Position numbers and translations under genes: made by a program
Shown here: positions 1 to 64,000 of the stretch, piece after piece
Numbering within the stretch: position 1 is the first letter of the stretch
Layout: every line of letters starts with the position of its first letter
Source of the DNA: Candidatus Latescibacterota bacterium
Lineage (GTDB): Bacteria > Latescibacterota > UBA2968
Direction: 5' to 3'
DNA length: 64,000 nucleotides
Assembly: GCA_965116885.1 (NCBI GenBank)
Contig: OZ220741.1
Span: 3,328,001-3,392,000 of the forward strand
Notes under the pieces: generated by a model
Databases searched by the model: none
Told to the model about the DNA's origin: nothing
What the model saw: the letters and a program-made list of their open reading frames with translations, nothing else

Positions 1-429
1 ATTGCAACCGGCTTTTTTTCTGGCTATTCGAGTTTTGCCCCGGGCACAGCCGGGTCAGGCGTGGCATTGGTGATTTATTGTCTGTTGCCACCACTGAACT
101 CGTGGGCGTGGGGGCTGCTACTGGTCGGGCTATTTTGCGCAGGGGTTTATACCTCTGGGGCATGTGAAAAAGCCTGGGGCAAAGATCCCAGATATGTGGT
201 GATTGACGAGTTTGCGGGTTTTTTTGTGACGGTAAGTCTGTTTCCGCAGTCGGTGTTGATGGGCATTGTTGGCTTTGTCGTGTTTCGCATACTGGATATT
301 ACTAAGCCACCGCCCGCTCGACAGGTCGAGGCATTGCCCGGTGGGTGGGGTATTGTGGGCGACGATGTGATTGTGGGGATTTATGGACAGATGATATTAT
401 GGCTGGCATTCTCACTTTTGCCGCTTTAG
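1..429 (+). CDS. pgpA: phosphatidylglycerophosphatase A (5' truncated by window edge)
   Basis: Frame is open from base 1 (IATGFFSG...APGTAGS); PgpA motifs DPxxVVIDE, FRxLDIxKP and GWGIVxDD. Confidence 0.9.
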   Translation: MATGFFSGYSSFAPGTAGSGVALVIYCLLPPLNSWAWGLLLVGLFCAGVYTSGACEKAWGKDPRYVVIDEFAGFFVTVSLFPQSVLMGIVGFVVFRILDITKPPPARQVEALPGGWGIVGDDVIVGIYGQMILWLAFSLLPL

Positions 430-461
430 AGATGTCCCGTTTTAGATCGCTAAATAGTTTC

Positions 462-490
462 TTGACGTATATACAAATGTTCACTATACT
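462..490 (+). promoter_or_regulatory. sigma70-type promoter of recA
   Basis: TTGACG (462-467), 17 bp, TATACT (485-490); SD-like AAGGAG before ATG 566. Confidence 0.75.
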
Positions 491-565
491 TGTTGCACAT
501 TGTGCGGTGCAGGAGACGAGAGGGGCTGCGCCGTGATCCCAAACCTTTTGTAAGGAGAGATACAG

Positions 566-1612
566 ATGGCCAAACGCAACAACATTAATGGCAAACAGCA
601 AGCAATAGACAACGCCATTGCCCAGATCGAAAAGCAATTTGGACAGGGGGCTATTATGCGCCTGGGAGGCGAAGATGGGCAACCCCTTGTAACAGAGGTT
701 ATTCCAACGGGATCTATAAGCCTGGATGTCGCATTGGGTGCTGGTGGCGTTCCCCAGGGAAGAGTGGTTGAAATATATGGCCCTGAAGGGTCGGGTAAGA
801 CGACCTTGATCTTGCACATCATTGCCGAGGCGCAAAAGCGCGGTGGGGCAGCGGCTTTTGTCGATGCAGAACACGCATTGAATGTGGAATTGGCCGAGCG
901 CCTGGGTGTGGATCTCGAAAATTTATTGATCGCTCAGCCCGATACGGGTGAAGAAGCTCTCGAAATTACGGATACTCTCGTGCGCAGTGGTGCTTTTGAG
1001 GTCGTGGCTTTAGACTCTGTGGCTGCCCTGGTGCCGCGTGCCGAACTCGAAGGTGAGATGGGTGATTCTCACATGGGTCTGCACGCCCGTCTGATGTCTC
1101 AAGCCCTGCGCAAACTCGTCGGATCAATCAGCCAGTCTAAAACCTGTGTGATCTTTGCCAATCAGATTCGCATGAAGATCGGCGTGATGTTTGGCAGTCC
1201 CGAGACGACCACTGGTGGCCGTGCGCTTCCGTTTTACGCATCGGTGCGTATAGATATTCGTCGCATTGGTTCTATTAAAGACGGGCAGGAGATCGTTGGC
1301 AATCGCGTGCGGATTCGCGTGGTGAAAAACAAGATGGCACCGCCTTTTAAGGAATGTGAAGTCGATCTGATGTTTGGGGAAGGCATTTCCAGAGAGGGCA
1401 GTTTAATCGATATGGCCGAATTGCACGGGATTGTCAAGAAAAGTGGTACCTGGTTCTCTTATGGTGATGATCGGCTTGGGCAGGGGCGGGAAAATGTCAA
1501 GCGTCATCTGAAAGAGAACGCGGATTTGTCTGCAAAAATCGAACGCGAGGTGCGCGAGATCGTGGGGCTTCCAGTCGATAAGGTGTTTGATCTCGGGGAA
1601 GACCCCGCCTGA
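566..1612 (+). CDS. recA: recombinase A
   Basis: GPEGSGKTT Walker [28 protein letters not shown]. Confidence 0.99.
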
Positions 1613-1620
1613 GTATGTTG

Positions 1621-1664
1621 TTGACATCTCAACTTTCTCTAATTTAATTCATAACGAACGTTAT
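1621..1664 (+). promoter_or_regulatory. candidate promoter plus palindromic operator upstream of the surface repeat protein
   Basis: TTGACA 1621-1626, TTTAAT 1643-1648, perfect palindrome ATAACG-AA-CGTTAT 1651-1664. Confidence 0.5.
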
Positions 1665-1754
1665 ATATGAATAAAAACTGGGAATCTTATCTAAAGTGTT
1701 GGTGATAATTCCATTTTTTTTATTTTCCCAGGCCTTCGGAGAAATTGAGAAAGG

Positions 1755-4709
1755 ATGTCACAAATGTTTTTGAATAAAGGCCTGTTGTTTATTACTGCCC
1801 TTGTGTTGCTGTTATGCGTTGGACAAGCCTCTGCTGGTCCCGTGGGCAATCAGACAGATGATACTACGCCGCCTGGGGATCTCAATGGCGATGAGATGGT
1901 TAACTTTACAGATTTTTTGTTATTTGCAAGTATGTTTGGAGCAAGTCAAGGCGATGACAGATATGATGCCCGGGCCGATTTGGACGGCGATGGTGCGATA
2001 GGTTTTGGCGATTTTTTGGTTTTTGCCGGTGCCTTTGGCACATCCGGCTCTGGCGGTGGTAGCCCTGATCTCATTGTTACAGTGCCTTCGGTGAGCGATA
2101 CTACGCTGACGCCTGGGCAGATGTTCACGCTGAATGCGACGGTACGCAATCAGGGGAATGGACAAGCCGCTGAGACGATGCTGACGTATTACAGCTCGAC
2201 CGACGCGACGATTACAACAAGTGATACAGAGGTTGGCACGGGCGCCATAGATAGTCTCAATGCTGGAAGCACGAGTGCCCAGTCGATTGACTTGAATGCG
2301 CCATCGAGTGCTGGCACGTACTATTACGGCGCCTGCGTGGCGAGCGTCAGTGGTGAGAGCAATGCGGATAACAACTGCTCAGGTGGGGTGCGTGTCACAG
2401 TCAGCGATGCTGGGGAAGGTGGTCAAGGCAGTGGTGAGACGTCCTTCGATCTGGATAGCAACAACAATCCGCAGGATATCCTCTATGCCAACAATCGATT
2501 CTACGTGCTTGATCGGGCGGGTGCAAGGGTCTATGGGTATGGGAGTGACGGTCAGCGCGATGCGGCTGGAGACTTCCGTCTGAATAGCAGTTCTCCGTCG
2601 GGTATCGCCTTTGCCAACGACCGATTTTATGTCGTTGATGACGGGGATGATAAGGCTTATGGGTATGGTAGTGACGGTCAGCGCGATGCGGCAGCAGATT
2701 TTGATCTGGGTATCAGCGATCCGAGGGGTATCGCCTTTGCCAATGACCGATTCTATGTGGTTAATGACGAGGATGATAAGGTCTATGGGTATGGGAGTGA
2801 CGGTCAGCGCGATGCGGCAGCAGATTTTGATCTGGGTATCAGCGATCCGAGGGGTATCGCCTTTGCCAATGACCGATTCTATGTGGTTAATGACGGGGAT
2901 AATAGGGTCTATGTGTACACGAGTTCTGGTCAGCGTGTCGCGGATGCAGAATTCCGTTTGTTTACCGGTGATCCGAGGGGTATCGCCTTTGCCAATGACC
3001 GATTCTATGTGGTCGATTTCTGGAATGATAAGGTCTATGGGCACGCGAGTGACGGGCGGCGTGATTCTGCTGGAGACTTCGACCTGCATAGCAACAACAC
3101 GCCACAGGGTATCACCTATGTCAACGACCGACTCTATGTGCTCGATGTGGATGATGGGAAGGTCTATGTGTACGGGAGTGATGGTCAGCGCGATGCGGCA
3201 GCAGACTTCGACCTGGTTAATAGTGATCCGTTTGGTATTACCTATGCCAACGACCGATTCTATGTGCTCGATGCCTCGGATCTAAAGGTTTATGTGTACA
3301 CGAGTTCTGGTCAGCGTGTTGAGGATGCAGACTTCGATCTGGCTGGCAACAACGATGATCCATCGGGTATCAGCTATGTCAACGAGCAATTCTATGTGCT
3401 TGATCCCACAGATGAAAAGGTTTATGTGTACACGAGTTCTGGTCAGCGCGATGCGATTGCAGACTTCAATCTGGCTAACACTTCTCCGTCGGGTCTCACC
3501 TATGCCAACAATCTGTTCTATGTGCTTGATTCCGCAGATGAAAAGGTCTATGTGTACACGAGTTCTGGGGAACGTGTTGCGGCTGCAGACTTTGATGTGG
3601 CTTTCAGTTCGCCGGTGGGTCTCATCTATGTCGGCAACCAATTCTATGTACTTGATATCGAAGGAGCAAAGGCTCATTGGTACACGAGTGCCGACCCAAG
3701 TCCTGATCTCATTGTTGTGTCGCCTTCGGTGAGCAATAACAGCCCGAGTATCGACGAGGCCTTCGGTTTGAGTGCTGTGGTTCGCAATCAGGGCGCGGGT
3801 TCTTCGGCTGCGACGACCTTGCGTTTCTATCTCTCGACTGATGATTCGATTACAACGGGTGATACAGCGATTGGCACGGCCGCCATAGGTAGTCTCAATG
3901 CGGGGGAGCCGAATGATCAGGCGATTGATTTGAATGCGCCATCGAGTGTGGGGATATACTACTACGGCGCATGTGTCCAGAGCGTCAGTGGGGAGAGCGA
4001 TACAGATAACAACTGCTCGAATGGGGTGCGTATCTCAACTGCAGACTTTGATCTGGATGGCGAGAACACGGATTTGGAAGGTCTCGCCTATGCCAACAAT
4101 CTGTTCTATGTGCTCGATTCCAGGGATGCAAAGGTTTATGCGTACACGAGTACTGGTCAGCGCGATGCGGCAGCAGACTTCGGTCTGGATGGCAACAATA
4201 ACGGTCCAGAAGATATCATTTTTGCCAACAATCGATTCTATGTGCTTGATCGGGGAAGTGTGTCTGATCGGGGGGATGAAAAGGTCTATGCGTACACGAG
4301 TACTGGTCAGCGCGATGCGGCAGCAGACTTCGATCTGGATAGCAACAACAGTACTCCGTCGAGTATGACCTATGCCAACGATCGATTCTATGTGGTTGAT
4401 TTTTTGACAGCAAAGGTCTATGCGTACACGAGTACTGGTCAGCGCGATGCGGCAGCAGACTTCGATCTGGATAGCGACAACACTGATCCGTTTGGTATTA
4501 GCTATGTCAATGACCTCTTCTATGTGGTTAATAACGCGGACGAGGCTGCACAGGTTTATGTGTACACGAGTTCTGGACAACGTGATTCGGATGCGGATTT
4601 CAATCTGCCTAACACTGATCCGTTTGGTGCTGCCTATGTCAACAACCTCTTCTATGTGGTTGATAACGGAGATAATCAGGTCTATGCGTACACGAGTTCC
4701 GGGCAATAA
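1755..4709 (+). CDS. secreted repeat protein: signal peptide, dockerin/EF-hand pair, two CARDB-like Ig domains, 15 NHL-like beta-propeller repeats
   Basis: Signal ending ASA; DLNGDEMVNFTDF and DLDGDGAIGFGDF loops; two PDLIV...VRNQG...YYYGACV...DNNCS domains; 10+5 repeats of about 42 aa (PxGIxYANxRFYVxD...KVYxYxSxGQR). Confidence 0.85.
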   Translation: MSQMFLNKGLLFITALVLLLCVGQASAGPVGNQTDDTTPPGDLNGDEMVNFTDFLLFASMFGASQGDDRYDARADLDGDGAIGFGDFLVFAGAFGTSGSGGGSPDLIVTVPSVSDTTLTPGQMFTLNATVRNQGNGQAAETMLTYYSSTDATITTSDTEVGTGAIDSLNAGSTSAQSIDLNAPSSAGTYYYGACVASVSGESNADNNCSGGVRVTVSDAGEGGQGSGETSFDLDSNNNPQDILYANNRFYVLDRAGARVYGYGSDGQRDAAGDFRLNSSSPSGIAFANDRFYVVDDGDDKAYGYGSDGQRDAAADFDLGISDPRGIAFANDRFYVVNDEDDKVYGYGSDGQRDAAADFDLGISDPRGIAFANDRFYVVNDGDNRVYVYTSSGQRVADAEFRLFTGDPRGIAFANDRFYVVDFWNDKVYGHASDGRRDSAGDFDLHSNNTPQGITYVNDRLYVLDVDDGKVYVYGSDGQRDAAADFDLVNSDPFGITYANDRFYVLDASDLKVYVYTSSGQRVEDADFDLAGNNDDPSGISYVNEQFYVLDPTDEKVYVYTSSGQRDAIADFNLANTSPSGLTYANNLFYVLDSADEKVYVYTSSGERVAAADFDVAFSSPVGLIYVGNQFYVLDIEGAKAHWYTSADPSPDLIVVSPSVSNNSPSIDEAFGLSAVVRNQGAGSSAATTLRFYLSTDDSITTGDTAIGTAAIGSLNAGEPNDQAIDLNAPSSVGIYYYGACVQSVSGESDTDNNCSNGVRISTADFDLDGENTDLEGLAYANNLFYVLDSRDAKVYAYTSTGQRDAAADFGLDGNNNGPEDIIFANNRFYVLDRGSVSDRGDEKVYAYTSTGQRDAAADFDLDSNNSTPSSMTYANDRFYVVDFLTAKVYAYTSTGQRDAAADFDLDSDNTDPFGISYVNDLFYVVNNADEAAQVYVYTSSGQRDSDADFNLPNTDPFGAAYVNNLFYVVDNGDNQVYAYTSSGQ
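2440..3690 (+). repeat. ten tandem ~126-bp coding repeats (first propeller block)
   Basis: Near-identical DNA units, e.g. gtgacggtcagcgcgatgcggcagcagattttgatctgggtatcagcgatccgaggggtatcgcc at 2671 and 2797 (period 126). Confidence 0.9.
4040..4706 (+). repeat. five tandem coding repeats (second propeller block)
   Basis: Recurrent tatgcgtacacgagtactggtcagcgcgatgcggcagcagacttc units. Confidence 0.9.
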
Positions 4710-4813
4710 CGCACGGGGCACAGGAGAAAGAAATCGCATTTTAGGCTTTGACAACAGAGTGGGTTTGCCTATTTTAATACCTGCTCTGTTGTTTTTTTTA
4801 TTGAGAAATTATC

Positions 4814-5323
4814 GTGAAATCGTCCACGTTGTTTGAGACTGATAAAGCGGTTGAAAAGGCTAAGGCGTATGTCTTGCGTTTGCTGAGCAGACGCGCTTAT
4901 ACAAAAAAAGAGATTTGCGACAAACTCGCTGGACGAGGTTACGAGCAAGGCGCGATTGAACAGACTCTCTCGATGCTCGAGCGTCTCAATTTAGTTGATG
5001 ATGTGTTGTTTGCGCGTCAATTTGTCGAGCAACGGTTGCGATTGCGGCCTTCTGGACGGATGGCACTTGTGCGCGATCTTGTGCGTCGGGGTGTTCCCGC
5101 TGAGATAATTGATCGCGTTTTGGACGATGTTTTGGCTGAGATTGACATTGAAGATGTCGCACTCGATTTGCTTATGGGCAGGGCAAATCGCTACCGGGGA
5201 TTATCGCGTGAGAAAGCTCTCGGGCGGATGTTCGGTTTTTTAGGGCGCCGGGGTTTTGAGGTTTCGGTTGCGCGAGATGTCGCTCAAAAAGTGTGGTCTA
5301 AAATAGATAATGAAGAAGGCTAA
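4814..5323 (+). CDS. recX: regulatory protein RecX
   Basis: LLSRRAYTxKE..DKL, LVDDxxFA, LxRRGV, FLGRRGF motifs; located near recA; TTGACA at 4748 suggests its own promoter. Confidence 0.9.
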   Translation: MKSSTLFETDKAVEKAKAYVLRLLSRRAYTKKEICDKLAGRGYEQGAIEQTLSMLERLNLVDDVLFARQFVEQRLRLRPSGRMALVRDLVRRGVPAEIIDRVLDDVLAEIDIEDVALDLLMGRANRYRGLSREKALGRMFGFLGRRGFEVSVARDVAQKVWSKIDNEEG

Positions 5324-5330
5324 ATAAAAG

Positions 5331-7946
5331 ATGAAGACTGCTGTGCAAATTCGCGAAGAGTTTCAGGCATTTTTTGAATCCAAAGGCCATACGCGGGTTC
5401 AAAGTGCCCCCCTATTGCCGCAAGACGATCCTACACTGTTGTTTACCAATGCGGGTATGAATCAGTTTAAGGATGTGTTTTTGGGCACCGGGCGTCGGTC
5501 TTATTCACGGGCGGTAGATACGCAGAAGTGTTTGCGGGTTTCGGGCAAACACAACGATCTGGAAGAAGTGGGATTCAGCCCCAACCATCACACGTTTTTT
5601 GAGATGTTGGGCAACTGGTCTTTTGGCGACTACTTCAAAAAAGAAGCCATAGCGTGGGCGTGGGAGCTACTCACAGATGTGTGGCAGTTGCCAAAAGATC
5701 GCATGTGGGCAACGGTGTTTGGCGGCGACGAGGCCGATGGCCTGGAGGCCGATGAGGAGGCTGAAAAGCTCTGGACGCGCGTGACGGATTTGCCCGCCAA
5801 TCGCGTGCTGCGCCTGGGCAAGGAAGATAATTTTTGGGAGATGGGGAGTACTGGTCCTTGTGGCCCGTGTTCCGAAATACATTTTTATCTCGGCGATGAC
5901 CCGGCGCAACAGGATGCCGTGCCGGATTTGGACTCTGAGGATTATGTCGAAATCTGGAATCTGGTTTTTATTCAGTACAATCGCGGTGCCGGTGGCATAT
6001 TGCAGCCTTTGCCAGATCAGCATGTGGATACGGGGATGGGATTTGAGCGGATTTGCTCTATTTTACAGGGTGTACAAACCACTTATGATACGGATGTGTT
6101 CGTGCCAATTATTGGGGCGATTAGTGAGATTACTCGAAAACCCTATAACAAAGATCATCAGGTGCCCATGCGCGTGATTGCCGATCATGTGCGTACGCTC
6201 GCTTTTGCAATCGCAGATGGGGTGCTGCCGTCCAATGAAGGGCGAGGCTATGTTTTGCGGCGGATTTTGCGCCGCGCCGCGCGGTTTGGGCGCTCGCTGG
6301 GGATGCATGAGCCGTTTATTTTTCGACTGGTAGAGACAGTTGTCCATGAAATGCGTGTTGCTTTTCCCGAGGTGGCAGAAAAACGCGATCATATTACGCG
6401 GGTGATTCGGGCTGAGGAAGAGGGATTTGGCAAAACACTGGATCGCGGGCTGGAAATTTTTGAGGCAATGCAGGCGAAAGGACATATTTCCGGTGCAGAT
6501 GCTTTTCAGTTGTACGATACGTATGGTTTTCCCATCGATTTGACGCGGTTGATGGCAGCCGAGCAAGGTATTGAGGTGGATGAGGAGGGCTTTGAAGCGC
6601 AGATGACAGAGCAACAGAAGAGGTCTCGTTTGGCGGCTTCTTTTCATATTCAAGCAGAAGTTTCAGAAGTTACACATATTCCTAAATCAAAATTTGTGGG
6701 ATACGAAACACTTGTATCCGATTCGCGCATTGTCGACGATCCTCAACCCGCACAGAATGGGATGTTGGATCTCTATCTGGATATAACGCCTTTTTATGCC
6801 GAGTCTGGCGGGCAGGTTGGGGATACGGGTGAAATTGTAGGAGAAGGTGTGCGCTTTGAGGTAGCGACTACATTTAAGGCGGGAGAAGCAATTGTTCATC
6901 GCGGTCGCCTGTGCAATGGGCAGGTTGAAGAATTGAAAGGGATGGATGTGAAGGCGCGTGTCGATGCTGAAACCCGTTTGAATACGGCGCGCAATCACAC
7001 GGCCACGCATCTGATGCATCGCGCTTTGCGGCAGGTATTGGGCGATCATGTACATCAGGCTGGCTCGTTGGTTGCCCCAGATCGGTTGCGGTTTGATTTT
7101 ACGCATTTTGAAGGTGTGACACCCGCGCAATTGGACGATATTGTGGGGATTGTAAATGACGCGGTCAGGAGAGATTGGGCTGTCGATATTTCTTTTGACT
7201 CATTTGATCGCGCTGTGGAAATGGGTGCGATGATGTTGTTTAACGAAAAATATGGCGATGAGGTGCGCATGGTAAAAGTGGGGGATTTCAGCCTGGAGTT
7301 GTGCGGTGGCACGCATGTGCAAAGCACCGGGCAAATCGGGCTGTTTCAACTCACGCAAGAGACGGGTACCGCAGCCGGCGTGCGGCGCATTGAGGCGGTT
7401 ACTGGACCTGGTGCAGAAGCCCTCGTGCGCGAACAAAAGAAAATTTTGGTCGATCTCTCATCGCAACTGAGTGCGTCAACATCGGAATTGTCTGATAAAG
7501 TCGCGCACCTGATCGCGCACAATCGCGAACTCGAGCGCGAGTTGCAGAGTTTGCGACGGGAACGGGCCGGTTCAGAGATGGATATGCTGGTGAGCAGTGC
7601 CCTGAATGTAAATGGGTTACGCGTTGTGGCTGCCGAGGTTTCGCCACCTGATATGGATGGGTTTCGCACAATGGGCGACGGTTTGCGAGATGCCCTGGGC
7701 ACAGGGGGGGTTGGTGTTATTGGTGCGAATTTAAATGGCAAGGCATCGCTTCTCGCTGTGGTGACGGACGATCTGATTGATCGGGGTGTGCAGGCTGGCA
7801 ATGTTGTCAAAGCCATTGCGCAAATCGTGGGCGGCGGTGGCGGTGGTCGCCCCCATCTGGCGCAGGCCGGTGGCAAGTTTCCCGAAAAGATCGGAGAGGC
7901 TCTGGCGCAAGTGCCTGACATCATTCGGGCGCAGGTGGGAGGGTAA
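5331..7946 (+). CDS. alaS: alanine--tRNA ligase
   Basis: LLFTNAGMNQFK, HHTFFEMLGNWSFGDYFK, editing motifs HTATH and ELCGGTH, C-terminal GGGG(R)P. Confidence 0.99.
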   Translation: MKTAVQIREEFQAFFESKGHTRVQSAPLLPQDDPTLLFTNAGMNQFKDVFLGTGRRSYSRAVDTQKCLRVSGKHNDLEEVGFSPNHHTFFEMLGNWSFGDYFKKEAIAWAWELLTDVWQLPKDRMWATVFGGDEADGLEADEEAEKLWTRVTDLPANRVLRLGKEDNFWEMGSTGPCGPCSEIHFYLGDDPAQQDAVPDLDSEDYVEIWNLVFIQYNRGAGGILQPLPDQHVDTGMGFERICSILQGVQTTYDTDVFVPIIGAISEITRKPYNKDHQVPMRVIADHVRTLAFAIADGVLPSNEGRGYVLRRILRRAARFGRSLGMHEPFIFRLVETVVHEMRVAFPEVAEKRDHITRVIRAEEEGFGKTLDRGLEIFEAMQAKGHISGADAFQLYDTYGFPIDLTRLMAAEQGIEVDEEGFEAQMTEQQKRSRLAASFHIQAEVSEVTHIPKSKFVGYETLVSDSRIVDDPQPAQNGMLDLYLDITPFYAESGGQVGDTGEIVGEGVRFEVATTFKAGEAIVHRGRLCNGQVEELKGMDVKARVDAETRLNTARNHTATHLMHRALRQVLGDHVHQAGSLVAPDRLRFDFTHFEGVTPAQLDDIVGIVNDAVRRDWAVDISFDSFDRAVEMGAMMLFNEKYGDEVRMVKVGDFSLELCGGTHVQSTGQIGLFQLTQETGTAAGVRRIEAVTGPGAEALVREQKKILVDLSSQLSASTSELSDKVAHLIAHNRELERELQSLRRERAGSEMDMLVSSALNVNGLRVVAAEVSPPDMDGFRTMGDGLRDALGTGGVGVIGANLNGKASLLAVVTDDLIDRGVQAGNVVKAIAQIVGGGGGGRPHLAQAGGKFPEKIGEALAQVPDIIRAQVGG

Positions 7947-7954
7947 GTGCCTCA

Positions 7955-8704
7955 ATGTCGATATTCGAACAGTTGGTGGCTATTCGCGATCGCCGCGGGG
8001 CGGGGTTTTTGCCCCATCTGGATCCCGACAGGCTCGACAAAAAAGATCTGGGACGCACGGCCTCTCTTTGCGAAGCGCAGGGAGCAGACGCCATTTTGAT
8101 TGGCGGCAGTTTTTTGTTATCCACCAATTTTGATCGCATGGTGAGCGAGGTTGTACGCGCTGTAGATATTCCGGTGATTATATTTCCCGGCGATACCAAC
8201 CAGATCTCAGCGGCTGCCGATGCGATTATGTTTTTGTCGCTTATCAGTGGACGCAATCCCGAATTGCTGATCGGGCAACACGTCAAGGCCGCGCCAATTT
8301 TGAAAGCACACGGATTAGAGGCCATTGCAACCGGCTACGCGCTCGTGGATACAGGGCAGCTCACCACAGCCGAATACGTGAGCAACACGCGTCCTTTGCC
8401 GCGCGACAAACCCGAGATTGCAATGGCACACGCTCTTGCCGCCGAGTATTTGGGTATGCAATGCGTGTATTTGGATGCCGGTAGCGGGCCAGAGTTGATG
8501 GTACCCGAAGAAATAGTACAGGCAGTCTGTAGTTATGTGTCAATCCCAATAATTGTTGGCGGTGGCATTCGCGATCCCAAAGCTGCGGCAAAACGAGTCG
8601 CATTGGGCGCATCTTTTGTGGTGGTTGGTAGCATTTTTGAAGAAACGGGCTGGGATGCCGCGCTGATTGGCGCGTTTGCTTCTGCCATTCACTGTCTCGA
8701 CTGA
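7955..8704 (+). CDS. geranylgeranylglyceryl phosphate (GGGP) synthase, group II (PcrB/GGGPS family)
   Basis: LDPD, ILIGGS, IIFPG, LISGRNPELLIGQH, YLDAGSG, IVGGGIR, VVVG motifs. Confidence 0.88.
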   Translation: MSIFEQLVAIRDRRGAGFLPHLDPDRLDKKDLGRTASLCEAQGADAILIGGSFLLSTNFDRMVSEVVRAVDIPVIIFPGDTNQISAAADAIMFLSLISGRNPELLIGQHVKAAPILKAHGLEAIATGYALVDTGQLTTAEYVSNTRPLPRDKPEIAMAHALAAEYLGMQCVYLDAGSGPELMVPEEIVQAVCSYVSIPIIVGGGIRDPKAAAKRVALGASFVVVGSIFEETGWDAALIGAFASAIHCLD

Positions 8705-8734
8705 GTCCATTTTTTGACAATTGGGGATGTCGTT

Positions 8735-8758
8735 ACCGTCTTTGCGGACGGTTTTTTT
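8735..8758 (+). terminator. possible intrinsic terminator
   Basis: accgtc-tttgcg-gacggt followed by a T run. Confidence 0.5.
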
Positions 8759-8774
8759 ATGTGAGCGTATTGTT

Positions 8775-9665
8775 ATGTCTATTTCATCTGGTACAGTGTT
8801 GTGTTATGGGGTACTGGGTATCGACCAAATCGTGCAAGTGGCCTGGTTTCCCGAGCGCAATGGTCACACGCGCGCGTTTCGCGACGAAGAATTTGTTGGT
8901 GGAGAAGCGACCAATACAGCGGTGACTCTGAGCGGGTTGGGGGTTGACGTGCGGTTGCTGGGGTGTGCAATAGGAGATGATCGCAGGGGTGCACTTTTCC
9001 TGCGCGCAATGCGTCAATTTAGCGTGGATATCCGCACGCTCGATATAGATCCCAGCGTTCGCACCGGGCACGCCGTTATCCTGTCTGATGTCAATGGCGG
9101 GCGGACGATTTGTGGACATTTCCCCGATGTGCGCAGTAGGCCACTAACTGAGGCGGATCTCGATGGTGTCACCCTGTTGTCAGTTGATCCCTTTTTGGGT
9201 GAAAATGCGATCCGGGCAGCTAAACTTGCGCGAGAGCATGATATAACTGTGTTTGCTATTGAACTGTCCTCCGATCACCCGCTTGCAAAATTCTGTGATG
9301 TGGTGATCAATTCTGACGGTTTTATGCGCCGACACAGAATGGGCATGCCCTCGGATGTGGCGGTTGGGCTTTTGAAGGCCGGTATAGAAACTGTGGTGAT
9401 TACCAGGGGAAAACAGGGATGTCAGGTTTTTCAGGAAAATGGCAATAGTTTTGAACAGCCCGCATACCAGGTCACTGCGCGCGATACAACGGGAGCGGGA
9501 GATGCCTTTCGAGCCGGTCTTATTTACGGGTATTTGCAGGGATGGACGCTGACGCGCAGTGTGCAATTTGCCAGCGGAAGTGCCGCACTAACATGCGCTA
9601 AAGCCGGTGGTGCAGGCCATATTCACGGGGAAGAACAGGTCTTGCAACTGATTGCCGAAGATTGA
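8775..9665 (+). CDS. PfkB/ribokinase-family carbohydrate kinase
   Basis: GGEATNTAV and DTTGAGDAF signatures; ATG 8775 preferred over TTG 8721. Confidence 0.88.
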   Translation: MSISSGTVLCYGVLGIDQIVQVAWFPERNGHTRAFRDEEFVGGEATNTAVTLSGLGVDVRLLGCAIGDDRRGALFLRAMRQFSVDIRTLDIDPSVRTGHAVILSDVNGGRTICGHFPDVRSRPLTEADLDGVTLLSVDPFLGENAIRAAKLAREHDITVFAIELSSDHPLAKFCDVVINSDGFMRRHRMGMPSDVAVGLLKAGIETVVITRGKQGCQVFQENGNSFEQPAYQVTARDTTGAGDAFRAGLIYGYLQGWTLTRSVQFASGSAALTCAKAGGAGHIHGEEQVLQLIAED

Positions 9666-9700
9666 ATTTCAAATGTTTCTGATTATGGGTGATACACACG

Positions 9701-9961
9701 ATGCTGGAACGACGGGCTACGGTAAAAAACAAATTGGGCATTCACGCGAGACCCGCGGCGTTGCTGGTACAGGCGGCGGCTAAATTTACTTCTGAAATTA
9801 CACTGGAAAAAGATGGTCTGGCAATCAATGGCAAGAGCATTATGGGTGTGATGATGTTGGCTGCGGAAGTGGGTTCTGTGATCACGGTGCGGGTCGAAGG
9901 TGAAGATTCCTGCATCGCACTGGATCATATCGTCGAAATGATTGAATCAAAATTTGACTGA
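9701..9961 (+). CDS. ptsH: phosphocarrier protein HPr
   Basis: GIHARPA (His15) and NGKSIMGVM (Ser46). Confidence 0.95.
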   Translation: MLERRATVKNKLGIHARPAALLVQAAAKFTSEITLEKDGLAINGKSIMGVMMLAAEVGSVITVRVEGEDSCIALDHIVEMIESKFD

Positions 9962-9964
9962 GCT

Positions 9965-11749
9965 ATGAAATATCTCAAAGGCATACAGGCGTCTCCGGGC
10001 ATTGCGATTGCACCGGTGTATTTGTACGATCCGGAAGAGTTTCCCGTGGATCAACGCCGGATAGATCCCAGCGATATTCCCGTAGAGAAAGCGAGATTGG
10101 AAGAGGCAATCAGAGCTGTGTCTGAGGATTTCGCGGCCACGCGAGCGCATGTCGAGGATATACTGGGCAAAGAGCACGCCCAGATATTCGACGCGCATCT
10201 GCTCATATTGCAAGACCCCATGCTTCTCGAGCTTACATATCCACATATAGAAAAATATAATGCCGAATACGCTTTCTGGACGACTTTCCAGAATTTGCGT
10301 CGTCAATTTGAAGCGTTTCAAGATGATTATTTGAGAGAACGCGGTGCCGATTTATTGGGCATTGCAAAGCGGGTATTGGCCAAATTGGGGAATTGGGAAA
10401 AGGTGGGGTTAGACCGATTGCCCGACAAAGCGATTGTCGTTGCACGCGATTTGATGCCCGACGATATGGCGCATTTGCAACCCGATCGGGTTTTGGGGCT
10501 TGTGACAGAGGTTGGTGGTCCCACTTCCCACGCGATTATTCTGGCGCGCGGGTTAGAGATTCCCGCTGTTGTCAGCGTTGCCAATGCGCTATCTGATGCG
10601 CGTACAGGCGATATCGCGATAGTAGATGGTCGGCGCGGAGATTTTATTCTAAACCCGGATGATAAAACACTCGCACAGTATCGAGGCCTGGCCGAAAGAT
10701 TGAGAAAGCGAAAGGCCGGGTTGGTCGATTCCCGAGATTTGCCCGCTCAGACTGAGGACGGTGTTCAGGTCGCGTTGCAGGCCAATGTGGAATTGCCCAG
10801 CGAGGTGCATTCTGCGATGGATTACGGTGCTGAAGGCGTCGGGTTGTACCGCACGGAATATCTCTATCTCGCCAGCGATATTTTGCCCGATGAGGCCTCA
10901 CAGGTTACCGCTTATTCGCAAATGGCCAGGCGCATTGCGCCGCGTCCCCTCGTGATTCGCACCCTGGATCTGGGGGGCGATAAAATGTCGCATGTGCTCA
11001 ATACACAGACAGAAATGAATCCCTTTTTGGGACTGCGTTCCATCCGGCTGACGCTGAGGCACCGCGATCTTTTTAAAGTACAGCTTCGGGCGATCTTAAA
11101 AGCGAGTGCTGTTGGCAATGTGAAGTTGATGTTGCCCCTGATTTCGGGGATTGACGAATTGCGTGAGGCCCTTGCCGTGCTCGATGATGTGCGCGAAGAA
11201 TTGACACGAGAAGGTGTGCCTTTTGACCCTCAGTGTCCCGTTGGGGTCATGATCGAAGTCCCTTCTGCTGCGCTGATAGCCGATCAATTGGCACAGGAAG
11301 TCGATTTTTTTAGTATTGGCACCAATGATCTGATCCAATACACGCTTGCAGTTGATCGCGGCAATGATCTCGTCTCGTATTTATTCGAGCCGTTTCACCC
11401 CGCGGTCTTGCGATTGATCAAGTGTGTGGTCGATGCAGCGCATGCGGAAAATATACCGGTGACTGTTTGCGGTGAGATTGCGGGAGATCCGCATTCTGGA
11501 TTGTTGCTGGTGGGCATGGGGGTTGATAAGCTGTCGATGACGCCTTCGGCCTTGCCCGAGGTCAAACGCGCAATTCGCAATACATCCTTTAAGCAGCTTC
11601 AGGCACTTGGCGAAGATGTGCTCAATATGCAGGAGATCGCAGATATTCGGGTGCGCGTAAATGCCACTTTATCCGATGAGGATGACGAGATGTTCATTGG
11701 CGGGGAGAGTGGTGAGACGACACTACAAATGAGATTGTCATTGTTCTGA
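9965..11749 (+). CDS. ptsI: PEP-protein phosphotransferase (PTS enzyme I)
   Basis: GGPTSHAII, GLYRTE, RTLDLGGDK, NPFLGLR, SIGTNDLIQY, VCGE. Confidence 0.97.
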   Translation: MKYLKGIQASPGIAIAPVYLYDPEEFPVDQRRIDPSDIPVEKARLEEAIRAVSEDFAATRAHVEDILGKEHAQIFDAHLLILQDPMLLELTYPHIEKYNAEYAFWTTFQNLRRQFEAFQDDYLRERGADLLGIAKRVLAKLGNWEKVGLDRLPDKAIVVARDLMPDDMAHLQPDRVLGLVTEVGGPTSHAIILARGLEIPAVVSVANALSDARTGDIAIVDGRRGDFILNPDDKTLAQYRGLAERLRKRKAGLVDSRDLPAQTEDGVQVALQANVELPSEVHSAMDYGAEGVGLYRTEYLYLASDILPDEASQVTAYSQMARRIAPRPLVIRTLDLGGDKMSHVLNTQTEMNPFLGLRSIRLTLRHRDLFKVQLRAILKASAVGNVKLMLPLISGIDELREALAVLDDVREELTREGVPFDPQCPVGVMIEVPSAALIADQLAQEVDFFSIGTNDLIQYTLAVDRGNDLVSYLFEPFHPAVLRLIKCVVDAAHAENIPVTVCGEIAGDPHSGLLLVGMGVDKLSMTPSALPEVKRAIRNTSFKQLQALGEDVLNMQEIADIRVRVNATLSDEDDEMFIGGESGETTLQMRLSLF

Positions 11750-11770
11750 TTTTTTTTAGGAGTGGACTTT

Positions 11771-12925
11771 ATGGGGCGTTTGTTTACGTCGGAATCGGTT
11801 TCTGAAGGGCATCCAGATAAGGTGGCGGATCAAATTTCGGATGCCGTGCTGGATGCTATGTTGGAGCGAGATCCCAAATCGAGGGTGGCTTGCGAAACGC
11901 TGGTGACAACCGGACTTGTGGTGGTCGCGGGAGAAGTGACCAGTAAGGCTACCGTGGATCTTCAGTCGCTGGTGCGCGGCGTGATTAAAGAGATTGGCTA
12001 TACGGATTCGAGCTACGGATTTGATTACAAAAGTTGTGCTGTGTTAGTGGCTTTAGACCAGCAATCGCCCGATATTTCGCAGGGGGTAACATCAGGGGAG
12101 GGATTGCACACGGAACAGGGGGCGGGGGATCAGGGGATGATGTTTGGATATGCGTGTCGAGAAACACCGGAATTGATGCCGTTGCCCGTTATCCTGTCTC
12201 ACAAATTGGTTGCAGAACTCGCGCAAATCCGAAAAGATAAAGGGCTTTCGTATTTGCGTCCCGATAGCAAAGCACAGGTGACGGTGGAATACGACGGGGA
12301 CGAACCGGCTCGCGCGCACACGGTGGTGGTTTCGACTCAGCACGATGAGGATGTATCGCACGAGCAGATTGTGCGGGATGTAAAGGAGAAAGTGATCCGC
12401 GAGGTGGTGCCCACGCATCTATTGGATGGAGATACGATTTATCACGTCAACCCAACTGGCAAATTTGTGGTGGGTGGTCCACACGGCGATTGCGGATTGA
12501 CCGGGCGAAAAATTATTGTGGATACGTACGGCGGGATGGGGCGTCACGGCGGTGGGGCGTTTTCCGGCAAAGATCCGAGCAAGGTGGATCGCAGCGGGCA
12601 TTATGCGGCGCGCTGGGTCGCCAAAAATGTCGTTGCTGCGGGCCTCGCATCTCGATGCGAAGTGCAACTGGCTTACGCTATTGGGGTGGCAAAACCCGTT
12701 TCGGTCGCCGTAGATACGTTTGGCACGGGCAAGATTGAGGAATCCAAGATCGTCGCTTTGATTGAAGATCACTTTGATCTGACGCCGTCTGGTATTATTT
12801 CGGCGCTGAAGTTGACCAGGCCCATTTACCGCTGCACGGCTGCTTATGGTCATTTTGGGCGCGGAGAATTTACGTGGGAACAGACGAGTAAAGCCGGTGC
12901 CTTAAAAAAAGCCGCTGGGCTGTAA
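11771..12925 (+). CDS. metK: S-adenosylmethionine synthetase
   Basis: [35 protein letters not shown]; alternative GTG start at 11762. Confidence 0.99.
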
Positions 12926-12954
12926 TATTTTCAATATCATTTTGCCTATTTTTT

Positions 12955-12982
12955 AGCGCGGAATTCATTTCCGCGCTTTTTT
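12955..12982 (+). terminator. intrinsic terminator after metK
   Basis: agcgcggaa-ttcat-ttccgcgct followed by a T run, between convergent genes. Confidence 0.75.
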
Positions 12983-13002
12983 AGTTCGCGTAAATAGCTT
13001 TC

Positions 13003-14364
13003 TCATCTTTCGAGATCGTATTGTTTTATTTTTTTGTGCAAGTTGGTGCGTTCGATGCCCAGGGCATTGGATGCGCGTGTGACATTGCCTTTGTGTCGCT
13101 CCAGTGCTTCGGCAATGTAGTGTCGCTCAACGGCCTCGCGCACCTGACGAAGTGTTTTTCCCGCGCCGAGATCCGGGAAAGAGTCGGGTTGTCTTGGAAT
13201 GGACATACCATCTAAAGTGGGTAAATCTTCGGGGTAGATGGTGTCTCCTGAAACCATAATTGAGAGGCGTTCAACCAGATTTTTCAGTTCGCGGATGTTG
13301 CCGGGCCAGTCGTATTGCAAGAGCAGGTCTCGCGCTTCTGCCGATAGTGCTTTGGGTAAAAATCCATTTTCTTCGGCATAGGCGTTGAGGAAGTGTTCGG
13401 CCAATTCGGGGATGTCTTCGCGGCGTTCCCGCAAGGGCGGCGCTGTCAATGGCACCACATTCAGGCGAAAGTAGAGGTCTTCTCGAAATTTGCCCTGCTC
13501 GACTTCGGCATGCAAGTTTTTGTTTGTGGCCGCGATGACGCGCACATCTACGCGAAAGGTTTTTGCACCGCCTACCCGTTCAAATTCTCCCTGCTCCAGC
13601 GCGCGCAAAACCTTGGCCTGTACCGATAGGCTCATGTCGCCAATTTCATCGAGAAATAATGTCCCTCCATCGGCTTGAAGGAATTTGCCGTCGCGCGTTT
13701 TGACCGCGCCGGTAAATGCGCCTCGATCACTCCCAAACAGTTCGCTTTCAATGAGTTCTTCGGGAATGGCAGCACAGTTTACTTTAACAAAGGAATTTTT
13801 CGCTCTGTGACTCATTTTGTGAACAGCACGGGCAACGAGTTCTTTACCTGTGCCGCTTTCTCCAAGGATGAGGACACGCCCATTGGTGGGGGCAACGCGT
13901 GCGATCTGGTTGCGAATTTCTGATAGGGCAGGACTTTGCCCCACCATTTCATAGCGTCCCTCTATTTGTTGCTTGAGGTGGCGGTTTTCTGCGGCGAGTT
14001 TTCGCGTTTGAAGGGCACGAGAAATCGCCAGTAGAACTTTGTCGCGATCGAGGGGTTTTTCCAGGAAATCATAAGCTCCTCGTTTGATGGCGAGAACGGC
14101 GTTTTGCACATTGCCGTGTCCCGAAATCATAATGACTGCCAGATCAGAACGCACTTTGAGGAGTTCGGGCAATACGTCGAGGCCGTTGACTTCTGGCATA
14201 ACAATATCGAGCAGGACCAGGTGAATGCGTTCTTTTTGCAATACGCCAAGACCCGCTTGTGCCGAGGCACAGGTGAAGACCTGATAGCCTTCGCCTGATA
14301 AGATCATGTCTAAGGTTCGGCGGATATTTCTTTCGTCGTCAATAATGAGAATGTTTTGGCTCAT
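13003..14364 (-). CDS. sigma54-dependent response regulator (NtrC/NtrX-like bEBP)
   Basis: REC domain (IIDDE, LLDIVMP), GESGTGKE, intact [20 protein letters not shown], Fis-type HTH. Confidence 0.95.
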
Positions 14365-15809
14365 CGCTGTTCCTCCGGTTGCGCTTTCGCTCGGTTGGGT
14401 ATGGGAAGTTGAAGGTCGAATTGCGCGCCTCCTGCAGGAGCATCTGTGACCGAGATGTGCCCCCCGTGATCTTCAATGATGTTATGCACCACGGCAAGGC
14501 CCAGGCCCATACCGCTTTCTTTTGTCGAAACATAAGGTTGGAAGATACGCACGCGATCTTTCAGGGGTACGCCCGGTCCGCTGTCAATTACGGAAATTAT
14601 AGCCGTGTCATCAGAAGTACACGTGCGTATCTCGATCTCGCCGTTTTTGCCAGAGGCGTCAAGACTGTTTTCTATCAGATTAATTAGCACCCGACGCATC
14701 TGCTCGACATCGAGTTCGAGCGCGGGCTGATTTTTCTCCAGGTTGAGGTGAATGCGAGCATCCGGGTAAAGGCGAACGACATTTTGTACACACTCATTGA
14801 GGTCGCTGAGAGATAGTGAGAGAGAGGGCATGCGAGCAAAGTTGGCAAATTCTTGAACCAGAGATCTGAGATTTTCGACTTCTTCGGTGACGATTTCCGT
14901 GCAGTTGGTTACAAATTTTTGATATGTGGGATCATTTCCAGGGTATTTGTCGCGCATTTGCTGTACGGCAAGTTGAATGGGCGTCAACGGATTTTTTATT
15001 TCGTGAGCCAGGCGCCGCGCTATTTCTCGCCAGGCTGCAATTTGCTCAGCTTCGAGTCTTTTGCGTCTGTTTTCTACAAGGTCTTGCGCCATTTGGTTAA
15101 AGGATTCGATAAGTAGGCCAATCTCGTCATCTCTGCCTTTGGGAATGCGGTATTGCAGGTTATCGCGTGCCATTTCTCGCGTGCCTTTAAGCAGTGCGTG
15201 AAGCGGGCGCGTGATCCCAAAGCCGATGCGAATACCAGTTACAGATGCCAGAAGGACAACGCCTGCTGCTGCGACGAGAAATGCGAGCAGAAATGCCGTG
15301 TGCAGATCGTCTTCTGCCATTTCAATATGTTTGTACGTATGTACGGCATTTTCAACATCGATGAGTGCCTCGAGTGAAAGCAGGGCAGTTAGTGCGCGTT
15401 GCGAATCGGGAAGTGCGATTACCAGTTGAAGCTGATCGTTTTCTACTTTGGAGACCGCGGGACCTTGCGAAAGATCTGTGTCGATCTGTTCGAGAGGTGA
15501 AATACGCAGGGTCATGTCGCCGAGCCCAGCATTTGCAAACGCGGCGTGTAAGGCATTGAGGTCGCGGCGAGGCGGTGCAGACAACATATGTCCAATATCC
15601 TGAAGCTGCCGTTTTTTGGCGTCGTAGTTCTCTTTTGCCAGAGAAAGCGCACTGGTCAGCGCACTACCCACCTCGACATTGACATTGGTCTGAGTCTGAA
15701 GGCTCAGAGCCAAAAAGTGCCGTGCGAGCAGCGCGAGTATAAGTGTTGCGCCCAATGCCAGACCAATCAGGGCGGCGATGATGCGCCAGCGCAGGGGGAT
15801 AGCTCTCAT
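14361..15809 (-). CDS. NtrY-like membrane sensor histidine kinase
   Basis: Two TM segments, HAMP, AWREIARRLAHEIKNPLTPIQL H-box, NLIEN, DSGPG, GMGLGL; 4-bp overlap with the regulator. Confidence 0.93.
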   Translation of the reverse strand: MRAIPLRWRIIAALIGLALGATLILALLARHFLALSLQTQTNVNVEVGSALTSALSLAKENYDAKKRQLQDIGHMLSAPPRRDLNALHAAFANAGLGDMTLRISPLEQIDTDLSQGPAVSKVENDQLQLVIALPDSQRALTALLSLEALIDVENAVHTYKHIEMAEDDLHTAFLLAFLVAAAGVVLLASVTGIRIGFGITRPLHALLKGTREMARDNLQYRIPKGRDDEIGLLIESFNQMAQDLVENRRKRLEAEQIAAWREIARRLAHEIKNPLTPIQLAVQQMRDKYPGNDPTYQKFVTNCTEIVTEEVENLRSLVQEFANFARMPSLSLSLSDLNECVQNVVRLYPDARIHLNLEKNQPALELDVEQMRRVLINLIENSLDASGKNGEIEIRTCTSDDTAIISVIDSGPGVPLKDRVRIFQPYVSTKESGMGLGLAVVHNIIEDHGGHISVTDAPAGGAQFDLQLPIPNRAKAQPEEQR

Positions 15810-15830
15810 AGTTGTGTCTCCATGCAGTGT

Positions 15831-16442
15831 TTATTCTTCGAGAAGGTGTGGGAGTGCGCTGGGGCGAAATCTGAACAGGTCAATCCATTCGGGAGATGTA
15901 GATCTGTCCAGCGAAAAGAAAAATTCGAGAAAGCTGCCTTTTTCAATTATCTTGAGCCATTGTCGCGTGCGTTCTCGTTGCTCGGGTGATATCGGGTTTA
16001 CATCTATCCTCACTTGCAAGGTGATAGGCTCATCGGGCAGGGGAAGCTGAGCCAGTGTGACTCCCTGAAGTTCAGAACACGCGTGTCGAATATCTTCAAA
16101 ATGAGACGTGATCTGTGTGTCTGGTCGTGCGGATTGTCGGATGAGGCGATATTGCCCTTCCCAGATGTCGTGTTCCAAACGTCTGAGCAGGCCGCGCAGT
16201 CCCAGATTATCTCCACGACCTGTCCTCAGGCGAAATTGCACGGCGATAGATGTCGTCATACCTGTTTCAATGGCATCAATAGCCCGTTTGGAAAAGAGAG
16301 AATCGATGGTTGCATCGAGGCGCAGGGTATCGGATTGTACATAAATATAAAGACTGTCTTGCGGTATGTGCTGTGCAAGTAAGGGTTGCACGCTGACAAG
16401 CAAGCAAACTGTGAGCGTCTGGATGTTGAAGAATCGAGCCAT
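15831..16442 (-). CDS. exported DUF4390-like protein
   Basis: Signal peptide; DAIETG...LEHDIWEGQY pattern; position directly upstream of an NtrY-like kinase. Confidence 0.6.
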   Translation of the reverse strand: MARFFNIQTLTVCLLVSVQPLLAQHIPQDSLYIYVQSDTLRLDATIDSLFSKRAIDAIETGMTTSIAVQFRLRTGRGDNLGLRGLLRRLEHDIWEGQYRLIRQSARPDTQITSHFEDIRHACSELQGVTLAQLPLPDEPITLQVRIDVNPISPEQRERTRQWLKIIEKGSFLEFFFSLDRSTSPEWIDLFRFRPSALPHLLEE

Positions 16443-16449
16443 CTATTCC

Positions 16450-17718
16450 TCACAGACCAATCTTGACGCCGGCAAAACGATGTGATTTTACGATGAGTGT
16501 TCCCGTGCTGATTCCAAAGCTGATATCTACGCGGTTAAAGAGCAGCATGCCCACGCCAAAGGCAAAGTCGGCATCTCGCCGATCTTTGTCGTTTACAGAG
16601 CGATATACACCGCCACTTTCGGCAAAGGCATATACTCGCCCCAGGGTTTTGAGATCGATGGCATATAGGGCTTCAGCCGCAAAAAATAGGGTGCCACCTT
16701 CTGGCCCTATAACGCGGCGTTCTATGCCTCTGAGTTGATTGTTCCCATCGAGGTAAAAGCGTTCGTAAAAGGGTGAATTTCCCCAGACACCCCCTGTTTT
16801 GAAGCCGAGCGAGAGGATGTGTCCAGAGATAACTTGCTGGTGCCGATAGAGTTCCGTGCGAAGTTTGATGTAATTTGATACCGATCCCAGAAGTTTGGAT
16901 GACAGTATGAGTCGGGCGTTAAAATCCGTACCTTGCCCCCAGATCGCGCTCACGGGTTGTTTGAATAAGTTAAAAGAAAGTGTGGATAGATTTTCCCGCC
17001 CTACGGCAGCTTTAATTTCATTGGCGAAGACGCCACCGCCCGTGGGGATGGTGGGGTGTTGAAAATCGCCGATTTGTATGGCTTCAAAAGCGTATTTTAA
17101 GACGAAATGGTAGGCGCGCAAAGGAGAGGGCTGACCAATACCCATAGCAAATCCGATGCGTTCGAGATCGTAGCGTCCCCTGATATCGGGGTTTCGATCG
17201 CGAAAGATGTCGCGGTCTGCCGAAGATCCCGTTACCTGAATGTGAAATGCCTGATTGGTTTTGAGAAAAAGCGGATCGCTGTAGTGAAAGCCCCAATATT
17301 TGAAGCGTTCTCCCAAGCCGTATTCTACGCCGACTAATTTTCCCTCGCCACGCAGATTGGCATAATGGGCATTTGTGGACGCGCCAAAGCCATCGAGTTC
17401 GGAATATTCAAAACTCAAACCCAGGTCGCCAAAGCGTTTTTCTTTTACATAGACTACGAGAATGGCTTTGCCTTTTTCTGCACCGGGTTTAACATTGACA
17501 AATGCAGTTCGGAAAAGCAGCAGACGCTCGAGGACCACGCGGCAGCGGTCGATATCCCCTTCGCGCAGGTTATCCCCTACTTTTACGGGCAAGACCTGGC
17601 GAATGATTTCAGCACGGGTTTTTTCATTCCCGCGCACTTCAATATTTTCTATTTTATGCCCAATTTGCCCCAGGGCAGGGGTGGCAAACAGGCAGAGCAA
17701 GATGAGGTATTTGTACAT
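16450..17718 (-). CDS. Omp85 (BamA/TamA) family outer-membrane protein with a single POTRA domain
   Basis: Signal peptide; IEVRGNEKTR...VYVKEK POTRA; NLRGEG; ERFYLDG..LRG loop-6 motif. Confidence 0.85.
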   Translation of the reverse strand: MYKYLILLCLFATPALGQIGHKIENIEVRGNEKTRAEIIRQVLPVKVGDNLREGDIDRCRVVLERLLLFRTAFVNVKPGAEKGKAILVVYVKEKRFGDLGLSFEYSELDGFGASTNAHYANLRGEGKLVGVEYGLGERFKYWGFHYSDPLFLKTNQAFHIQVTGSSADRDIFRDRNPDIRGRYDLERIGFAMGIGQPSPLRAYHFVLKYAFEAIQIGDFQHPTIPTGGGVFANEIKAAVGRENLSTLSFNLFKQPVSAIWGQGTDFNARLILSSKLLGSVSNYIKLRTELYRHQQVISGHILSLGFKTGGVWGNSPFYERFYLDGNNQLRGIERRVIGPEGGTLFFAAEALYAIDLKTLGRVYAFAESGGVYRSVNDKDRRDADFAFGVGMLLFNRVDISFGISTGTLIVKSHRFAGVKIGL

Positions 17719-17761
17719 GGTGGCAGCACTCTTGTAGTTTTTGAATTTTTAGATACAATTA

Positions 17762-17777
17762 TGCAAAATCCGTGCCC
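17762..17777 (-). promoter_or_regulatory. sigma54 (-24/-12) promoter of the Omp85-DUF4390-HK-RR operon
   Basis: Minus strand GGGCACGGATTTTGCA, GG-N10-GC, one mismatch to TGGCACG-N4-TTGCA. Confidence 0.7.
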
Positions 17778-17864
17778 GTGTCTTGTGGTCTTTTTCAGAT
17801 AAAAATAAAATTTGAAAAAATAAGAAGTTGTGTGTATATCTAATGTCTGAATCCCGGTATGCAT

Positions 17865-17903
17865 TGTGTGAAACAATACGACATGTGTATCTTTTTTGCA
17901 ACA
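17865..17903. promoter_or_regulatory. tandem TGT...ACA sites, candidate upstream activator sequences
   Basis: tgtgtgaaacaatacgaca and tgtgtatcttttttgcaaca, about 115-150 bp upstream of the predicted sigma54 start, separated from it by an AT-rich tract. Confidence 0.45.
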
Positions 17904-17934
17904 GGATTGCAGAATAATATTCTGGAGGGCGTAA

Positions 17935-18783
17935 ATGATGTCGGTTTCTCATATTCTCGAAAAACTCAAACGCGATGGGTTTTACGTGGTTGAAAACGTG
18001 ATTCCCGAAGATGAGGTGGGTGCCGTGCGGCAAGCCATAGTGGCAGCACAGGCGCGAAAACACGCGGAGTCAGAGGCGGCACTGGCCGCAACCCGGGCGA
18101 AGGGACATCGCGTTGGTGCAGAGGGGGTGGCGAGTTTGCGGCAGGTGATTAATGAAACGCAGATTTTTGCACCTTATCTGGCAAGTCGCAAGATGATAGA
18201 TGTGGTGGATGCGCTGTTTGGACCTTATACGCGCATTTCTTGCACCGATTGTGTGATTAATTATCCGGGCAATGAAAGGGGATACTGGCACGCGGATTGG
18301 CCGTATAATGCGACCAATGCGTCACATGTTCCCGCGCCGTATCCCGATGCGTTATTGCATTTGTCGTCAATCTGGATGTTGACAGCGTTTAATGAGAAAA
18401 ATGGCGGGACATTTCTCGTGCCGGGCAGTCATCGATGGCTCGATAACCCGGCCGCAGGTGGGATGGACGATGTGGATCAGGACGCGCCGTATCCCTCCGA
18501 GATGCAGGTGAAGGGCGCAGCGGGCAGTGTGCTGATTTACGACAGTCGATTGTGGCATGCTGTGGCATCAAATCAGAGTGACCAACCGCGCGTGGCTTTG
18601 ATTGTGCGCTATGCCCCGTGGTGGTTGAATTTGAATCCGTCGCATATTGGCAAACCCGAACACGCGATGATGGTGGTGGAGACAGGTGGCAAGAATTACG
18701 AATCTATGCCATTGCAAAAGGAGGTTTATGACGGGTTGCCGGAAGATGTGAAGCCTTTGTACCGCCATTGGGTCGAACAATAG
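17935..18783 (+). CDS. PhyH-family Fe(II)/2-oxoglutarate dioxygenase
   Basis: DGFYVVENV, WHAD (HxD), NGGT.LVPGSH, LWHA, distal Arg. Confidence 0.88.
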   Translation: MMSVSHILEKLKRDGFYVVENVIPEDEVGAVRQAIVAAQARKHAESEAALAATRAKGHRVGAEGVASLRQVINETQIFAPYLASRKMIDVVDALFGPYTRISCTDCVINYPGNERGYWHADWPYNATNASHVPAPYPDALLHLSSIWMLTAFNEKNGGTFLVPGSHRWLDNPAAGGMDDVDQDAPYPSEMQVKGAAGSVLIYDSRLWHAVASNQSDQPRVALIVRYAPWWLNLNPSHIGKPEHAMMVVETGGKNYESMPLQKEVYDGLPEDVKPLYRHWVEQ

Positions 18784-18796
18784 ATGGAGGTGCGAT

Positions 18797-19630
18797 ATGA
18801 CCCCAGAGCAAAAGTATTTCTTCGATTTGACGGGATATTTGCACTTAGAGGGCGTGGTGACAGGAGATGCGTTGGCACAGGCGCAAGCAGCGGCTGATCG
18901 GTATATGCAAGCGTCAGATGAAGATTTGCCGCCGGGTTTTCACGTAGATCGTTTGCGAAATCATTTTATCTGGCACTTTTACGGTTTTGCCTTTGACCGC
19001 GCACTGGAGGCTTTGACGCGACATCCCAAAGTGTGGCCGATTGTGAAGGCGCTGATGAATGATCGCCCGCGTTTGACGAGTGGCAATTTGATGGTGAATA
19101 ATCACACGCACGAATTTCATCCCCTGCATTCGGCGCGGGAGAGTCCCAACAAAGGACCTGAAGCACCGTATTATCTGGCTCGAGACGGAAAATGTCTGTG
19201 CGATCATCTGGTGGTGTTTTTTTATTTGACGGATGTATATGAAGATGATGGTGGTTTGATTATTTTGCCGGGTTCACACAAGAGCGCGTTTGAGCGGCCA
19301 GAGGGGTTCTTTTATCCGGGCAGCCGGACGCCCGAAGGTGGGTATAATCCGGATTATGTTTCCTATGATGTTCCGCCAGGGGTATTAAATGTGATTCCCA
19401 AAGCGGGCGATGTGGTGATGATTTCGGAGATGGTGACGCATGGTGCGCTGAGTTGGAAGCCGAGGGACCGAGACCGAAGATTTTTGACACTGCGATACAT
19501 GCCGCAGTTTGTGATGCCGATAAATGAATTTCCCAATGAAGTTGTCGAGCGGTTGTTGCCCGAGACACAGGAGCTAATTGCAACAGCATCCTATTCGCAG
19601 ATTAAGAAAATCGTACAAACTGAAAATTAA
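18797..19630 (+). CDS. PhyH-family Fe(II)/2OG enzyme with non-canonical H-S-A motif
   Basis: YFFDLTGYL, YLTDV...GGLIILPGSHK, VTHGAL, RDRR; no HxD/E near the proximal His. Confidence 0.82.
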   Translation: MTPEQKYFFDLTGYLHLEGVVTGDALAQAQAAADRYMQASDEDLPPGFHVDRLRNHFIWHFYGFAFDRALEALTRHPKVWPIVKALMNDRPRLTSGNLMVNNHTHEFHPLHSARESPNKGPEAPYYLARDGKCLCDHLVVFFYLTDVYEDDGGLIILPGSHKSAFERPEGFFYPGSRTPEGGYNPDYVSYDVPPGVLNVIPKAGDVVMISEMVTHGALSWKPRDRDRRFLTLRYMPQFVMPINEFPNEVVERLLPETQELIATASYSQIKKIVQTEN

Positions 19631-19641
19631 AGGAGCAAATC

Positions 19642-20964
19642 ATGTCAGATTTACTGCTTGAGTCTATTGAACCCTGGGCGCCGCATCCGGCCGCTGCGCC
19701 GTTGACAGAACGCAGTGGGGATACGCTGGCAATCGCCGCAAATGGGACGCGCACCTGTATTGGCGGATGGCAGATCGCGTATTCGGGGGTTGAGGCTGGC
19801 AAAATATATGAGATCGTTGCTCAGACGCAGTTTCAAGATGTGGATACGGCACGCGATGTGTTGCGCTGTGAGGCGTATTGGGGTCCCCTGGATCGGGACA
19901 GTGGGCGGCGTGGCGAAGTTCTGTGCTGGGATTATCTCCTTCCCGAATGGAATGGGGATACGGTGCAATTTTCACGGCGTCTCATTGCACCGAAAGATGC
20001 CGAACATTTGACCGTGCGCTATACGTTTCGCTGGTCGGTTGTGGGATCCTCCGAGTGGCAATTGCCCAGAGTGATCGCGACAGAAGTGGGAGAATCATAC
20101 AAACCCGTGAAAATTTGTGTGGCAACGGGACGGCGCGAAGACCGCAACCGACGGTTTGAGTCGATTCAGGACAATGTCGATCTTTATTTGCCTTTGTGCC
20201 GGGAGATATGTGAAAAAGAAAAACCCGATTTGATTGTGTTGCCCGAGATCGCATTGCAATACGGAGTTAAAGGAAGTCCACTGGAATTGGCAGTGCCCGT
20301 GCCGGGACCCGAGGCGGAGCCGTTTGCGGATGTTGCGCGCGATTATGGCGTATATGTGCTGTTGGGTGTGATTGAACGAGATGGTGATGCCGTTCACAAT
20401 ACAGCCGTGTTGTTCGCGCCCGATGGTGGCGTGGATGGCAAATATCGCAAGGTGCATCTGGCGGTGGGTGGCGAGATGGATTCGGGTATTTTGCCGGGTG
20501 ATGATTTTCCTGTATTTGATACGGAGATCGGACGGATTGGGTGCAATATTTGTATGGATTCTTCGGCGGCTGAGTCTTCGCGGATGATCGGGTTAAATGG
20601 CGCGGATTTTTTGTTGTTGCCCATTATGGGAGACCACCGTGCGTGGCATCCAGAAGATCATACGTGGGATCCCGAGCGCTTTCGCGGGATTATGCAGACG
20701 CGGGCACTGGACAATCAGTTGTGTATGGTGGTGGCGGTGAATCGCGCGGAGGGCAGTTGTATTATTGATCGCACCGGGCATGTGCTGGCATGGAATGATG
20801 GCAGTGAACCGTTTGTGACCGCTGAGGTGAATCTCGTAGATGGATTCAGGCCAAAGAGTCGCGGGTGCTTTCGCGGGATTAACTGGATGCAGCGACGACC
20901 ACATACCTATCGCGCTTTTGTCGATGAAAAGAATGCGGGGACCTTGAAGGCTGAGGCGTATTGA
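19642..20964 (+). CDS. carbon-nitrogen hydrolase (nitrilase superfamily) with ~150-aa N-terminal extension
   Basis: Glu-Lys-Cys triad: VLPE, YRKVHL, ICMD. Confidence 0.88.
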   Translation: MSDLLLESIEPWAPHPAAAPLTERSGDTLAIAANGTRTCIGGWQIAYSGVEAGKIYEIVAQTQFQDVDTARDVLRCEAYWGPLDRDSGRRGEVLCWDYLLPEWNGDTVQFSRRLIAPKDAEHLTVRYTFRWSVVGSSEWQLPRVIATEVGESYKPVKICVATGRREDRNRRFESIQDNVDLYLPLCREICEKEKPDLIVLPEIALQYGVKGSPLELAVPVPGPEAEPFADVARDYGVYVLLGVIERDGDAVHNTAVLFAPDGGVDGKYRKVHLAVGGEMDSGILPGDDFPVFDTEIGRIGCNICMDSSAAESSRMIGLNGADFLLLPIMGDHRAWHPEDHTWDPERFRGIMQTRALDNQLCMVVAVNRAEGSCIIDRTGHVLAWNDGSEPFVTAEVNLVDGFRPKSRGCFRGINWMQRRPHTYRAFVDEKNAGTLKAEAY

Positions 20965-20967
20965 GAA

Positions 20968-22515
20968 TTATATGCCGAGCGCGATTTGTTCGCATTCGGC
21001 ATATTTTTTGACCAGTTCGTCATACACTGCGGTGTTGGTGGGCTTGACGGCGGAGCCGGATATGGGTTCAGCGATGTCCTTGCTGATGTCTTCCCAGGTG
21101 GCGTTGAGGTGCGCGTGCGCTGCGCGGAGTGCCGCGCCGAGGGCTGCGCTGTTGGTGACTTCAAATTGGTGAACGGGGCAGTTTTGCACGTCGGCCATGA
21201 TTTGAAGAATTTCGGGATTGACCGAGGCACCGCCTGTGACGTAGATGGCTAAGGGACGCACGCCCATCCATTCTGAGTGAATGCGCATGGACATCATTTG
21301 CGCCTCGACAACCGCGCGGCAATTGCCAGCGGCGTCCTGTTCGTCGAGGTCAAAGCGGTGTACGCCGGGTTTGAGTACATTGGGCACGATTTCGGGTTCA
21401 AAATAGGGAAGCATGATTTTGCCATTATTGCCCGGGGGGGTGGATTGGAGTGCATGGGAAAAACCGTTCCAGTCCAGACCATGAGCTTTGCGAACGGCTT
21501 CGCGGGCGAGGGAGCCGTTTTTGAAACATATAAGGGTCATGTAGTCGCCAGTGGGCGAGACGAAGACGTGACCTTCGCCGCGCGGATCGGTCTGGCAATT
21601 TTTCATTGTGCCAAAGTAGGTGTCGCTGGTGCCGAGTGAGATGGCGACAAGGCCCTCTCGGATGAGACCGAGGCCGATGACGCTGTTGGGATTGTCACCT
21701 GACCAGACGAGCGCCTGTGCATTGGGATTGACGCCGTATTTATCGACAAAGTAGGGGTTTACAGTGCCGATAATCGCGCGGGATTCTGTGAGGGGGGGCA
21801 GACGATGGGATAGATCAGGGGCTGTGGCGTCGAGCGCAGAAGAATGCCAGGTTCGGGTCTGAATGTCCATCAAATTCATGCCCGCGCCATCGCCGTGATC
21901 GATGGAGGCAATTTTGCCCGCAATTAGAGAGGCCATGAAGGAAGAGACGAGCATGATGTGTGCGGTGTTGTTATAAGCATCGGGTTGTGTTTTGTAGAAT
22001 TTGCGTATCTGTGGTCCCGTGAAGCGCTCAAAGGTGGTGGATCCCGTGGCGCTGGCTGTGGCTTGGAGACCGCCGAGGGCGTCGCAGATTTCATCGCATT
22101 CGGCGCGGGTAGAGGAATCCATCCAGATGGGAGATGTGTCGCGAGAGAATATACCGCCGAGGTTTTCTACGAGGGATTTTGAGGGATTGAGATTGGATAA
22201 TATATCCGCATTTTTGAGATAGACAGAGCCGTGTTGCTGCCCCGAGCCAGAGATGGCCTGGATATTGCCGAGGGTTATGCCCTCGGTTTTCATTTTGTCA
22301 AAAAGCACATCGAGGGCTTCGGCCCACATGAGAGGTGGCGAGTGAACAATTTTGGGGTCGGGATGGTCGAGAACGCCATTTTGAGTGCCATAGTGCGGTA
22401 GCGTTTCGTCGTAGTTCAGTGAAACGTCGTACACGACTTTGCGGGTGCTCATGTCTATGATGATGGCACTCAAGCTCTGCGTGCTGGCGTCAAGCCCGAG
22501 ATACAGGTCGCTCAT
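20968..22515 (-). CDS. FGGY-family sugar kinase, eukaryote-type D-xylulose kinase-like
   Basis: YLGLDASTQS, SGSGQQHGSVY, WMDSST, ERFTGPQIRK, ISLGTSDT, FKNGSLARE, TGGAS. Confidence 0.85.
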   Translation of the reverse strand: MSDLYLGLDASTQSLSAIIIDMSTRKVVYDVSLNYDETLPHYGTQNGVLDHPDPKIVHSPPLMWAEALDVLFDKMKTEGITLGNIQAISGSGQQHGSVYLKNADILSNLNPSKSLVENLGGIFSRDTSPIWMDSSTRAECDEICDALGGLQATASATGSTTFERFTGPQIRKFYKTQPDAYNNTAHIMLVSSFMASLIAGKIASIDHGDGAGMNLMDIQTRTWHSSALDATAPDLSHRLPPLTESRAIIGTVNPYFVDKYGVNPNAQALVWSGDNPNSVIGLGLIREGLVAISLGTSDTYFGTMKNCQTDPRGEGHVFVSPTGDYMTLICFKNGSLAREAVRKAHGLDWNGFSHALQSTPPGNNGKIMLPYFEPEIVPNVLKPGVHRFDLDEQDAAGNCRAVVEAQMMSMRIHSEWMGVRPLAIYVTGGASVNPEILQIMADVQNCPVHQFEVTNSAALGAALRAAHAHLNATWEDISKDIAEPISGSAVKPTNTAVYDELVKKYAECEQIALGI

Positions 22516-22588
22516 GGATACTCCTCAGGATTTATAAATAACGCAAAAACCATCTTTTTGATATTGTTTCGAAAGGGTCATGATATCC

Positions 22589-23200
22589 TCACGCTACAGG
22601 TCGCCGCGATACTTGCAAAAATCGCACAGCGCGCTGTCCCAGCCGTTTTAACAGGTCCAGATCTTGCCGCGCTTTGGCCAGTATCAAAATGCCTTCGTAA
22701 TACGCCCACAATGCCAGAGCTGTTTCCCGCGTGTCCATGGGGGATAGATCACTGGCTTCTACTGCTTCGTCAAGTGTTCTTTGTAATCGACCGATTACAT
22801 CTTCAAAAATGCGGTCAATTTTATGGCGGACCAGCGGCTCGTGCGCGCTCATCTCCACGGCGAGGTTGCCAAACGGACATCCACAAAGCTGTTTGTGCTG
22901 CTCGTAAAATTGGCAATTTTGCTCATAGACCAGTTCAAAAAAACGCGAAATTCGCTCCAGAGGCGGTCGTTCTGATGAAAAAGCCCGCTCCCATGCGGTT
23001 TCTCGTGTAATCTCCCACCATCGATCTAATGAAGCGAGTACCAGGTCTTGCTTGGTCTCAAAAAAGTGGTAAAAACTCCCTTTTTTCACCGCGGCAGCTT
23101 TGCACAATTCCTGCACACCCACGTCGGTATAACTGCGCGTAAAAAACAAATCCATCGCAGCCTGTATCAACCGCTCTTTTGCATCGCTCGTGCGTCCCAT
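22589..23200 (-). CDS. TetR-family transcriptional regulator (NemR-like)
   Basis: N-terminal HTH KGSFYHFFETKQDL; GCPFGNL motif. Confidence 0.9.
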   Translation of the reverse strand: MGRTSDAKERLIQAAMDLFFTRSYTDVGVQELCKAAAVKKGSFYHFFETKQDLVLASLDRWWEITRETAWERAFSSERPPLERISRFFELVYEQNCQFYEQHKQLCGCPFGNLAVEMSAHEPLVRHKIDRIFEDVIGRLQRTLDEAVEASDLSPMDTRETALALWAYYEGILILAKARQDLDLLKRLGQRAVRFLQVSRRPVA

Positions 23201-23210
23201 GATATGCCTT

Positions 23211-23651
23211 TTACGATAGATTTGACAAGTCTGCTATGTCCTGAGGTCGCCCAGTCGCTTTTTTGTTTTGCTTTAAATTTTGTAAGTCAATAACATGGGC
23301 TATCATTTCATTAATTTCGATATCAACTCTGGTCTCATAACACGAATCAAATGTCACACCTTTCAAACCAGTGAAAAGATCAATGCGGTTGGGAGGCAGC
23401 CCCAGTTGGATCATATCTTCGGGGTCTTCAAAATCTTCGGCCTTCAAACCGAGCGATCCAAAGCTGAATTGCTTGAGTGTTTCGAGCAATTTCTCTATAT
23501 TCTCAACCGCGGGATCTATCCAAATATCCAGATCTTTGGTATAACGCGGATGACCGTGAAATGCGACGGCATATCCACCGACAATGAGATATCGAACGTT
23601 ATTTTCGTTTAACAACGCGATAAACTCTTTGAAATCCTGGGTCAGTGCCAT
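23211..23651 (-). CDS. nucleotidyltransferase (DUF6036-like)
   Basis: YLIVGGYAVAFHGHPRYTKDLD, RIDL, NKKATGRPQD. Confidence 0.8.
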   Translation of the reverse strand: MALTQDFKEFIALLNENNVRYLIVGGYAVAFHGHPRYTKDLDIWIDPAVENIEKLLETLKQFSFGSLGLKAEDFEDPEDMIQLGLPPNRIDLFTGLKGVTFDSCYETRVDIEINEMIAHVIDLQNLKQNKKATGRPQDIADLSNLS

Positions 23652-23799
23652 ATTTCCAACTGTTGTATTCTCGTCTTATCTCTTCTAAGGCCTCTATACG
23701 AGCCTGATAAGACTGGGTTTGCCAGAAGGCGAAATCGCTCTTTTGAGCGCCAACTTTACATTTCGTTACAACTTTTTGTATTTTTTTTGTCGTTTCCAT
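23599..23799 (-). CDS. small protein paired with the nucleotidyltransferase (putative antitoxin/partner)
   Basis: 66 aa, DFAFW...RIEALEEIR...FQRVYRVVK, overlaps the NTase start by 53 nt. Confidence 0.6.
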   Translation of the reverse strand: METTKKIQKVVTKCKVGAQKSDFAFWQTQSYQARIEALEEIRREYNSWKYGTDPGFQRVYRVVKRK

Positions 23800-23847
23800 A
23801 GGCTAAATATAGTCTATCTAAACCGACTTTTCAACAAGGAGCTTCAC

Positions 23848-24477
23848 ATGCGCGTCATCGCAATTGGCACGGAATACACGGGCAAAACCACGCTGGTTCA
23901 AGCTATTCAAAAATGGGGCATGGAGCGCGGTATTCGCCATCACATGGACGATCATTTTTCCGTTCCCGATCAGCAAACCCTTACAAATCCCGCAGATCAA
24001 AAGGCTATGAACGAGGTGCCATCGCCCATCAAAGAGCGTTTTCAGCGTTTTCAGATCGCCTATCACGTGCGTCTGGTACACAATTACCAGCACGTCTTGC
24101 TCACGGGTTTCCACATTGAGGAAATGGTGTACGGTCAACGCTATTACTATCCCGATCTTGCACGCCCGGTCGAAAATCCCCAGGCATGGGAAAAAGACAT
24201 GCCCAAAGATATTATTCTGGTGCATCTCACAGCCAGCCCCGAGGTCATCAAACAGCGTATGAAAGACGATCCACACGATTTTCCCATTGTGCCCGAATCG
24301 GATATCGAAGAGGTCCAGGAGGCATTTCACGAAGAATTTCGCAAATCATTTTTTAAACAAAAATTTCAGATCGATACATCAAACCTGAATGCAGATACAC
24401 TTCTCAAAGCCTTTCTCGACGAATCGTTTCCCTACCTCACCGCCGCTGATCACGCCATTCGGTTGGCGAGACCGTAG
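23848..24477 (+). CDS. P-loop nucleotide-kinase-like protein
   Basis: SD AAGGAG before ATG 23848; GTEYTGKTT P-loop; LVHLTASPEVIKQR. Confidence 0.7.
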   Translation: MRVIAIGTEYTGKTTLVQAIQKWGMERGIRHHMDDHFSVPDQQTLTNPADQKAMNEVPSPIKERFQRFQIAYHVRLVHNYQHVLLTGFHIEEMVYGQRYYYPDLARPVENPQAWEKDMPKDIILVHLTASPEVIKQRMKDDPHDFPIVPESDIEEVQEAFHEEFRKSFFKQKFQIDTSNLNADTLLKAFLDESFPYLTAADHAIRLARP

Positions 24478-24527
24478 TTAAAGATGAAGAGCAGGAGGCT
24501 GATTCCCACCTCCTGCCAGTCCCATCC

Positions 24528-24554
24528 CTTTGCGTCTTTGTGTCTTTGTGTGAG
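24528..24554 (+). repeat. short tandem octamer repeat CTTTG(C/T)GT x3, preceded by a GC hairpin at 24491-24516
   Basis: ctttgcgt-ctttgtgt-ctttgtgt-gag; gcaggagg...cctcctgc. Confidence 0.7.
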
Positions 24555-24584
24555 TAATTTACGCCACTCTCCGAGGTAATCATA

Positions 24585-25985
24585 TTGCCATTCCCACCTT
24601 CTAATACACGCCTCGCGTTCGACGATGGCACGCTCGTTCTTCTGGATCCGCCAGCGGACTATGAACCGCCATCTCCATTTGTATGGGATAGCCGCGTGGG
24701 ACGCTGGCGTGCTCAGGCGCATCGGTATCGCGATGTTGTCGAGGCATTACAGGCTCAGGATGTTGGCATAAAAAATGTGGTTCCACGCTATAATCGCCTC
24801 AAGCTCAATTTCACCAGTGAACACACCCCACATCCGCATCAGGCCGAAGCCTTTGATGCCTGGGGGTCAAATCAATATCGCGGCGTGGTTGTTCTGCCCA
24901 CGGGGTCGGGCAAGTCGCTTCTGGCGCTGATGGGTATTGCGGAAGTTGCCCGCAGTACGCTTGTTGTTGCGCCTACGATTGATCTTATGAATCAGTGGTA
25001 CGACTTGCTCAAAGACGCCTTTTCATGCGATATCGGCATTCTGGGCGGTGGCTATCACGAGCTTGAAGATCTCACTGTAACGACCTACGACAGTGCGTAT
25101 ATGCACATGGACCGCTACGGCAATCGCTTTGGTTTTCTCGTTTTTGACGAAGTCCATCACCTGCCCGGCGAATCCTATTCTCACGGTGCAGAACTTTCTA
25201 TTGCGCCCTATCGCCTGGGGCTTACAGCTACGCTCGAACGTCCCGATGGTCGCCATCTCATGCTGCGCGATCTCGTGGGTCCAACCGTTTATGAAAAGGG
25301 TATCCGCGACCTGTCTGGCGATTATCTCTCTGAGTATAATACAGAGCGTATAGAAGTCGATATGGTGGCCGAAGAGCGCGCCGAATACGAAGCCGCGCGT
25401 TCGCAATTCAGCGCTTTTCTGGAGTCCAAGAATTTGCGGTTGGGTAGTGCCTCTGGATGGCAAAATTTCGTGCGCCTTTCGGCGCGTTCCAGCGATGGCC
25501 GAAGGGCGATGCTCGCCTATCGCCGCTATCGAAAAGTCGCTCTGGGTACGACCGCTAAGTTGCGTGTGCTGGAAGATCTGCTGAAAAAACACCCGCGCGA
25601 CCGCATGCTCATTTTTACCAATGATAACGAAACTGTTTATAATATTTCAGAGCAATTTCTCATTCCCGCCATTACGCATCAGACCCGCACAAAGGAGCGC
25701 AGGGAAATTCTCAAAGCTTTTAATGAGGGGGATATTCTCGCACTTGTCACCTCTCGCGTGCTCAACGAAGGGGTCAATGTACCCGAGGCCAATGTCGCGG
25801 TTGTGCTTTCGGGGACGAGTACTATCCGCGAGCACGTCCAGCGATTGGGGCGCATTTTGCGCCGCCGCGAAGGCAAACACGCCATTCTCTACGAAGTGAT
25901 CTCTCGCAATACGGTTGAAGACCGAATTTCTCGCCGCCGCAGACAACACGACGCGTACGATGGGAAGCAACAACAAATGTTTTAG
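24585..25985 (+). CDS. XPB/Rad25-like SF2 DNA helicase
   Basis: LPTGSGKS, TTYDS, FDEVHH, LGLTAT, EGVNVP, QRLGRILR; TTG start with GAGG SD. Confidence 0.9.
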   Translation: MPFPPSNTRLAFDDGTLVLLDPPADYEPPSPFVWDSRVGRWRAQAHRYRDVVEALQAQDVGIKNVVPRYNRLKLNFTSEHTPHPHQAEAFDAWGSNQYRGVVVLPTGSGKSLLALMGIAEVARSTLVVAPTIDLMNQWYDLLKDAFSCDIGILGGGYHELEDLTVTTYDSAYMHMDRYGNRFGFLVFDEVHHLPGESYSHGAELSIAPYRLGLTATLERPDGRHLMLRDLVGPTVYEKGIRDLSGDYLSEYNTERIEVDMVAEERAEYEAARSQFSAFLESKNLRLGSASGWQNFVRLSARSSDGRRAMLAYRRYRKVALGTTAKLRVLEDLLKKHPRDRMLIFTNDNETVYNISEQFLIPAITHQTRTKERREILKAFNEGDILALVTSRVLNEGVNVPEANVAVVLSGTSTIREHVQRLGRILRRREGKHAILYEVISRNTVEDRISRRRRQHDAYDGKQQQMF

Positions 25986-25996
25986 AAGGAGACGCT

Positions 25997-26614
25997 GTGC
26001 ATATCGAAGATCTCTTTACCCCGGCCCAACGAGTGCTTATCGATCACCTTCACAGCCGCGACCAGGAGGAGCGCCAGGCTGGCTCTACCGATCCGCTACG
26101 CCTCAAGGCTGCCAGTCCAGAGGTGGCACAGTACCTGTGTCTTACCGCGGTTCACCAACGGGCGAGGACACTGGTCGAATTTGGCACGTCGCACGGCTAT
26201 TCCACTTTGCATCTGGCTGCGGCAGCCCAGCACACGGGAGGCCGCGTTTTTACCCTGGATCAGATGCCCGAGAAAACCGCGGCGGCTCAGGGAAATTTGC
26301 GAGCCGCTGGTCTGGATCATCTGGTGGAATGCCATACGAGTACCGGTGATGCCTTTATCACGGCTCTTCCCGATTGCGTGGATTTCGTTTTTGTTGATTT
26401 TGGTCTGCACGCTTTCGCGCAGATGTTCGATATACTGGAAAGCCGTCTGACACCAGGGGCTTTCCTTTTTGTCGATGGCTGGTCTGCGGTCGAACAATGG
26501 TACATGGATCCGGATTGGTCCGCTTTTAAGAGCCGCCTGGATGAGGATTCCAATTATCTGACGTGTATCCTGCCCCTGCAAAAGTCGCACCTTATCGCGA
26601 TTAAGCTGTCCTAA
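25997..26614 (+). CDS. class I SAM-dependent (O-)methyltransferase
   Basis: VEFGTSHGYST, DFVFVD; GTG start after AGGAG. Confidence 0.8.
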   Translation: MHIEDLFTPAQRVLIDHLHSRDQEERQAGSTDPLRLKAASPEVAQYLCLTAVHQRARTLVEFGTSHGYSTLHLAAAAQHTGGRVFTLDQMPEKTAAAQGNLRAAGLDHLVECHTSTGDAFITALPDCVDFVFVDFGLHAFAQMFDILESRLTPGAFLFVDGWSAVEQWYMDPDWSAFKSRLDEDSNYLTCILPLQKSHLIAIKLS

Positions 26615-26761
26615 AAAAAAGTCAAAAAGGTCTGGTTCCGAACGAGAGATATTTTGAAATGCGGTTGACAAAATGGCGTTGTTGCTACACTTTTTGTTTG
26701 TTAGGATAATTGAATCCGCATATGGCAACATCATAAACAAATTCAAATAGAAAGGCATACC

Positions 26762-27616
26762 ATGGATATGACGAAACAACCGCCTCGCCGACCTACCAAC
26801 ACCTCGATGCTCGGTATTGTCTCGCTTGCGCGTTTGACCGATAAAGCGCGGGCGCACCGGGCTAATACGATTGGCGAACACCTCTATGGCGAGAACTCGG
26901 GGTTGGACAAGGTAGTACTCGATTTTCTCGGCGTCTCGGACGATGAGTTTGCCGATGCAGCCCAGCGGATGAGCGACGCGGAATTGTGCGATTGGTTGCG
27001 CGAAAATTACCCCAAGACAGAAGATGAGATTCAGGCGTACAACAACGAGATGCTCACCTGGGAACCCTTTGATGATGCGAGCCGCCAGCGCTTAAAAGAT
27101 CGTCTTGAAAAATTCAATGCCGATCCCGATAAGGTGAAAACGATGCTCCAATCTATGGAACTCGACGACTGGGGGTGTTTCCGGGATACCGATCTGACCC
27201 AACATCCACCGCGTTCGCCGTATAACCGCGATGTCGCTGGTATTTATGGCGGATCGCGCATGGGCGATAAAGCACGCGCGGCAAAGGCGGGCAAGCTCAA
27301 CGATTATATCTACGATTGTCCCATTGATCAGGTCATTCTCGATTTTCTCAATATATCCGCCGAAGATTTCCAGGACGCGGCTTATCACAATGTCAACGAT
27401 ATCGAACTCGGCGATTGGGTGCTCGAACACACGGATCGCACCCAGGATGAAATTTCGGGTCTGAACGAGGCTCTCTCTCAGAAGGGTCCCGAGAATGACG
27501 AGCAACGCGCAATTTTCAATATAACGCTCAAGCGTGTGACACCTGGGCGTACCGACGTCACCACATGGTTTGACCTTCTCGATCTGGACGACGCACACGC
27601 CTACAACCTGGGATAA
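26762..27616 (+). CDS. tandem DUF5069-like domain protein
   Basis: Two similar halves: PPRRP...RLTDKARA...LDFL and PPRSP...RMGDKARA...LDFL. Confidence 0.7.
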   Translation: MDMTKQPPRRPTNTSMLGIVSLARLTDKARAHRANTIGEHLYGENSGLDKVVLDFLGVSDDEFADAAQRMSDAELCDWLRENYPKTEDEIQAYNNEMLTWEPFDDASRQRLKDRLEKFNADPDKVKTMLQSMELDDWGCFRDTDLTQHPPRSPYNRDVAGIYGGSRMGDKARAAKAGKLNDYIYDCPIDQVILDFLNISAEDFQDAAYHNVNDIELGDWVLEHTDRTQDEISGLNEALSQKGPENDEQRAIFNITLKRVTPGRTDVTTWFDLLDLDDAHAYNLG

Positions 27617-27625
27617 GAGAGGGAT

Positions 27626-27898
27626 ATGTCAGAACCTGTCGAACTTCCAATTGATGGCGAACTCGATCTGCACCACTTTCATCCGGATGATGTCAAAGCT
27701 CTCGTGCCCGATTATCTCGATGAATGCAAATTGCACGGCATTTCCGATGTGCGTATCATTCACGGCAAAGGCACGGGTGTTCTGCGCGAAATCGTCCACA
27801 CCATCTTAAAACGCCGACCCGATGTCATCGCATATCATCTCACCGATCACAACTGGGGTTCGACCTCTGTTGTTCTCAATTTGAAGACGCAATCGTGA
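27626..27898 (+). CDS. stand-alone Smr/MutS2-C domain protein
   Basis: ELDLH, VRIIHGKGTGVLR, NWGST. Confidence 0.9.
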   Translation: MSEPVELPIDGELDLHHFHPDDVKALVPDYLDECKLHGISDVRIIHGKGTGVLREIVHTILKRRPDVIAYHLTDHNWGSTSVVLNLKTQS

Positions 27899-28659
27899 CG
27901 CCCAATTTAGAACTCGTCGAATATATCCAAAATGCCGAGCGCATTCTTATCTTCACAGGGGCAGGTGTTTCCACCGCGAGTGGCATACCCGACTTTCGCG
28001 GGCCAGATGGTGTGTGGAAAACCCGACGGCCGGTTTATTACCGGGATTTTATGACTTCTGAAGAGGCGCGTATTGAGGCGTGGGATCAAAAACTCGAGGG
28101 CTGGGCTGCCTTTGAAAACGCCCGTCCCAATGCCGTTCACAAGGCTGTTGTGAAGCTCGAGCGCTCGGACAAAATCGAATGCGTTATCACGCAAAATATC
28201 GATGGCCTGCATACCCGGGCTGGTACCTCTTCCGAACGTTTGATTGAATTGCACGGTACCAATGCAGAAGTCGAATGTCAGACCTGCGGCAAACGCAGCG
28301 ATCCCGAACGCCATTACGCTGCCTTTCGCCGCACAAGAAAGCCTCCCGTGTGCGAATGCGGAGGTTATCTCAAATCTGCCACTATCAGCTTCGGTCAACT
28401 GCTCATTGAAGCGGACTTGCACCGGGCAGCAAAAGCTGCGGCGAATGCCGATCTGGCGATCTCCCTGGGTTCTACTCTATCCGTTTATCCCGCCGCAAGC
28501 TTTCCATTGATGGCAGCAGAACGCGGTGCGCCCTATGTGATTATTAATAAGGGCAAGACGGATCACGATAGTTATGCAGATCTCGCATTGCGCCTTGAAG
28601 GCGATGTAACACAAATTTTCCCATTGGCCGTAGAAGAGGCCCTTCAGCCTGTTCAGTAG
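27895..28659 (+). CDS. Sir2/CobB NAD-dependent protein deacylase
   Basis: TGAGVSTASGIPDFR, ITQNIDGLH, ELHG, CxxC...CxC Zn site, GSTLSVYPA; GTGA overlap with the Smr stop. Confidence 0.92.
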   Translation: MTPNLELVEYIQNAERILIFTGAGVSTASGIPDFRGPDGVWKTRRPVYYRDFMTSEEARIEAWDQKLEGWAAFENARPNAVHKAVVKLERSDKIECVITQNIDGLHTRAGTSSERLIELHGTNAEVECQTCGKRSDPERHYAAFRRTRKPPVCECGGYLKSATISFGQLLIEADLHRAAKAAANADLAISLGSTLSVYPAASFPLMAAERGAPYVIINKGKTDHDSYADLALRLEGDVTQIFPLAVEEALQPVQ

Positions 28660-28660
28660 C

Positions 28661-28784
28661 CCTGTCATTCTGAGCGTAATAGGTCTCAGACTACCTCTTG
28701 TTTAACCCTTAACTTGATGCATCTGGGCGACCACGAGGGATCGTCCCTACGATATCTTCGTGTTTCTTCGTGTCCTTAGTGGAT
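28661..28784. repeat. composite of short intergenic repeat fragments including a GTAG-type REP
   Basis: tgtcattctgagcg; ttaacccttaacttgatg; minus-strand GTAGGGACGATCCCTCGTGGTCGCCC (28725-28750); cttcgtgtttcttcgtgtccttagtgg. Confidence 0.55.
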
Positions 28785-28798
28785 TTCGCCTCTTTTTT

Positions 28799-30031
28799 AT
28801 GCTCACTTCCGACCTTTTGCTCGTGCGCCGTCGCGGGCCTTATATCGAGCCTCGCTATGTGGATACTACAGCGCCCAATATTATCGCGCTGGCAGAGGAA
28901 ATTATCGATATCTTCTCCGATCACCAGGGCAAGTCGCGCGGTGAATTACACAGTGCTCTGGACATGCGTGCGGCCGAGGCGACCGATTATCGCGTTCAGC
29001 GTGGCCTGACGAAATTGCTCGAAGACGACCGCTGTGAGTTTCGCATTGACAGCATTGTAGAACCCGAAGAAGTTCGCACACAGGTTTTTGGCCTCAGCCG
29101 AGAGAATCACCCTATTGTCAGGGAATCTGATCTCCTCTATCCCGTCACGCGCGAACACGTTCTTGATCAGGTCGCGCTCAAATATCAGACCTCGTCGGAA
29201 AATATCTCGCATAGCCTCTACGCAGACCTTCCCGTCAATCACTATCTCGATCGCTTTGACGCCCCCGATCCCGCGTGGTTGCTCAATCGCTACAATGTCG
29301 CACTCGCGCAGGCTATGTTCTATCGCTGTACCCGCATGCGACTCTCAGTGCATCGCAACTTGCCCGTGCGCTACAAACAGCTTTTCAAGTTTATCAAATT
29401 TTATCGCTTGATTCACGATATCCGCGGCGACCGGGATGCGGGATACGAAATCGTCCTCGATGGTCCCGTAAGTCTGTTTCGTCTCTCGCAAAAATACGGC
29501 ATTCAGATGGCTGTTTTTTTACCTGCGTTGCTCTTGTGTACCCGCTGGAAAATGGAGGCTACGGTCAAACTCAAAGATGGCCGCGAAGGCGATTTTGTCC
29601 TGGACGACAATCACAATTTGGTTTCGCACTACAAAGATCAGACCATGTACGATTCTCTTCTCGAAGAGACCTTTGCTACGCGCTTTGAAAAAGCCAAAAC
29701 CGACTGGGAACTCGAACGCGAAACAGAAATTGTGAATCTCAAAAATACGGTCTTCATCCCCGATTTTGCATTCCGCCATCCCGATGGCCGCACGGCACTG
29801 CTCGAGATTGTCGGTTTCTGGCATCCCGATTATCTGAGGCGCAAACTCGACAAGCTCCGCCGCGCTAATCGCAAAGACCTCGTCGTCGCTGTCTCCCGCG
29901 ATCTCAATGTCCAGGAAGAAGATTTCGAGGATGTGCCCGGGCATGTTTTCTTTTTTAAAACCCGAATCCAACCCCAGGATGTCGCCCGACGCCTCGATCA
30001 AATTCGCCCCGAAGATTGCGTAAATGATTGA
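28799..30031 (+). CDS. DUF790 (Bax1-like) endonuclease
   Basis: MLTSDLL, LYADL, RYNVALAQ, LDGPVSLF...KYG, YDSLLE..F, IPDF...LEIVGFW (PD-(D/E)xK-like). Confidence 0.85.
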   Translation: MLTSDLLLVRRRGPYIEPRYVDTTAPNIIALAEEIIDIFSDHQGKSRGELHSALDMRAAEATDYRVQRGLTKLLEDDRCEFRIDSIVEPEEVRTQVFGLSRENHPIVRESDLLYPVTREHVLDQVALKYQTSSENISHSLYADLPVNHYLDRFDAPDPAWLLNRYNVALAQAMFYRCTRMRLSVHRNLPVRYKQLFKFIKFYRLIHDIRGDRDAGYEIVLDGPVSLFRLSQKYGIQMAVFLPALLLCTRWKMEATVKLKDGREGDFVLDDNHNLVSHYKDQTMYDSLLEETFATRFEKAKTDWELERETEIVNLKNTVFIPDFAFRHPDGRTALLEIVGFWHPDYLRRKLDKLRRANRKDLVVAVSRDLNVQEEDFEDVPGHVFFFKTRIQPQDVARRLDQIRPEDCVND

Positions 30032-30140
30032 ACATTGCGCGGGGAAATTGTATATTTGAAACTTCTGTTCTGTTCACAGCATCCCAAAATAGACAGACCT
30101 GCAAAATTCACAACGCGGTTCACTTTCAAAGGAGTGCATT

Positions 30141-33035
30141 ATGCGTAGATTATTTACCTTTACACTTTTCACTCTTACACTGGCTTCACCCGTCTTCGCC
30201 GGATTTACGCGCGTTAATGCGCCCAATCCCGACGATCCGATGAATGTACACATTTACAGACTCGACAATGGCCTTACCGTTTATCTCACCGAAAACCACG
30301 AAGAACCGCGTTTTTATGCCGAAATCCCCGTGCGTGCGGGAAGCAAACACGATCCCGCCGAATCTACGGGTCTGGCGCATTATTTGGAACACATGCTTTT
30401 TAAGGGGACGCAAAATATCGGGACATTGAATTACAAAAAAGAAAAAATGCACATTGACCGCATTATTGCGCTCTACGAAGATCACTTTCGGGAAACCGAT
30501 CCCGAAAAACGCAAGGCCATTTATGCAGAGATCAACAAAGCGTCTCAACAGGCCGCACAATACGCTATTCCCAACGAACTCGACAAGCTCTACAAAGCTA
30601 TGGGCGAGAGTGGCTTGAATGCACACACCTGGCACGAAGAAACCGTGTATAAAGTGGGGTTGCCCAGCAATTATCTCAAACATTGGGCAGAAATTGAGTC
30701 CGAACGGTTTCAAAATCCCGTGTTTCGCCTGTTCCAACCCGAACTGGAAGTGGTATATGAGGAGAAGAACCGCACATTGGATAACAAAGGCTGGCTCATC
30801 AGCGAGGCTGTGAATAAACATCTGTACAAAAAGCATCCCTACGGCCAGCAAACCACGATCGGCGAGGTTGAGCATCTCAAAAACCCCTCGCTCAAAAATA
30901 TGTACCAATTTTACGACACTTATTACGTGCCCAATAATATGGCGATTTGTATTTCTGGCGATATTGACATCGACGCGACGATTCAACTGATTGACGAACA
31001 TTTCTCAGCATGGAAAGCCAAAGATATTCCCGCACTCCAAACATGGGAAGAACCGCCCCTTAAAGGTGCTGAGCGCGTCACGGTCAAATTTCAGGGCGAA
31101 GAATACGTACTTCTGGCTTTTCGCACAAATCACCGCAGCCACAAAGATGCCGAAGCTCTAAAGCTGATTGATATGATCCTGGACAATCGCACTGCGGGGC
31201 TTATCAATCTCAATCTCGTGCAGCAGCAGAAAGTACGACGCGCTGGTAGTTATCCCTACTTACATAATGACTACGGCACGCAATATCTGTGGGGTATTCC
31301 AAAAAAAGATCAAACACTCGCAGATGTTGAGCAACTTTTGCTGGATCAGATTGCCATGATCAAACGCGGGGAATTTGACGAAAGCCTGCTGTCTGCGATT
31401 GTCACAGATTTTAAAAAGAATCAAAAACGAGGTTTGGAATCCAATCGCAGCCGTGTCAGACAAATGACCAGTGCGTTTCTGGGATTTGCCGAATGGGATC
31501 AAGAGGTTGCTGAAATTGCCCGAATGGAAAAAATCACGCGAGAAGATATCGTGCGTGTAGCCAACCATTATTTTGGCGAGGACTATGTTGCGGGCTATCG
31601 CATTGACGAACAACACGAGTTGCCCAAAATCGACAAGCCCAAAATCGACAAAATTGATATTGATCCGACCCGCCAATCCGAATTTGCAAAAGATGTATTG
31701 GCTATGCCTACCGATGAACTTTCTCCCGTTTTTGTCACCGATAAAGACTATACCATTGCACAGGTGCGGGACGGTGTGAAACTCTACTATGTGAAAAACC
31801 CGGTTAACGACCTTTTCACGTTTACACTCAGTGTGGATATGGGTACGTATCAGGATAATCGACTCAGCACGGCCAGGTCGCTTCTGGACAAATCTGGTGC
31901 CGGCGATCTGTCTCCCGATGCGCTGAAGAAAGAATGGTACAAACTGGGTACGGATTTCAATATTGGCGTGTCAGACAATGAGACCAATGTTAGCATTTCC
32001 GGTTTAGATGAAAATTTTGGGGCTTCTCTTTCACTGATGATGAAATACGTCCAGAGCCCGACTGCAGATCAGGCCACGCTCGATGAACTCGTCAAAATCA
32101 CCCTTGTGCAACGCGAAGATCAAAAAAAGGATCCCCGGTCTCTGCGCAATGCCCTGCGTTTCTACAGTCGCTATGGCGACAATTCGTCGTACAAGCGCCG
32201 CATTTCTTCTGAAGCATTGCAAAAGCTCACGGTTGCGGAATTACACGGTTTGATATCCAGTCTGCCGACCTATGAACATGTCCTGATTTACGGTGGTTCC
32301 AGGTCGCTGGACGATGTTCTTTCTACGATCAAAGAGCATTTTTCCAACAGTGGTGACTTAAAAACGCCTTCTGCTTATGAACGTCTCGTAGTTCACGCGC
32401 CGGACAAAACCGAAATCCGATTCTTTCACAAAGAAACAGCTCAGTCTCAGGTCTTTGTCGAGTCTGGAGGCGTTGTGTTCGATGCAGCCCTCCGTCCGGC
32501 TATTGATCTCTACAATGATTATTTTGCCGGAGGTATGTCGGGCATTGTTTTTCAGGAGTTGCGCGAAGCCCGCGCACTGGCTTATTCTACATTTGCGCGG
32601 TATGACCTCGGCGATCGCAGCAATGATCAGAATGTCATGTGGGGATATATTGGCTGCCAGGCCGACAAAACCCCGGAGGCAGTTACTGCACTGGTCGAGT
32701 TGATTGACGATTTGCCCGAATCGCCCGAGCGTTTTGCAGAAGCCAAAAATTCTGTGGTCAATCGCTATCGCGTCGCGAAGATCAAATACCGCGAGTTGCC
32801 CGGTGTGTTGCGTATTTGGGAACGGCGCAACCAGATGCCCGATCCGCGAAAAGAGCGGTTTGATCACATTCTCCAGGCTGAGATGCCGAGTGTGCTTGAT
32901 TTCCACAAGCAACATATTGCCAGACGTCCCAAACTCATTTCTATTATGGGCGATACAACCAAATTTGATCTCACCAGTCTGAGGACCCTCGGCGCAGTTA
33001 CGCCCGTAACACTGGATGATTTGTTTGTGGATTAG
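30141..33035 (+). CDS. exported M16 (insulinase) family zinc peptidase
   Basis: Signal peptide, LDNGL, HYLEH (HxxEH), LNAHT, QELREARALAYS. Confidence 0.92.
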   Translation: MRRLFTFTLFTLTLASPVFAGFTRVNAPNPDDPMNVHIYRLDNGLTVYLTENHEEPRFYAEIPVRAGSKHDPAESTGLAHYLEHMLFKGTQNIGTLNYKKEKMHIDRIIALYEDHFRETDPEKRKAIYAEINKASQQAAQYAIPNELDKLYKAMGESGLNAHTWHEETVYKVGLPSNYLKHWAEIESERFQNPVFRLFQPELEVVYEEKNRTLDNKGWLISEAVNKHLYKKHPYGQQTTIGEVEHLKNPSLKNMYQFYDTYYVPNNMAICISGDIDIDATIQLIDEHFSAWKAKDIPALQTWEEPPLKGAERVTVKFQGEEYVLLAFRTNHRSHKDAEALKLIDMILDNRTAGLINLNLVQQQKVRRAGSYPYLHNDYGTQYLWGIPKKDQTLADVEQLLLDQIAMIKRGEFDESLLSAIVTDFKKNQKRGLESNRSRVRQMTSAFLGFAEWDQEVAEIARMEKITREDIVRVANHYFGEDYVAGYRIDEQHELPKIDKPKIDKIDIDPTRQSEFAKDVLAMPTDELSPVFVTDKDYTIAQVRDGVKLYYVKNPVNDLFTFTLSVDMGTYQDNRLSTARSLLDKSGAGDLSPDALKKEWYKLGTDFNIGVSDNETNVSISGLDENFGASLSLMMKYVQSPTADQATLDELVKITLVQREDQKKDPRSLRNALRFYSRYGDNSSYKRRISSEALQKLTVAELHGLISSLPTYEHVLIYGGSRSLDDVLSTIKEHFSNSGDLKTPSAYERLVVHAPDKTEIRFFHKETAQSQVFVESGGVVFDAALRPAIDLYNDYFAGGMSGIVFQELREARALAYSTFARYDLGDRSNDQNVMWGYIGCQADKTPEAVTALVELIDDLPESPERFAEAKNSVVNRYRVAKIKYRELPGVLRIWERRNQMPDPRKERFDHILQAEMPSVLDFHKQHIARRPKLISIMGDTTKFDLTSLRTLGAVTPVTLDDLFVD

Positions 33036-33045
33036 GAGTGATCAG

Positions 33046-34137
33046 ATGAAAATCACCGAGGTAAAAACATATCATTTGCGATATCCCTTGCGAGAGAAGA
33101 TCGCGATTTCGAGGGGATGGTCCACGAGCCGACAGGCGCAGGTCGTGGAGATCGCTACGGATAGTGGTTTGGTTGGGTGGGGTGAGGGGACAGGCGAAAT
33201 CCATCGATCTGCGATTGATGCGCATATTGTGGGGCGCAGTCCGTTTGATTGTGGCGCGATCTATCAGGCGTTGTCCGATGACGGGGTAAGTCCGCAGGCG
33301 ATCAGTGGGATAGATATTGCGTTGTGGGATTTGATGGGCAAGGCTCTCGATATGCCGGTGTATCAATTGTTGGGCGGAAAGGTGAGAGATAAGATTCCCG
33401 CGTATGCCACCGGGTTATTTCGCATAGATCGCCCCGATGTGACACAGGCACTCGTCGATGAGGCAAAGGGATATGTCGATATGGGTTTTCCGGCGATGAA
33501 AATGAAGATCGGATTTGGCGCGGCTTACGATGTGAAAAATGTGACGGCAATTCGGCAGGCAATAGGCGATGATGTGTTATTTGCCGTGGATGCCAATTGC
33601 GGGTATGATGTGGGGACGGCTATCGATGTGGGGCACAAGATCGCACACAATGATTTGTTCTGGTATGAAGAGCCGATACCAACGGATGATGTGCGCGGGT
33701 ATTTGCAGGTGAAAGATGCGTTGCCTATACGCATTGCGGGCGCGGAAGGGCTGGGTGGACGTTGGGCGTTTCGCGAGTTGATTCAGCAGCGGGCACTTGA
33801 TATTGTGCAGCCCGATATCAGTATTGCGGGTGGGTTTAGCGAGTGTCGCATTATTGCGGCGATGGCGAGCGCAAATTATGTGCGGGTTTTGCCGCATATG
33901 TGGGGCAGTCATATTCGGTTGGCGGCGACTGTCCACTGGCAGGCTACCATTCCCGATGCGCCAGATGCGTTGAATCCAATTCCGTCTCTGTTTGAGTACG
34001 ATATGACAGAAAATGAGTTGCGAACGGAGTTGGCTGTAAACCCGATCCAGGCGGTGGATGGCGAAGTGCCCGTGCCCGATGCGCCGGGATTGGGTATTGA
34101 GATTGATCGAGATGTGTTGGAAAAATACGCTGTTTGA
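33046..34137 (+). CDS. mandelate racemase/enolase-superfamily enzyme (galactarolactone cycloisomerase-like)
   Basis: GIDIALWDL.GK, KMK, VDAN, WYEEP, GAE, QPD, PHMWG, PGLGIE. Confidence 0.88.
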   Translation: MKITEVKTYHLRYPLREKIAISRGWSTSRQAQVVEIATDSGLVGWGEGTGEIHRSAIDAHIVGRSPFDCGAIYQALSDDGVSPQAISGIDIALWDLMGKALDMPVYQLLGGKVRDKIPAYATGLFRIDRPDVTQALVDEAKGYVDMGFPAMKMKIGFGAAYDVKNVTAIRQAIGDDVLFAVDANCGYDVGTAIDVGHKIAHNDLFWYEEPIPTDDVRGYLQVKDALPIRIAGAEGLGGRWAFRELIQQRALDIVQPDISIAGGFSECRIIAAMASANYVRVLPHMWGSHIRLAATVHWQATIPDAPDALNPIPSLFEYDMTENELRTELAVNPIQAVDGEVPVPDAPGLGIEIDRDVLEKYAV

Positions 34138-34172
34138 GTTGACGTTCGATAACATAAACACAAGGGACTAAG

Positions 34173-35339
34173 ATGAAAATTCACGAATATCAGGCTAAAG
34201 AAGTTCTCAAATCTTTTGGTGTGCCCGTGCCCAATGGCGCGGTTGCTCGTACTCCCGAGGAGGCCGAATCTATCGCCAAAGACCTCGGCGGTGCAGTGGT
34301 TGTCAAAGCGCAGATCCACGCAGGTGGCCGCGGCAAGGGGGGCGGTATTAAACTCGCAGCCGACCCTGCCGAAGCCAGAGAAGTGGCATCAGAAATTATT
34401 GGCATGCAACTCGTTACTCCGCAGACGGGTTCTGAGGGTCAAAAAGTCAAATCCGTTTGGGTGGAAAATGCGACGGATATTGACCGCGAATTATATTTGG
34501 GTATTGTGCTGGACCGCGCGCAGTCGCGTCTGGTCGTTATGGCTTCCCGTGCGGGTGGCATGGATATTGAGGAGGTTGCTGCGACGACTCCGGAAAAAAT
34601 CCTCAAAGAGGTCGTTCATCCCGGTGTTGGTCTCCAGCCTTTTCAGGCGCGGCATCTCGCACTCGGTCTGGGGCTTGAAGGCGATCAACTCAAACAGGGG
34701 GTTGGTTTTATAACCGCCCTTTACAATGCCTATGAAGAGACCGATTGTTCGCTCGCAGAAATCAATCCTCTCGTGGTGTCCAAAAGTGGTGAGGTTCTGG
34801 CGTTGGATGCCAAGATGAATTTCGATGATAGCGCGATGTATCGCCATTTGAATATCCATGAATTGCGCGATGTTGACGAGGAAGACCCGCTCGAGGTCGA
34901 AGCCTCAAAATATGATCTTAATTATATCAAACTCGATGGGGAAGTCGGCTGTATGGTCAATGGCGCAGGTCTGGCGATGGCTACGATGGATATTGTCAAA
35001 TACGCGGGGTCGTCACCGGCAAATTTTCTCGATGTTGGTGGAGGAACCAATGTCGAGCGCGTCAAGAATGCGATGCGTATTCTCACGTCCGACGAATCGG
35101 TCAAAGCTGTGCTGATCAATATTTTTGGCGGTATTGTGCGCTGCGACCGCGTGGCAGAAGGCGTTGTTGCCGCGCTTGAAGATATCGAAATCAATGTGCC
35201 GCTGGTGGTGCGACTGCAGGGGACGAATGCCGAAGAAGGCGCGCAAATTCTCGAAAATTCAGGTCTTGAATTTACCGTTGCCCGAAAACTTCAGGAAGCC
35301 GCTGAAGCTGTTGTTGCGGCTGTACAGAACGCCGCATAG
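34173..35339 (+). CDS. sucC: succinate--CoA ligase beta subunit
   Basis: MKIHEYQAK, KAQIHAGGRGKGGG, MVNGAGLAMATMD, NIFGGIVRCD. Confidence 0.97.
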   Translation: MKIHEYQAKEVLKSFGVPVPNGAVARTPEEAESIAKDLGGAVVVKAQIHAGGRGKGGGIKLAADPAEAREVASEIIGMQLVTPQTGSEGQKVKSVWVENATDIDRELYLGIVLDRAQSRLVVMASRAGGMDIEEVAATTPEKILKEVVHPGVGLQPFQARHLALGLGLEGDQLKQGVGFITALYNAYEETDCSLAEINPLVVSKSGEVLALDAKMNFDDSAMYRHLNIHELRDVDEEDPLEVEASKYDLNYIKLDGEVGCMVNGAGLAMATMDIVKYAGSSPANFLDVGGGTNVERVKNAMRILTSDESVKAVLINIFGGIVRCDRVAEGVVAALEDIEINVPLVVRLQGTNAEEGAQILENSGLEFTVARKLQEAAEAVVAAVQNAA

Positions 35340-35363
35340 ACCCGGGTTCAGGGCGTAAAATGC

Positions 35364-35396
35364 AAAGGGGCGCATGATGACAGCGCGCTCCTTTTT
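35364..35396 (+). terminator. probable intrinsic terminator after sucC
   Basis: aaaggggcgc...gcgctccttttt. Confidence 0.6.
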
Positions 35397-35410
35397 GTTG
35401 TGTCTTTTGT

Positions 35411-35443
35411 TGACAATATGGCAATGATTTAGACAATATGGCA
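35411..35443. promoter_or_regulatory. direct repeat GACAATATGGCA x2 (20-bp period), candidate bEBP enhancer
   Basis: Copies at 35412-35423 and 35432-35443; first unit is pseudo-palindromic TGACA-ATA-TGGCA. Confidence 0.55.
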
Positions 35444-35520
35444 GGATTTTCAAAATTGTACAAATTTCAAATTAAAAATAAATAGTTGTTCTATATCAAA
35501 TTACAAATTTTCGGTCTTTA

Positions 35521-35536
35521 TGGTATATATATTGCT
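35521..35536 (+). promoter_or_regulatory. sigma54 (-24/-12)-type promoter
   Basis: TGGTATATATATTGCT, GG-N10-GC, TGG..AT-N5-TTGCT. Confidence 0.55.
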
Positions 35537-35626
35537 TTATAGAATGCGTGTTTAACCCCTCACTGCAATCCTATCTAAAGGGGAACACCCAGAGAAGATC
35601 GCCTCTACTGAAAAATTCTTCGCAAT

Positions 35627-35905
35627 TTGAGGCTCTATATTGACGCTCAGGAGATTGGGTTTGAGTACATCCTCAATCCCGATACTCAAGAACTGCATCG
35701 TGTTGATCCTCAAAATTTTTGGGAATCGCACAACTTAGAAATTGCTGATTTGGAGAACTTTATTGGTTTGACAAATGTTGGTATTCTGCCGATCCATAAA
35801 TTCAAAGATGGTGTAGGAGTACCAGTTTACGATCTCCAGACACGCGATTTGATTGGTGCCTATCGAATCAACAAATGTAAACACTGTTTCTCATCGGCAA
35901 ACTGA
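35627..35905 (+). CDS. small hypothetical protein with His and CxxC motifs (possibly the 3' part of a frameshifted gene starting at 35548)
   Basis: YILNPDTQELH...SH...CKHC; TTG start lacks an SD. Confidence 0.55.
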   Translation: MRLYIDAQEIGFEYILNPDTQELHRVDPQNFWESHNLEIADLENFIGLTNVGILPIHKFKDGVGVPVYDLQTRDLIGAYRINKCKHCFSSAN

Positions 35906-36041
35906 GGTAATACTTCCGAAATTAGGCGCAAAACAGAAGAAACTATTGATGTGACTTTGGTTTGATATCTTTTGTGAACTTCGCCATCAAATACTGTATT
36001 TGGGTTGGGACTCAAAAGTGACTAAACATGGGAGATAAATT

Positions 36042-38810
36042 ATGACCGAATGTACATGGAATGGTGCACGATGGTGGAAGTTCGATATTCACGCGCATAC
36101 CCCAGCCTCTAAGGATTATGGGAAGGGTAATAGCCAGCCATCACTTCAGGACTTATCTCCCAAGAAATGGTTGCTCAACTACATGCGAGCCGGTATAGAT
36201 TGTATTGCGATTACAGATCACAACACTGGCGCTTGGATTGATCCTGTCAAGAAGGCACTCGGCGAACTCGAGTCAGAGAAACCGGAGGGTTTCAGACCAC
36301 TTTACGTGTTTCCTGGTGTGGAAATTTCGATCTACGGCGGTGTGCATCTCTTGGCGATTTTGGGATGCGATAAGACCACGTCGGACATTGACTCCCTCCT
36401 CGGCGCCGTTGGATTTCCTTCTACAAAGAAAGGTTCGAGCGACGCTGTCACAACCAAGACATTTACCGAAGTAGTAGAGGCCATTATCGCGGCAAATGGC
36501 ATTGCTATTCCCGCTCATGTGGATGATTGCAACGGGCTTTTTCGGTTGCAGGGAACGACATTGCAGCAAGTATTGGACTGCAAAGATATTTTCGCCATGG
36601 AGGTAAGGAATCCAACATATCCGAAACCACAAACTTATAAGGTCAAAGATCTAAGTTGGACAGAAATCCTTGGCTCGGATGCTCACCACCCTTCAGGTAA
36701 CGTGGGACAGTCATTTCCGGGCAGCCACTTTACTTGGATCAAGATGGGGTTGCCCAGCATTGAGGGGTTACGGTTGGCCTTATTGGACGGTGCGCTTTCC
36801 GTGGAACGCTCCGACCAAAATACAGGCGACTTGAACGAGTACGCGCCATTGACATTGGATGCCATCGAAGTTTCTAAAGCCCGCTACATGGGACGCTCCC
36901 AGTCCTTCACGATTGGGTTCAATCCCTGGTTTAATGCCATCATTGGAGGCCGGGGCACAGGTAAATCGACTGTTGTGGAGTTCCTTCGTATTGCTTTGCG
37001 TCGGGAAGATGAATTGCCAGAAACTTTGCAATCGGAATTCGAACAGTATAGCAAAGTCTATCCATATAGAGAAGAGAGTGGACTGCTTACAAACGAGGCA
37101 AGCATCCGAGTGATTTGTCGGAAAGACAGCGACCGGTTTCGCATCCAGTGGAATCCATCCGGTGGCCTTGAACCTATTGAACAAGAAATCGATGGACAAT
37201 GGCAACGCGCAGAAGGCGACATTCGGCAACGGTTTCCTGTGCGAATTTATAGCCAGAAACAGGTATTCCAACTCGCAAGAACACCTCTTGCATTACTTAA
37301 AATTATCGATGAAGCTCCAAGAGTTGATTACCATGCCTGGTCTGAAAAACGGAAGGTAGAAGAAAATCGCTTTCTTTCTATACGTGCTAGGTCTAGAGAA
37401 CTCAAGGCCGGTCTTGGCGAAGAGCCTCGTCTTCGGGGAGAACTAGACGACGTAAAACGAAGGCTGGCCATCTTTGAACAGTCGGGACACGCGGAAATTC
37501 TTAAATCCTTTCAAAAACGAAGCCGCCAGTATCGGGAGATTGAGGCCTGGGAAAAAAGCTGGACCGGAATAGGAGAATTATTGCGCAAAGTCGCGGCTGA
37601 AATTGTGCCAGATCTTCCGGAGGATTCCCTTTTCAATTGGGATTCAGCACCAGATAAGGAATTGCAGAAGCATACCGCTAAGACGAGAGATCATCTGGAT
37701 GAAATCCGCAAATCGGTTGAAAATCTGGCATCAAAAACGAATGACATTATCGCAGAGTGGCGAAAAAACAAGGAAAAGTCATCATGGAAACACAGCGTTG
37801 ATGCTGCCACGCAAGCCTACCGAAAGTTGCAAGACGACTTGGCGCAAGAAGGGATTAGCGACCCTGCAGCTTACGGCGAACTCGTGCAGCGTCGGCAAAT
37901 CATTGAGCAACGGTTAAAGGAACTGGATGAACGAAAACAACAGGTTGATGATCTAAATCAGGAAGCTGATGCATGCCTACAAAATTTGTTAAAAATTCGT
38001 CAAGACCTGACGGCATCCCGGCAGAAATTTCTCAAGCAGGTCCTCATGGACAACGAGTATGTCCGGATACAAGTCGCTCCTTACGGAGCGCGAGAGATGG
38101 TCGAAAGTGAGTTTCGCCAAATACTCCAAAGACAGGATGGAACCTTTGAGAAAGACATTGGTTCGCCGGATGGCGAGGGATTGCTTGGTGAACTTTATGA
38201 GAAAGATGATGGTGCAAAGGTAATTGAAGAGAATCTCGTAAACATTAAAACCCATATCAAAAAGATCGCCTCGGGTGAATACGACACAGGAACAGTGGCA
38301 GACCGGCGTTTTGCTACCCATGTCGGTAGTCTTCCGCCTGAATCGCTTGACCGCCTCGACCTGTGGTTTCCGGAAGATTCTTTAGAGGTTCAATATAGCG
38401 CAAGAGGTGATGGACAGCGTTTTCTTTCAATACAGGAAGGTTCGCCCGGTCAAAAGACCGCAGCACTCTTGGCATTTCTGCTTTCTTACGGGAACGAACC
38501 GCTGATCTTAGATCAGCCCGAAGACGATTTGGACAACCACCTCATCTACGATTTGATCGTAACCCAATTACGGGCGATCAAACGCCATCGACAGGTCATA
38601 GTGGTCACGCACAATGCGAATATCGTCGTCAATGGCGATGCCGAGCAGGTGTTAGCACTTGCAGCGCGTGGTGGAGAAACGCAAAAAGAGTGCGAAGGTA
38701 GTCTGCAAGAGCAACAGGTTAGAGATACTATTTGTACCGTCATGGAGGGTGGGCGCAGGGCTTTTGATGATCGTTATCGCCGCATCGCATTGGAAGGACG
38801 ACATGTTTAA
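36042..38810 (+). CDS. PHP phosphoesterase fused to SMC-like ABC ATPase (Ppl/TrlF-like, putative anti-phage protein)
   Basis: PHP motifs DIHAHT, ITDHN, GVE, PAHVD, SDAHH; Walker A GGRGTGKST; long coiled coil; signature SPGQK; Walker B LILDQPEDDLD; VVTHN. Confidence 0.88.
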   Translation: MTECTWNGARWWKFDIHAHTPASKDYGKGNSQPSLQDLSPKKWLLNYMRAGIDCIAITDHNTGAWIDPVKKALGELESEKPEGFRPLYVFPGVEISIYGGVHLLAILGCDKTTSDIDSLLGAVGFPSTKKGSSDAVTTKTFTEVVEAIIAANGIAIPAHVDDCNGLFRLQGTTLQQVLDCKDIFAMEVRNPTYPKPQTYKVKDLSWTEILGSDAHHPSGNVGQSFPGSHFTWIKMGLPSIEGLRLALLDGALSVERSDQNTGDLNEYAPLTLDAIEVSKARYMGRSQSFTIGFNPWFNAIIGGRGTGKSTVVEFLRIALRREDELPETLQSEFEQYSKVYPYREESGLLTNEASIRVICRKDSDRFRIQWNPSGGLEPIEQEIDGQWQRAEGDIRQRFPVRIYSQKQVFQLARTPLALLKIIDEAPRVDYHAWSEKRKVEENRFLSIRARSRELKAGLGEEPRLRGELDDVKRRLAIFEQSGHAEILKSFQKRSRQYREIEAWEKSWTGIGELLRKVAAEIVPDLPEDSLFNWDSAPDKELQKHTAKTRDHLDEIRKSVENLASKTNDIIAEWRKNKEKSSWKHSVDAATQAYRKLQDDLAQEGISDPAAYGELVQRRQIIEQRLKELDERKQQVDDLNQEADACLQNLLKIRQDLTASRQKFLKQVLMDNEYVRIQVAPYGAREMVESEFRQILQRQDGTFEKDIGSPDGEGLLGELYEKDDGAKVIEENLVNIKTHIKKIASGEYDTGTVADRRFATHVGSLPPESLDRLDLWFPEDSLEVQYSARGDGQRFLSIQEGSPGQKTAALLAFLLSYGNEPLILDQPEDDLDNHLIYDLIVTQLRAIKRHRQVIVVTHNANIVVNGDAEQVLALAARGGETQKECEGSLQEQQVRDTICTVMEGGRRAFDDRYRRIALEGRHV

Positions 38811-40050
38811 TAGCCCGGAAGAACTGTTGCAGAAGATACGCCTTGGAGAAGATACGTCCCTTGAATTCAAGGCAGTTCGATTCAGGGGTGGTCGGGTTTC
38901 CGATCCACGTCGCGATGCTCTGGCCGACGAATTGGCGGCCATCGCCAATACGCACGACGGGGTGCTTGTTTTGGGTGTAGATGATATGACGCGGGATATC
39001 GTCGGAATTTCGATAGATGGCCTTGAGGTCGTCGAACGATATGTGTATGAAATTTGCAACGAGAGCATTACGCCGCCGATTCCTTTTCGTTCTTTTCGCA
39101 TGCAACTTCCCGATAGCACAGGGGAACTTCAGCCCGTGCTTACAGTAGAAATTTCGCGTAGCCTTTTTGTTCACAGGAGTCCCGGGGGATATTTCTTTCG
39201 GCAAGGAAGCTCAAAACGAGAGATGCAGCCTGATTACTTGGCGCGACTGTTCCAGCAGCGAAGCCAAGTCCGACTAATTCGATTCGAGGAACAATCAGTG
39301 CCGCAATCGAGTAAGGACGATTTATCCGAAAAGTTGTGGGCCAACTATACAACACGGTCTGATGAATCCACGGATATCGTGCTCCTTAAACGAGGTCTTT
39401 TGTCGAAGGGAGAAAGCGGCGCAGTAATGGCTTCGGTCGCTGGCATTCTGTTCTGTTGCGAGAATCCAGAGCACTTTTTGCCCAATGCTTATATTGAAGC
39501 TGTGCGATATCGTGGGAAAAACCAGGATTCCAATTACCAGATAGACGCACAAAGAATTTGCGGCCCGCTGAATCAACAGATTGAACAAGCAATGGCCTTT
39601 CTCAGGAAAAATCAGACAATCTCTGCCGTAAAGAGGCCGCATAGAATCGAACAGAAGCAATTCAGCGAGAGAGCGATTTTTGAAGCACTGGTCAATGCTG
39701 TGGCGCACCGCGATTACTCCATTTCTGCCTCAAAAATTCGGTTCTTGATTTTTGATGACCGATTAGAAATTTATTCGCCGGGTACTCTTCCCAACACTGT
39801 GACTATTGATAGCATCGCTCTTCGTCAGGCGACCCGAAATGAACTGATCACAAGTCTGCTTGCAGAAACGCCAGTGGCGGAAAGAGTTGGTGATGTGGGA
39901 CGAGGTTTTTACATGGAAAAGCGGGGCGAGGGCGTTCCCATCATTGTAAGCGAAAGCGAAAAACTCTCTGGTAAGAAGCCTATCTACCAATTGATTGACG
40001 ATTCCGAATTGCTGCTAACCATTTTTTCAAATCGGACTGAGGAGGCCTGA
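38803..40050 (+). CDS. Schlafen/AlbA_2 domain plus HATPase_c_4 (RecG-C-like) protein
   Basis: GEDTSLEFK, ELAAIANTHDG.LVLGVDD, EALVNAVAHRDY, EIYSPG, RNELI, EKRGEG; ATG 38803 overlaps the upstream stop by 8 nt. Confidence 0.85.
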   Translation: MFNSPEELLQKIRLGEDTSLEFKAVRFRGGRVSDPRRDALADELAAIANTHDGVLVLGVDDMTRDIVGISIDGLEVVERYVYEICNESITPPIPFRSFRMQLPDSTGELQPVLTVEISRSLFVHRSPGGYFFRQGSSKREMQPDYLARLFQQRSQVRLIRFEEQSVPQSSKDDLSEKLWANYTTRSDESTDIVLLKRGLLSKGESGAVMASVAGILFCCENPEHFLPNAYIEAVRYRGKNQDSNYQIDAQRICGPLNQQIEQAMAFLRKNQTISAVKRPHRIEQKQFSERAIFEALVNAVAHRDYSISASKIRFLIFDDRLEIYSPGTLPNTVTIDSIALRQATRNELITSLLAETPVAERVGDVGRGFYMEKRGEGVPIIVSESEKLSGKKPIYQLIDDSELLLTIFSNRTEEA

Positions 40051-40108
40051 TACAGGAACTGACCGAGCCAACTTAGCAGCATCACACCAACCCTAAGCAG
40101 AGGTTTTT

Positions 40109-40414
40109 ATGCCGACTTATGAATATGCATGTACTGCATGCGAGCACGAATTTGAAACTTTTCACTCCATCACCGCCGATCCCATTCGCCTGTGTCCCGA
40201 ATGCGGTGAGCAAAAAGTTGAGCGTCTCATCAGCGGCGGTGCAGGTCTGATCTTTAAGGGGTCGGGTTTTTATATCACTGATTATCGAAGTGAAGGATAC
40301 AAGGAAGCGGCTAAGAAAGATAAAGAAGCAGCCAGCGGTAAAAAATCTGACAAAAAGAAATCAGAGACCAAAAAGACCTCTGAATCAAAAAGTTCGGATA
40401 CCAAAGCAGCATAA
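40109..40414 (+). CDS. FmdB-family zinc-ribbon protein
   Basis: MPTYEYACTAC...CPECG...FKGSGFYITDY, Lys/Ser-rich tail. Confidence 0.9.
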   Translation: MPTYEYACTACEHEFETFHSITADPIRLCPECGEQKVERLISGGAGLIFKGSGFYITDYRSEGYKEAAKKDKEAASGKKSDKKKSETKKTSESKSSDTKAA

Positions 40415-40478
40415 AAAAGGAAATTATATTCTATCATGTCCCGTGCTCTGACATGGGAGCCAAACAAGGAGACAAAAC

Positions 40479-42404
40479 ATGAGCAACGTAATAGGCATTG
40501 ATCTGGGAACGACCAACTCTTGTGTCGCTGTGATGGAAGGCGGCGACCCGGTTGTTGTTCCAAATTCAGAAGGGGGGCGCACCACGCCCTCTGTCGTTGC
40601 ATTCGCACAAGATGGGGAGCGCCTCATTGGTGAGGTTGCCAAACGGCAGGCTGTGACCAATCCGGCTAAGACCATTTATTCCATCAAGCGATTTATGGGG
40701 CGCCGCCGCGAAGAGGTGGGCACTGAAATTTCCGAAGTGCCCTACACGGTTACGAGTGACGCCAATGGGCTGGCATCTGTACAGCTTGACGACAAGACAT
40801 ATACCCCGCCCGAGATTTCGGCGATGGTGCTTCAAAAGATGAAGCAAACTGCTGAAGATTATCTCGGCGAAACTGTCACGCAGGCTGTGGTCACGGTTCC
40901 CGCATATTTTAACGATGCACAGCGGCAGGCTACCAAAGATGCTGGCAAAATTGCTGGCCTCGATGTGTTGCGCATTGTCAATGAACCAACGGCTGCATCG
41001 CTGGCTTATGGCCTGGACAAAAAGAGCGATGAAAAAATCGCGGTTTTTGATCTCGGTGGTGGTACATTTGACATTTCTATTTTGGAACTGGGCGATGGCG
41101 TTTTTGAAGTCAAATCGACCAATGGCGATACCCATTTGGGTGGCGATGACTTTGATCAGCGCGTCATTGACTTTCTGGCTGAGGAATTTTTGAAAGACAA
41201 TAGCGTGGATTTGCGCCAGGATCCCATGGCTTTGCAACGCCTGAAAGAAGCGGCAGAAAAAGCCAAGTGCGAACTATCGACTTCCGCATCTACCGATATC
41301 AATCTGCCGTTTATCACAGCCGATGCATCTGGTCCCAAGCATCTCAATGTCAACTTGTCACGCGCTCGATTTGAGCAACTCGTTGATGATCTCGTCCAGC
41401 GCACGAAAGGGCCTTGTGAGCAGGCGATTCGGGACGCCGGTCTTTCGGCTTCTGATATCGATGAGGTGATTCTGGTGGGCGGTTCAACGCGTATCCCCAA
41501 AGTACAGGAAATTGTGCAGGACGTTTTTGGCAAAGAGCCTAACAGAGGGGTAAATCCCGATGAAGTCGTCGCCATTGGCGCAGCTATTCAAGCGGGTGTG
41601 CTTTCGGGCGATGTGACCGATGTGCTGCTGCTCGACGTGACGCCGCTCTCGCTGGGTATTGAAACGCTCGGCGGCGTGATGACGCGCCTTATTGATCGCA
41701 ACACTACAATTCCATCGAAAAAGGCCGAAGTGTTTTCAACCGCTGCCGACAGCCAGCCGTCGGTGGAGATTCACGTTTTGCAGGGCGAGCGCGATATGTC
41801 AGTAGATAATCGCACCATTGGTCGGTTCCATCTCGATGGCATTCCACCTGCGCCGCGCGGTGTGCCGCAGATTGAGGTTACGTTTGATATCGATGCAAAT
41901 GGTATTCTCAATGTCTCGGCAAAGGACAAGGGTACGGGCAAAGAGCAGAATATTCGCATTGAAGCCTCGTCGGGGTTGTCAGACGCAGAAATTGATAAAA
42001 TGGTCAATGACGCTCAGGCTAATGCAGCCGAAGACAAGAAGAAACGCGAGGCTGTGGAAATCAAAAATGCGGCTGAGCAGCAGGTGCATCAGACCGAAAA
42101 ACAGATGGAAGAGATGGGCGATAAAGTCAGCGCTGAGACGAAGGCCAAAGTGACAGAGGCTGTTGATAAGGTCAAAGATGCCCTCAAGGGAGACAATGTC
42201 GATGCGATTAAATCGGCGAACGAAAATCTTACCCAGGTATGGCATCAGGTTGCGAGTGAACTCTATCAACAAGCTTCAGCAGACGAGGCACCGCCTCAGG
42301 GTGCGCCAGGAGAGCCACCACCAGGTGGCGCAGAAGGTCCCAAACAGAGCGACGATGGGACTGTTGATGCTGAATATGAAGTTGTAGATGATAAGAAGAA
42401 GTAA
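40479..42404 (+). CDS. dnaK: chaperone DnaK (Hsp70)
   Basis: [41 protein letters not shown]. Confidence 0.99.
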
Positions 42405-42414
42405 AGGCTGGATA

Positions 42415-42492
42415 TTACAATAAAACGCCGAGGGCAAAAGTCCTCGGCGTTTTTGTTTCAAATATCTCGAACCCGCACTCAGTTGTCGGCAT
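42415..42492 (-). pseudogene. possible truncated 5' remnant of a partner gene (MPTTECGF...)
   Basis: ATG overlaps the end of the 82-aa ORF; after about 9 codons the frame runs into the dnaK terminator and stops at 25 aa. Confidence 0.3.
42422..42454. terminator. bidirectional intrinsic terminator
   Basis: aaaacgccgagggc-aaaa-gtcctcggcgtttt between convergent genes. Confidence 0.85.
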
Positions 42493-42727
42493 ATATGGGC
42501 CTATACAGAATGGAAGCCGGCAGCCTGAACGGGGGCGCGCCAACCCGTCTGATGAGATATGGTCCGCGGCCAAAACGCTCTATCGCAACCCCAGCCGCAT
42601 CCTCGAATGATTGATATGTTCCAATGAGTTTCTCATCGTGTACGACGACCCACTCACCGAAGTGATCGGTTTCTAACTCGTCGCGCATGCGCTCATAAGC
42701 GGCGATCTCTATACTCAGCTTGGCCAT
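42479..42727 (-). CDS. small DUF5678-like protein
   Basis: SD AAGGA; HFGEWVVVHDEKLIGTYQSFEDA...FG..PYLIRRVG. Confidence 0.65.
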   Translation of the reverse strand: MAKLSIEIAAYERMRDELETDHFGEWVVVHDEKLIGTYQSFEDAAGVAIERFGRGPYLIRRVGAPPFRLPASILYRPIYADN

Positions 42728-42965
42728 ATCAACATTCCTTTTTTTACTTAATATTTACTTGGTGGTTTTGCCATAAATATGGACAAACTACCGGCTTGTT
42801 GTCAAGTGCGTACCGGTCAGTATTGGGTGGTAAAAAATTTGGAATGAGCTGATATCGCACTTGTTTGTACACCGCTTGACACAATGACAATAATGATAAA
42901 AACCTTCTGGATTGCGGCTCAAAACCATGCCGCAATGACGACTTTCTGATACAGCACTTGTCTTG

Positions 42966-42988
42966 CTGATCGCTGATCGCTGACTGCC
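42966..42988. repeat. short tandem heptamer repeat (GCTGATC)n
   Basis: gctgatc-gctgatc-gctgact-gc immediately after the SH3 gene stop. Confidence 0.6.
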
Positions 42989-42991
42989 TAT

Positions 42992-43825
42992 TCACGACGC
43001 TTTTTCAATTGTCACGCGAATTGCGCTCAGGGGTTTGATAAAGCGGAATCTGACGGTTTTGCTGCGCGTGTCGAATCCGCCTGTGCCAACATCCTGGCTC
43101 GACAATTCCCGCAAAAAGTTTGCGACCCAGGTTGTGTCGCGTTGCCATTGTGGTACGGCATTTTGGATAAACAAGCGCACGAGGTCTGCATTGCGATTCA
43201 AGTCGGTATCGGATATATCGAGCACGGTTACCATAATTTCGGATCGCAACAAATCGGCTTCTGGACCCCAGAACTCCAGTACGACTTGTCCGCTGCCCGT
43301 TGCGCCGAAATGACGCGGCTGACCCTCAAGGGGATCGACTTCTTCCAGTATCAGATCATCGGGCATTCCCGCGATCATGCCATCAATGGATAGGGCGCCG
43401 GGAGATGGTTGTATTGTCTGGGTTACTGGCGTCTCTTGAGGTTCAGTTGCGGGCTGAGTTGGGCGTGCGGCAGGCCGTTTTTTTCGGGTGCTTGAAGAAC
43501 GGCGCGCGAGGTCTTTTTGCAAAGCTGCGCGTACGGCTGCGGCGTCTCCGACATAATTGCCGTGTACCCATCCCTCAGTTTTTCCATCTGTGCGTACACG
43601 TAACCAGGGATTGGCTCTTTCAAAAATCTCCAGTTCACGACCACGCTGCAAGCGCTCGACTACCTGCGATTTTGTCGTTGGCTTTTCGCGCAAATTCAGA
43701 ATTGCAACGGTGACATAGACTTTTTCTTTGGGTAATAGATAATCACAGCCACTTAAACTCGCCATGAGTACACAAAAAAGGCCGACAGAAAATCGGTCGG
43801 CCAAAAATCTCAACCGCACCATCAA
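42992..43825 (-). CDS. SH3b-domain lipoprotein
   Basis: Lipobox LSGC; LNLREKP...WLRVR...EGWVHGNYV; Pro/Thr-rich linker. Confidence 0.75.
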   Translation of the reverse strand: MMVRLRFLADRFSVGLFCVLMASLSGCDYLLPKEKVYVTVAILNLREKPTTKSQVVERLQRGRELEIFERANPWLRVRTDGKTEGWVHGNYVGDAAAVRAALQKDLARRSSSTRKKRPAARPTQPATEPQETPVTQTIQPSPGALSIDGMIAGMPDDLILEEVDPLEGQPRHFGATGSGQVVLEFWGPEADLLRSEIMVTVLDISDTDLNRNADLVRLFIQNAVPQWQRDTTWVANFLRELSSQDVGTGGFDTRSKTVRFRFIKPLSAIRVTIEKAS

Positions 43826-43914
43826 TCATTCCTCCGCAAAAACCTCTGTGGATATTTTTTCGATGGGTTGAAAATATCGGAAATGCGATTGCGGTCAAGG
43901 ATTAAATTACATTT

Positions 43915-45342
43915 TCAATCCAGATATGTCATCCCTGGGGTTTGAGGCCATTTGCATTGTTCGGGTGCATTTGTCGCGCTTGCCCATTCCCGAATGACTT
44001 CCAGATCCCTTCTTTTTTCCAGCATTTTTTTCGCAACCCACTCCGGGTCCCATCCATCCAGTACTTTTGCTGTCAGTTCTTCTCGAATCGCCTGACATTC
44101 GCTGTCGTTTGCTCGATTGTGTATTTCTTCAGGATCTTCGGATAGATTGAATAATTGTGGATCGTAGCCGTGGTAGTAAATCAGTTTCCAGTCGCCCTGC
44201 CGAATCATGCGCTGGTAGTGGCCTTCATAGATACAGTACTCTGAAAAGGCAATATCTTCCCATGTATCTACTTCACCGCGCAGCAATGGCAACAGGCTGC
44301 GTCCGCGGGAATAGGGTAATTCGGGTGCGTCCAATGCGTCGAGCATGGTCGCATTTAAGTCCAGTGCGCTGATGACGCGGTTGTTGACCTGTCCTTTAGG
44401 TAGCACATTGGGCCATGAAATAATTGCCGGTACTCGAACGGACTCTTCGTAAAATGTTCGCTTCATCCACAATGCTTTTTCGCCCACATGTTCGCCGTGG
44501 TCTGATGAATATACGATCATTGTGTTCTGTGCAAATTCATTCTTTTCTAATGCCTCCAAAAGTTGTCCGATCATGCGATCCATCGCCGTGACCAGTGCCC
44601 AGTAAGCCGCGCGGGCGCGCGTGGTGTCGGCATCTTCGATTTCCAGGAAATGGTTCCGGTCTCGCCACCATTGAAAAAAGGGATGCGACTCATCGCCCAT
44701 TGGTTTGGGATGTTTTGGAGGCGTAATCACGTCGATGTACTGATCGTAGTCTGCTTTTCGCGCGATATAAGGCGAGTGTGGTAGCATATATCCCACGTGC
44801 AAACAAAAGGGGGTATCCGTTTGTCCGCTGCGTTTTTTTATGCCCTCTCGATTGATAAAATCAACTGCTGACGCTGTCACATCTTCATCGTGTACTTCGT
44901 AACTGCTCTGGCCTGCACCGGATTTTTGAACCGATTGGATTAAGTTGCTGGGGGCATCGCCTGTGCCCGGGTAATTCGAAGAATGATCTCCTATGGGACG
45001 ATCTATATACCCGTGCAACTGGTCTGTGCCCAGGGCGTGCATGCGGCCTATGAGCACGGGGTGGTAGCCAGCCGCGCCCATTGCATGCGCGAGGGTTGGC
45101 CGTCCCGAATCCAGGATGTGATGGTTTGTCCATACTTCATTCTCATAAGGATACCGTCCCGTTAACATCGACATCCGCGATGGCGTGCATACAGGCGATG
45201 GGCAATAGGCATTGTTAAATCTCACCCCCTGTGCAGCGATTGCATCCAGATGGGGCGTTTGTACGAGTGGATCGTCGTAACAACCGAGCACTTTTGGGCT
45301 GTGCTGGTCTGAGTGGATGTAGAGCAAGTTTGGTCGGTTCAT
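43915..45342 (-). CDS. Cys-type (formylglycine) sulfatase, choline-sulfatase-like
   Basis: PNLLYIHSDQH, CTPSR, GRMH, PHSPY, SDHG. Confidence 0.9.
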   Translation of the reverse strand: MNRPNLLYIHSDQHSPKVLGCYDDPLVQTPHLDAIAAQGVRFNNAYCPSPVCTPSRMSMLTGRYPYENEVWTNHHILDSGRPTLAHAMGAAGYHPVLIGRMHALGTDQLHGYIDRPIGDHSSNYPGTGDAPSNLIQSVQKSGAGQSSYEVHDEDVTASAVDFINREGIKKRSGQTDTPFCLHVGYMLPHSPYIARKADYDQYIDVITPPKHPKPMGDESHPFFQWWRDRNHFLEIEDADTTRARAAYWALVTAMDRMIGQLLEALEKNEFAQNTMIVYSSDHGEHVGEKALWMKRTFYEESVRVPAIISWPNVLPKGQVNNRVISALDLNATMLDALDAPELPYSRGRSLLPLLRGEVDTWEDIAFSEYCIYEGHYQRMIRQGDWKLIYYHGYDPQLFNLSEDPEEIHNRANDSECQAIREELTAKVLDGWDPEWVAKKMLEKRRDLEVIREWASATNAPEQCKWPQTPGMTYLD

Positions 45343-45426
45343 GTTTGAGTCCTTTTCACCGGTACACAGAAGGCAGGCAGCGGTTGCCCGTGCCTGCCAT
45401 TATTTTGTCAATCGTGAGTGAGAATG

Positions 45427-46398
45427 CTATTTTTCACTCGCAGCTACTGTATTTACCAATCGGCCGATGCCCGAGATCTCGATTTCTACCTTGTCACCTG
45501 GTTGCATGTAGGTGCCCGTTGTATTGCCCACGCCCGAAATTGTACCTGTGCTGATCAGGTCGCCAGGCTCGAGTGTGATAATCGCCGAAATGTATTCGAT
45601 AATTTTATCTACGGGATACAACATTTGCCCCGTGTTGTTGTGTTGTTTTCGGTCGCCATTCACATACGTGCTGATGTCGAGGGTGTGTGGATCTGTGATT
45701 TCATCTGAAGTTACAATCCACGGTCCTTGCGGTGCAAAGGTGTCCAGCCATTTGCCGTTCAACCAGTCGAACCATTCATCTCTTGGGCGGCTGTCTGTGC
45801 GTTTTTTGATTTCCAACGTGCGCTCGGAGACATCGTTCATGACCGTATAACCCGCGACATAATCCAGCGCGTCTTCTGCCTGTACGCCCTTTGCCTCTCG
45901 GCCCATTACGACGGCCAATTCGCCTTCCCAATCTACACTTCTTGCGATGGGGGGTATCAAAATTTGATCGCCTGGTCCGATTACAGTCGATGTTGGGGGC
46001 TTCATAAATACGCGCGGTGTTTCCTTGTCCTGAATTTGCATCTTGGCCGTGCCGCCTTCTTCAATGTGATCTTGATAATTACCCGCCAGGCAGAATAATT
46101 TGTGCGGATTGGGCATTGGTGCGCTCAATTTGACCTCGCTGACGGCAAAGCTGGTCTCACCATCTGGTTTACCATTCAAACGCTTTTCGGCATCAGCCGC
46201 CGCCTGTTGTGCCGCAGACTGCCCCTCGGCCCCGGCTTCGAGAAGGGTCAGCATATCCGTGAAAAAGGGATGTGTTTCGCGTTTTTCCGATTGGGCTAAT
46301 GCGCTGTCCGCTGCTGCGAGATCGACAACAATCGCGTCATCGGCGACGACTGCGCCAATGGATTCACTACCGCCGACTGAATAAGTCGCGAGTTTCAT
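45427..46398 (-). CDS. fumarylacetoacetate hydrolase family protein
   Basis: GNYQDH, VFMK, DWEGEL, NDVSER, GKWLDTF, GDLISTGT. Confidence 0.92.
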   Translation of the reverse strand: MKLATYSVGGSESIGAVVADDAIVVDLAAADSALAQSEKRETHPFFTDMLTLLEAGAEGQSAAQQAAADAEKRLNGKPDGETSFAVSEVKLSAPMPNPHKLFCLAGNYQDHIEEGGTAKMQIQDKETPRVFMKPPTSTVIGPGDQILIPPIARSVDWEGELAVVMGREAKGVQAEDALDYVAGYTVMNDVSERTLEIKKRTDSRPRDEWFDWLNGKWLDTFAPQGPWIVTSDEITDPHTLDISTYVNGDRKQHNNTGQMLYPVDKIIEYISAIITLEPGDLISTGTISGVGNTTGTYMQPGDKVEIEISGIGRLVNTVAASEK

Positions 46399-46419
46399 GT
46401 TTTCTCCTTGTGCGAATGC

Positions 46420-47283
46420 CTAATGACTGGTAAATGACAATGGAAATGTCGGTTCTTGTGCCTGATTTTGCGTAGGGGTTTCAATCTTTTGGTGATAATA
46501 TTCTTCAACGAATTGCGCCAGATTTTTGCTCGCTTCTTCAAACACGATTTTGCCCTTTTCTGCGGTTGCCTTTTCCGCCTCGCCCATCACGCCCGAATCT
46601 GTATATTGACTCGTCCATTCAATTATTCCCACAGGTCCTCTGCTGAACAGATCGGTCCAGACGAATTTGGATCCCCGTTTATTCGTCCTGGCGATTTCGC
46701 TCTTGATTTTATCCTTGCGCACGCTTTCTGGAGACAAATGGAGCAGCATGGATGTTTCCAATTCGCCCGCGTGCGAACATCCGCCGGGAAATACGCTTTC
46801 GCGCCATTCTTTGTCAAAGTCCGGATCGACTTTGAGCAATTGCCACCACGAACAGAAAGCACAACTCGCGTCTGTTTCTACGATTGTGCGCCGGGCGACC
46901 ATTTCGACCAGGTTGTGGTTGGAACCGTGTCCGTTGACGAGGATCATTTTTTTAAAGCCGTGATAGGCAAGGCTTTTGCAGATGTCCAGCAGGTACTGAA
47001 TAAAGTGTTCGTAGTGTATATTCAGCGAGCCGGGAAAATCCATGACGTGATGTACATAGCCATAACTTACAGGCGGCAGCACCAGGCTGTATTCCGGTTT
47101 TAAGCGCGCGCCTTCTGTTGCTACGGCATTGGCACACAGATGATCGACTTTCAAGGGCAAGTGATGCCCGTGTTGTTCGACTGCGCCGGTTGGAATAATC
47201 GGAATTTTTCCCATTTCCACCGCTTCGTTCACTTCGGGCCAGGTCAGTTCGTCAAATTTGTAGATATCTTTTACAGAGGCCAT
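46420..47283 (-). CDS. creatininase-family amidohydrolase
   Basis: EQHGHHLP..D, NGHGSN, HAGELETS, SGVMG. Confidence 0.9.
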   Translation of the reverse strand: MASVKDIYKFDELTWPEVNEAVEMGKIPIIPTGAVEQHGHHLPLKVDHLCANAVATEGARLKPEYSLVLPPVSYGYVHHVMDFPGSLNIHYEHFIQYLLDICKSLAYHGFKKMILVNGHGSNHNLVEMVARRTIVETDASCAFCSWWQLLKVDPDFDKEWRESVFPGGCSHAGELETSMLLHLSPESVRKDKIKSEIARTNKRGSKFVWTDLFSRGPVGIIEWTSQYTDSGVMGEAEKATAEKGKIVFEEASKNLAQFVEEYYHQKIETPTQNQAQEPTFPLSFTSH

Positions 47284-47323
47284 TTTTTTCCTTTCTAAGT
47301 GGTCACATGAGACATCGCCGCCC

Positions 47324-48436
47324 CTACATTACCCTGAACTTCGTCACCACATCTTCGTCCAGACCCACGCCCAGTCCGGGTTGGTCTGTCAGATGTAACA
47401 CACCATTTCGAAATGTCATCTCGTGTTGTGCCAGTTTTTGTGCCAGGGGAGATGGCGCTCGCGTGTATTCTGTCAGCGGTTGTTCGCTTGCTGCGGCCCA
47501 TTGGGCAGATGCCGCCAACAAGACCCCGGTGCCAAATGCGTGCGGCACGGCACGCGCTCCCGTCTCTTTTGCCAATTTTTCAATTGCCAGGCCGCCGGTA
47601 ATTCCGCCTACGCGTCCCAGATCGGGTTGTACAAAGTGGAGTTTGCCATTGTGCAACAAGTCGGCGTATTCGCTTACCAGAGTCATTGCTTCGCCTCCTG
47701 AAATTGGGATGGATGACTGCGTTGAGAGTTCGCCATATCCCTGCACGTCAAATGGATGCAATGGCTCCTCGAGCCAGAATACATTGTATTTTTCAAATCG
47801 CGCCACGCGCTCCAACGCGGTTTCTGCATCCCACGCGCGACCGGCATCTACCATCAAATTTACATCTGGTCCCAAAGCCTCTCGTGCCGCTGCGACCAAT
47901 GCTTCGTCTAAATCTGCATCTGGTCCCATTGGTGCCCAGCCGTATTTTACAGACTGGTAGCCTTGTGATAGAAATGCCTTTGCTGATTCTTGTACTAATT
48001 CCGGATGATCGGGCCATAGGACGCTCGCATAAGCGGGCACTGCATCTGCCGCATCTTTTCGCAATAGCTTGCGCACGGGTTTGCCTTCGGCTTTGCCCCG
48101 AATATCCCACAGTGCCATGTCAATGCCACTCATAGCCTGTCGCGCCACGCCGCCTGGACCATACCAGGATACGCCTTCGATCATGGCGTTGTGGATTGCG
48201 TCAAAGTCCAGCACGTCCATGCCGGTTATAATCGCTGATAGGCCATGGCGAAATGGCGCAGAGCGCGGTGCTTCAATTACGGCTTTGGCTACATAGGAAC
48301 ACGATACGACTTCACCCAATCCCGTTATGCCTGCATCGGTATGTACCCGCACGATCAGGCAGTCCTGAGTCCCATCGGCCGCCTCTACAACTTCTGGCAA
48401 CCGTAAATGAATGGCTTCAATATGGGTAATTTTCAT
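47324..48436 (-). CDS. mandelate racemase/enolase-superfamily enzyme
   Basis: SGIDMALWDIRGK, VKYGW, VDAG, WLEEP, GGE, QPD, VPH. Confidence 0.88.
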   Translation of the reverse strand: MKITHIEAIHLRLPEVVEAADGTQDCLIVRVHTDAGITGLGEVVSCSYVAKAVIEAPRSAPFRHGLSAIITGMDVLDFDAIHNAMIEGVSWYGPGGVARQAMSGIDMALWDIRGKAEGKPVRKLLRKDAADAVPAYASVLWPDHPELVQESAKAFLSQGYQSVKYGWAPMGPDADLDEALVAAAREALGPDVNLMVDAGRAWDAETALERVARFEKYNVFWLEEPLHPFDVQGYGELSTQSSIPISGGEAMTLVSEYADLLHNGKLHFVQPDLGRVGGITGGLAIEKLAKETGARAVPHAFGTGVLLAASAQWAAASEQPLTEYTRAPSPLAQKLAQHEMTFRNGVLHLTDQPGLGVGLDEDVVTKFRVM

Positions 48437-48439
48437 TTG

Positions 48440-49237
48440 TTAGCTTTTTTGCAATACCCGCCACCGGTCGTACAATGGGCGCATTTCTTTTGGCAAAAAT
48501 CCGCGCACATTGTCCGCGAGCATCCACTTCAGACGCGGGTCTGTCTCGCCGGGTTTGCCACCCCTTGAGTACATACCCCAGTTTCCGGATAGCGTCAACC
48601 GCTCCACATCCTTTTTCATTACGCCGCGGTGAATCAAATTGCCAGTCCAGAACACGGTTTGCCCGGCTTTGAGGGGCACGGTATATTGTCCCGGGATATC
48701 GTCGTGACGGTCTTCTAACAAGCACCTGCGCTCGTGGGCGGTGCGGTACCTTTTGTGACTGCCGGGCACAATTTGCAGACAGTAATCATCTACCAGTGCG
48801 AGATGCCACCCCAAACCCCTTTGGGGACGATTCAAGATTTCCATTTCCACCTGATACGATCCGTCGCGTTCTTTACTCCCAAAATCCCGGTGCCAACCAA
48901 AACCGTAATCCGCTTGATATGGATTTGTGAAGATGAGGGCGCCTCCCAATTGCAACTGCGTGCCCAAAAAAGCGCGCGCGTATTTCATTATGGGTTCTGA
49001 TATCAGATATTCGGCAAAGATCGGCTCGTTCATTTCGGGGGCAAACAACCCGCGAATCGCCCAGGGTTCTCCGTCCTCCGAGCGGTGTGTGTACAAATCC
49101 ACTTCGCCTGAACGCACCTTTTTTTTAGCGCGAATCGCAGCCTCCAACAGAGGTTTTAGCATATTGGGATCAACGGCGTCATCGACGATACAAAACCCCA
49201 GCTTCCTGTACTGTCGTTTCTCGGTGTCGTAAAACAT
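48440..49237 (-). CDS. PhyH-family Fe(II)/2OG dioxygenase
   Basis: WHRD (HxD), IVPGSH, LIHRG, ERLTL. Confidence 0.85.
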   Translation of the reverse strand: MFYDTEKRQYRKLGFCIVDDAVDPNMLKPLLEAAIRAKKKVRSGEVDLYTHRSEDGEPWAIRGLFAPEMNEPIFAEYLISEPIMKYARAFLGTQLQLGGALIFTNPYQADYGFGWHRDFGSKERDGSYQVEMEILNRPQRGLGWHLALVDDYCLQIVPGSHKRYRTAHERRCLLEDRHDDIPGQYTVPLKAGQTVFWTGNLIHRGVMKKDVERLTLSGNWGMYSRGGKPGETDPRLKWMLADNVRGFLPKEMRPLYDRWRVLQKS

Positions 49238-49401
49238 AAGTGTCTCCTTTCATGTGCGGCGCAATATAGGTGTGTCGCGCGGCAAATACAAAAAAAAAGC
49301 GCAGGGGTATTGCGCGAGACGAAGCAGAAAACAGTGGCAGGACAGTGTCATTGTGATATTTTAAGAGAGGATACAAAGTATTGTGTGGATAAGCGATTGA
49401 A

Positions 49402-51600
49402 ATGGAGGAAGACATGATTGGACCGCGGTTGAGTGATGAAGCGTTTTTTGAAGCGCTTGATTTGTCGCGTGAGGATATGAGAGCTGTGAAAAGGGCGGTA
49501 GAGACGCGAGATTGGACAGGGGCGCGGCGTGCGTTTGCAGAACACGTTCGCACGCGGGAATATCCGAGATGGTTTTCGGATTGGCGAAATCGGTCAGAGC
49601 CACAGGATCGGGATGCAGAGGTCGAATTGGTGCGCGTGGGAGATCGCGCGATCAGAGATGTTGATCTCGAAAAGGCCGACCGCATTGTGGCAAATACGCT
49701 GATGAGCTGCGATGTGGAAGAGGCGTTTGGAGATGTGATCAATTGGGAATTGGATCCGATCAATTACAGGGAATGGACGTGGCAGTTGTCGCGCCATCCC
49801 TTTTGGGTCACGCTGGGGCAGGCGTATTGGAAAACGGGCGATGAAAAATATGCCAGAGCATTCAAGAGGCAGATGCGGCACTGGATTGAACATGTGCTGA
49901 TGCCAGTGGGTGAAGATGGCAATACCTGGAAAGACGATGCAGAGATGGGTACGGATCGCACGAATTGCTGGCGCACGATTGAATGTGGGATCCGGATGGG
50001 GCAGACGTGGCCCGCAGCGTTTTACTATTTTCTTTCGTCTGAAACATTTGGAGATGACGATGTGTGTTTGATGGTGAAGAGTATGGTCGAACACGCGCGA
50101 CATCTCACGCTATGGCCGCGCGGTGGCAACTGGCAGACGATGCAGGCCAATGGGCAATATCACGTTGGGGCATTGTTTCCCGAGTTCAAAGAAGCCGCAA
50201 GCTGGCGCGAGATTGCCATGCAGTCGCTGTATGAGGAATTGGATGAGCAGGTTTATCCCGATGGCGCGCAGATTGAGTTGTCGAGTGGATATCATCAGGT
50301 GAGTTTGCGAAATTTTGTGATGGCGCTCGCGATTGCGCGGTTGAACAATTTGTCCCTGCCGGCGGATTATGTCGCAAAACTGGAGCGGATGTATCACTAC
50401 GATCTGTATTTGGCTATGCCCAATTTGCGTTTGCCCGCGCTCAATGACGGCGGCCAGACGGATATCGTGCCCTACATGCAGGGTGGGTTCAGGTTTTTCG
50501 CAGAACGGACGGATTTTCAATGGGCGGGTTTTGAGCGTGCGGAAGGAACAAAGCCACAAACTCTGTCGTGCGCTTTTCCTTATGCGGGACATTTTGTCAT
50601 GCGTTCGGGCTGGGAACCGGACGATCTCTATCTCTTTTTTGATGGCGGCCCGTTTGGCTATGGACATCAGCACGAAGATAAGCTGAATATTATGCTGTAC
50701 GCACACGGTCGCGTGCATGTGGTGGATCCGGGAAATTATCCTTATGATTCGTCGCAGTGGCGCACTTATGTGCTGTCAACCCGCGCGCACAATACGGTGA
50801 TGGTGGATGGGATGGAGCAGAATCAGCGCGGGAAATCGCGGGAGGAATACGTGGTGTCCGAGCCGCTGCCGCATACGTGGATTTCAAATGAGAGATGCGA
50901 TTATGCGTCGGCGAGTTACGATTTGGGATATGGGCCTGAGAGGGATCAGACGGTTACACATACGCGGTCGATTTTGTTTGTAAAGCCCGAGTTCTGGATT
51001 GTGACGGATATTCTCAGGCCCTCGGATGAGGCGTCTCACACGTATGAAGCGATGTTTCATCTGGATGCTGATGATGCCGAGGTGCTGGCGAATGGGCGCA
51101 GTGTTATGACAAAGAACAGTGGGGGAGAGAGCAATCTGGGCATTTATGCCATTTCGACAAAGCCGATAGATGTGCGGATTATAAGCGGACAGGAAGAGCC
51201 GACTGTGCAGGGATGGATTCCCCGAGGGGGACCCTATCAGTGCGAACCCATTCCAACGGCAATTTTTAAAACGGAAGGCGATGGTCCCACGCTGATGTCT
51301 TATGTGTTATATCCCGTGAAAGCGGGTGAAGTGTCTCCTGTGGCACATGTGGAATATATTCCCGCGGTGGGGGACAATGGGGCTGCGATTGCCGGACGGA
51401 TTGCGTTGCGCGATGGCAGGGAGATTTATTTTGTTCAATCAGAAGCAGGGGAGGGTTGGATACGCGTTTCTGATGGGGAGACCGATGTCGAAGCGGGCGC
51501 GATGGAGTTGGTTGATGGATTTGTGAATAAAATAGCTCTCGCAAATGGACAAACGGTGCAGGTATATGGGCAGGAGATTCGGGAGGGTCAGTTGGTGTAA
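49402..51600 (+). CDS. heparinase II/III-like polysaccharide lyase (no obvious signal peptide)
   Basis: EWTWQLSRH, WRTIECGIR, GNW, DGAQIELSSGYH, MRSGW, GHQHEDKL, AHNTVMVDG. Confidence 0.85.
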   Translation: MEEDMIGPRLSDEAFFEALDLSREDMRAVKRAVETRDWTGARRAFAEHVRTREYPRWFSDWRNRSEPQDRDAEVELVRVGDRAIRDVDLEKADRIVANTLMSCDVEEAFGDVINWELDPINYREWTWQLSRHPFWVTLGQAYWKTGDEKYARAFKRQMRHWIEHVLMPVGEDGNTWKDDAEMGTDRTNCWRTIECGIRMGQTWPAAFYYFLSSETFGDDDVCLMVKSMVEHARHLTLWPRGGNWQTMQANGQYHVGALFPEFKEAASWREIAMQSLYEELDEQVYPDGAQIELSSGYHQVSLRNFVMALAIARLNNLSLPADYVAKLERMYHYDLYLAMPNLRLPALNDGGQTDIVPYMQGGFRFFAERTDFQWAGFERAEGTKPQTLSCAFPYAGHFVMRSGWEPDDLYLFFDGGPFGYGHQHEDKLNIMLYAHGRVHVVDPGNYPYDSSQWRTYVLSTRAHNTVMVDGMEQNQRGKSREEYVVSEPLPHTWISNERCDYASASYDLGYGPERDQTVTHTRSILFVKPEFWIVTDILRPSDEASHTYEAMFHLDADDAEVLANGRSVMTKNSGGESNLGIYAISTKPIDVRIISGQEEPTVQGWIPRGGPYQCEPIPTAIFKTEGDGPTLMSYVLYPVKAGEVSPVAHVEYIPAVGDNGAAIAGRIALRDGREIYFVQSEAGEGWIRVSDGETDVEAGAMELVDGFVNKIALANGQTVQVYGQEIREGQLV

Positions 51601-51602
51601 GT

Positions 51603-52439
51603 TTATAGCTGTTTGATGTCGATGCCTCCGTTGAGGGTTTGGAGTTTTATATTCGGACCATTTCCGCCATTGAGGTTGCCCTTGAGGGACTTGTTAATGC
51701 GCCCACCAACGCGCCCTTTGACTTCAATTGGAAATTCTGTATCGATATGGCCTATCGTGCTTTCGGCCTGAATACGACCTTGAAAGTCTGAGGGAAGGGA
51801 TATTTGCAACCCTCCGTTTACGGCTTCTGCACGAATGTTGTCATGTATTTGCTCGGCAATTGCGATTTCAATGCTGCCATTCACGGTTTCGGCTTTTATA
51901 CCACCGATAATCTCAGTGAGATTGATTTTGCCGTTCACGGTTTCAACATCGATTGCGCCGCGTGTGCCATTGATTTTGATACTGCCATTCACGGTTTCGC
52001 TTTTTACATTGCCCGTGGTTGGGGGAATAGAGATACTTCCGTTGACTGTCTCGAGGTCCAGGCGCACGTTTTGGGGGACTGTGATTGTATAGTTTACGCT
52101 TATATTCCAGTCCTTAAACAGGTTCCACTTATTGTCGGGGCGTTTGGTGCGAATCTCGATACCGCTGTCTGTTTCTTCGATTTCGATGGTGGTGGTTTCG
52201 AGCAGTTCTTCAGCGCCTTCTTCATCGCTCGCTTTTGCTTTTTTTTCGGCGCGGACAAAGACCTGATCGCGCTCCCAGGTTTTAAGCGTGATTCCGCCAT
52301 TGCGGGCGTGTACAGAGAGCTTTTTGCCAGGGGCAAAATCGAGGGTATATTCGACGATTTCTTCGCGTTTTTCCGCGGCATTGGTCGGGAGCGTGAATAA
52401 CGTAGCAAGAAAACATATAAAAAGTAGGCGCGAGGTCAT
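51603..52439 (-). CDS. exported DUF4097 beta-strand repeat protein
   Basis: Signal peptide; repeated ETVNGSI/ETVNGKI units. Confidence 0.85.
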   Translation of the reverse strand: MTSRLLFICFLATLFTLPTNAAEKREEIVEYTLDFAPGKKLSVHARNGGITLKTWERDQVFVRAEKKAKASDEEGAEELLETTTIEIEETDSGIEIRTKRPDNKWNLFKDWNISVNYTITVPQNVRLDLETVNGSISIPPTTGNVKSETVNGSIKINGTRGAIDVETVNGKINLTEIIGGIKAETVNGSIEIAIAEQIHDNIRAEAVNGGLQISLPSDFQGRIQAESTIGHIDTEFPIEVKGRVGGRINKSLKGNLNGGNGPNIKLQTLNGGIDIKQL

Positions 52440-52492
52440 GGCAAGTTTCCTTCATAACTGTGGGTTGTGAAGCGCAACAGTAAGGTATGGGA

Positions 52493-52520
52493 TTAGACTC
52501 GTTTTTATATTAAGGGTTTC
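52493..52520 (-). promoter_or_regulatory. ECF-sigma-type promoter of the DUF4097 gene
   Basis: Minus strand GAAACC-N16-GTCTAA. Confidence 0.5.
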
Positions 52521-52578
52521 GGATTTTTGAAAGTGAAGTGAAACAATTTTTATTGAATTTGTCCAGAGAAATGCATCA

Positions 52579-54546
52579 GTGGCTACGAGAGACTTTTCCA
52601 GAGAAATAGAGGTTAGCCGTCAGCGGTATATCATGACGCCAAAAGCATTGACGGTTGGGGTTCTGGTCGTTGTTGCGGTGAATCTGTTGGCGCCGTTTTC
52701 CGAGTGGATTGTGCGATCCACGCTGTTGACGACCAATTATTTTCCACTGGGGTTGGCGGCGTTGTTCATTTTTGTGGTTGTGGTCTTGAACCCGGTTTTA
52801 AAGGCAGTGAAGCGCGAGGGGGGATTGACGGGTGATGAATTGGGCGTGGTTTATACGATGCTTTTGGCGGCGGTATCGGTGCCGACTTATGGGGTAACCG
52901 GTTATGTGATTTCCGTGTCGGCTTCGCCCTTTTATTTTGCGACAACTGAAAATGGTTGGGGCGAATTTATACACGATCATGTGCCCCTGTGGGCTGTGCC
53001 CGGAGGTGGACGCGCAGTGGCATGGTTTTTTGAGGGATTGCCGCCGGGCGCGAAAATTCCGTGGGAAGTGTGGATTATGCCGCTGTTCTGGTGGGGATCG
53101 GTGATTGTCGCGACACTGATGCTTTGCACTTGTCTTATTGCGGTATTTCGCAAGCAGTGGGTAGATAAAGAGCGGTTGAATTTTCCTCTGGTTGATGTGC
53201 CGTTGGCGATGATGGATGGCGCCGAAGATGGTCGGATTTTGCCAAAATTTATGCGTAGCCGATTGTTCTGGATCGGTTTTGCCATTGCCGCAGGCAAAAT
53301 TGCGTGGAATGTGCCGGGTTACTTTTTTGAGGCCTGGCCGAGTATTCCCGCTATTCGATTGAGCATTCCGGGCGGGCAGGTTTGGCCGGGTGTTTCGTCA
53401 AATTTCTCGCTGCCTCTGGTGGGGATTACGTATTTTGTCAATGTGGATGTGATTTTCAGTGTGTGGTTTTTCAATTTGTTTAATATGGCTGAGATCGCGC
53501 TGTTTAATCGCACGGGATTTACCATTGGCACATCAGAGGTTTATTCGGTGAGTCCGGCGGCGTTGGGATGGCAGGGGTTTGGGGCGTTTGTGGCGATTGT
53601 GCTGGGCGGTGTTTGGGTTGCGCGCGAACATTTGCGCGGGGTGTGGCGAACCGCGTTGGGACAAGAAAATGGCGTTTCAGATGGCGATGAGATCATGGGC
53701 TATCGCACGGCGCTGATAGGGATTGCGCTCGGGGTTGTGTACATTTTTTTGTGGTTGACGCGCATTGGTATCCACCCCGGTGTGGCTTTGCTGCTTCTTT
53801 TTGCGGTTATTACGCTTTATCTGGGTCTGACGCGCATTGTCATTGAGGGGGGGCTGGTTTTTGTGCGGGGACCTCTCGTGCCGCAGGCTTATGCGATGCA
53901 TCTCATTGGTCCGGCAGATTTGACGGGTTCGACGATGACAGGGCTGGGCTTATCTTACGGGTGGGCGTGCGATCCCATTGCTACATTTATGCCTTTTGGG
54001 GCGAATGCCGCGCGCGTACACAGCGAGCGTCGTTTTCCTCAAGGCGTTTATCTCACTGCGGTTGGATTGGCACTGGGTATTAGTCTGATTGTATCTTTTT
54101 ATTTTTCACTCAAGCTGGCGTATGCTTCGGGTGCGTACAATTTTGGCGAGTGGGTCTTTCGCCGCGGAGGACAGGTGCCTTATGATACGGTTGTGGCGAA
54201 AATTAAGGCGGCAGAGACGCTCAAATTTGGTCATTTTGCGTTTTTGGGTATTGGCGCGCTTGTGACAGTTTTGCTGACGTATTTGCGCCATCGGTTCGCC
54301 TGGTGGCGCTTGCATCCTATCGGGTTTTCAATTGCTTCTGTGGGACAAGTGCGATGGACCCTGTTGTCGCTTTTTGTCGCCTGGGCGATTAAAACACTTT
54401 TGATTCGCTTTGGCGGTTTGATGCTTTACAATGGCGCAAAGCCCTTTTTTGTCGGTCTGGTAGTGGGGCACTTTTCCGGCGCTGGTATATCGTTTATCAT
54501 TGATGCGTTGTGGTTTCGCGGACATGGACACAGTTTGTATTTTTGA
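52579..54546 (+). CDS. polytopic membrane protein, DUF6785/DUF6784-like putative transporter
   Basis: Many TM segments; RKQWVDKERLNFPL, TRIVIEGG, WWRLHPIGF, KPFFVGL. Confidence 0.7.
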   Translation: MATRDFSREIEVSRQRYIMTPKALTVGVLVVVAVNLLAPFSEWIVRSTLLTTNYFPLGLAALFIFVVVVLNPVLKAVKREGGLTGDELGVVYTMLLAAVSVPTYGVTGYVISVSASPFYFATTENGWGEFIHDHVPLWAVPGGGRAVAWFFEGLPPGAKIPWEVWIMPLFWWGSVIVATLMLCTCLIAVFRKQWVDKERLNFPLVDVPLAMMDGAEDGRILPKFMRSRLFWIGFAIAAGKIAWNVPGYFFEAWPSIPAIRLSIPGGQVWPGVSSNFSLPLVGITYFVNVDVIFSVWFFNLFNMAEIALFNRTGFTIGTSEVYSVSPAALGWQGFGAFVAIVLGGVWVAREHLRGVWRTALGQENGVSDGDEIMGYRTALIGIALGVVYIFLWLTRIGIHPGVALLLLFAVITLYLGLTRIVIEGGLVFVRGPLVPQAYAMHLIGPADLTGSTMTGLGLSYGWACDPIATFMPFGANAARVHSERRFPQGVYLTAVGLALGISLIVSFYFSLKLAYASGAYNFGEWVFRRGGQVPYDTVVAKIKAAETLKFGHFAFLGIGALVTVLLTYLRHRFAWWRLHPIGFSIASVGQVRWTLLSLFVAWAIKTLLIRFGGLMLYNGAKPFFVGLVVGHFSGAGISFIIDALWFRGHGHSLYF

Positions 54547-54560
54547 ATAGGAGATTTGTG

Positions 54561-55985
54561 ATGAATGTAATTTGTATTTGTCTGGATACATTCCGTGCTG
54601 ATATAGTCGGTCCAAATCAGAAGATGAGTTTTGTCGAGACGCCGAATATGGATGCATTTGCCGCAGAGTCCGTGGTGTTTGAGCGGGCTTTTGGGGAATG
54701 CCAGCCGACATTGCAGACGCGTCGGGGTTTGTTTACGGGGCGGCGCACCTTTCCCTGGCGATACAATTTTGATCGGCGCGGACACTGGCATCACGCGCCC
54801 GGTTGGCACAAAATTCCGCCGGAGCAAGATACGCTCGCTGAAATTCTGGTTGCAAATGGGTATATGACCGGGTTGGTCGCCGACACGTATCACATGTTTA
54901 AGCCGACGATGAATTATACGCGCGGATTTGTGACTTATGATTTTATTCGCGGGCAGGAGAGCGACAACTGGCGGTTTGGCTCGCGGGAAGCGATTGAAGA
55001 TTTGTTGCGTCCGCATGTGCGTGAACCGATCAACTGGGGTCGGCATGTCGGGTTGATGCAGTATATGTTCAATCAGAAGTTTCGGCAACGCGAGGAGGAT
55101 TACAGTTGTGCGCGTGTGTTTCGGCGCGCAGCAGATTGGTTGAGCGAGAATGCACGCAATGCGCCGTTTTTTTTATGGATTGATTCTTTTGATCCGCACG
55201 AGCCATGGGATCCGCCGAGGGAATATGCAGATCGGTATATGCCCGATTGGGATGGGAAGGATTTTATTACACCTGGAGCTGGAAATGAAGGCGGTGGGGT
55301 GAGCGATGCGGAGAAAGAGCGGATCAAGGCGCTTTATTTTGGCGAGGTCACGCTGGTGGATCGCTGGGTGGGGCACTTGCTGGATCGGGTCGATGATCTG
55401 GGTTTAAAAGGCGATACGATTGTGATGTTGATGTCAGATCACGGCACGCAGGTACTGGATCACGGACAATTTGGCAAAGGACCAGATCGCCTGCATCCGT
55501 ATAACACGCGATTGAACTGGATGGTGCGGCATCCCGATGTGTGCAAGCGCGTTTCGGGTTTTGTGCAGGCGCACGATTTGTTGCCCACTGTGTTGGGCTT
55601 GCTGGGTATTCCCTGCCAGGCTGTGGATGGGACAGATGTTTGGCCGCTGGTGACGGGAGAGGTGGATGCCGTGCGGGATCACGTTGTGATTGGGTGGGCC
55701 AGTTTTTCAACCGGGCCAGCTACGGGCAGGGCGTCAGTGCGCGATGACCAGTGGAATTATACGGTGAGTTTGAATGATGTGAACAATGAAGAACTCTTTG
55801 ACCTTGCAGCCGATCCCGATGAGCATACCAATGTCGCCGCGGATCACCCCGATGTGGTGGCTTTGCAAAGATCGCGCATCCAGGCGGTGATTCACCAACC
55901 CCTGCCCGCTACGTTTAACGAAGTGTGCGACCATGCGCCCTCACCGAGTGCTATGTTTGTGCAGGGGAGAAGAAGAATGCGTTAA
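54561..55985 (+). CDS. sulfatase-fold (alkaline phosphatase superfamily) hydrolase with Thr at the catalytic position
   Basis: [49 protein letters not shown]. Confidence 0.82.
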
Positions 55986-56653
55986 ACCACCACAGGGTCG
56001 CTATTTTTTGCGGCTTGCCAGGCGCGCCAGTCGTTGAGGAAGCGTTCCAGACCGATGTCGGTTAAGGGGTGCGCGAGTAACTTGCTCAATACATCGGGCG
56101 GAAGGGTCGCAACATCTGCGCCGGCGAGGGCGCATTCGACGACGTGTTTGGGCGAGCGCAAACTCGCGGCCAGCACCTGGGTTTCAAATCCATAATTGTC
56201 GTAAATCTGGCGAATTGTTTGAATTAATTCCATGCCGTCTTGGCCCAAATCATCCAGGCGGCCAATGAAAGGGCTGATATAAGTCGCGCCTGCTTTGGCG
56301 GCCATCAGTGCCTGATTTGCGGAGAAGCACAGCGTTACATTTACGCGAATCCCTTCATCCGAGCACGTTTTGATCGCTTTTAGACCATCTGGCGTAATCG
56401 GAATTTTCACCACGACCTGTTCGTGGATCGCGGCATTTCGGCGCGCTTCGGCGATCATGCCTTCGGTGTCGGTGCTGACCACTTCTGCACTTACTGGTCC
56501 ATCTACAATTCCGCAAATTGCGCGAATGATGTCTTCAAATTCCCCTTCTTCCTGCGACATAAGAGAGGGATTTGTCGTCACGCCATCCAGCACACCCATG
56601 GCCTGGGCTTCGCGGATTTCGTCTAAATTGGCTGTATCGATAAAGAACTTCAT
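55982..56653 (-). CDS. transaldolase (FSA/TalC type)
   Basis: [37 protein letters not shown]. Confidence 0.93.
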
Positions 56654-56717
56654 GTATGTCTCCTTTTTATAAATGTACGAGCAACAAAGATGAACAACTG
56701 GCGTCCCTTAGACAGTT

Positions 56718-56745
56718 TATCCGCGCAATCCGCATCATCCGCGAT
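56718..56745. repeat. short degenerate ATCCGC(G) tandem repeat
   Basis: atccgcgca-atccgcatc-atccgcgat abutting the prenyltransferase stop codon. Confidence 0.55.
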
Positions 56746-57792
56746 CTAAAATACGCGCTCGACTAAAAATGAACACATTTCTCTGAGTATTTCTCTCGAT
56801 TCCGACGGGGGCAACTGGGCGAGGCGCGCTTCGGCAGATTCGGCGCGCGTCTGACAAGCCCGTTGCGCTTTTTCAATTGCGCCATATCTTCCCATCAGGT
56901 CAATTACCCACTCGATGTCTTCTTCCGATGTTGCATCTCGATCTCGATCCAGTATTTCGCGCACCTTTTGATTTTCTTCTGGCGTACAGTGGTTGAGCAA
57001 ATCGATGACCATCAAGGTGCGCTTGCCCTCGGCGATGTCCCCGCCGCGCTCTTTGCCATACCCCCCGGATGTCGTCGTGGGGGCTAATGTTGCATCGGTA
57101 TCTTCAACAACGATATTGAGCAGGTCGTCGCGAATTTGAAATGCAACAGCTATGGCCTCGCCAAAATCGCCAATCGCCCGTTTCATGTCATTGCCAGCAC
57201 CTGCAATAATCGCGCCCATAGTACAGGGACCGCGACCGCTATACCATCCCGTTTTGCGCCGCAGCATGTCAACAAAGTCGCGTACATCGGGAATGACTTC
57301 GGACTCGATCCAACCGATATCATAAGCCTGTCCTTCAAATGTTATTTGCGCGCCCTGGATCATTTCACAAAGCAAATCGAGCGTTGTTGTTTCCCCTAAT
57401 ATTTCGCGATTTGCATATAATATTTCAAATACTTTGGAATAGAGTGCGTCGCCCACGTTAATGCTCAGTGGGATCCCGTGTATCAGGTGCAAACACGGTT
57501 TTCCGCGCCGCATCAAAGAGGCATCCTCTATATCGTCGTGTACCAGGGCAAAGGACTGAAATAACTCAAAAGCAGCAGCCGTTCGCAACCCTACATTGGG
57601 ATCACCGCCAAATGCTTCAATGCCCAGCAGCACCAGTGCCGATCTGAACCGCTTGCCGCCGCGCTGGGGATAATCGCGCATAGGGGCGTATAAAAAATCA
57701 ACTGGATCTTGATCTTTTGGCAAGAACTGATACATTTCCTCGTCGATACGAGGCACCCAGGTTTCCAAATAGTTTTTTAATCGCGTTTCCAT
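56746..57792 (-). CDS. short-chain trans-isoprenyl diphosphate synthase, type I (archaeal-like) GGPP synthase
   Basis: GGKRFR, FARM DDIED with Phe five residues upstream and no insertion, MRRG, GQAYD, KT, SARM DDLLN, DIAEGK. Confidence 0.85.
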   Translation of the reverse strand: METRLKNYLETWVPRIDEEMYQFLPKDQDPVDFLYAPMRDYPQRGGKRFRSALVLLGIEAFGGDPNVGLRTAAAFELFQSFALVHDDIEDASLMRRGKPCLHLIHGIPLSINVGDALYSKVFEILYANREILGETTTLDLLCEMIQGAQITFEGQAYDIGWIESEVIPDVRDFVDMLRRKTGWYSGRGPCTMGAIIAGAGNDMKRAIGDFGEAIAVAFQIRDDLLNIVVEDTDATLAPTTTSGGYGKERGGDIAEGKRTLMVIDLLNHCTPEENQKVREILDRDRDATSEEDIEWVIDLMGRYGAIEKAQRACQTRAESAEARLAQLPPSESREILREMCSFLVERVF

Positions 57793-57793
57793 T

Positions 57794-60238
57794 TTAGCGC
57801 TTGAACTCCTTTACTTTTTTGCGAATTTTTGCCTCGACATTTGCCGATAGAGGCCGAACGGGAATTTTTTCATCGCTGTGAGTAGCAACATCACCTGCGA
57901 TGGATATTTCAAGACGCGGATGTTTGGGTACATAAGGTTCTTTTTCCAGCATGGCATGTAACAAGACGAGGGCGGCTTCTTTGTCGGGAATCGTTCCTCT
58001 CGTATTGCCATCGTCGCCAGGGGGCAATGGCGCGCCTACACACGACGGGCATCCGGCTTCACATTCGCATTCCGACACGACCATCCAACAGGCTGTTATG
58101 ACATCTTCGATCATCTCATAAGCTTTTTCCGAAAAACCAATGCCTCCCGGATGCCGGTCATATACAAATGCGGTCGGACGCCCCGTATTGGAGCTATCTA
58201 TCGTTGTGCCAATATCCATGATATCGCACATAGCAAATAGGGGCAGCACTTCCCCCATTACATTGGCAACGCCTTTGAGGCCTTCAGATGGCACGCGGCC
58301 ATGTCGCCGACACTGGTTTAACCCCTCTTGCGGTGGCACGATCCAGCAAGCGGCTGTATCGAGTTTGCGCTCGGGCAAATCGAGATTTTCCCAGCCAATG
58401 CTGTCGCGGTCTTCGAATTTTACTTTTTTGAACATCGTTACTATTGACGAGACAGAGACGTCGCCAAAATATACGTCACTGACGCGCCACGCGCCCGATA
58501 TTTCGGTATCATTTACGACAATACTCGTCTCGTCAACTGCATGGGTATAATAGTCCAGTGCTTTTTGGCTTACCCGCGCAATTTTGCGCTCTGTGTCGAG
58601 TTGATCGACAAAGTACGTTTGTCCATTGTGCAAATATACAGCGTGTGTATGTATCTGAAAAAACGCGCTGATTTCATCCAGGGAACCGATTACCTGTGGG
58701 GCATCTTCTGTCTCGTCGATAATAGTATAGGTCGAATCGCTGATATTGCGTAGGCCGACCTCTGCCGCTGGATATCCCGATTGGCTGTAAAACCACTGCC
58801 CATTGAGCTGGCGCGCCATGCCTTCATCTGATAGGATCTCGAGCAACGCACCCGTAAATTCTCCCATTACTTCGCCTTCTCCGCCCCGCACGGGCAATTC
58901 GCGCAAAGCACACCGCAGATGTCCCACGACAAGATGCGGATTGTTGGGGTCAATGGTCGCGTGTTCGGGCGATTGTCCGAAAAAGTAAGCCGGGTCGCGC
59001 ATCAAAAATTGATCGATGGGCGCGTTGTGTGCCACAAAGACCACCAGCGACTCTTCGGACTGCCGCCCCGCACGTCCCGCTTGCTGCCACATGCTGGAAA
59101 TACTGCCCGGGTATCCCACGATTAACGCGGCATCCAGGTCTCCAATATCAATGCCCAATTCCAAGGCGTTGGTACTTACCACGCCGAGCAACTCACCTTC
59201 AAATAATTGCCGCTCAATTTCTCGCCGTTCTGCGGGCAAATATCCGCCGCGATAAGCCCGAATCGCGCCTGCCAACCGCTGGTTTACCAGTGATAGATCC
59301 TCTTGCACATAGCGATAGATCACTTCTGCGGATGTGCGTGCTCTAACAAAGGCAATGGTCTGCACCCTGTTGTGGATGAGTTTGCCGAGTAACCAACGCG
59401 CTTCGGTATTTGAACTGCGGCGATCACTCGTGGTGCCTTCCAAAAAAGGCGGATTCCAGAACGCAAAATGGCGTTTGCCCCGCGGGGAGCCATCCCGATC
59501 AATCAGGGACATCGGCTGTCCGGTCAATGCTTCGGCGTGTTCTTTGGGATTTGCTATGGTCGCCGAGCAACACACAAATTGTGGGGGTGTGCCATAGTGC
59601 GCGCAAATTCGCACCAAGCGGCGCAATACATTGGCTACATGCGAGCCAAAGACGCCCCGGTAAGTGTGTATTTCGTCGAGTACTACATAGCGCAAATTCT
59701 GAAAAAAACGTGCCCAGCGCGGGTGGTTGGGCAATACGCCCTGATGCAACATATCGGGATTGCTCAAGATTACCCGTCCCTCTTCGCGCAGTGTTTTGCG
59801 CTGGTTGGACGGCGTATCCCCATCGTAAGTGCCCAGGGAAAATTTCAATTTTTCGTTTAATTCGCCAAACCGCGCCAGTCCTCGCGCCTGGTCCTGTGAT
59901 AGAGCTTTGGTCGGGAAGAGATAGAGCGCAGTCGCCTGCGGGTCGGATAGGAGTGCTTCCAGTGTGGGTATTTGATAACACAGGGTTTTTCCACTTGCCG
60001 TTGCTGTAACTACTACTACGTCTTCCTGACGCCTCAGGGCGGTCAAAGCATCGGCCTGATGCGTATAGAGCCGATCAATGCCTTGCTGTTTCAAGGCGTC
60101 GGAGATTGCGGGATGCAGGGCGTAGTCATCAGCGACGAATTTAGCTTCTTGCGCGGGTAAGGTCTCTATATGAGCAACCTGACCGGCATACCCATAGTCG
60201 CGGCGAACATGCGCGATAAATTGATCAAAACTCATCAT
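57794..60238 (-). CDS. MrfA/YprA/Hrq1-like SF2 helicase with C-terminal DUF1998 Zn domain
   Basis: TASGKT, LDEIH, CCSAT, TNALELGIDIG, QQAGRAGR, YDRHPGGIG, CECEAGCPSC. Confidence 0.9.
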   Translation of the reverse strand: MMSFDQFIAHVRRDYGYAGQVAHIETLPAQEAKFVADDYALHPAISDALKQQGIDRLYTHQADALTALRRQEDVVVVTATASGKTLCYQIPTLEALLSDPQATALYLFPTKALSQDQARGLARFGELNEKLKFSLGTYDGDTPSNQRKTLREEGRVILSNPDMLHQGVLPNHPRWARFFQNLRYVVLDEIHTYRGVFGSHVANVLRRLVRICAHYGTPPQFVCCSATIANPKEHAEALTGQPMSLIDRDGSPRGKRHFAFWNPPFLEGTTSDRRSSNTEARWLLGKLIHNRVQTIAFVRARTSAEVIYRYVQEDLSLVNQRLAGAIRAYRGGYLPAERREIERQLFEGELLGVVSTNALELGIDIGDLDAALIVGYPGSISSMWQQAGRAGRQSEESLVVFVAHNAPIDQFLMRDPAYFFGQSPEHATIDPNNPHLVVGHLRCALRELPVRGGEGEVMGEFTGALLEILSDEGMARQLNGQWFYSQSGYPAAEVGLRNISDSTYTIIDETEDAPQVIGSLDEISAFFQIHTHAVYLHNGQTYFVDQLDTERKIARVSQKALDYYTHAVDETSIVVNDTEISGAWRVSDVYFGDVSVSSIVTMFKKVKFEDRDSIGWENLDLPERKLDTAACWIVPPQEGLNQCRRHGRVPSEGLKGVANVMGEVLPLFAMCDIMDIGTTIDSSNTGRPTAFVYDRHPGGIGFSEKAYEMIEDVITACWMVVSECECEAGCPSCVGAPLPPGDDGNTRGTIPDKEAALVLLHAMLEKEPYVPKHPRLEISIAGDVATHSDEKIPVRPLSANVEAKIRKKVKEFKR

Positions 60239-60306
60239 GCGGGAAGGACTTTTGAATTCCAAAGGGAGAGAGGTAAGGAAATGAAAAATAAAGAGGGAGG
60301 TACGAT

Positions 60307-60344
60307 AGCTATAAGAATATAGCTGGAAGGTGAAAAGGGGTCAA
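60307..60344 (-). promoter_or_regulatory. sigma70-type promoter of the helicase operon with overlapping palindrome
   Basis: Minus strand TTGACC-N17-TATATT; perfect palindrome AGCTATA-AGAA-TATAGCT at 60307-60324 overlaps the -10. Confidence 0.6.
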
Positions 60345-60399
60345 CTCAAAAGAGGCGGACAGAAGGTGAGATTTACGTAGAGGATGGGGCCAACTATAA

Positions 60400-63228
60400 C
60401 TACAGACTATGGGAGAGGCGCATGTATAAATACCTGCCTAAGAAATCGTAGGTATTGGCATCGGAAGTGCCGAGGAAACCATTGTATATCACTGCTGGTG
60501 CCTGATTGAGGACGTTGTTTATTCCAATTGTGAGTACGGAGTGACCAAAGGCGGTACCCAGTTGGTATGATCCGTGCATACTAAAGGTACTGTTGGGACT
60601 GATTTTGCGGCTGGGTGGTATTTCTGTCACATCCGGGCGGTACATGCCCTTGCAGTCGTCATCTTCGCATTCCTCAAATCCGCCGATGTATCGCCAGGTC
60701 AGCCCAATGGAAGAACGGTGATTCTCTACGCCAACTGAAGCGGCGTGATGCCAGCCCGGAAACACGCCCAGGTCGTAGTAGCCCTTGCCTTTGACTAACT
60801 CGGAACCGTTGGCCGAAGGCAGGATTTGATCGTAATTCACGAGCAGGTTGCTCTCGATTTGCGCCGAGACAATGCCCAGGGGTGAGTCAGTAGCGTAATG
60901 GAGTCCGATATCCATGCCGCTGGTTTCGGTTTCGCCAACGTTGGTGTTGGGCGATGAGATGTAATTAATCAGCCCGGTGTTTGGATCGCGCACGACTTGA
61001 TCGCAGTTGGATGGCGTGTCCTGCGAGTAGCAGTTACTCAAGATGAGGCTGGCGGGTAATGCGCCGATTTCATTCGTGATCGCGCTGGTATAGTAATCGA
61101 CAGTTATATCGAATCCATCCAGAAAGCCCGCCTGATAAACCAGGCCTGCTGTGAGCATTGTGGCCTTTTCTGGATCGAGATCTGTGCTGCCACTGAACTG
61201 GGCTCGCAGTTGTGCCCGTGAATCCTCAAAGTCGGATGGGATGCCTTGATCTGCACAATTTCGCATTTGCTGAGCGGTCAATGTTCGGGCATTGCCCGCT
61301 TCATCGACTGTACTACAGGGATCGCTGACCAGCGGGAAACCATCGCTGTTGCCGAGGAACATTTCGGCGATGCTGGGCGCGCGAAAAGCATTGGAGTATG
61401 TGGCACGAAATGCCAATCCATGAGGCATTTCGAGACGAGTACCAGCTTTATAAGTAGAGCCAAAGCCGAACGAATCGTAGTGGAAAGTGCGCCCTGCGGC
61501 TATTAAATCGAGGCCAACTTCTCCCGCTTTGTAGAGCGGTAAATGGGCTTCCGCATACAAAGCCTTGACCGAATATGCACCATCGGTGGGCGCCTCGCCA
61601 CTACCGGTAGTATTTCCCGATGCGGTTATGGGATCGGGAAGATAGGCTCCCGCTTCCCAGCGCGAAGATAGACCTGCGGCTATGACCAGTGGACCGGCCG
61701 GGAGTTGCGCGATCTCTCCGGTCAGATTCCACTGCAGGATTTGCTGTTGGGAGTAGCCTCTGGCGATACCAGTATATTGGATGTAATCTAACATTTCCTG
61801 GGTAATCGTGCCGGCACCGTGGAGTATATCCAGCGGCACGCAGTCGCCGGTACAATCCTCGTCTGGTCCCAGTGCCCGTACGAGATTACTGATTATAAAT
61901 CGGCCCTCGTTGACGCTGGTGCCTTCGCTGCGCCCATAGGAAAAGGACAGGTCGGCGTCAAATTCCAGGAGATGATGGTCCAATCCCAGGACGATGCGAT
62001 AGGTGTCGATATCCTGGAGATAGTTGCGATTGCCTGCTTCGAGAAAACGCCGCCGAACATCGATAAAATCGCGGCCAAATTCGTTGTACCGGTTGGTGGC
62101 AGATACTACGATGCCGTCGCTGATGGTGAACAAGGGCGTCGGGGCCAGCTTTTGGTCGGATTGGCGATTGGTGTACGATACTTCGAAGAAGGTTTTCGCA
62201 TTTTTTGTAAACTCATAAGCGCCGCTGAAAAAGGAACTGTAGCGCGTCTGTGGGGTGTAGAGATAATTCTCCGGTTGATAATTGTACGTGTCACCGCTCC
62301 CATCCGAGGAGATTCCCGCCCAATTGAAGGGGCGCCAGCCTGTATTTGGATCGCGATGGTAATCACCGGCGTCCTCGCCAGCCGCTGCAACGACCGCTTG
62401 CCAGGCTTCGTTGCCCTCGGCACCCAAGCGGTCGATGATGTGGCCTTCCGGGGTGGCCGAACTGCCGTTTTTGTTATAGGTGCCGTCGTTTTTTCCCCAG
62501 TCGTAGTTTTTGTCCGATACGCTGAAACTGCGGTCGCCAGTCCAGACGGGCTTCCGGTTGTGGTAACCTGCCGAAAACAGTATATGGCCTTTTTCGCTCT
62601 GCAAACCGGCGGTTATGCTGAGGTCGCGGACTTCGCCATCGCCTGCGCCTGAAAGCCCCTCATAATAATCTATCTCTACCCCCTCCATATCTGACCGGGT
62701 GATGATATTGACCACGCCCCCAATAGCGTCTGATCCATATACGGCCGAGGCCCCATCCTTGAGTATTTCGACGCGTTCGATGACTGAAGCGGGAATAGAA
62801 TTGAGATCAACGGATGAATTTGCGCCTGTTCCGCCCGGCACGAAACGCCGCCCATTGACCAATACCAGGGTGCGATTAGAGCCGAGTCCGCGCAGATTAA
62901 TCCGGGTAGAGCCATCACCGCCGTTGTTGGACTGGGTATTGGTCGCGTTGGACTGTACTGTGAGTGTTTGTAGCACATCGCCAATGGAAGTCAATCCCCG
63001 CGCTTTGATTTCGTCACTGGATAGGACGACGACTGGCGCAGGCGAAAGGCTTTCCGCACTTTTGATGCGGGAACCGGTTACGACAATCTCTTCAAATTCG
63101 TAGGTTTTCGGCTCGTCGGGCGATTCTTCAATATTTTCTGCGAACACTGGTGTAATAAAGACGATGGCGATTACTTGCCAGATTATGTGCTTTACACTCA
63201 TCCATACCTCGCGATTGAAGAATGACAC
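60400..63228 (-). CDS. TonB-dependent outer-membrane receptor
   Basis: Signal peptide, EEIVVTGSRI TonB box, LRGLGSNRTLVLVNGRR, ERVEILKDGASAVYGSDAIGGVVNIIT, C-terminal YDFLGRY. Confidence 0.95.
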   Translation of the reverse strand: MSFFNREVWMSVKHIIWQVIAIVFITPVFAENIEESPDEPKTYEFEEIVVTGSRIKSAESLSPAPVVVLSSDEIKARGLTSIGDVLQTLTVQSNATNTQSNNGGDGSTRINLRGLGSNRTLVLVNGRRFVPGGTGANSSVDLNSIPASVIERVEILKDGASAVYGSDAIGGVVNIITRSDMEGVEIDYYEGLSGAGDGEVRDLSITAGLQSEKGHILFSAGYHNRKPVWTGDRSFSVSDKNYDWGKNDGTYNKNGSSATPEGHIIDRLGAEGNEAWQAVVAAAGEDAGDYHRDPNTGWRPFNWAGISSDGSGDTYNYQPENYLYTPQTRYSSFFSGAYEFTKNAKTFFEVSYTNRQSDQKLAPTPLFTISDGIVVSATNRYNEFGRDFIDVRRRFLEAGNRNYLQDIDTYRIVLGLDHHLLEFDADLSFSYGRSEGTSVNEGRFIISNLVRALGPDEDCTGDCVPLDILHGAGTITQEMLDYIQYTGIARGYSQQQILQWNLTGEIAQLPAGPLVIAAGLSSRWEAGAYLPDPITASGNTTGSGEAPTDGAYSVKALYAEAHLPLYKAGEVGLDLIAAGRTFHYDSFGFGSTYKAGTRLEMPHGLAFRATYSNAFRAPSIAEMFLGNSDGFPLVSDPCSTVDEAGNARTLTAQQMRNCADQGIPSDFEDSRAQLRAQFSGSTDLDPEKATMLTAGLVYQAGFLDGFDITVDYYTSAITNEIGALPASLILSNCYSQDTPSNCDQVVRDPNTGLINYISSPNTNVGETETSGMDIGLHYATDSPLGIVSAQIESNLLVNYDQILPSANGSELVKGKGYYDLGVFPGWHHAASVGVENHRSSIGLTWRYIGGFEECEDDDCKGMYRPDVTEIPPSRKISPNSTFSMHGSYQLGTAFGHSVLTIGINNVLNQAPAVIYNGFLGTSDANTYDFLGRYLYMRLSHSL

Positions 63229-63231
63229 TAT

Positions 63232-64000
63232 TCAGCTATTGCACGCATACGCATCAAATACAATTTTTAAATCGCGTTTTGCGCGTGCAAAATCCGAATA
63301 AGGCTGACGCGAGCGGTTTTGAAGGCAGGATAGAAAATCAGCCATCATCGCGCGATAGCCCATCAAATCTTTCAGACCCGGCCAAAGAATCCGAAAGCCT
63401 TTCTGGGGTTTGCGTATGTAAATGCCGTTGCTTTCAAAAACAATGCGTCCGTGCGTGCCTTCGATATAAGAGTGCTGAAAAACGCCTTTTGTCAAACTGG
63501 GCGTTTGCCACGAGTAATGCAATTCGGCAATTGCGCCTGTGGGATAGACTATCCGCACGACAGATTCGCGCTCTGGTGTACTGCTGGAAGAGCCAGGGAA
63601 TATCGCTTCGACCTGTTCGGGCACTGCATCGAATAGATCTGAAATCAGGGCGATAAAATGAATACCGCCTTCCAGCAAAGCACCATGAGCACTTTTCCAA
63701 CCCTGCGCCTGCTGCGTTGTGAGTTTTTTTACTGAGACTGAACGCATTTCGCCAATATCGCCCTGGGTGACCATGTGCTTGATGTACGATAGCGAGGGTT
63801 TGTAATAATAATTCTCGGCGATCATCAATAGGGAGGTCTCGACCCGTTCCCGCACGGTCTCGATCTCGACAATTTCCTCTGGCGAGATGCACATCGGTTT
63901 TTCGACGAGTACGGCTTTGCCAACCTCTAATAGTGCGATTATCTGGTCTTTGTGATGCTCTGGCGGGGAAGCGATCACCACGGCGTCCACATCACTTTCC
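63232..64000 (-). CDS. Gfo/Idh/MocA oxidoreductase (5' end outside the window)
   Basis: DAVVIASP..HH, VLVEKP, GGIH. Confidence 0.88.
   Translation of the reverse strand, partial: ESDVDAVVIASPPEHHKDQIIALLEVGKAVLVEKPMCISPEEIVEIETVRERVETSLLMIAENYYYKPSLSYIKHMVTQGDIGEMRSVSVKKLTTQQAQGWKSAHGALLEGGIHFIALISDLFDAVPEQVEAIFPGSSSSTPERESVVRIVYPTGAIAELHYSWQTPSLTKGVFQHSYIEGTHGRIVFESNGIYIRKPQKGFRILWPGLKDLMGYRAMMADFLSCLQNRSRQPYSDFARAKRDLKIVFDAYACNS

Follow-up and report, generated by a model that had tools for sequence, protein, structure and literature searches.

A Ppl-like TrlF-family ATPase gene overlapping a Schlatpase gene in a Latescibacterota genome

Locus and insertion site

The window analysed here is a stretch of 64,000 nt from Candidatus Latescibacterota bacterium (GenBank assembly GCA_965116885.1, contig OZ220741.1, positions 3,328,001 to 3,392,000 of the forward strand), and the coordinates below count from its first letter. 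A sequence-only reading had described in it a gene for a 922-aa PHP/coiled-coil/ABC-ATPase that overlaps by 8 nt a gene for a 415-aa Schlafen–HATPase_c_4 protein, and the open reading frames and the domain matches agree with that description. The features of the locus are as follows.

35541..40107, no strand: variable insert, from sucC to an FmdB-like zinc-ribbon gene that precedes dnaK (relatives' contigs)
35627..35905, + strand: 92-aa ORF inside the insert, outside the conserved pair (tblastn)
36042..38810, + strand: gene 1 (P0002), 922 aa, Ppl-like TrlF-family PHP nuclease and SMC-like ABC ATPase (ORF)
36063..36806, + strand: PHP domain, about residues 8–255, with H17, H19, D59, H60, E94, H102, H159, D213 and H215 (alignment)
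36945..36968, + strand: Walker A GGRGTGKS, residues 302–309, with K308 (alignment)
37329..38045, + strand: coiled-coil arm, helices 430–668 (AlphaFold model)
38442..38612, + strand: ABC signature S801/G803, Walker B D824-Q825 and H-loop H857 (alignment)
38803..38810, + strand: overlap of the gene 1 stop and the gene 2 start, 8 nt
38803..40050, + strand: gene 2 (P0001), 415 aa, ATG at 38803, TrlG-like Schlatpase (ORF)
38848..39225, + strand: Schlafen core, E16-x4-E21-x-K23 and Schlafen box AAIAN 45–49 (motif)
39670..40002, + strand: GHKL ATP-binding domain, E294-x3-N298, HRDY, PG, RN and GxG (motif)

The 8-nt overlap, together with a GGAAGG at 38792–38797, 5′ of the start of gene 2, suggests that the two genes are translationally coupled; an identical −8 overlap is present in 38 of 79 representative ATPase–Schlatpase pairs. 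RNA-library contigs of relatives span both genes, contigs as such being no proof of transcription, and a scan of the locus for promoters and terminators gave results at or below chance.

The contigs of relatives join 35541 to 40107 and 35544 to 40104, and in genus relatives the site between sucC and the FmdB-like gene is either empty or occupied by other content, including CBASS, TIR and Mrr genes; judged from this content, the site is a defence hotspot. The A-richness and deviant codon use that had been noticed with respect to sucC and dnaK are real but mild: the A fraction is 0.285 in gene 1 and 0.264 in gene 2 (sucC, 0.237; dnaK, 0.259), the GC content is 0.485 and 0.483 (genome median, 0.524), and both genes lie in the bottom 9–10% of 2,564 long ORFs for codon fit, where sucC and dnaK are at the 74th and 57th percentiles. 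The 92-aa ORF has tblastn matches at the sucC–FmdB-like site only, in two close relatives (243 loci indexed), gives nothing over the Pfam and NCBIfam cut-offs and matches no regulator family; an atlas search with it yielded leads only.

The two proteins and their published relatives

The product of gene 1 scores 636.5 bits against the NCBIfam TrlF model NF045780 (cut-off 350), over positions 1–943 of a profile of 944. It also matches the PADLOC Ppl profile over residues 8–915 (E 7e-148) and aligns with E. coli Ppl over 942 columns at 30% identity (E 5e-116). All nine PHP ligands and all seven ABC motif positions are identical to those of E. coli Ppl, and 66 of the 68 representatives of the clade have the nine ligands too; the Walker B has a Gln at the position of the catalytic Glu, as in Ppl, and K308 is invariant in alignment A2. 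As far as these alignments can tell, the protein keeps all of its catalytic residues, and a Pfam search with it reported no PHP domain. Its AlphaFold model (pLDDT 88) resembles SMC/Rad50 heads, the top Foldseek matches being the Smc head, JetC, MukB, RecN and Rad50, while a sequence search of solved structures returned no match.

The product of gene 2 has over-cut-off Pfam matches to SLFN_AlbA_2 (residues 16–141, E 6e-14) and HATPase_c_4 (residues 310–400, E 5e-18). This fusion of Schlafen AlbA_2 and GHKL (PF13749), with E-x4-(E/D)-x-K, the Schlafen box and the GHKL E-x3-N, is what defines a Schlatpase, or pSlfn1; the Schlafen motif definition used is that of PMC13056530, section 6. Among homologues, E294 is present in 177 of 178 and N298 in all 178, and their spacing is that of E314 and N318 of RzAgo (matched by spacing, without alignment). 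The protein has no HTH, its fold matches DIP2311 (3lmm), SLFN14, SLFN13, SLFN11 and the GHKL domains of PDK, and residues 130–413 match the PADLOC pAgo profile (E 5e-22).

The primary studies of Ppl are reportedly those of Gao et al. 2020 and Xu et al. 2026 in Mol Cell. The window ATPase is homologous to Ppl over its full length, shares with it the PHP ligands and, among the ABC motifs, the Walker A, the signature, the D-Q Walker B and the H-loop, and falls with it in one supported clade. However, Ppl is a single gene whereas the window ATPase, like most of its clade, has a Schlatpase coupled downstream, and its score against the Ppl equivalog NF042955 is 590 bits, below the cut-off of 1000. 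According to passages in PMC12904381 and PMC13648713, Ppl is a single-gene anti-phage system whose PHP domain is an NTP-gated ssDNA 3′–5′ exonuclease, and it is toxic upon inhibition of RecBCD in the absence of phage. The expectation that both protein families have anti-phage members was borne out. The proposal that the PHP domain processes nucleotide signals or RNA ends finds no support, the PHP of Ppl being an exonuclease and the window protein having the same nine ligands, and we rejected it as unlikely.

Schlatpases make up 58.6% of 103,533 prokaryotic Schlafen proteins, and ATP-driven tetramerisation with tRNA cleavage is described for RzAgo only, a SLFN-pAgo (bioRxiv 10.64898/2026.05.29.728809, in whose accessible text "Ppl" occurs 0 times). 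The window Schlatpase shares with RzAgo and pSlfn1 the Schlafen–GHKL architecture, E-x4-E-x-K, the Schlafen box and E-x3-N, but it has neither an Argonaute core nor an HTH. In the supplement of PMC13056530, Gao_Ppl is a neighbour of some pSlfn1 genes, including a Burkholderia plasmid pair, and the words ATPase, operon and PHP are absent from the accessible main text. The two Schlafen-HisKinase constructs tested alone in that study gave no defence against 12 phages; neither is listed with a Ppl neighbour, and one is classed differently across the supplement sheets.

The pairing had not been recognised as a named system, but it has a name: an operon of a PHP-ATPase gene and an AlbA_2–HATPase_c_4 gene is already known as trlF–trlG, and the score of the product of gene 1 places it in the NCBIfam TrlF family. 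The TRL operon, trlR-trlF-trlG, is the temperature restriction locus of Photorhabdus laumondii (Hapeshi et al. 2020, PMC7554251); its published phenotype is a temperature-induced growth arrest with induced transcription, and among 29 sequenced suppressor clones of this arrest, 20 had lesions in trlG and 0 in the larger trlF. The accessible text of the paper describes temperature restriction and has the word "phage" 0 times. As in the window, a large PHP-ATPase gene overlaps a downstream AlbA_2–HATPase_c_4 gene.

We used as TRL reference the Y. ruckeri pYR3 copy named in PMC7554251, which stands in for the Photorhabdus proteins. The window ATPase is 24–29% identical to pYR3 TrlF, in two patches only, and the product of gene 2 is 28% identical to pYR3 TrlG, below the tree criterion of that paper (>60% TrlG identity). 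Each of the two trees puts the window protein in a different clade from its TRL counterpart; two PHP ligands are missing from the TrlF of the TRL clade whereas the window ATPase has all nine, and TRL-clade TrlG has E-x4-Q-x-K where the window Schlatpase has E-x4-E-x-K. A search with pYR3 TrlR matched neither window protein, and the upstream 92-aa ORF is unlike TrlR by eye. On these trees and motifs, the copy in the window is a member of a Ppl-like clade of the TrlF family, apart from that of TRL.

PARIS and Lamassu also place an ABC/SMC-like ATPase beside a nuclease. The resemblance of the window ATPase to them is limited to weak local profile matches (AriA, E 5e-10; LmuB, E 5e-11), and the profile search with the product of gene 2 gave no match to AriB or LmuA. 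Their effectors have another fold, and in the window the ATPase has a nuclease of its own and the effector an ATPase of its own. The ABC ATPase classification of Krishnan et al. 2020 may include PHP–ABC ATPases with Schlafen partners already, which bears on novelty, whereas the text of PMC8565338, in which Ppl, PHP, AlbA and Schlafen occur 0 times, does not document the cassette. In PARIS, AriB cuts tRNA (passage in PMC12839542). The trlF–trlG architecture being already in print and widespread, the window locus adds a clean example of it, not a new system.

Conservation of the pair and occurrence of solo halves

The ATPase has a Schlatpase directly downstream in 33 of 51 full-length members (17/25 and 16/26 in two family-selected samples, in one of which G400 was unscored; these counts exclude copies that have internal stops or lie at contig ends, L031 among them). 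The partner is also directly downstream in 18 of 21 GTDB loci (two are unpaired, one is at a contig end) and in 29 of 30 phylum loci, including that of the window (the other is at a contig end); the distribution within the phylum is patchy (36 of 168 genomes). The genome of the window has one TrlF-family gene only, but eight further tblastn matches to the small protein, and yet 33 of 51 ATPases are paired elsewhere, so adjacency is far above chance.

The tree distances of ATPase and Schlatpase correlate (rho 0.92, n=79, a Mantel value that is overstated because related members are not independent) and the deep branches are congruent. With this, the claim that the pair is conserved and co-inherited stands. 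The Schlatpases of L086 and L050 are split; that of L051 has no Schlafen domain, although L051 is entered as paired in the ATPase trees. Paired members amount to about two thirds of the family, in several clades only about 25% alike, and of the two proteins the Schlatpase is conserved more strongly (dN/dS 0.07–0.18 vs 0.15–0.26). The paired or solo state changes at least 10 times on a 53-row tree. E. coli Ppl belongs to a clade of 26 rows and has paired members both around it and outside (SH-aLRT 98–99), and since it is nested among paired members, it looks like a half that has lost its partner.

Intact solo ATPases are present on plasmids; the TrlF-family gene of Y. ruckeri pYR4 is solo and distinct from the pYR3 TRL copy, one insertion lies inside a type I RM operon, and one solo member lies in the replication–portal interval of a P2-like phage. 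Solo Schlatpases of the clade keep both motifs in 40 of 43 cases. One chromosomal site is found with the pair, with an ATPase remnant, in an ATPase-free form and in a Schlafen-deleted form, and the six ATPase-less Schlatpase copies at this site have dN/dS of 0.02–0.14, which indicates purifying selection; four of five genomes with an ATPase-less Schlatpase (93–95% complete) have no TrlF-family gene over the cut-off. Among Schlatpases at 45–60% identity, 15 of 28 scorable ones have no ATPase upstream (L146 was scored as paired, though with an ATPase remnant only). The nearest orphan, L064, is 79% identical, has a 44-aa ATPase remnant upstream and has lost the catalytic Lys. Since both halves occur alone repeatedly, orphan Schlatpases are under purifying selection and TRL suppressors arise in trlG, never in trlF, the coupling is not obligate.

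All 24 paired representatives have W582 in the ATPase arm, a residue that is changed in four of nine solos; the comparison of solo and paired ATPases gave 20 candidate positions, none decisive. A weak search for fused ATPase–Schlatpase proteins of 1615–4610 aa found none, and the best 120 of 6,068 matches were 874–937 aa long, in a search range that took in a fusion of about 1,340 aa. Neither protein had a match in IMG/VR, in scans whose reach is close relatives.

Possible modes of action

We lean, without great assurance, towards the idea that the pair is a mobile anti-phage cassette with two arms, encoded in one translationally coupled operon, whose arms are able to work alone. In the first arm, free DNA ends and a drop in NTP levels in the course of infection would be detected by the ABC head and the PHP domain, the latter of which would then degrade DNA 3′–5′, an activity proposed by analogy with Ppl, whose residues are seen here. 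The Schlatpase would be the second arm, a tRNase acting as backup, as RzAgo and TrlG lead one to expect. The arms would cover for each other, for instance when a phage evades or blocks the trigger of one of them, and each could function without the other; E. coli Ppl would be what is left after loss of the partner, and the growth arrest caused by TRL in Photorhabdus could plausibly be autoimmunity of the second arm. The earlier idea of an ABC-ATPase sensor coupled to an RNase is upheld as far as the conserved pair, the intact catalytic residues and the defence hotspot go, but obligate switching is argued against by the solos and the trlG suppressors. We found no phage test of any ATPase–Schlatpase pair in the literature.

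It is possible, though we doubt it, that the ATPase physically gates the Schlatpase, either by restraining the RNase, for instance as a monomer, and releasing it to tetramerise or by activating it directly; a phage inhibitor, NTP loss or DNA ends are the triggers that we would propose, equally doubtfully and on the model of gating in PARIS and Lamassu. A physical complex would likewise be expected to leave congruent trees and an overlap that stays fixed at such distances, the loss of the catalytic Lys in L064 after deletion of the ATPase is what restraint of the RNase by the ATPase would predict, and the lack of trlF suppressors fits a restraining role. The persistence of the true TRL-clade pair although its TrlF lacks two PHP ligands, the behaviour of W582 and the stronger conservation of the Schlatpase also favour gating. 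On the other hand, of 43 orphan Schlatpases 40 have intact catalytic motifs and evolve under purifying selection, several of them in genomes with no detectable TrlF-family gene, which argues against both strict restraint and strict activation; had TrlF been an activator, suppressors would moreover have been expected in this larger gene. Folding ATPase residues 268–860 with Schlatpase residues 3–409 gave scores of 0.07 and 0.01 against a mark of 0.32; this prediction concerns a heterologous pair only, omits the PHP domain and the last 62 residues for reasons of size, was made with controls not folded, and counts neither way. A bolder form of gating, which we hold a little more tentatively still, is that Ppl in its ancestral and commonest form consists of two proteins working as one machine, with the Schlafen tRNase bound and gated by the SMC-like ATPase and set free on DNA-end or NTP-depletion signals, single-gene Ppl being a truncated derivative and temperature restriction in Photorhabdus an autoimmune misfire of phage defence. 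If this were true, the machine would correspond, in bacteria, to SLFN11, which is triggered by DNA damage.

The sole published phenotype of a pair is a growth arrest, and Ppl is toxic upon RecBCD inhibition even without phage. Both observations would suit a stress or replication checkpoint in which heat or nucleotide stress leads the Schlatpase to arrest growth and the ATPase-nuclease acts at DNA ends, but we regard this as unlikely, because the patchy distribution, the plasmids, the insertion in a type I RM operon, the solo in a P2-like phage and the interchange with CBASS, TIR and Mrr genes fit defence better. The least probable account is that two unrelated defence genes have long been joined in one transcript by linkage only, with no synergy: Schlatpases are indeed abundant and promiscuous, as their share of prokaryotic Schlafens, the eight further matches in this genome and the copies with no upstream ATPase show, yet despite frequent loss of both genes about two thirds of the family is still paired across very divergent clades with congruent deep branches.

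The pair unites three items published separately, namely Ppl (studied as one gene), the small Schlatpases and TRL. Small Schlatpases are the commonest prokaryotic form of Schlafen and showed no defence when tested alone, and the pair offers a direct test both of their activation and of partner loss by Ppl. Gene 2 stays unassigned in tools whose only call here is Ppl, for the ATPase.

Architecture, and relation to TRL and Ppl

The two genes concerned are the following.
36042-38810 (+), 922-aa PHP/SMC-like ABC-ATPase (the ATPase)
38803-40050 (+), 415-aa Schlafen-GHKL protein (the Schlatpase)

They form a real, intact and widespread two-gene cassette, whose architecture is already known (TrlF-TrlG) and whose clade contains Ppl, the single-gene anti-phage PHP-ATPase of E. 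coli. The ORFs, their lengths and their 8-nt overlap are as the sequence-only reading described them, SLFN_AlbA_2 and HATPase_c_4 are both found in the 415-aa protein, and the composition does differ (the AT-richness is mild; the codon fit is poorer than in about nine tenths of 2,564 long ORFs). The ATPase scores 636.5 bits against NCBIfam TrlF (cut-off 350) and 590 bits against NCBIfam Ppl, below the cut-off of 1000; in PADLOC, which that reading had proposed to run, it matches the Ppl profile end to end. The nearest named relatives are Latescibacterota MAGs.

The pairing, which the sequence-only reading did not recognise as a named system, does have a name. The temperature restriction locus (TRL) of Photorhabdus laumondii has the same architecture in trlF-trlG: trlF is a large gene annotated as histidinol phosphatase, followed by trlG, with AlbA_2 and HATPase_c_4 (PMC7554251). 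Compared with the TRL copy of Y. ruckeri pYR3, which that paper names, the window ATPase is 24-29% identical to TrlF, in two patches, and the Schlatpase is 28% identical to TrlG, whereas E. coli Ppl aligns with the ATPase at 30% identity over the whole length; the pair therefore has the TRL architecture but belongs to a different, Ppl-like clade.

The catalytic residues also differ. The ATPase shares with E. coli Ppl 9/9 PHP ligand positions and 7/7 ABC positions (the Walker B Gln among them), and the nine ligands are retained in 66 of 68 clade representatives, whereas TrlF lacks two of them in all nine TRL-clade rows. In the Schlatpase, E16, E21 and K23 are all present, as are the Schlafen box and E294/N298 (both motifs are kept in 71/72 paired clade members); unlike it, TRL-clade TrlG has Gln at the second motif position (E-x4-Q-x-K). 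Judging from these residues, TRL-clade TrlG has a variant Schlafen active site, yet growth arrest depends on trlG. True TRL-clade loci are L061, L062, L095, L099 and L224-L231. In Foldseek, the predicted structure of the small protein (pLDDT 81) matches DIP2311, mammalian Schlafens and PDK-type GHKL domains, and that of the large protein (pLDDT 88) matches SMC/Rad50-type heads.

Conservation and separability of the pair

The adjacency expected from the sequence-only reading was found: among close relatives in GTDB, the Schlatpase gene lies directly downstream of the ATPase at 18 of 21 loci. In an overlapping set from the phylum it does so at 29 of 30 loci, some of which form a group just 36-44% alike. 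When genomes are chosen by ATPase family alone, full-length members are paired in 17/25 cases in the class of comparison genome G168 (401 genomes, one not scored; 17/24 without the centre genome) and in 16/26 in the phylum of G169 (301 genomes; 15/25 without it). Conversely, of the 80 best-matching Schlatpase loci out of 538 from metagenomes, 20 are paired, 5 solo and 5 too short at 70% identity or more; the corresponding numbers are 14, 1 and 1 at 60-70%, and 13, 15 and 6 at 45-60%. The -8 overlap occurs in 38/79 pairs, and the patristic distances of the two proteins correlate with rho 0.92 (n=79 pairs; reached by 0/1000 permutations), a value overstated because the sampled pairs are related.

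The pair is separable. Plasmids carry intact ATPases without a partner at 50, 40 and 35% identity, and such solo forms also stand beside paired sisters at 81-89%. A 53-row ATPase tree built without the coiled coil (midpoint root, without AU test) places E. coli Ppl within starred clades that also hold paired members, and has at least 10 changes of paired state. Solo Schlatpases nest within paired clades, with motifs intact in 40/43, and six ATPase-less copies at one site have dN/dS of 0.02-0.14; of five genomes with such orphans, four have no TrlF-family gene over the cut-off and one has a copy elsewhere. However, the nearest orphan Schlatpase (L064) has lost the catalytic Lys. Two Schlatpases of the window's genome (G000, at 4928868 and 3685986) look like orphans of former ATPase pairs, being nested inside partnered clades.

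Loci L068, L069, L081 and L114-L119, at one chromosomal site, form a natural deletion series: intact pair, Schlafen-deleted pair, ATPase remnant, ATPase absent. Schlatpase paralogues also stand in tandem runs of two to three (G000:C1 ~4928868-4932432 and 2970388-2973603). A common ~590-aa form of the same clade, with a C-terminal extension (L079:2840-4624), occurs without the ATPase in many Latescibacterota-related genomes. A solo SMC-annotated ATPase homologue (L263:1751-4369) lies between replication and portal genes of the P2-like Yersinia phage vB_YenM_42.18, an interval known as a defence hotspot. In relatives, a single internal TGA is flagged in several of the distant matches to the TrlF family, probably marking a frame edge or a leading stop; G000 has a tRNA-SeC near 607502.

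How the two proteins may act

Our analysis slightly favours the reading that the window proteins would act like their characterised relatives, the ATPase and the Schlatpase being two arms of one cassette. The main rival, rather unlikely in our view, is that the ATPase physically gates the Schlatpase. According to PMC7554251, 29 sequenced heat-tolerant clones include 19 with a trlG point mutation, 1 with a trlG insertion and 0 with a trlF lesion; this absence of trlF suppressors fits gating in a restraining form, but not in an activating form. That Ppl is an orphan of an ATPase-gated Schlafen tRNase is unlikely.

Using a one-residue offset that we inferred, we mapped 10 of 11 published trlG missense positions onto a plasmid TrlG rather than onto the Photorhabdus sequence. 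They lie in the catalytic motif of the Schlafen domain, in its Schlafen box, at two strongly conserved positions and next to GxG of the GHKL domain, which suggests that TRL growth arrest requires both the Schlafen and GHKL domains of TrlG. Two Schlafen-HisKinase genes gave no defence when tested alone, so that a defence role of small Schlatpases is only putative; neither is listed beside Ppl, although Ppl already appears among the listed neighbours of some pSlfn1 genes in the supplement (PMC13056530). Our literature search found no publication that presents the pair as a defence system; a prior description may exist.

A variable defence site

The analysis covered 19 of the 20 genus relatives; G075 breaks off within the ATPase. 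Among the 19, the pair occupies the window site in 3, the sucC-dnaK gap is just ~665 bp in 4, and others carry CBASS, TIR, Mrr, E1-like, MoxR-vWA or RM genes.

Differing gene content of the sucC-fmdB-dnaK interval, a two-slot defence hotspot in the genus (window 35340-40478; loci L244-L262)
L258, similar genes in L260: CBASS cyclase with E2
L244: TIR, Mrr and PDC-S54
L255: ThiF/E1 with AAA gene
L256, L257: MoxR-vWA
Several genus relatives, between fmdB and dnaK: AccI-type RM pair

One sequencing run holds window-identical contigs alongside a contig joining 35541 to 40107, that is, the empty allele. Elsewhere, one TRL-clade pair lies inside a type I RM operon. Last, the window has a 92-aa ORF at 35627-35905, with CxxC near its C-terminus, found only in close relatives at the same site; its atlas look-alikes, as leads only, are mostly unnamed phage-type proteins.
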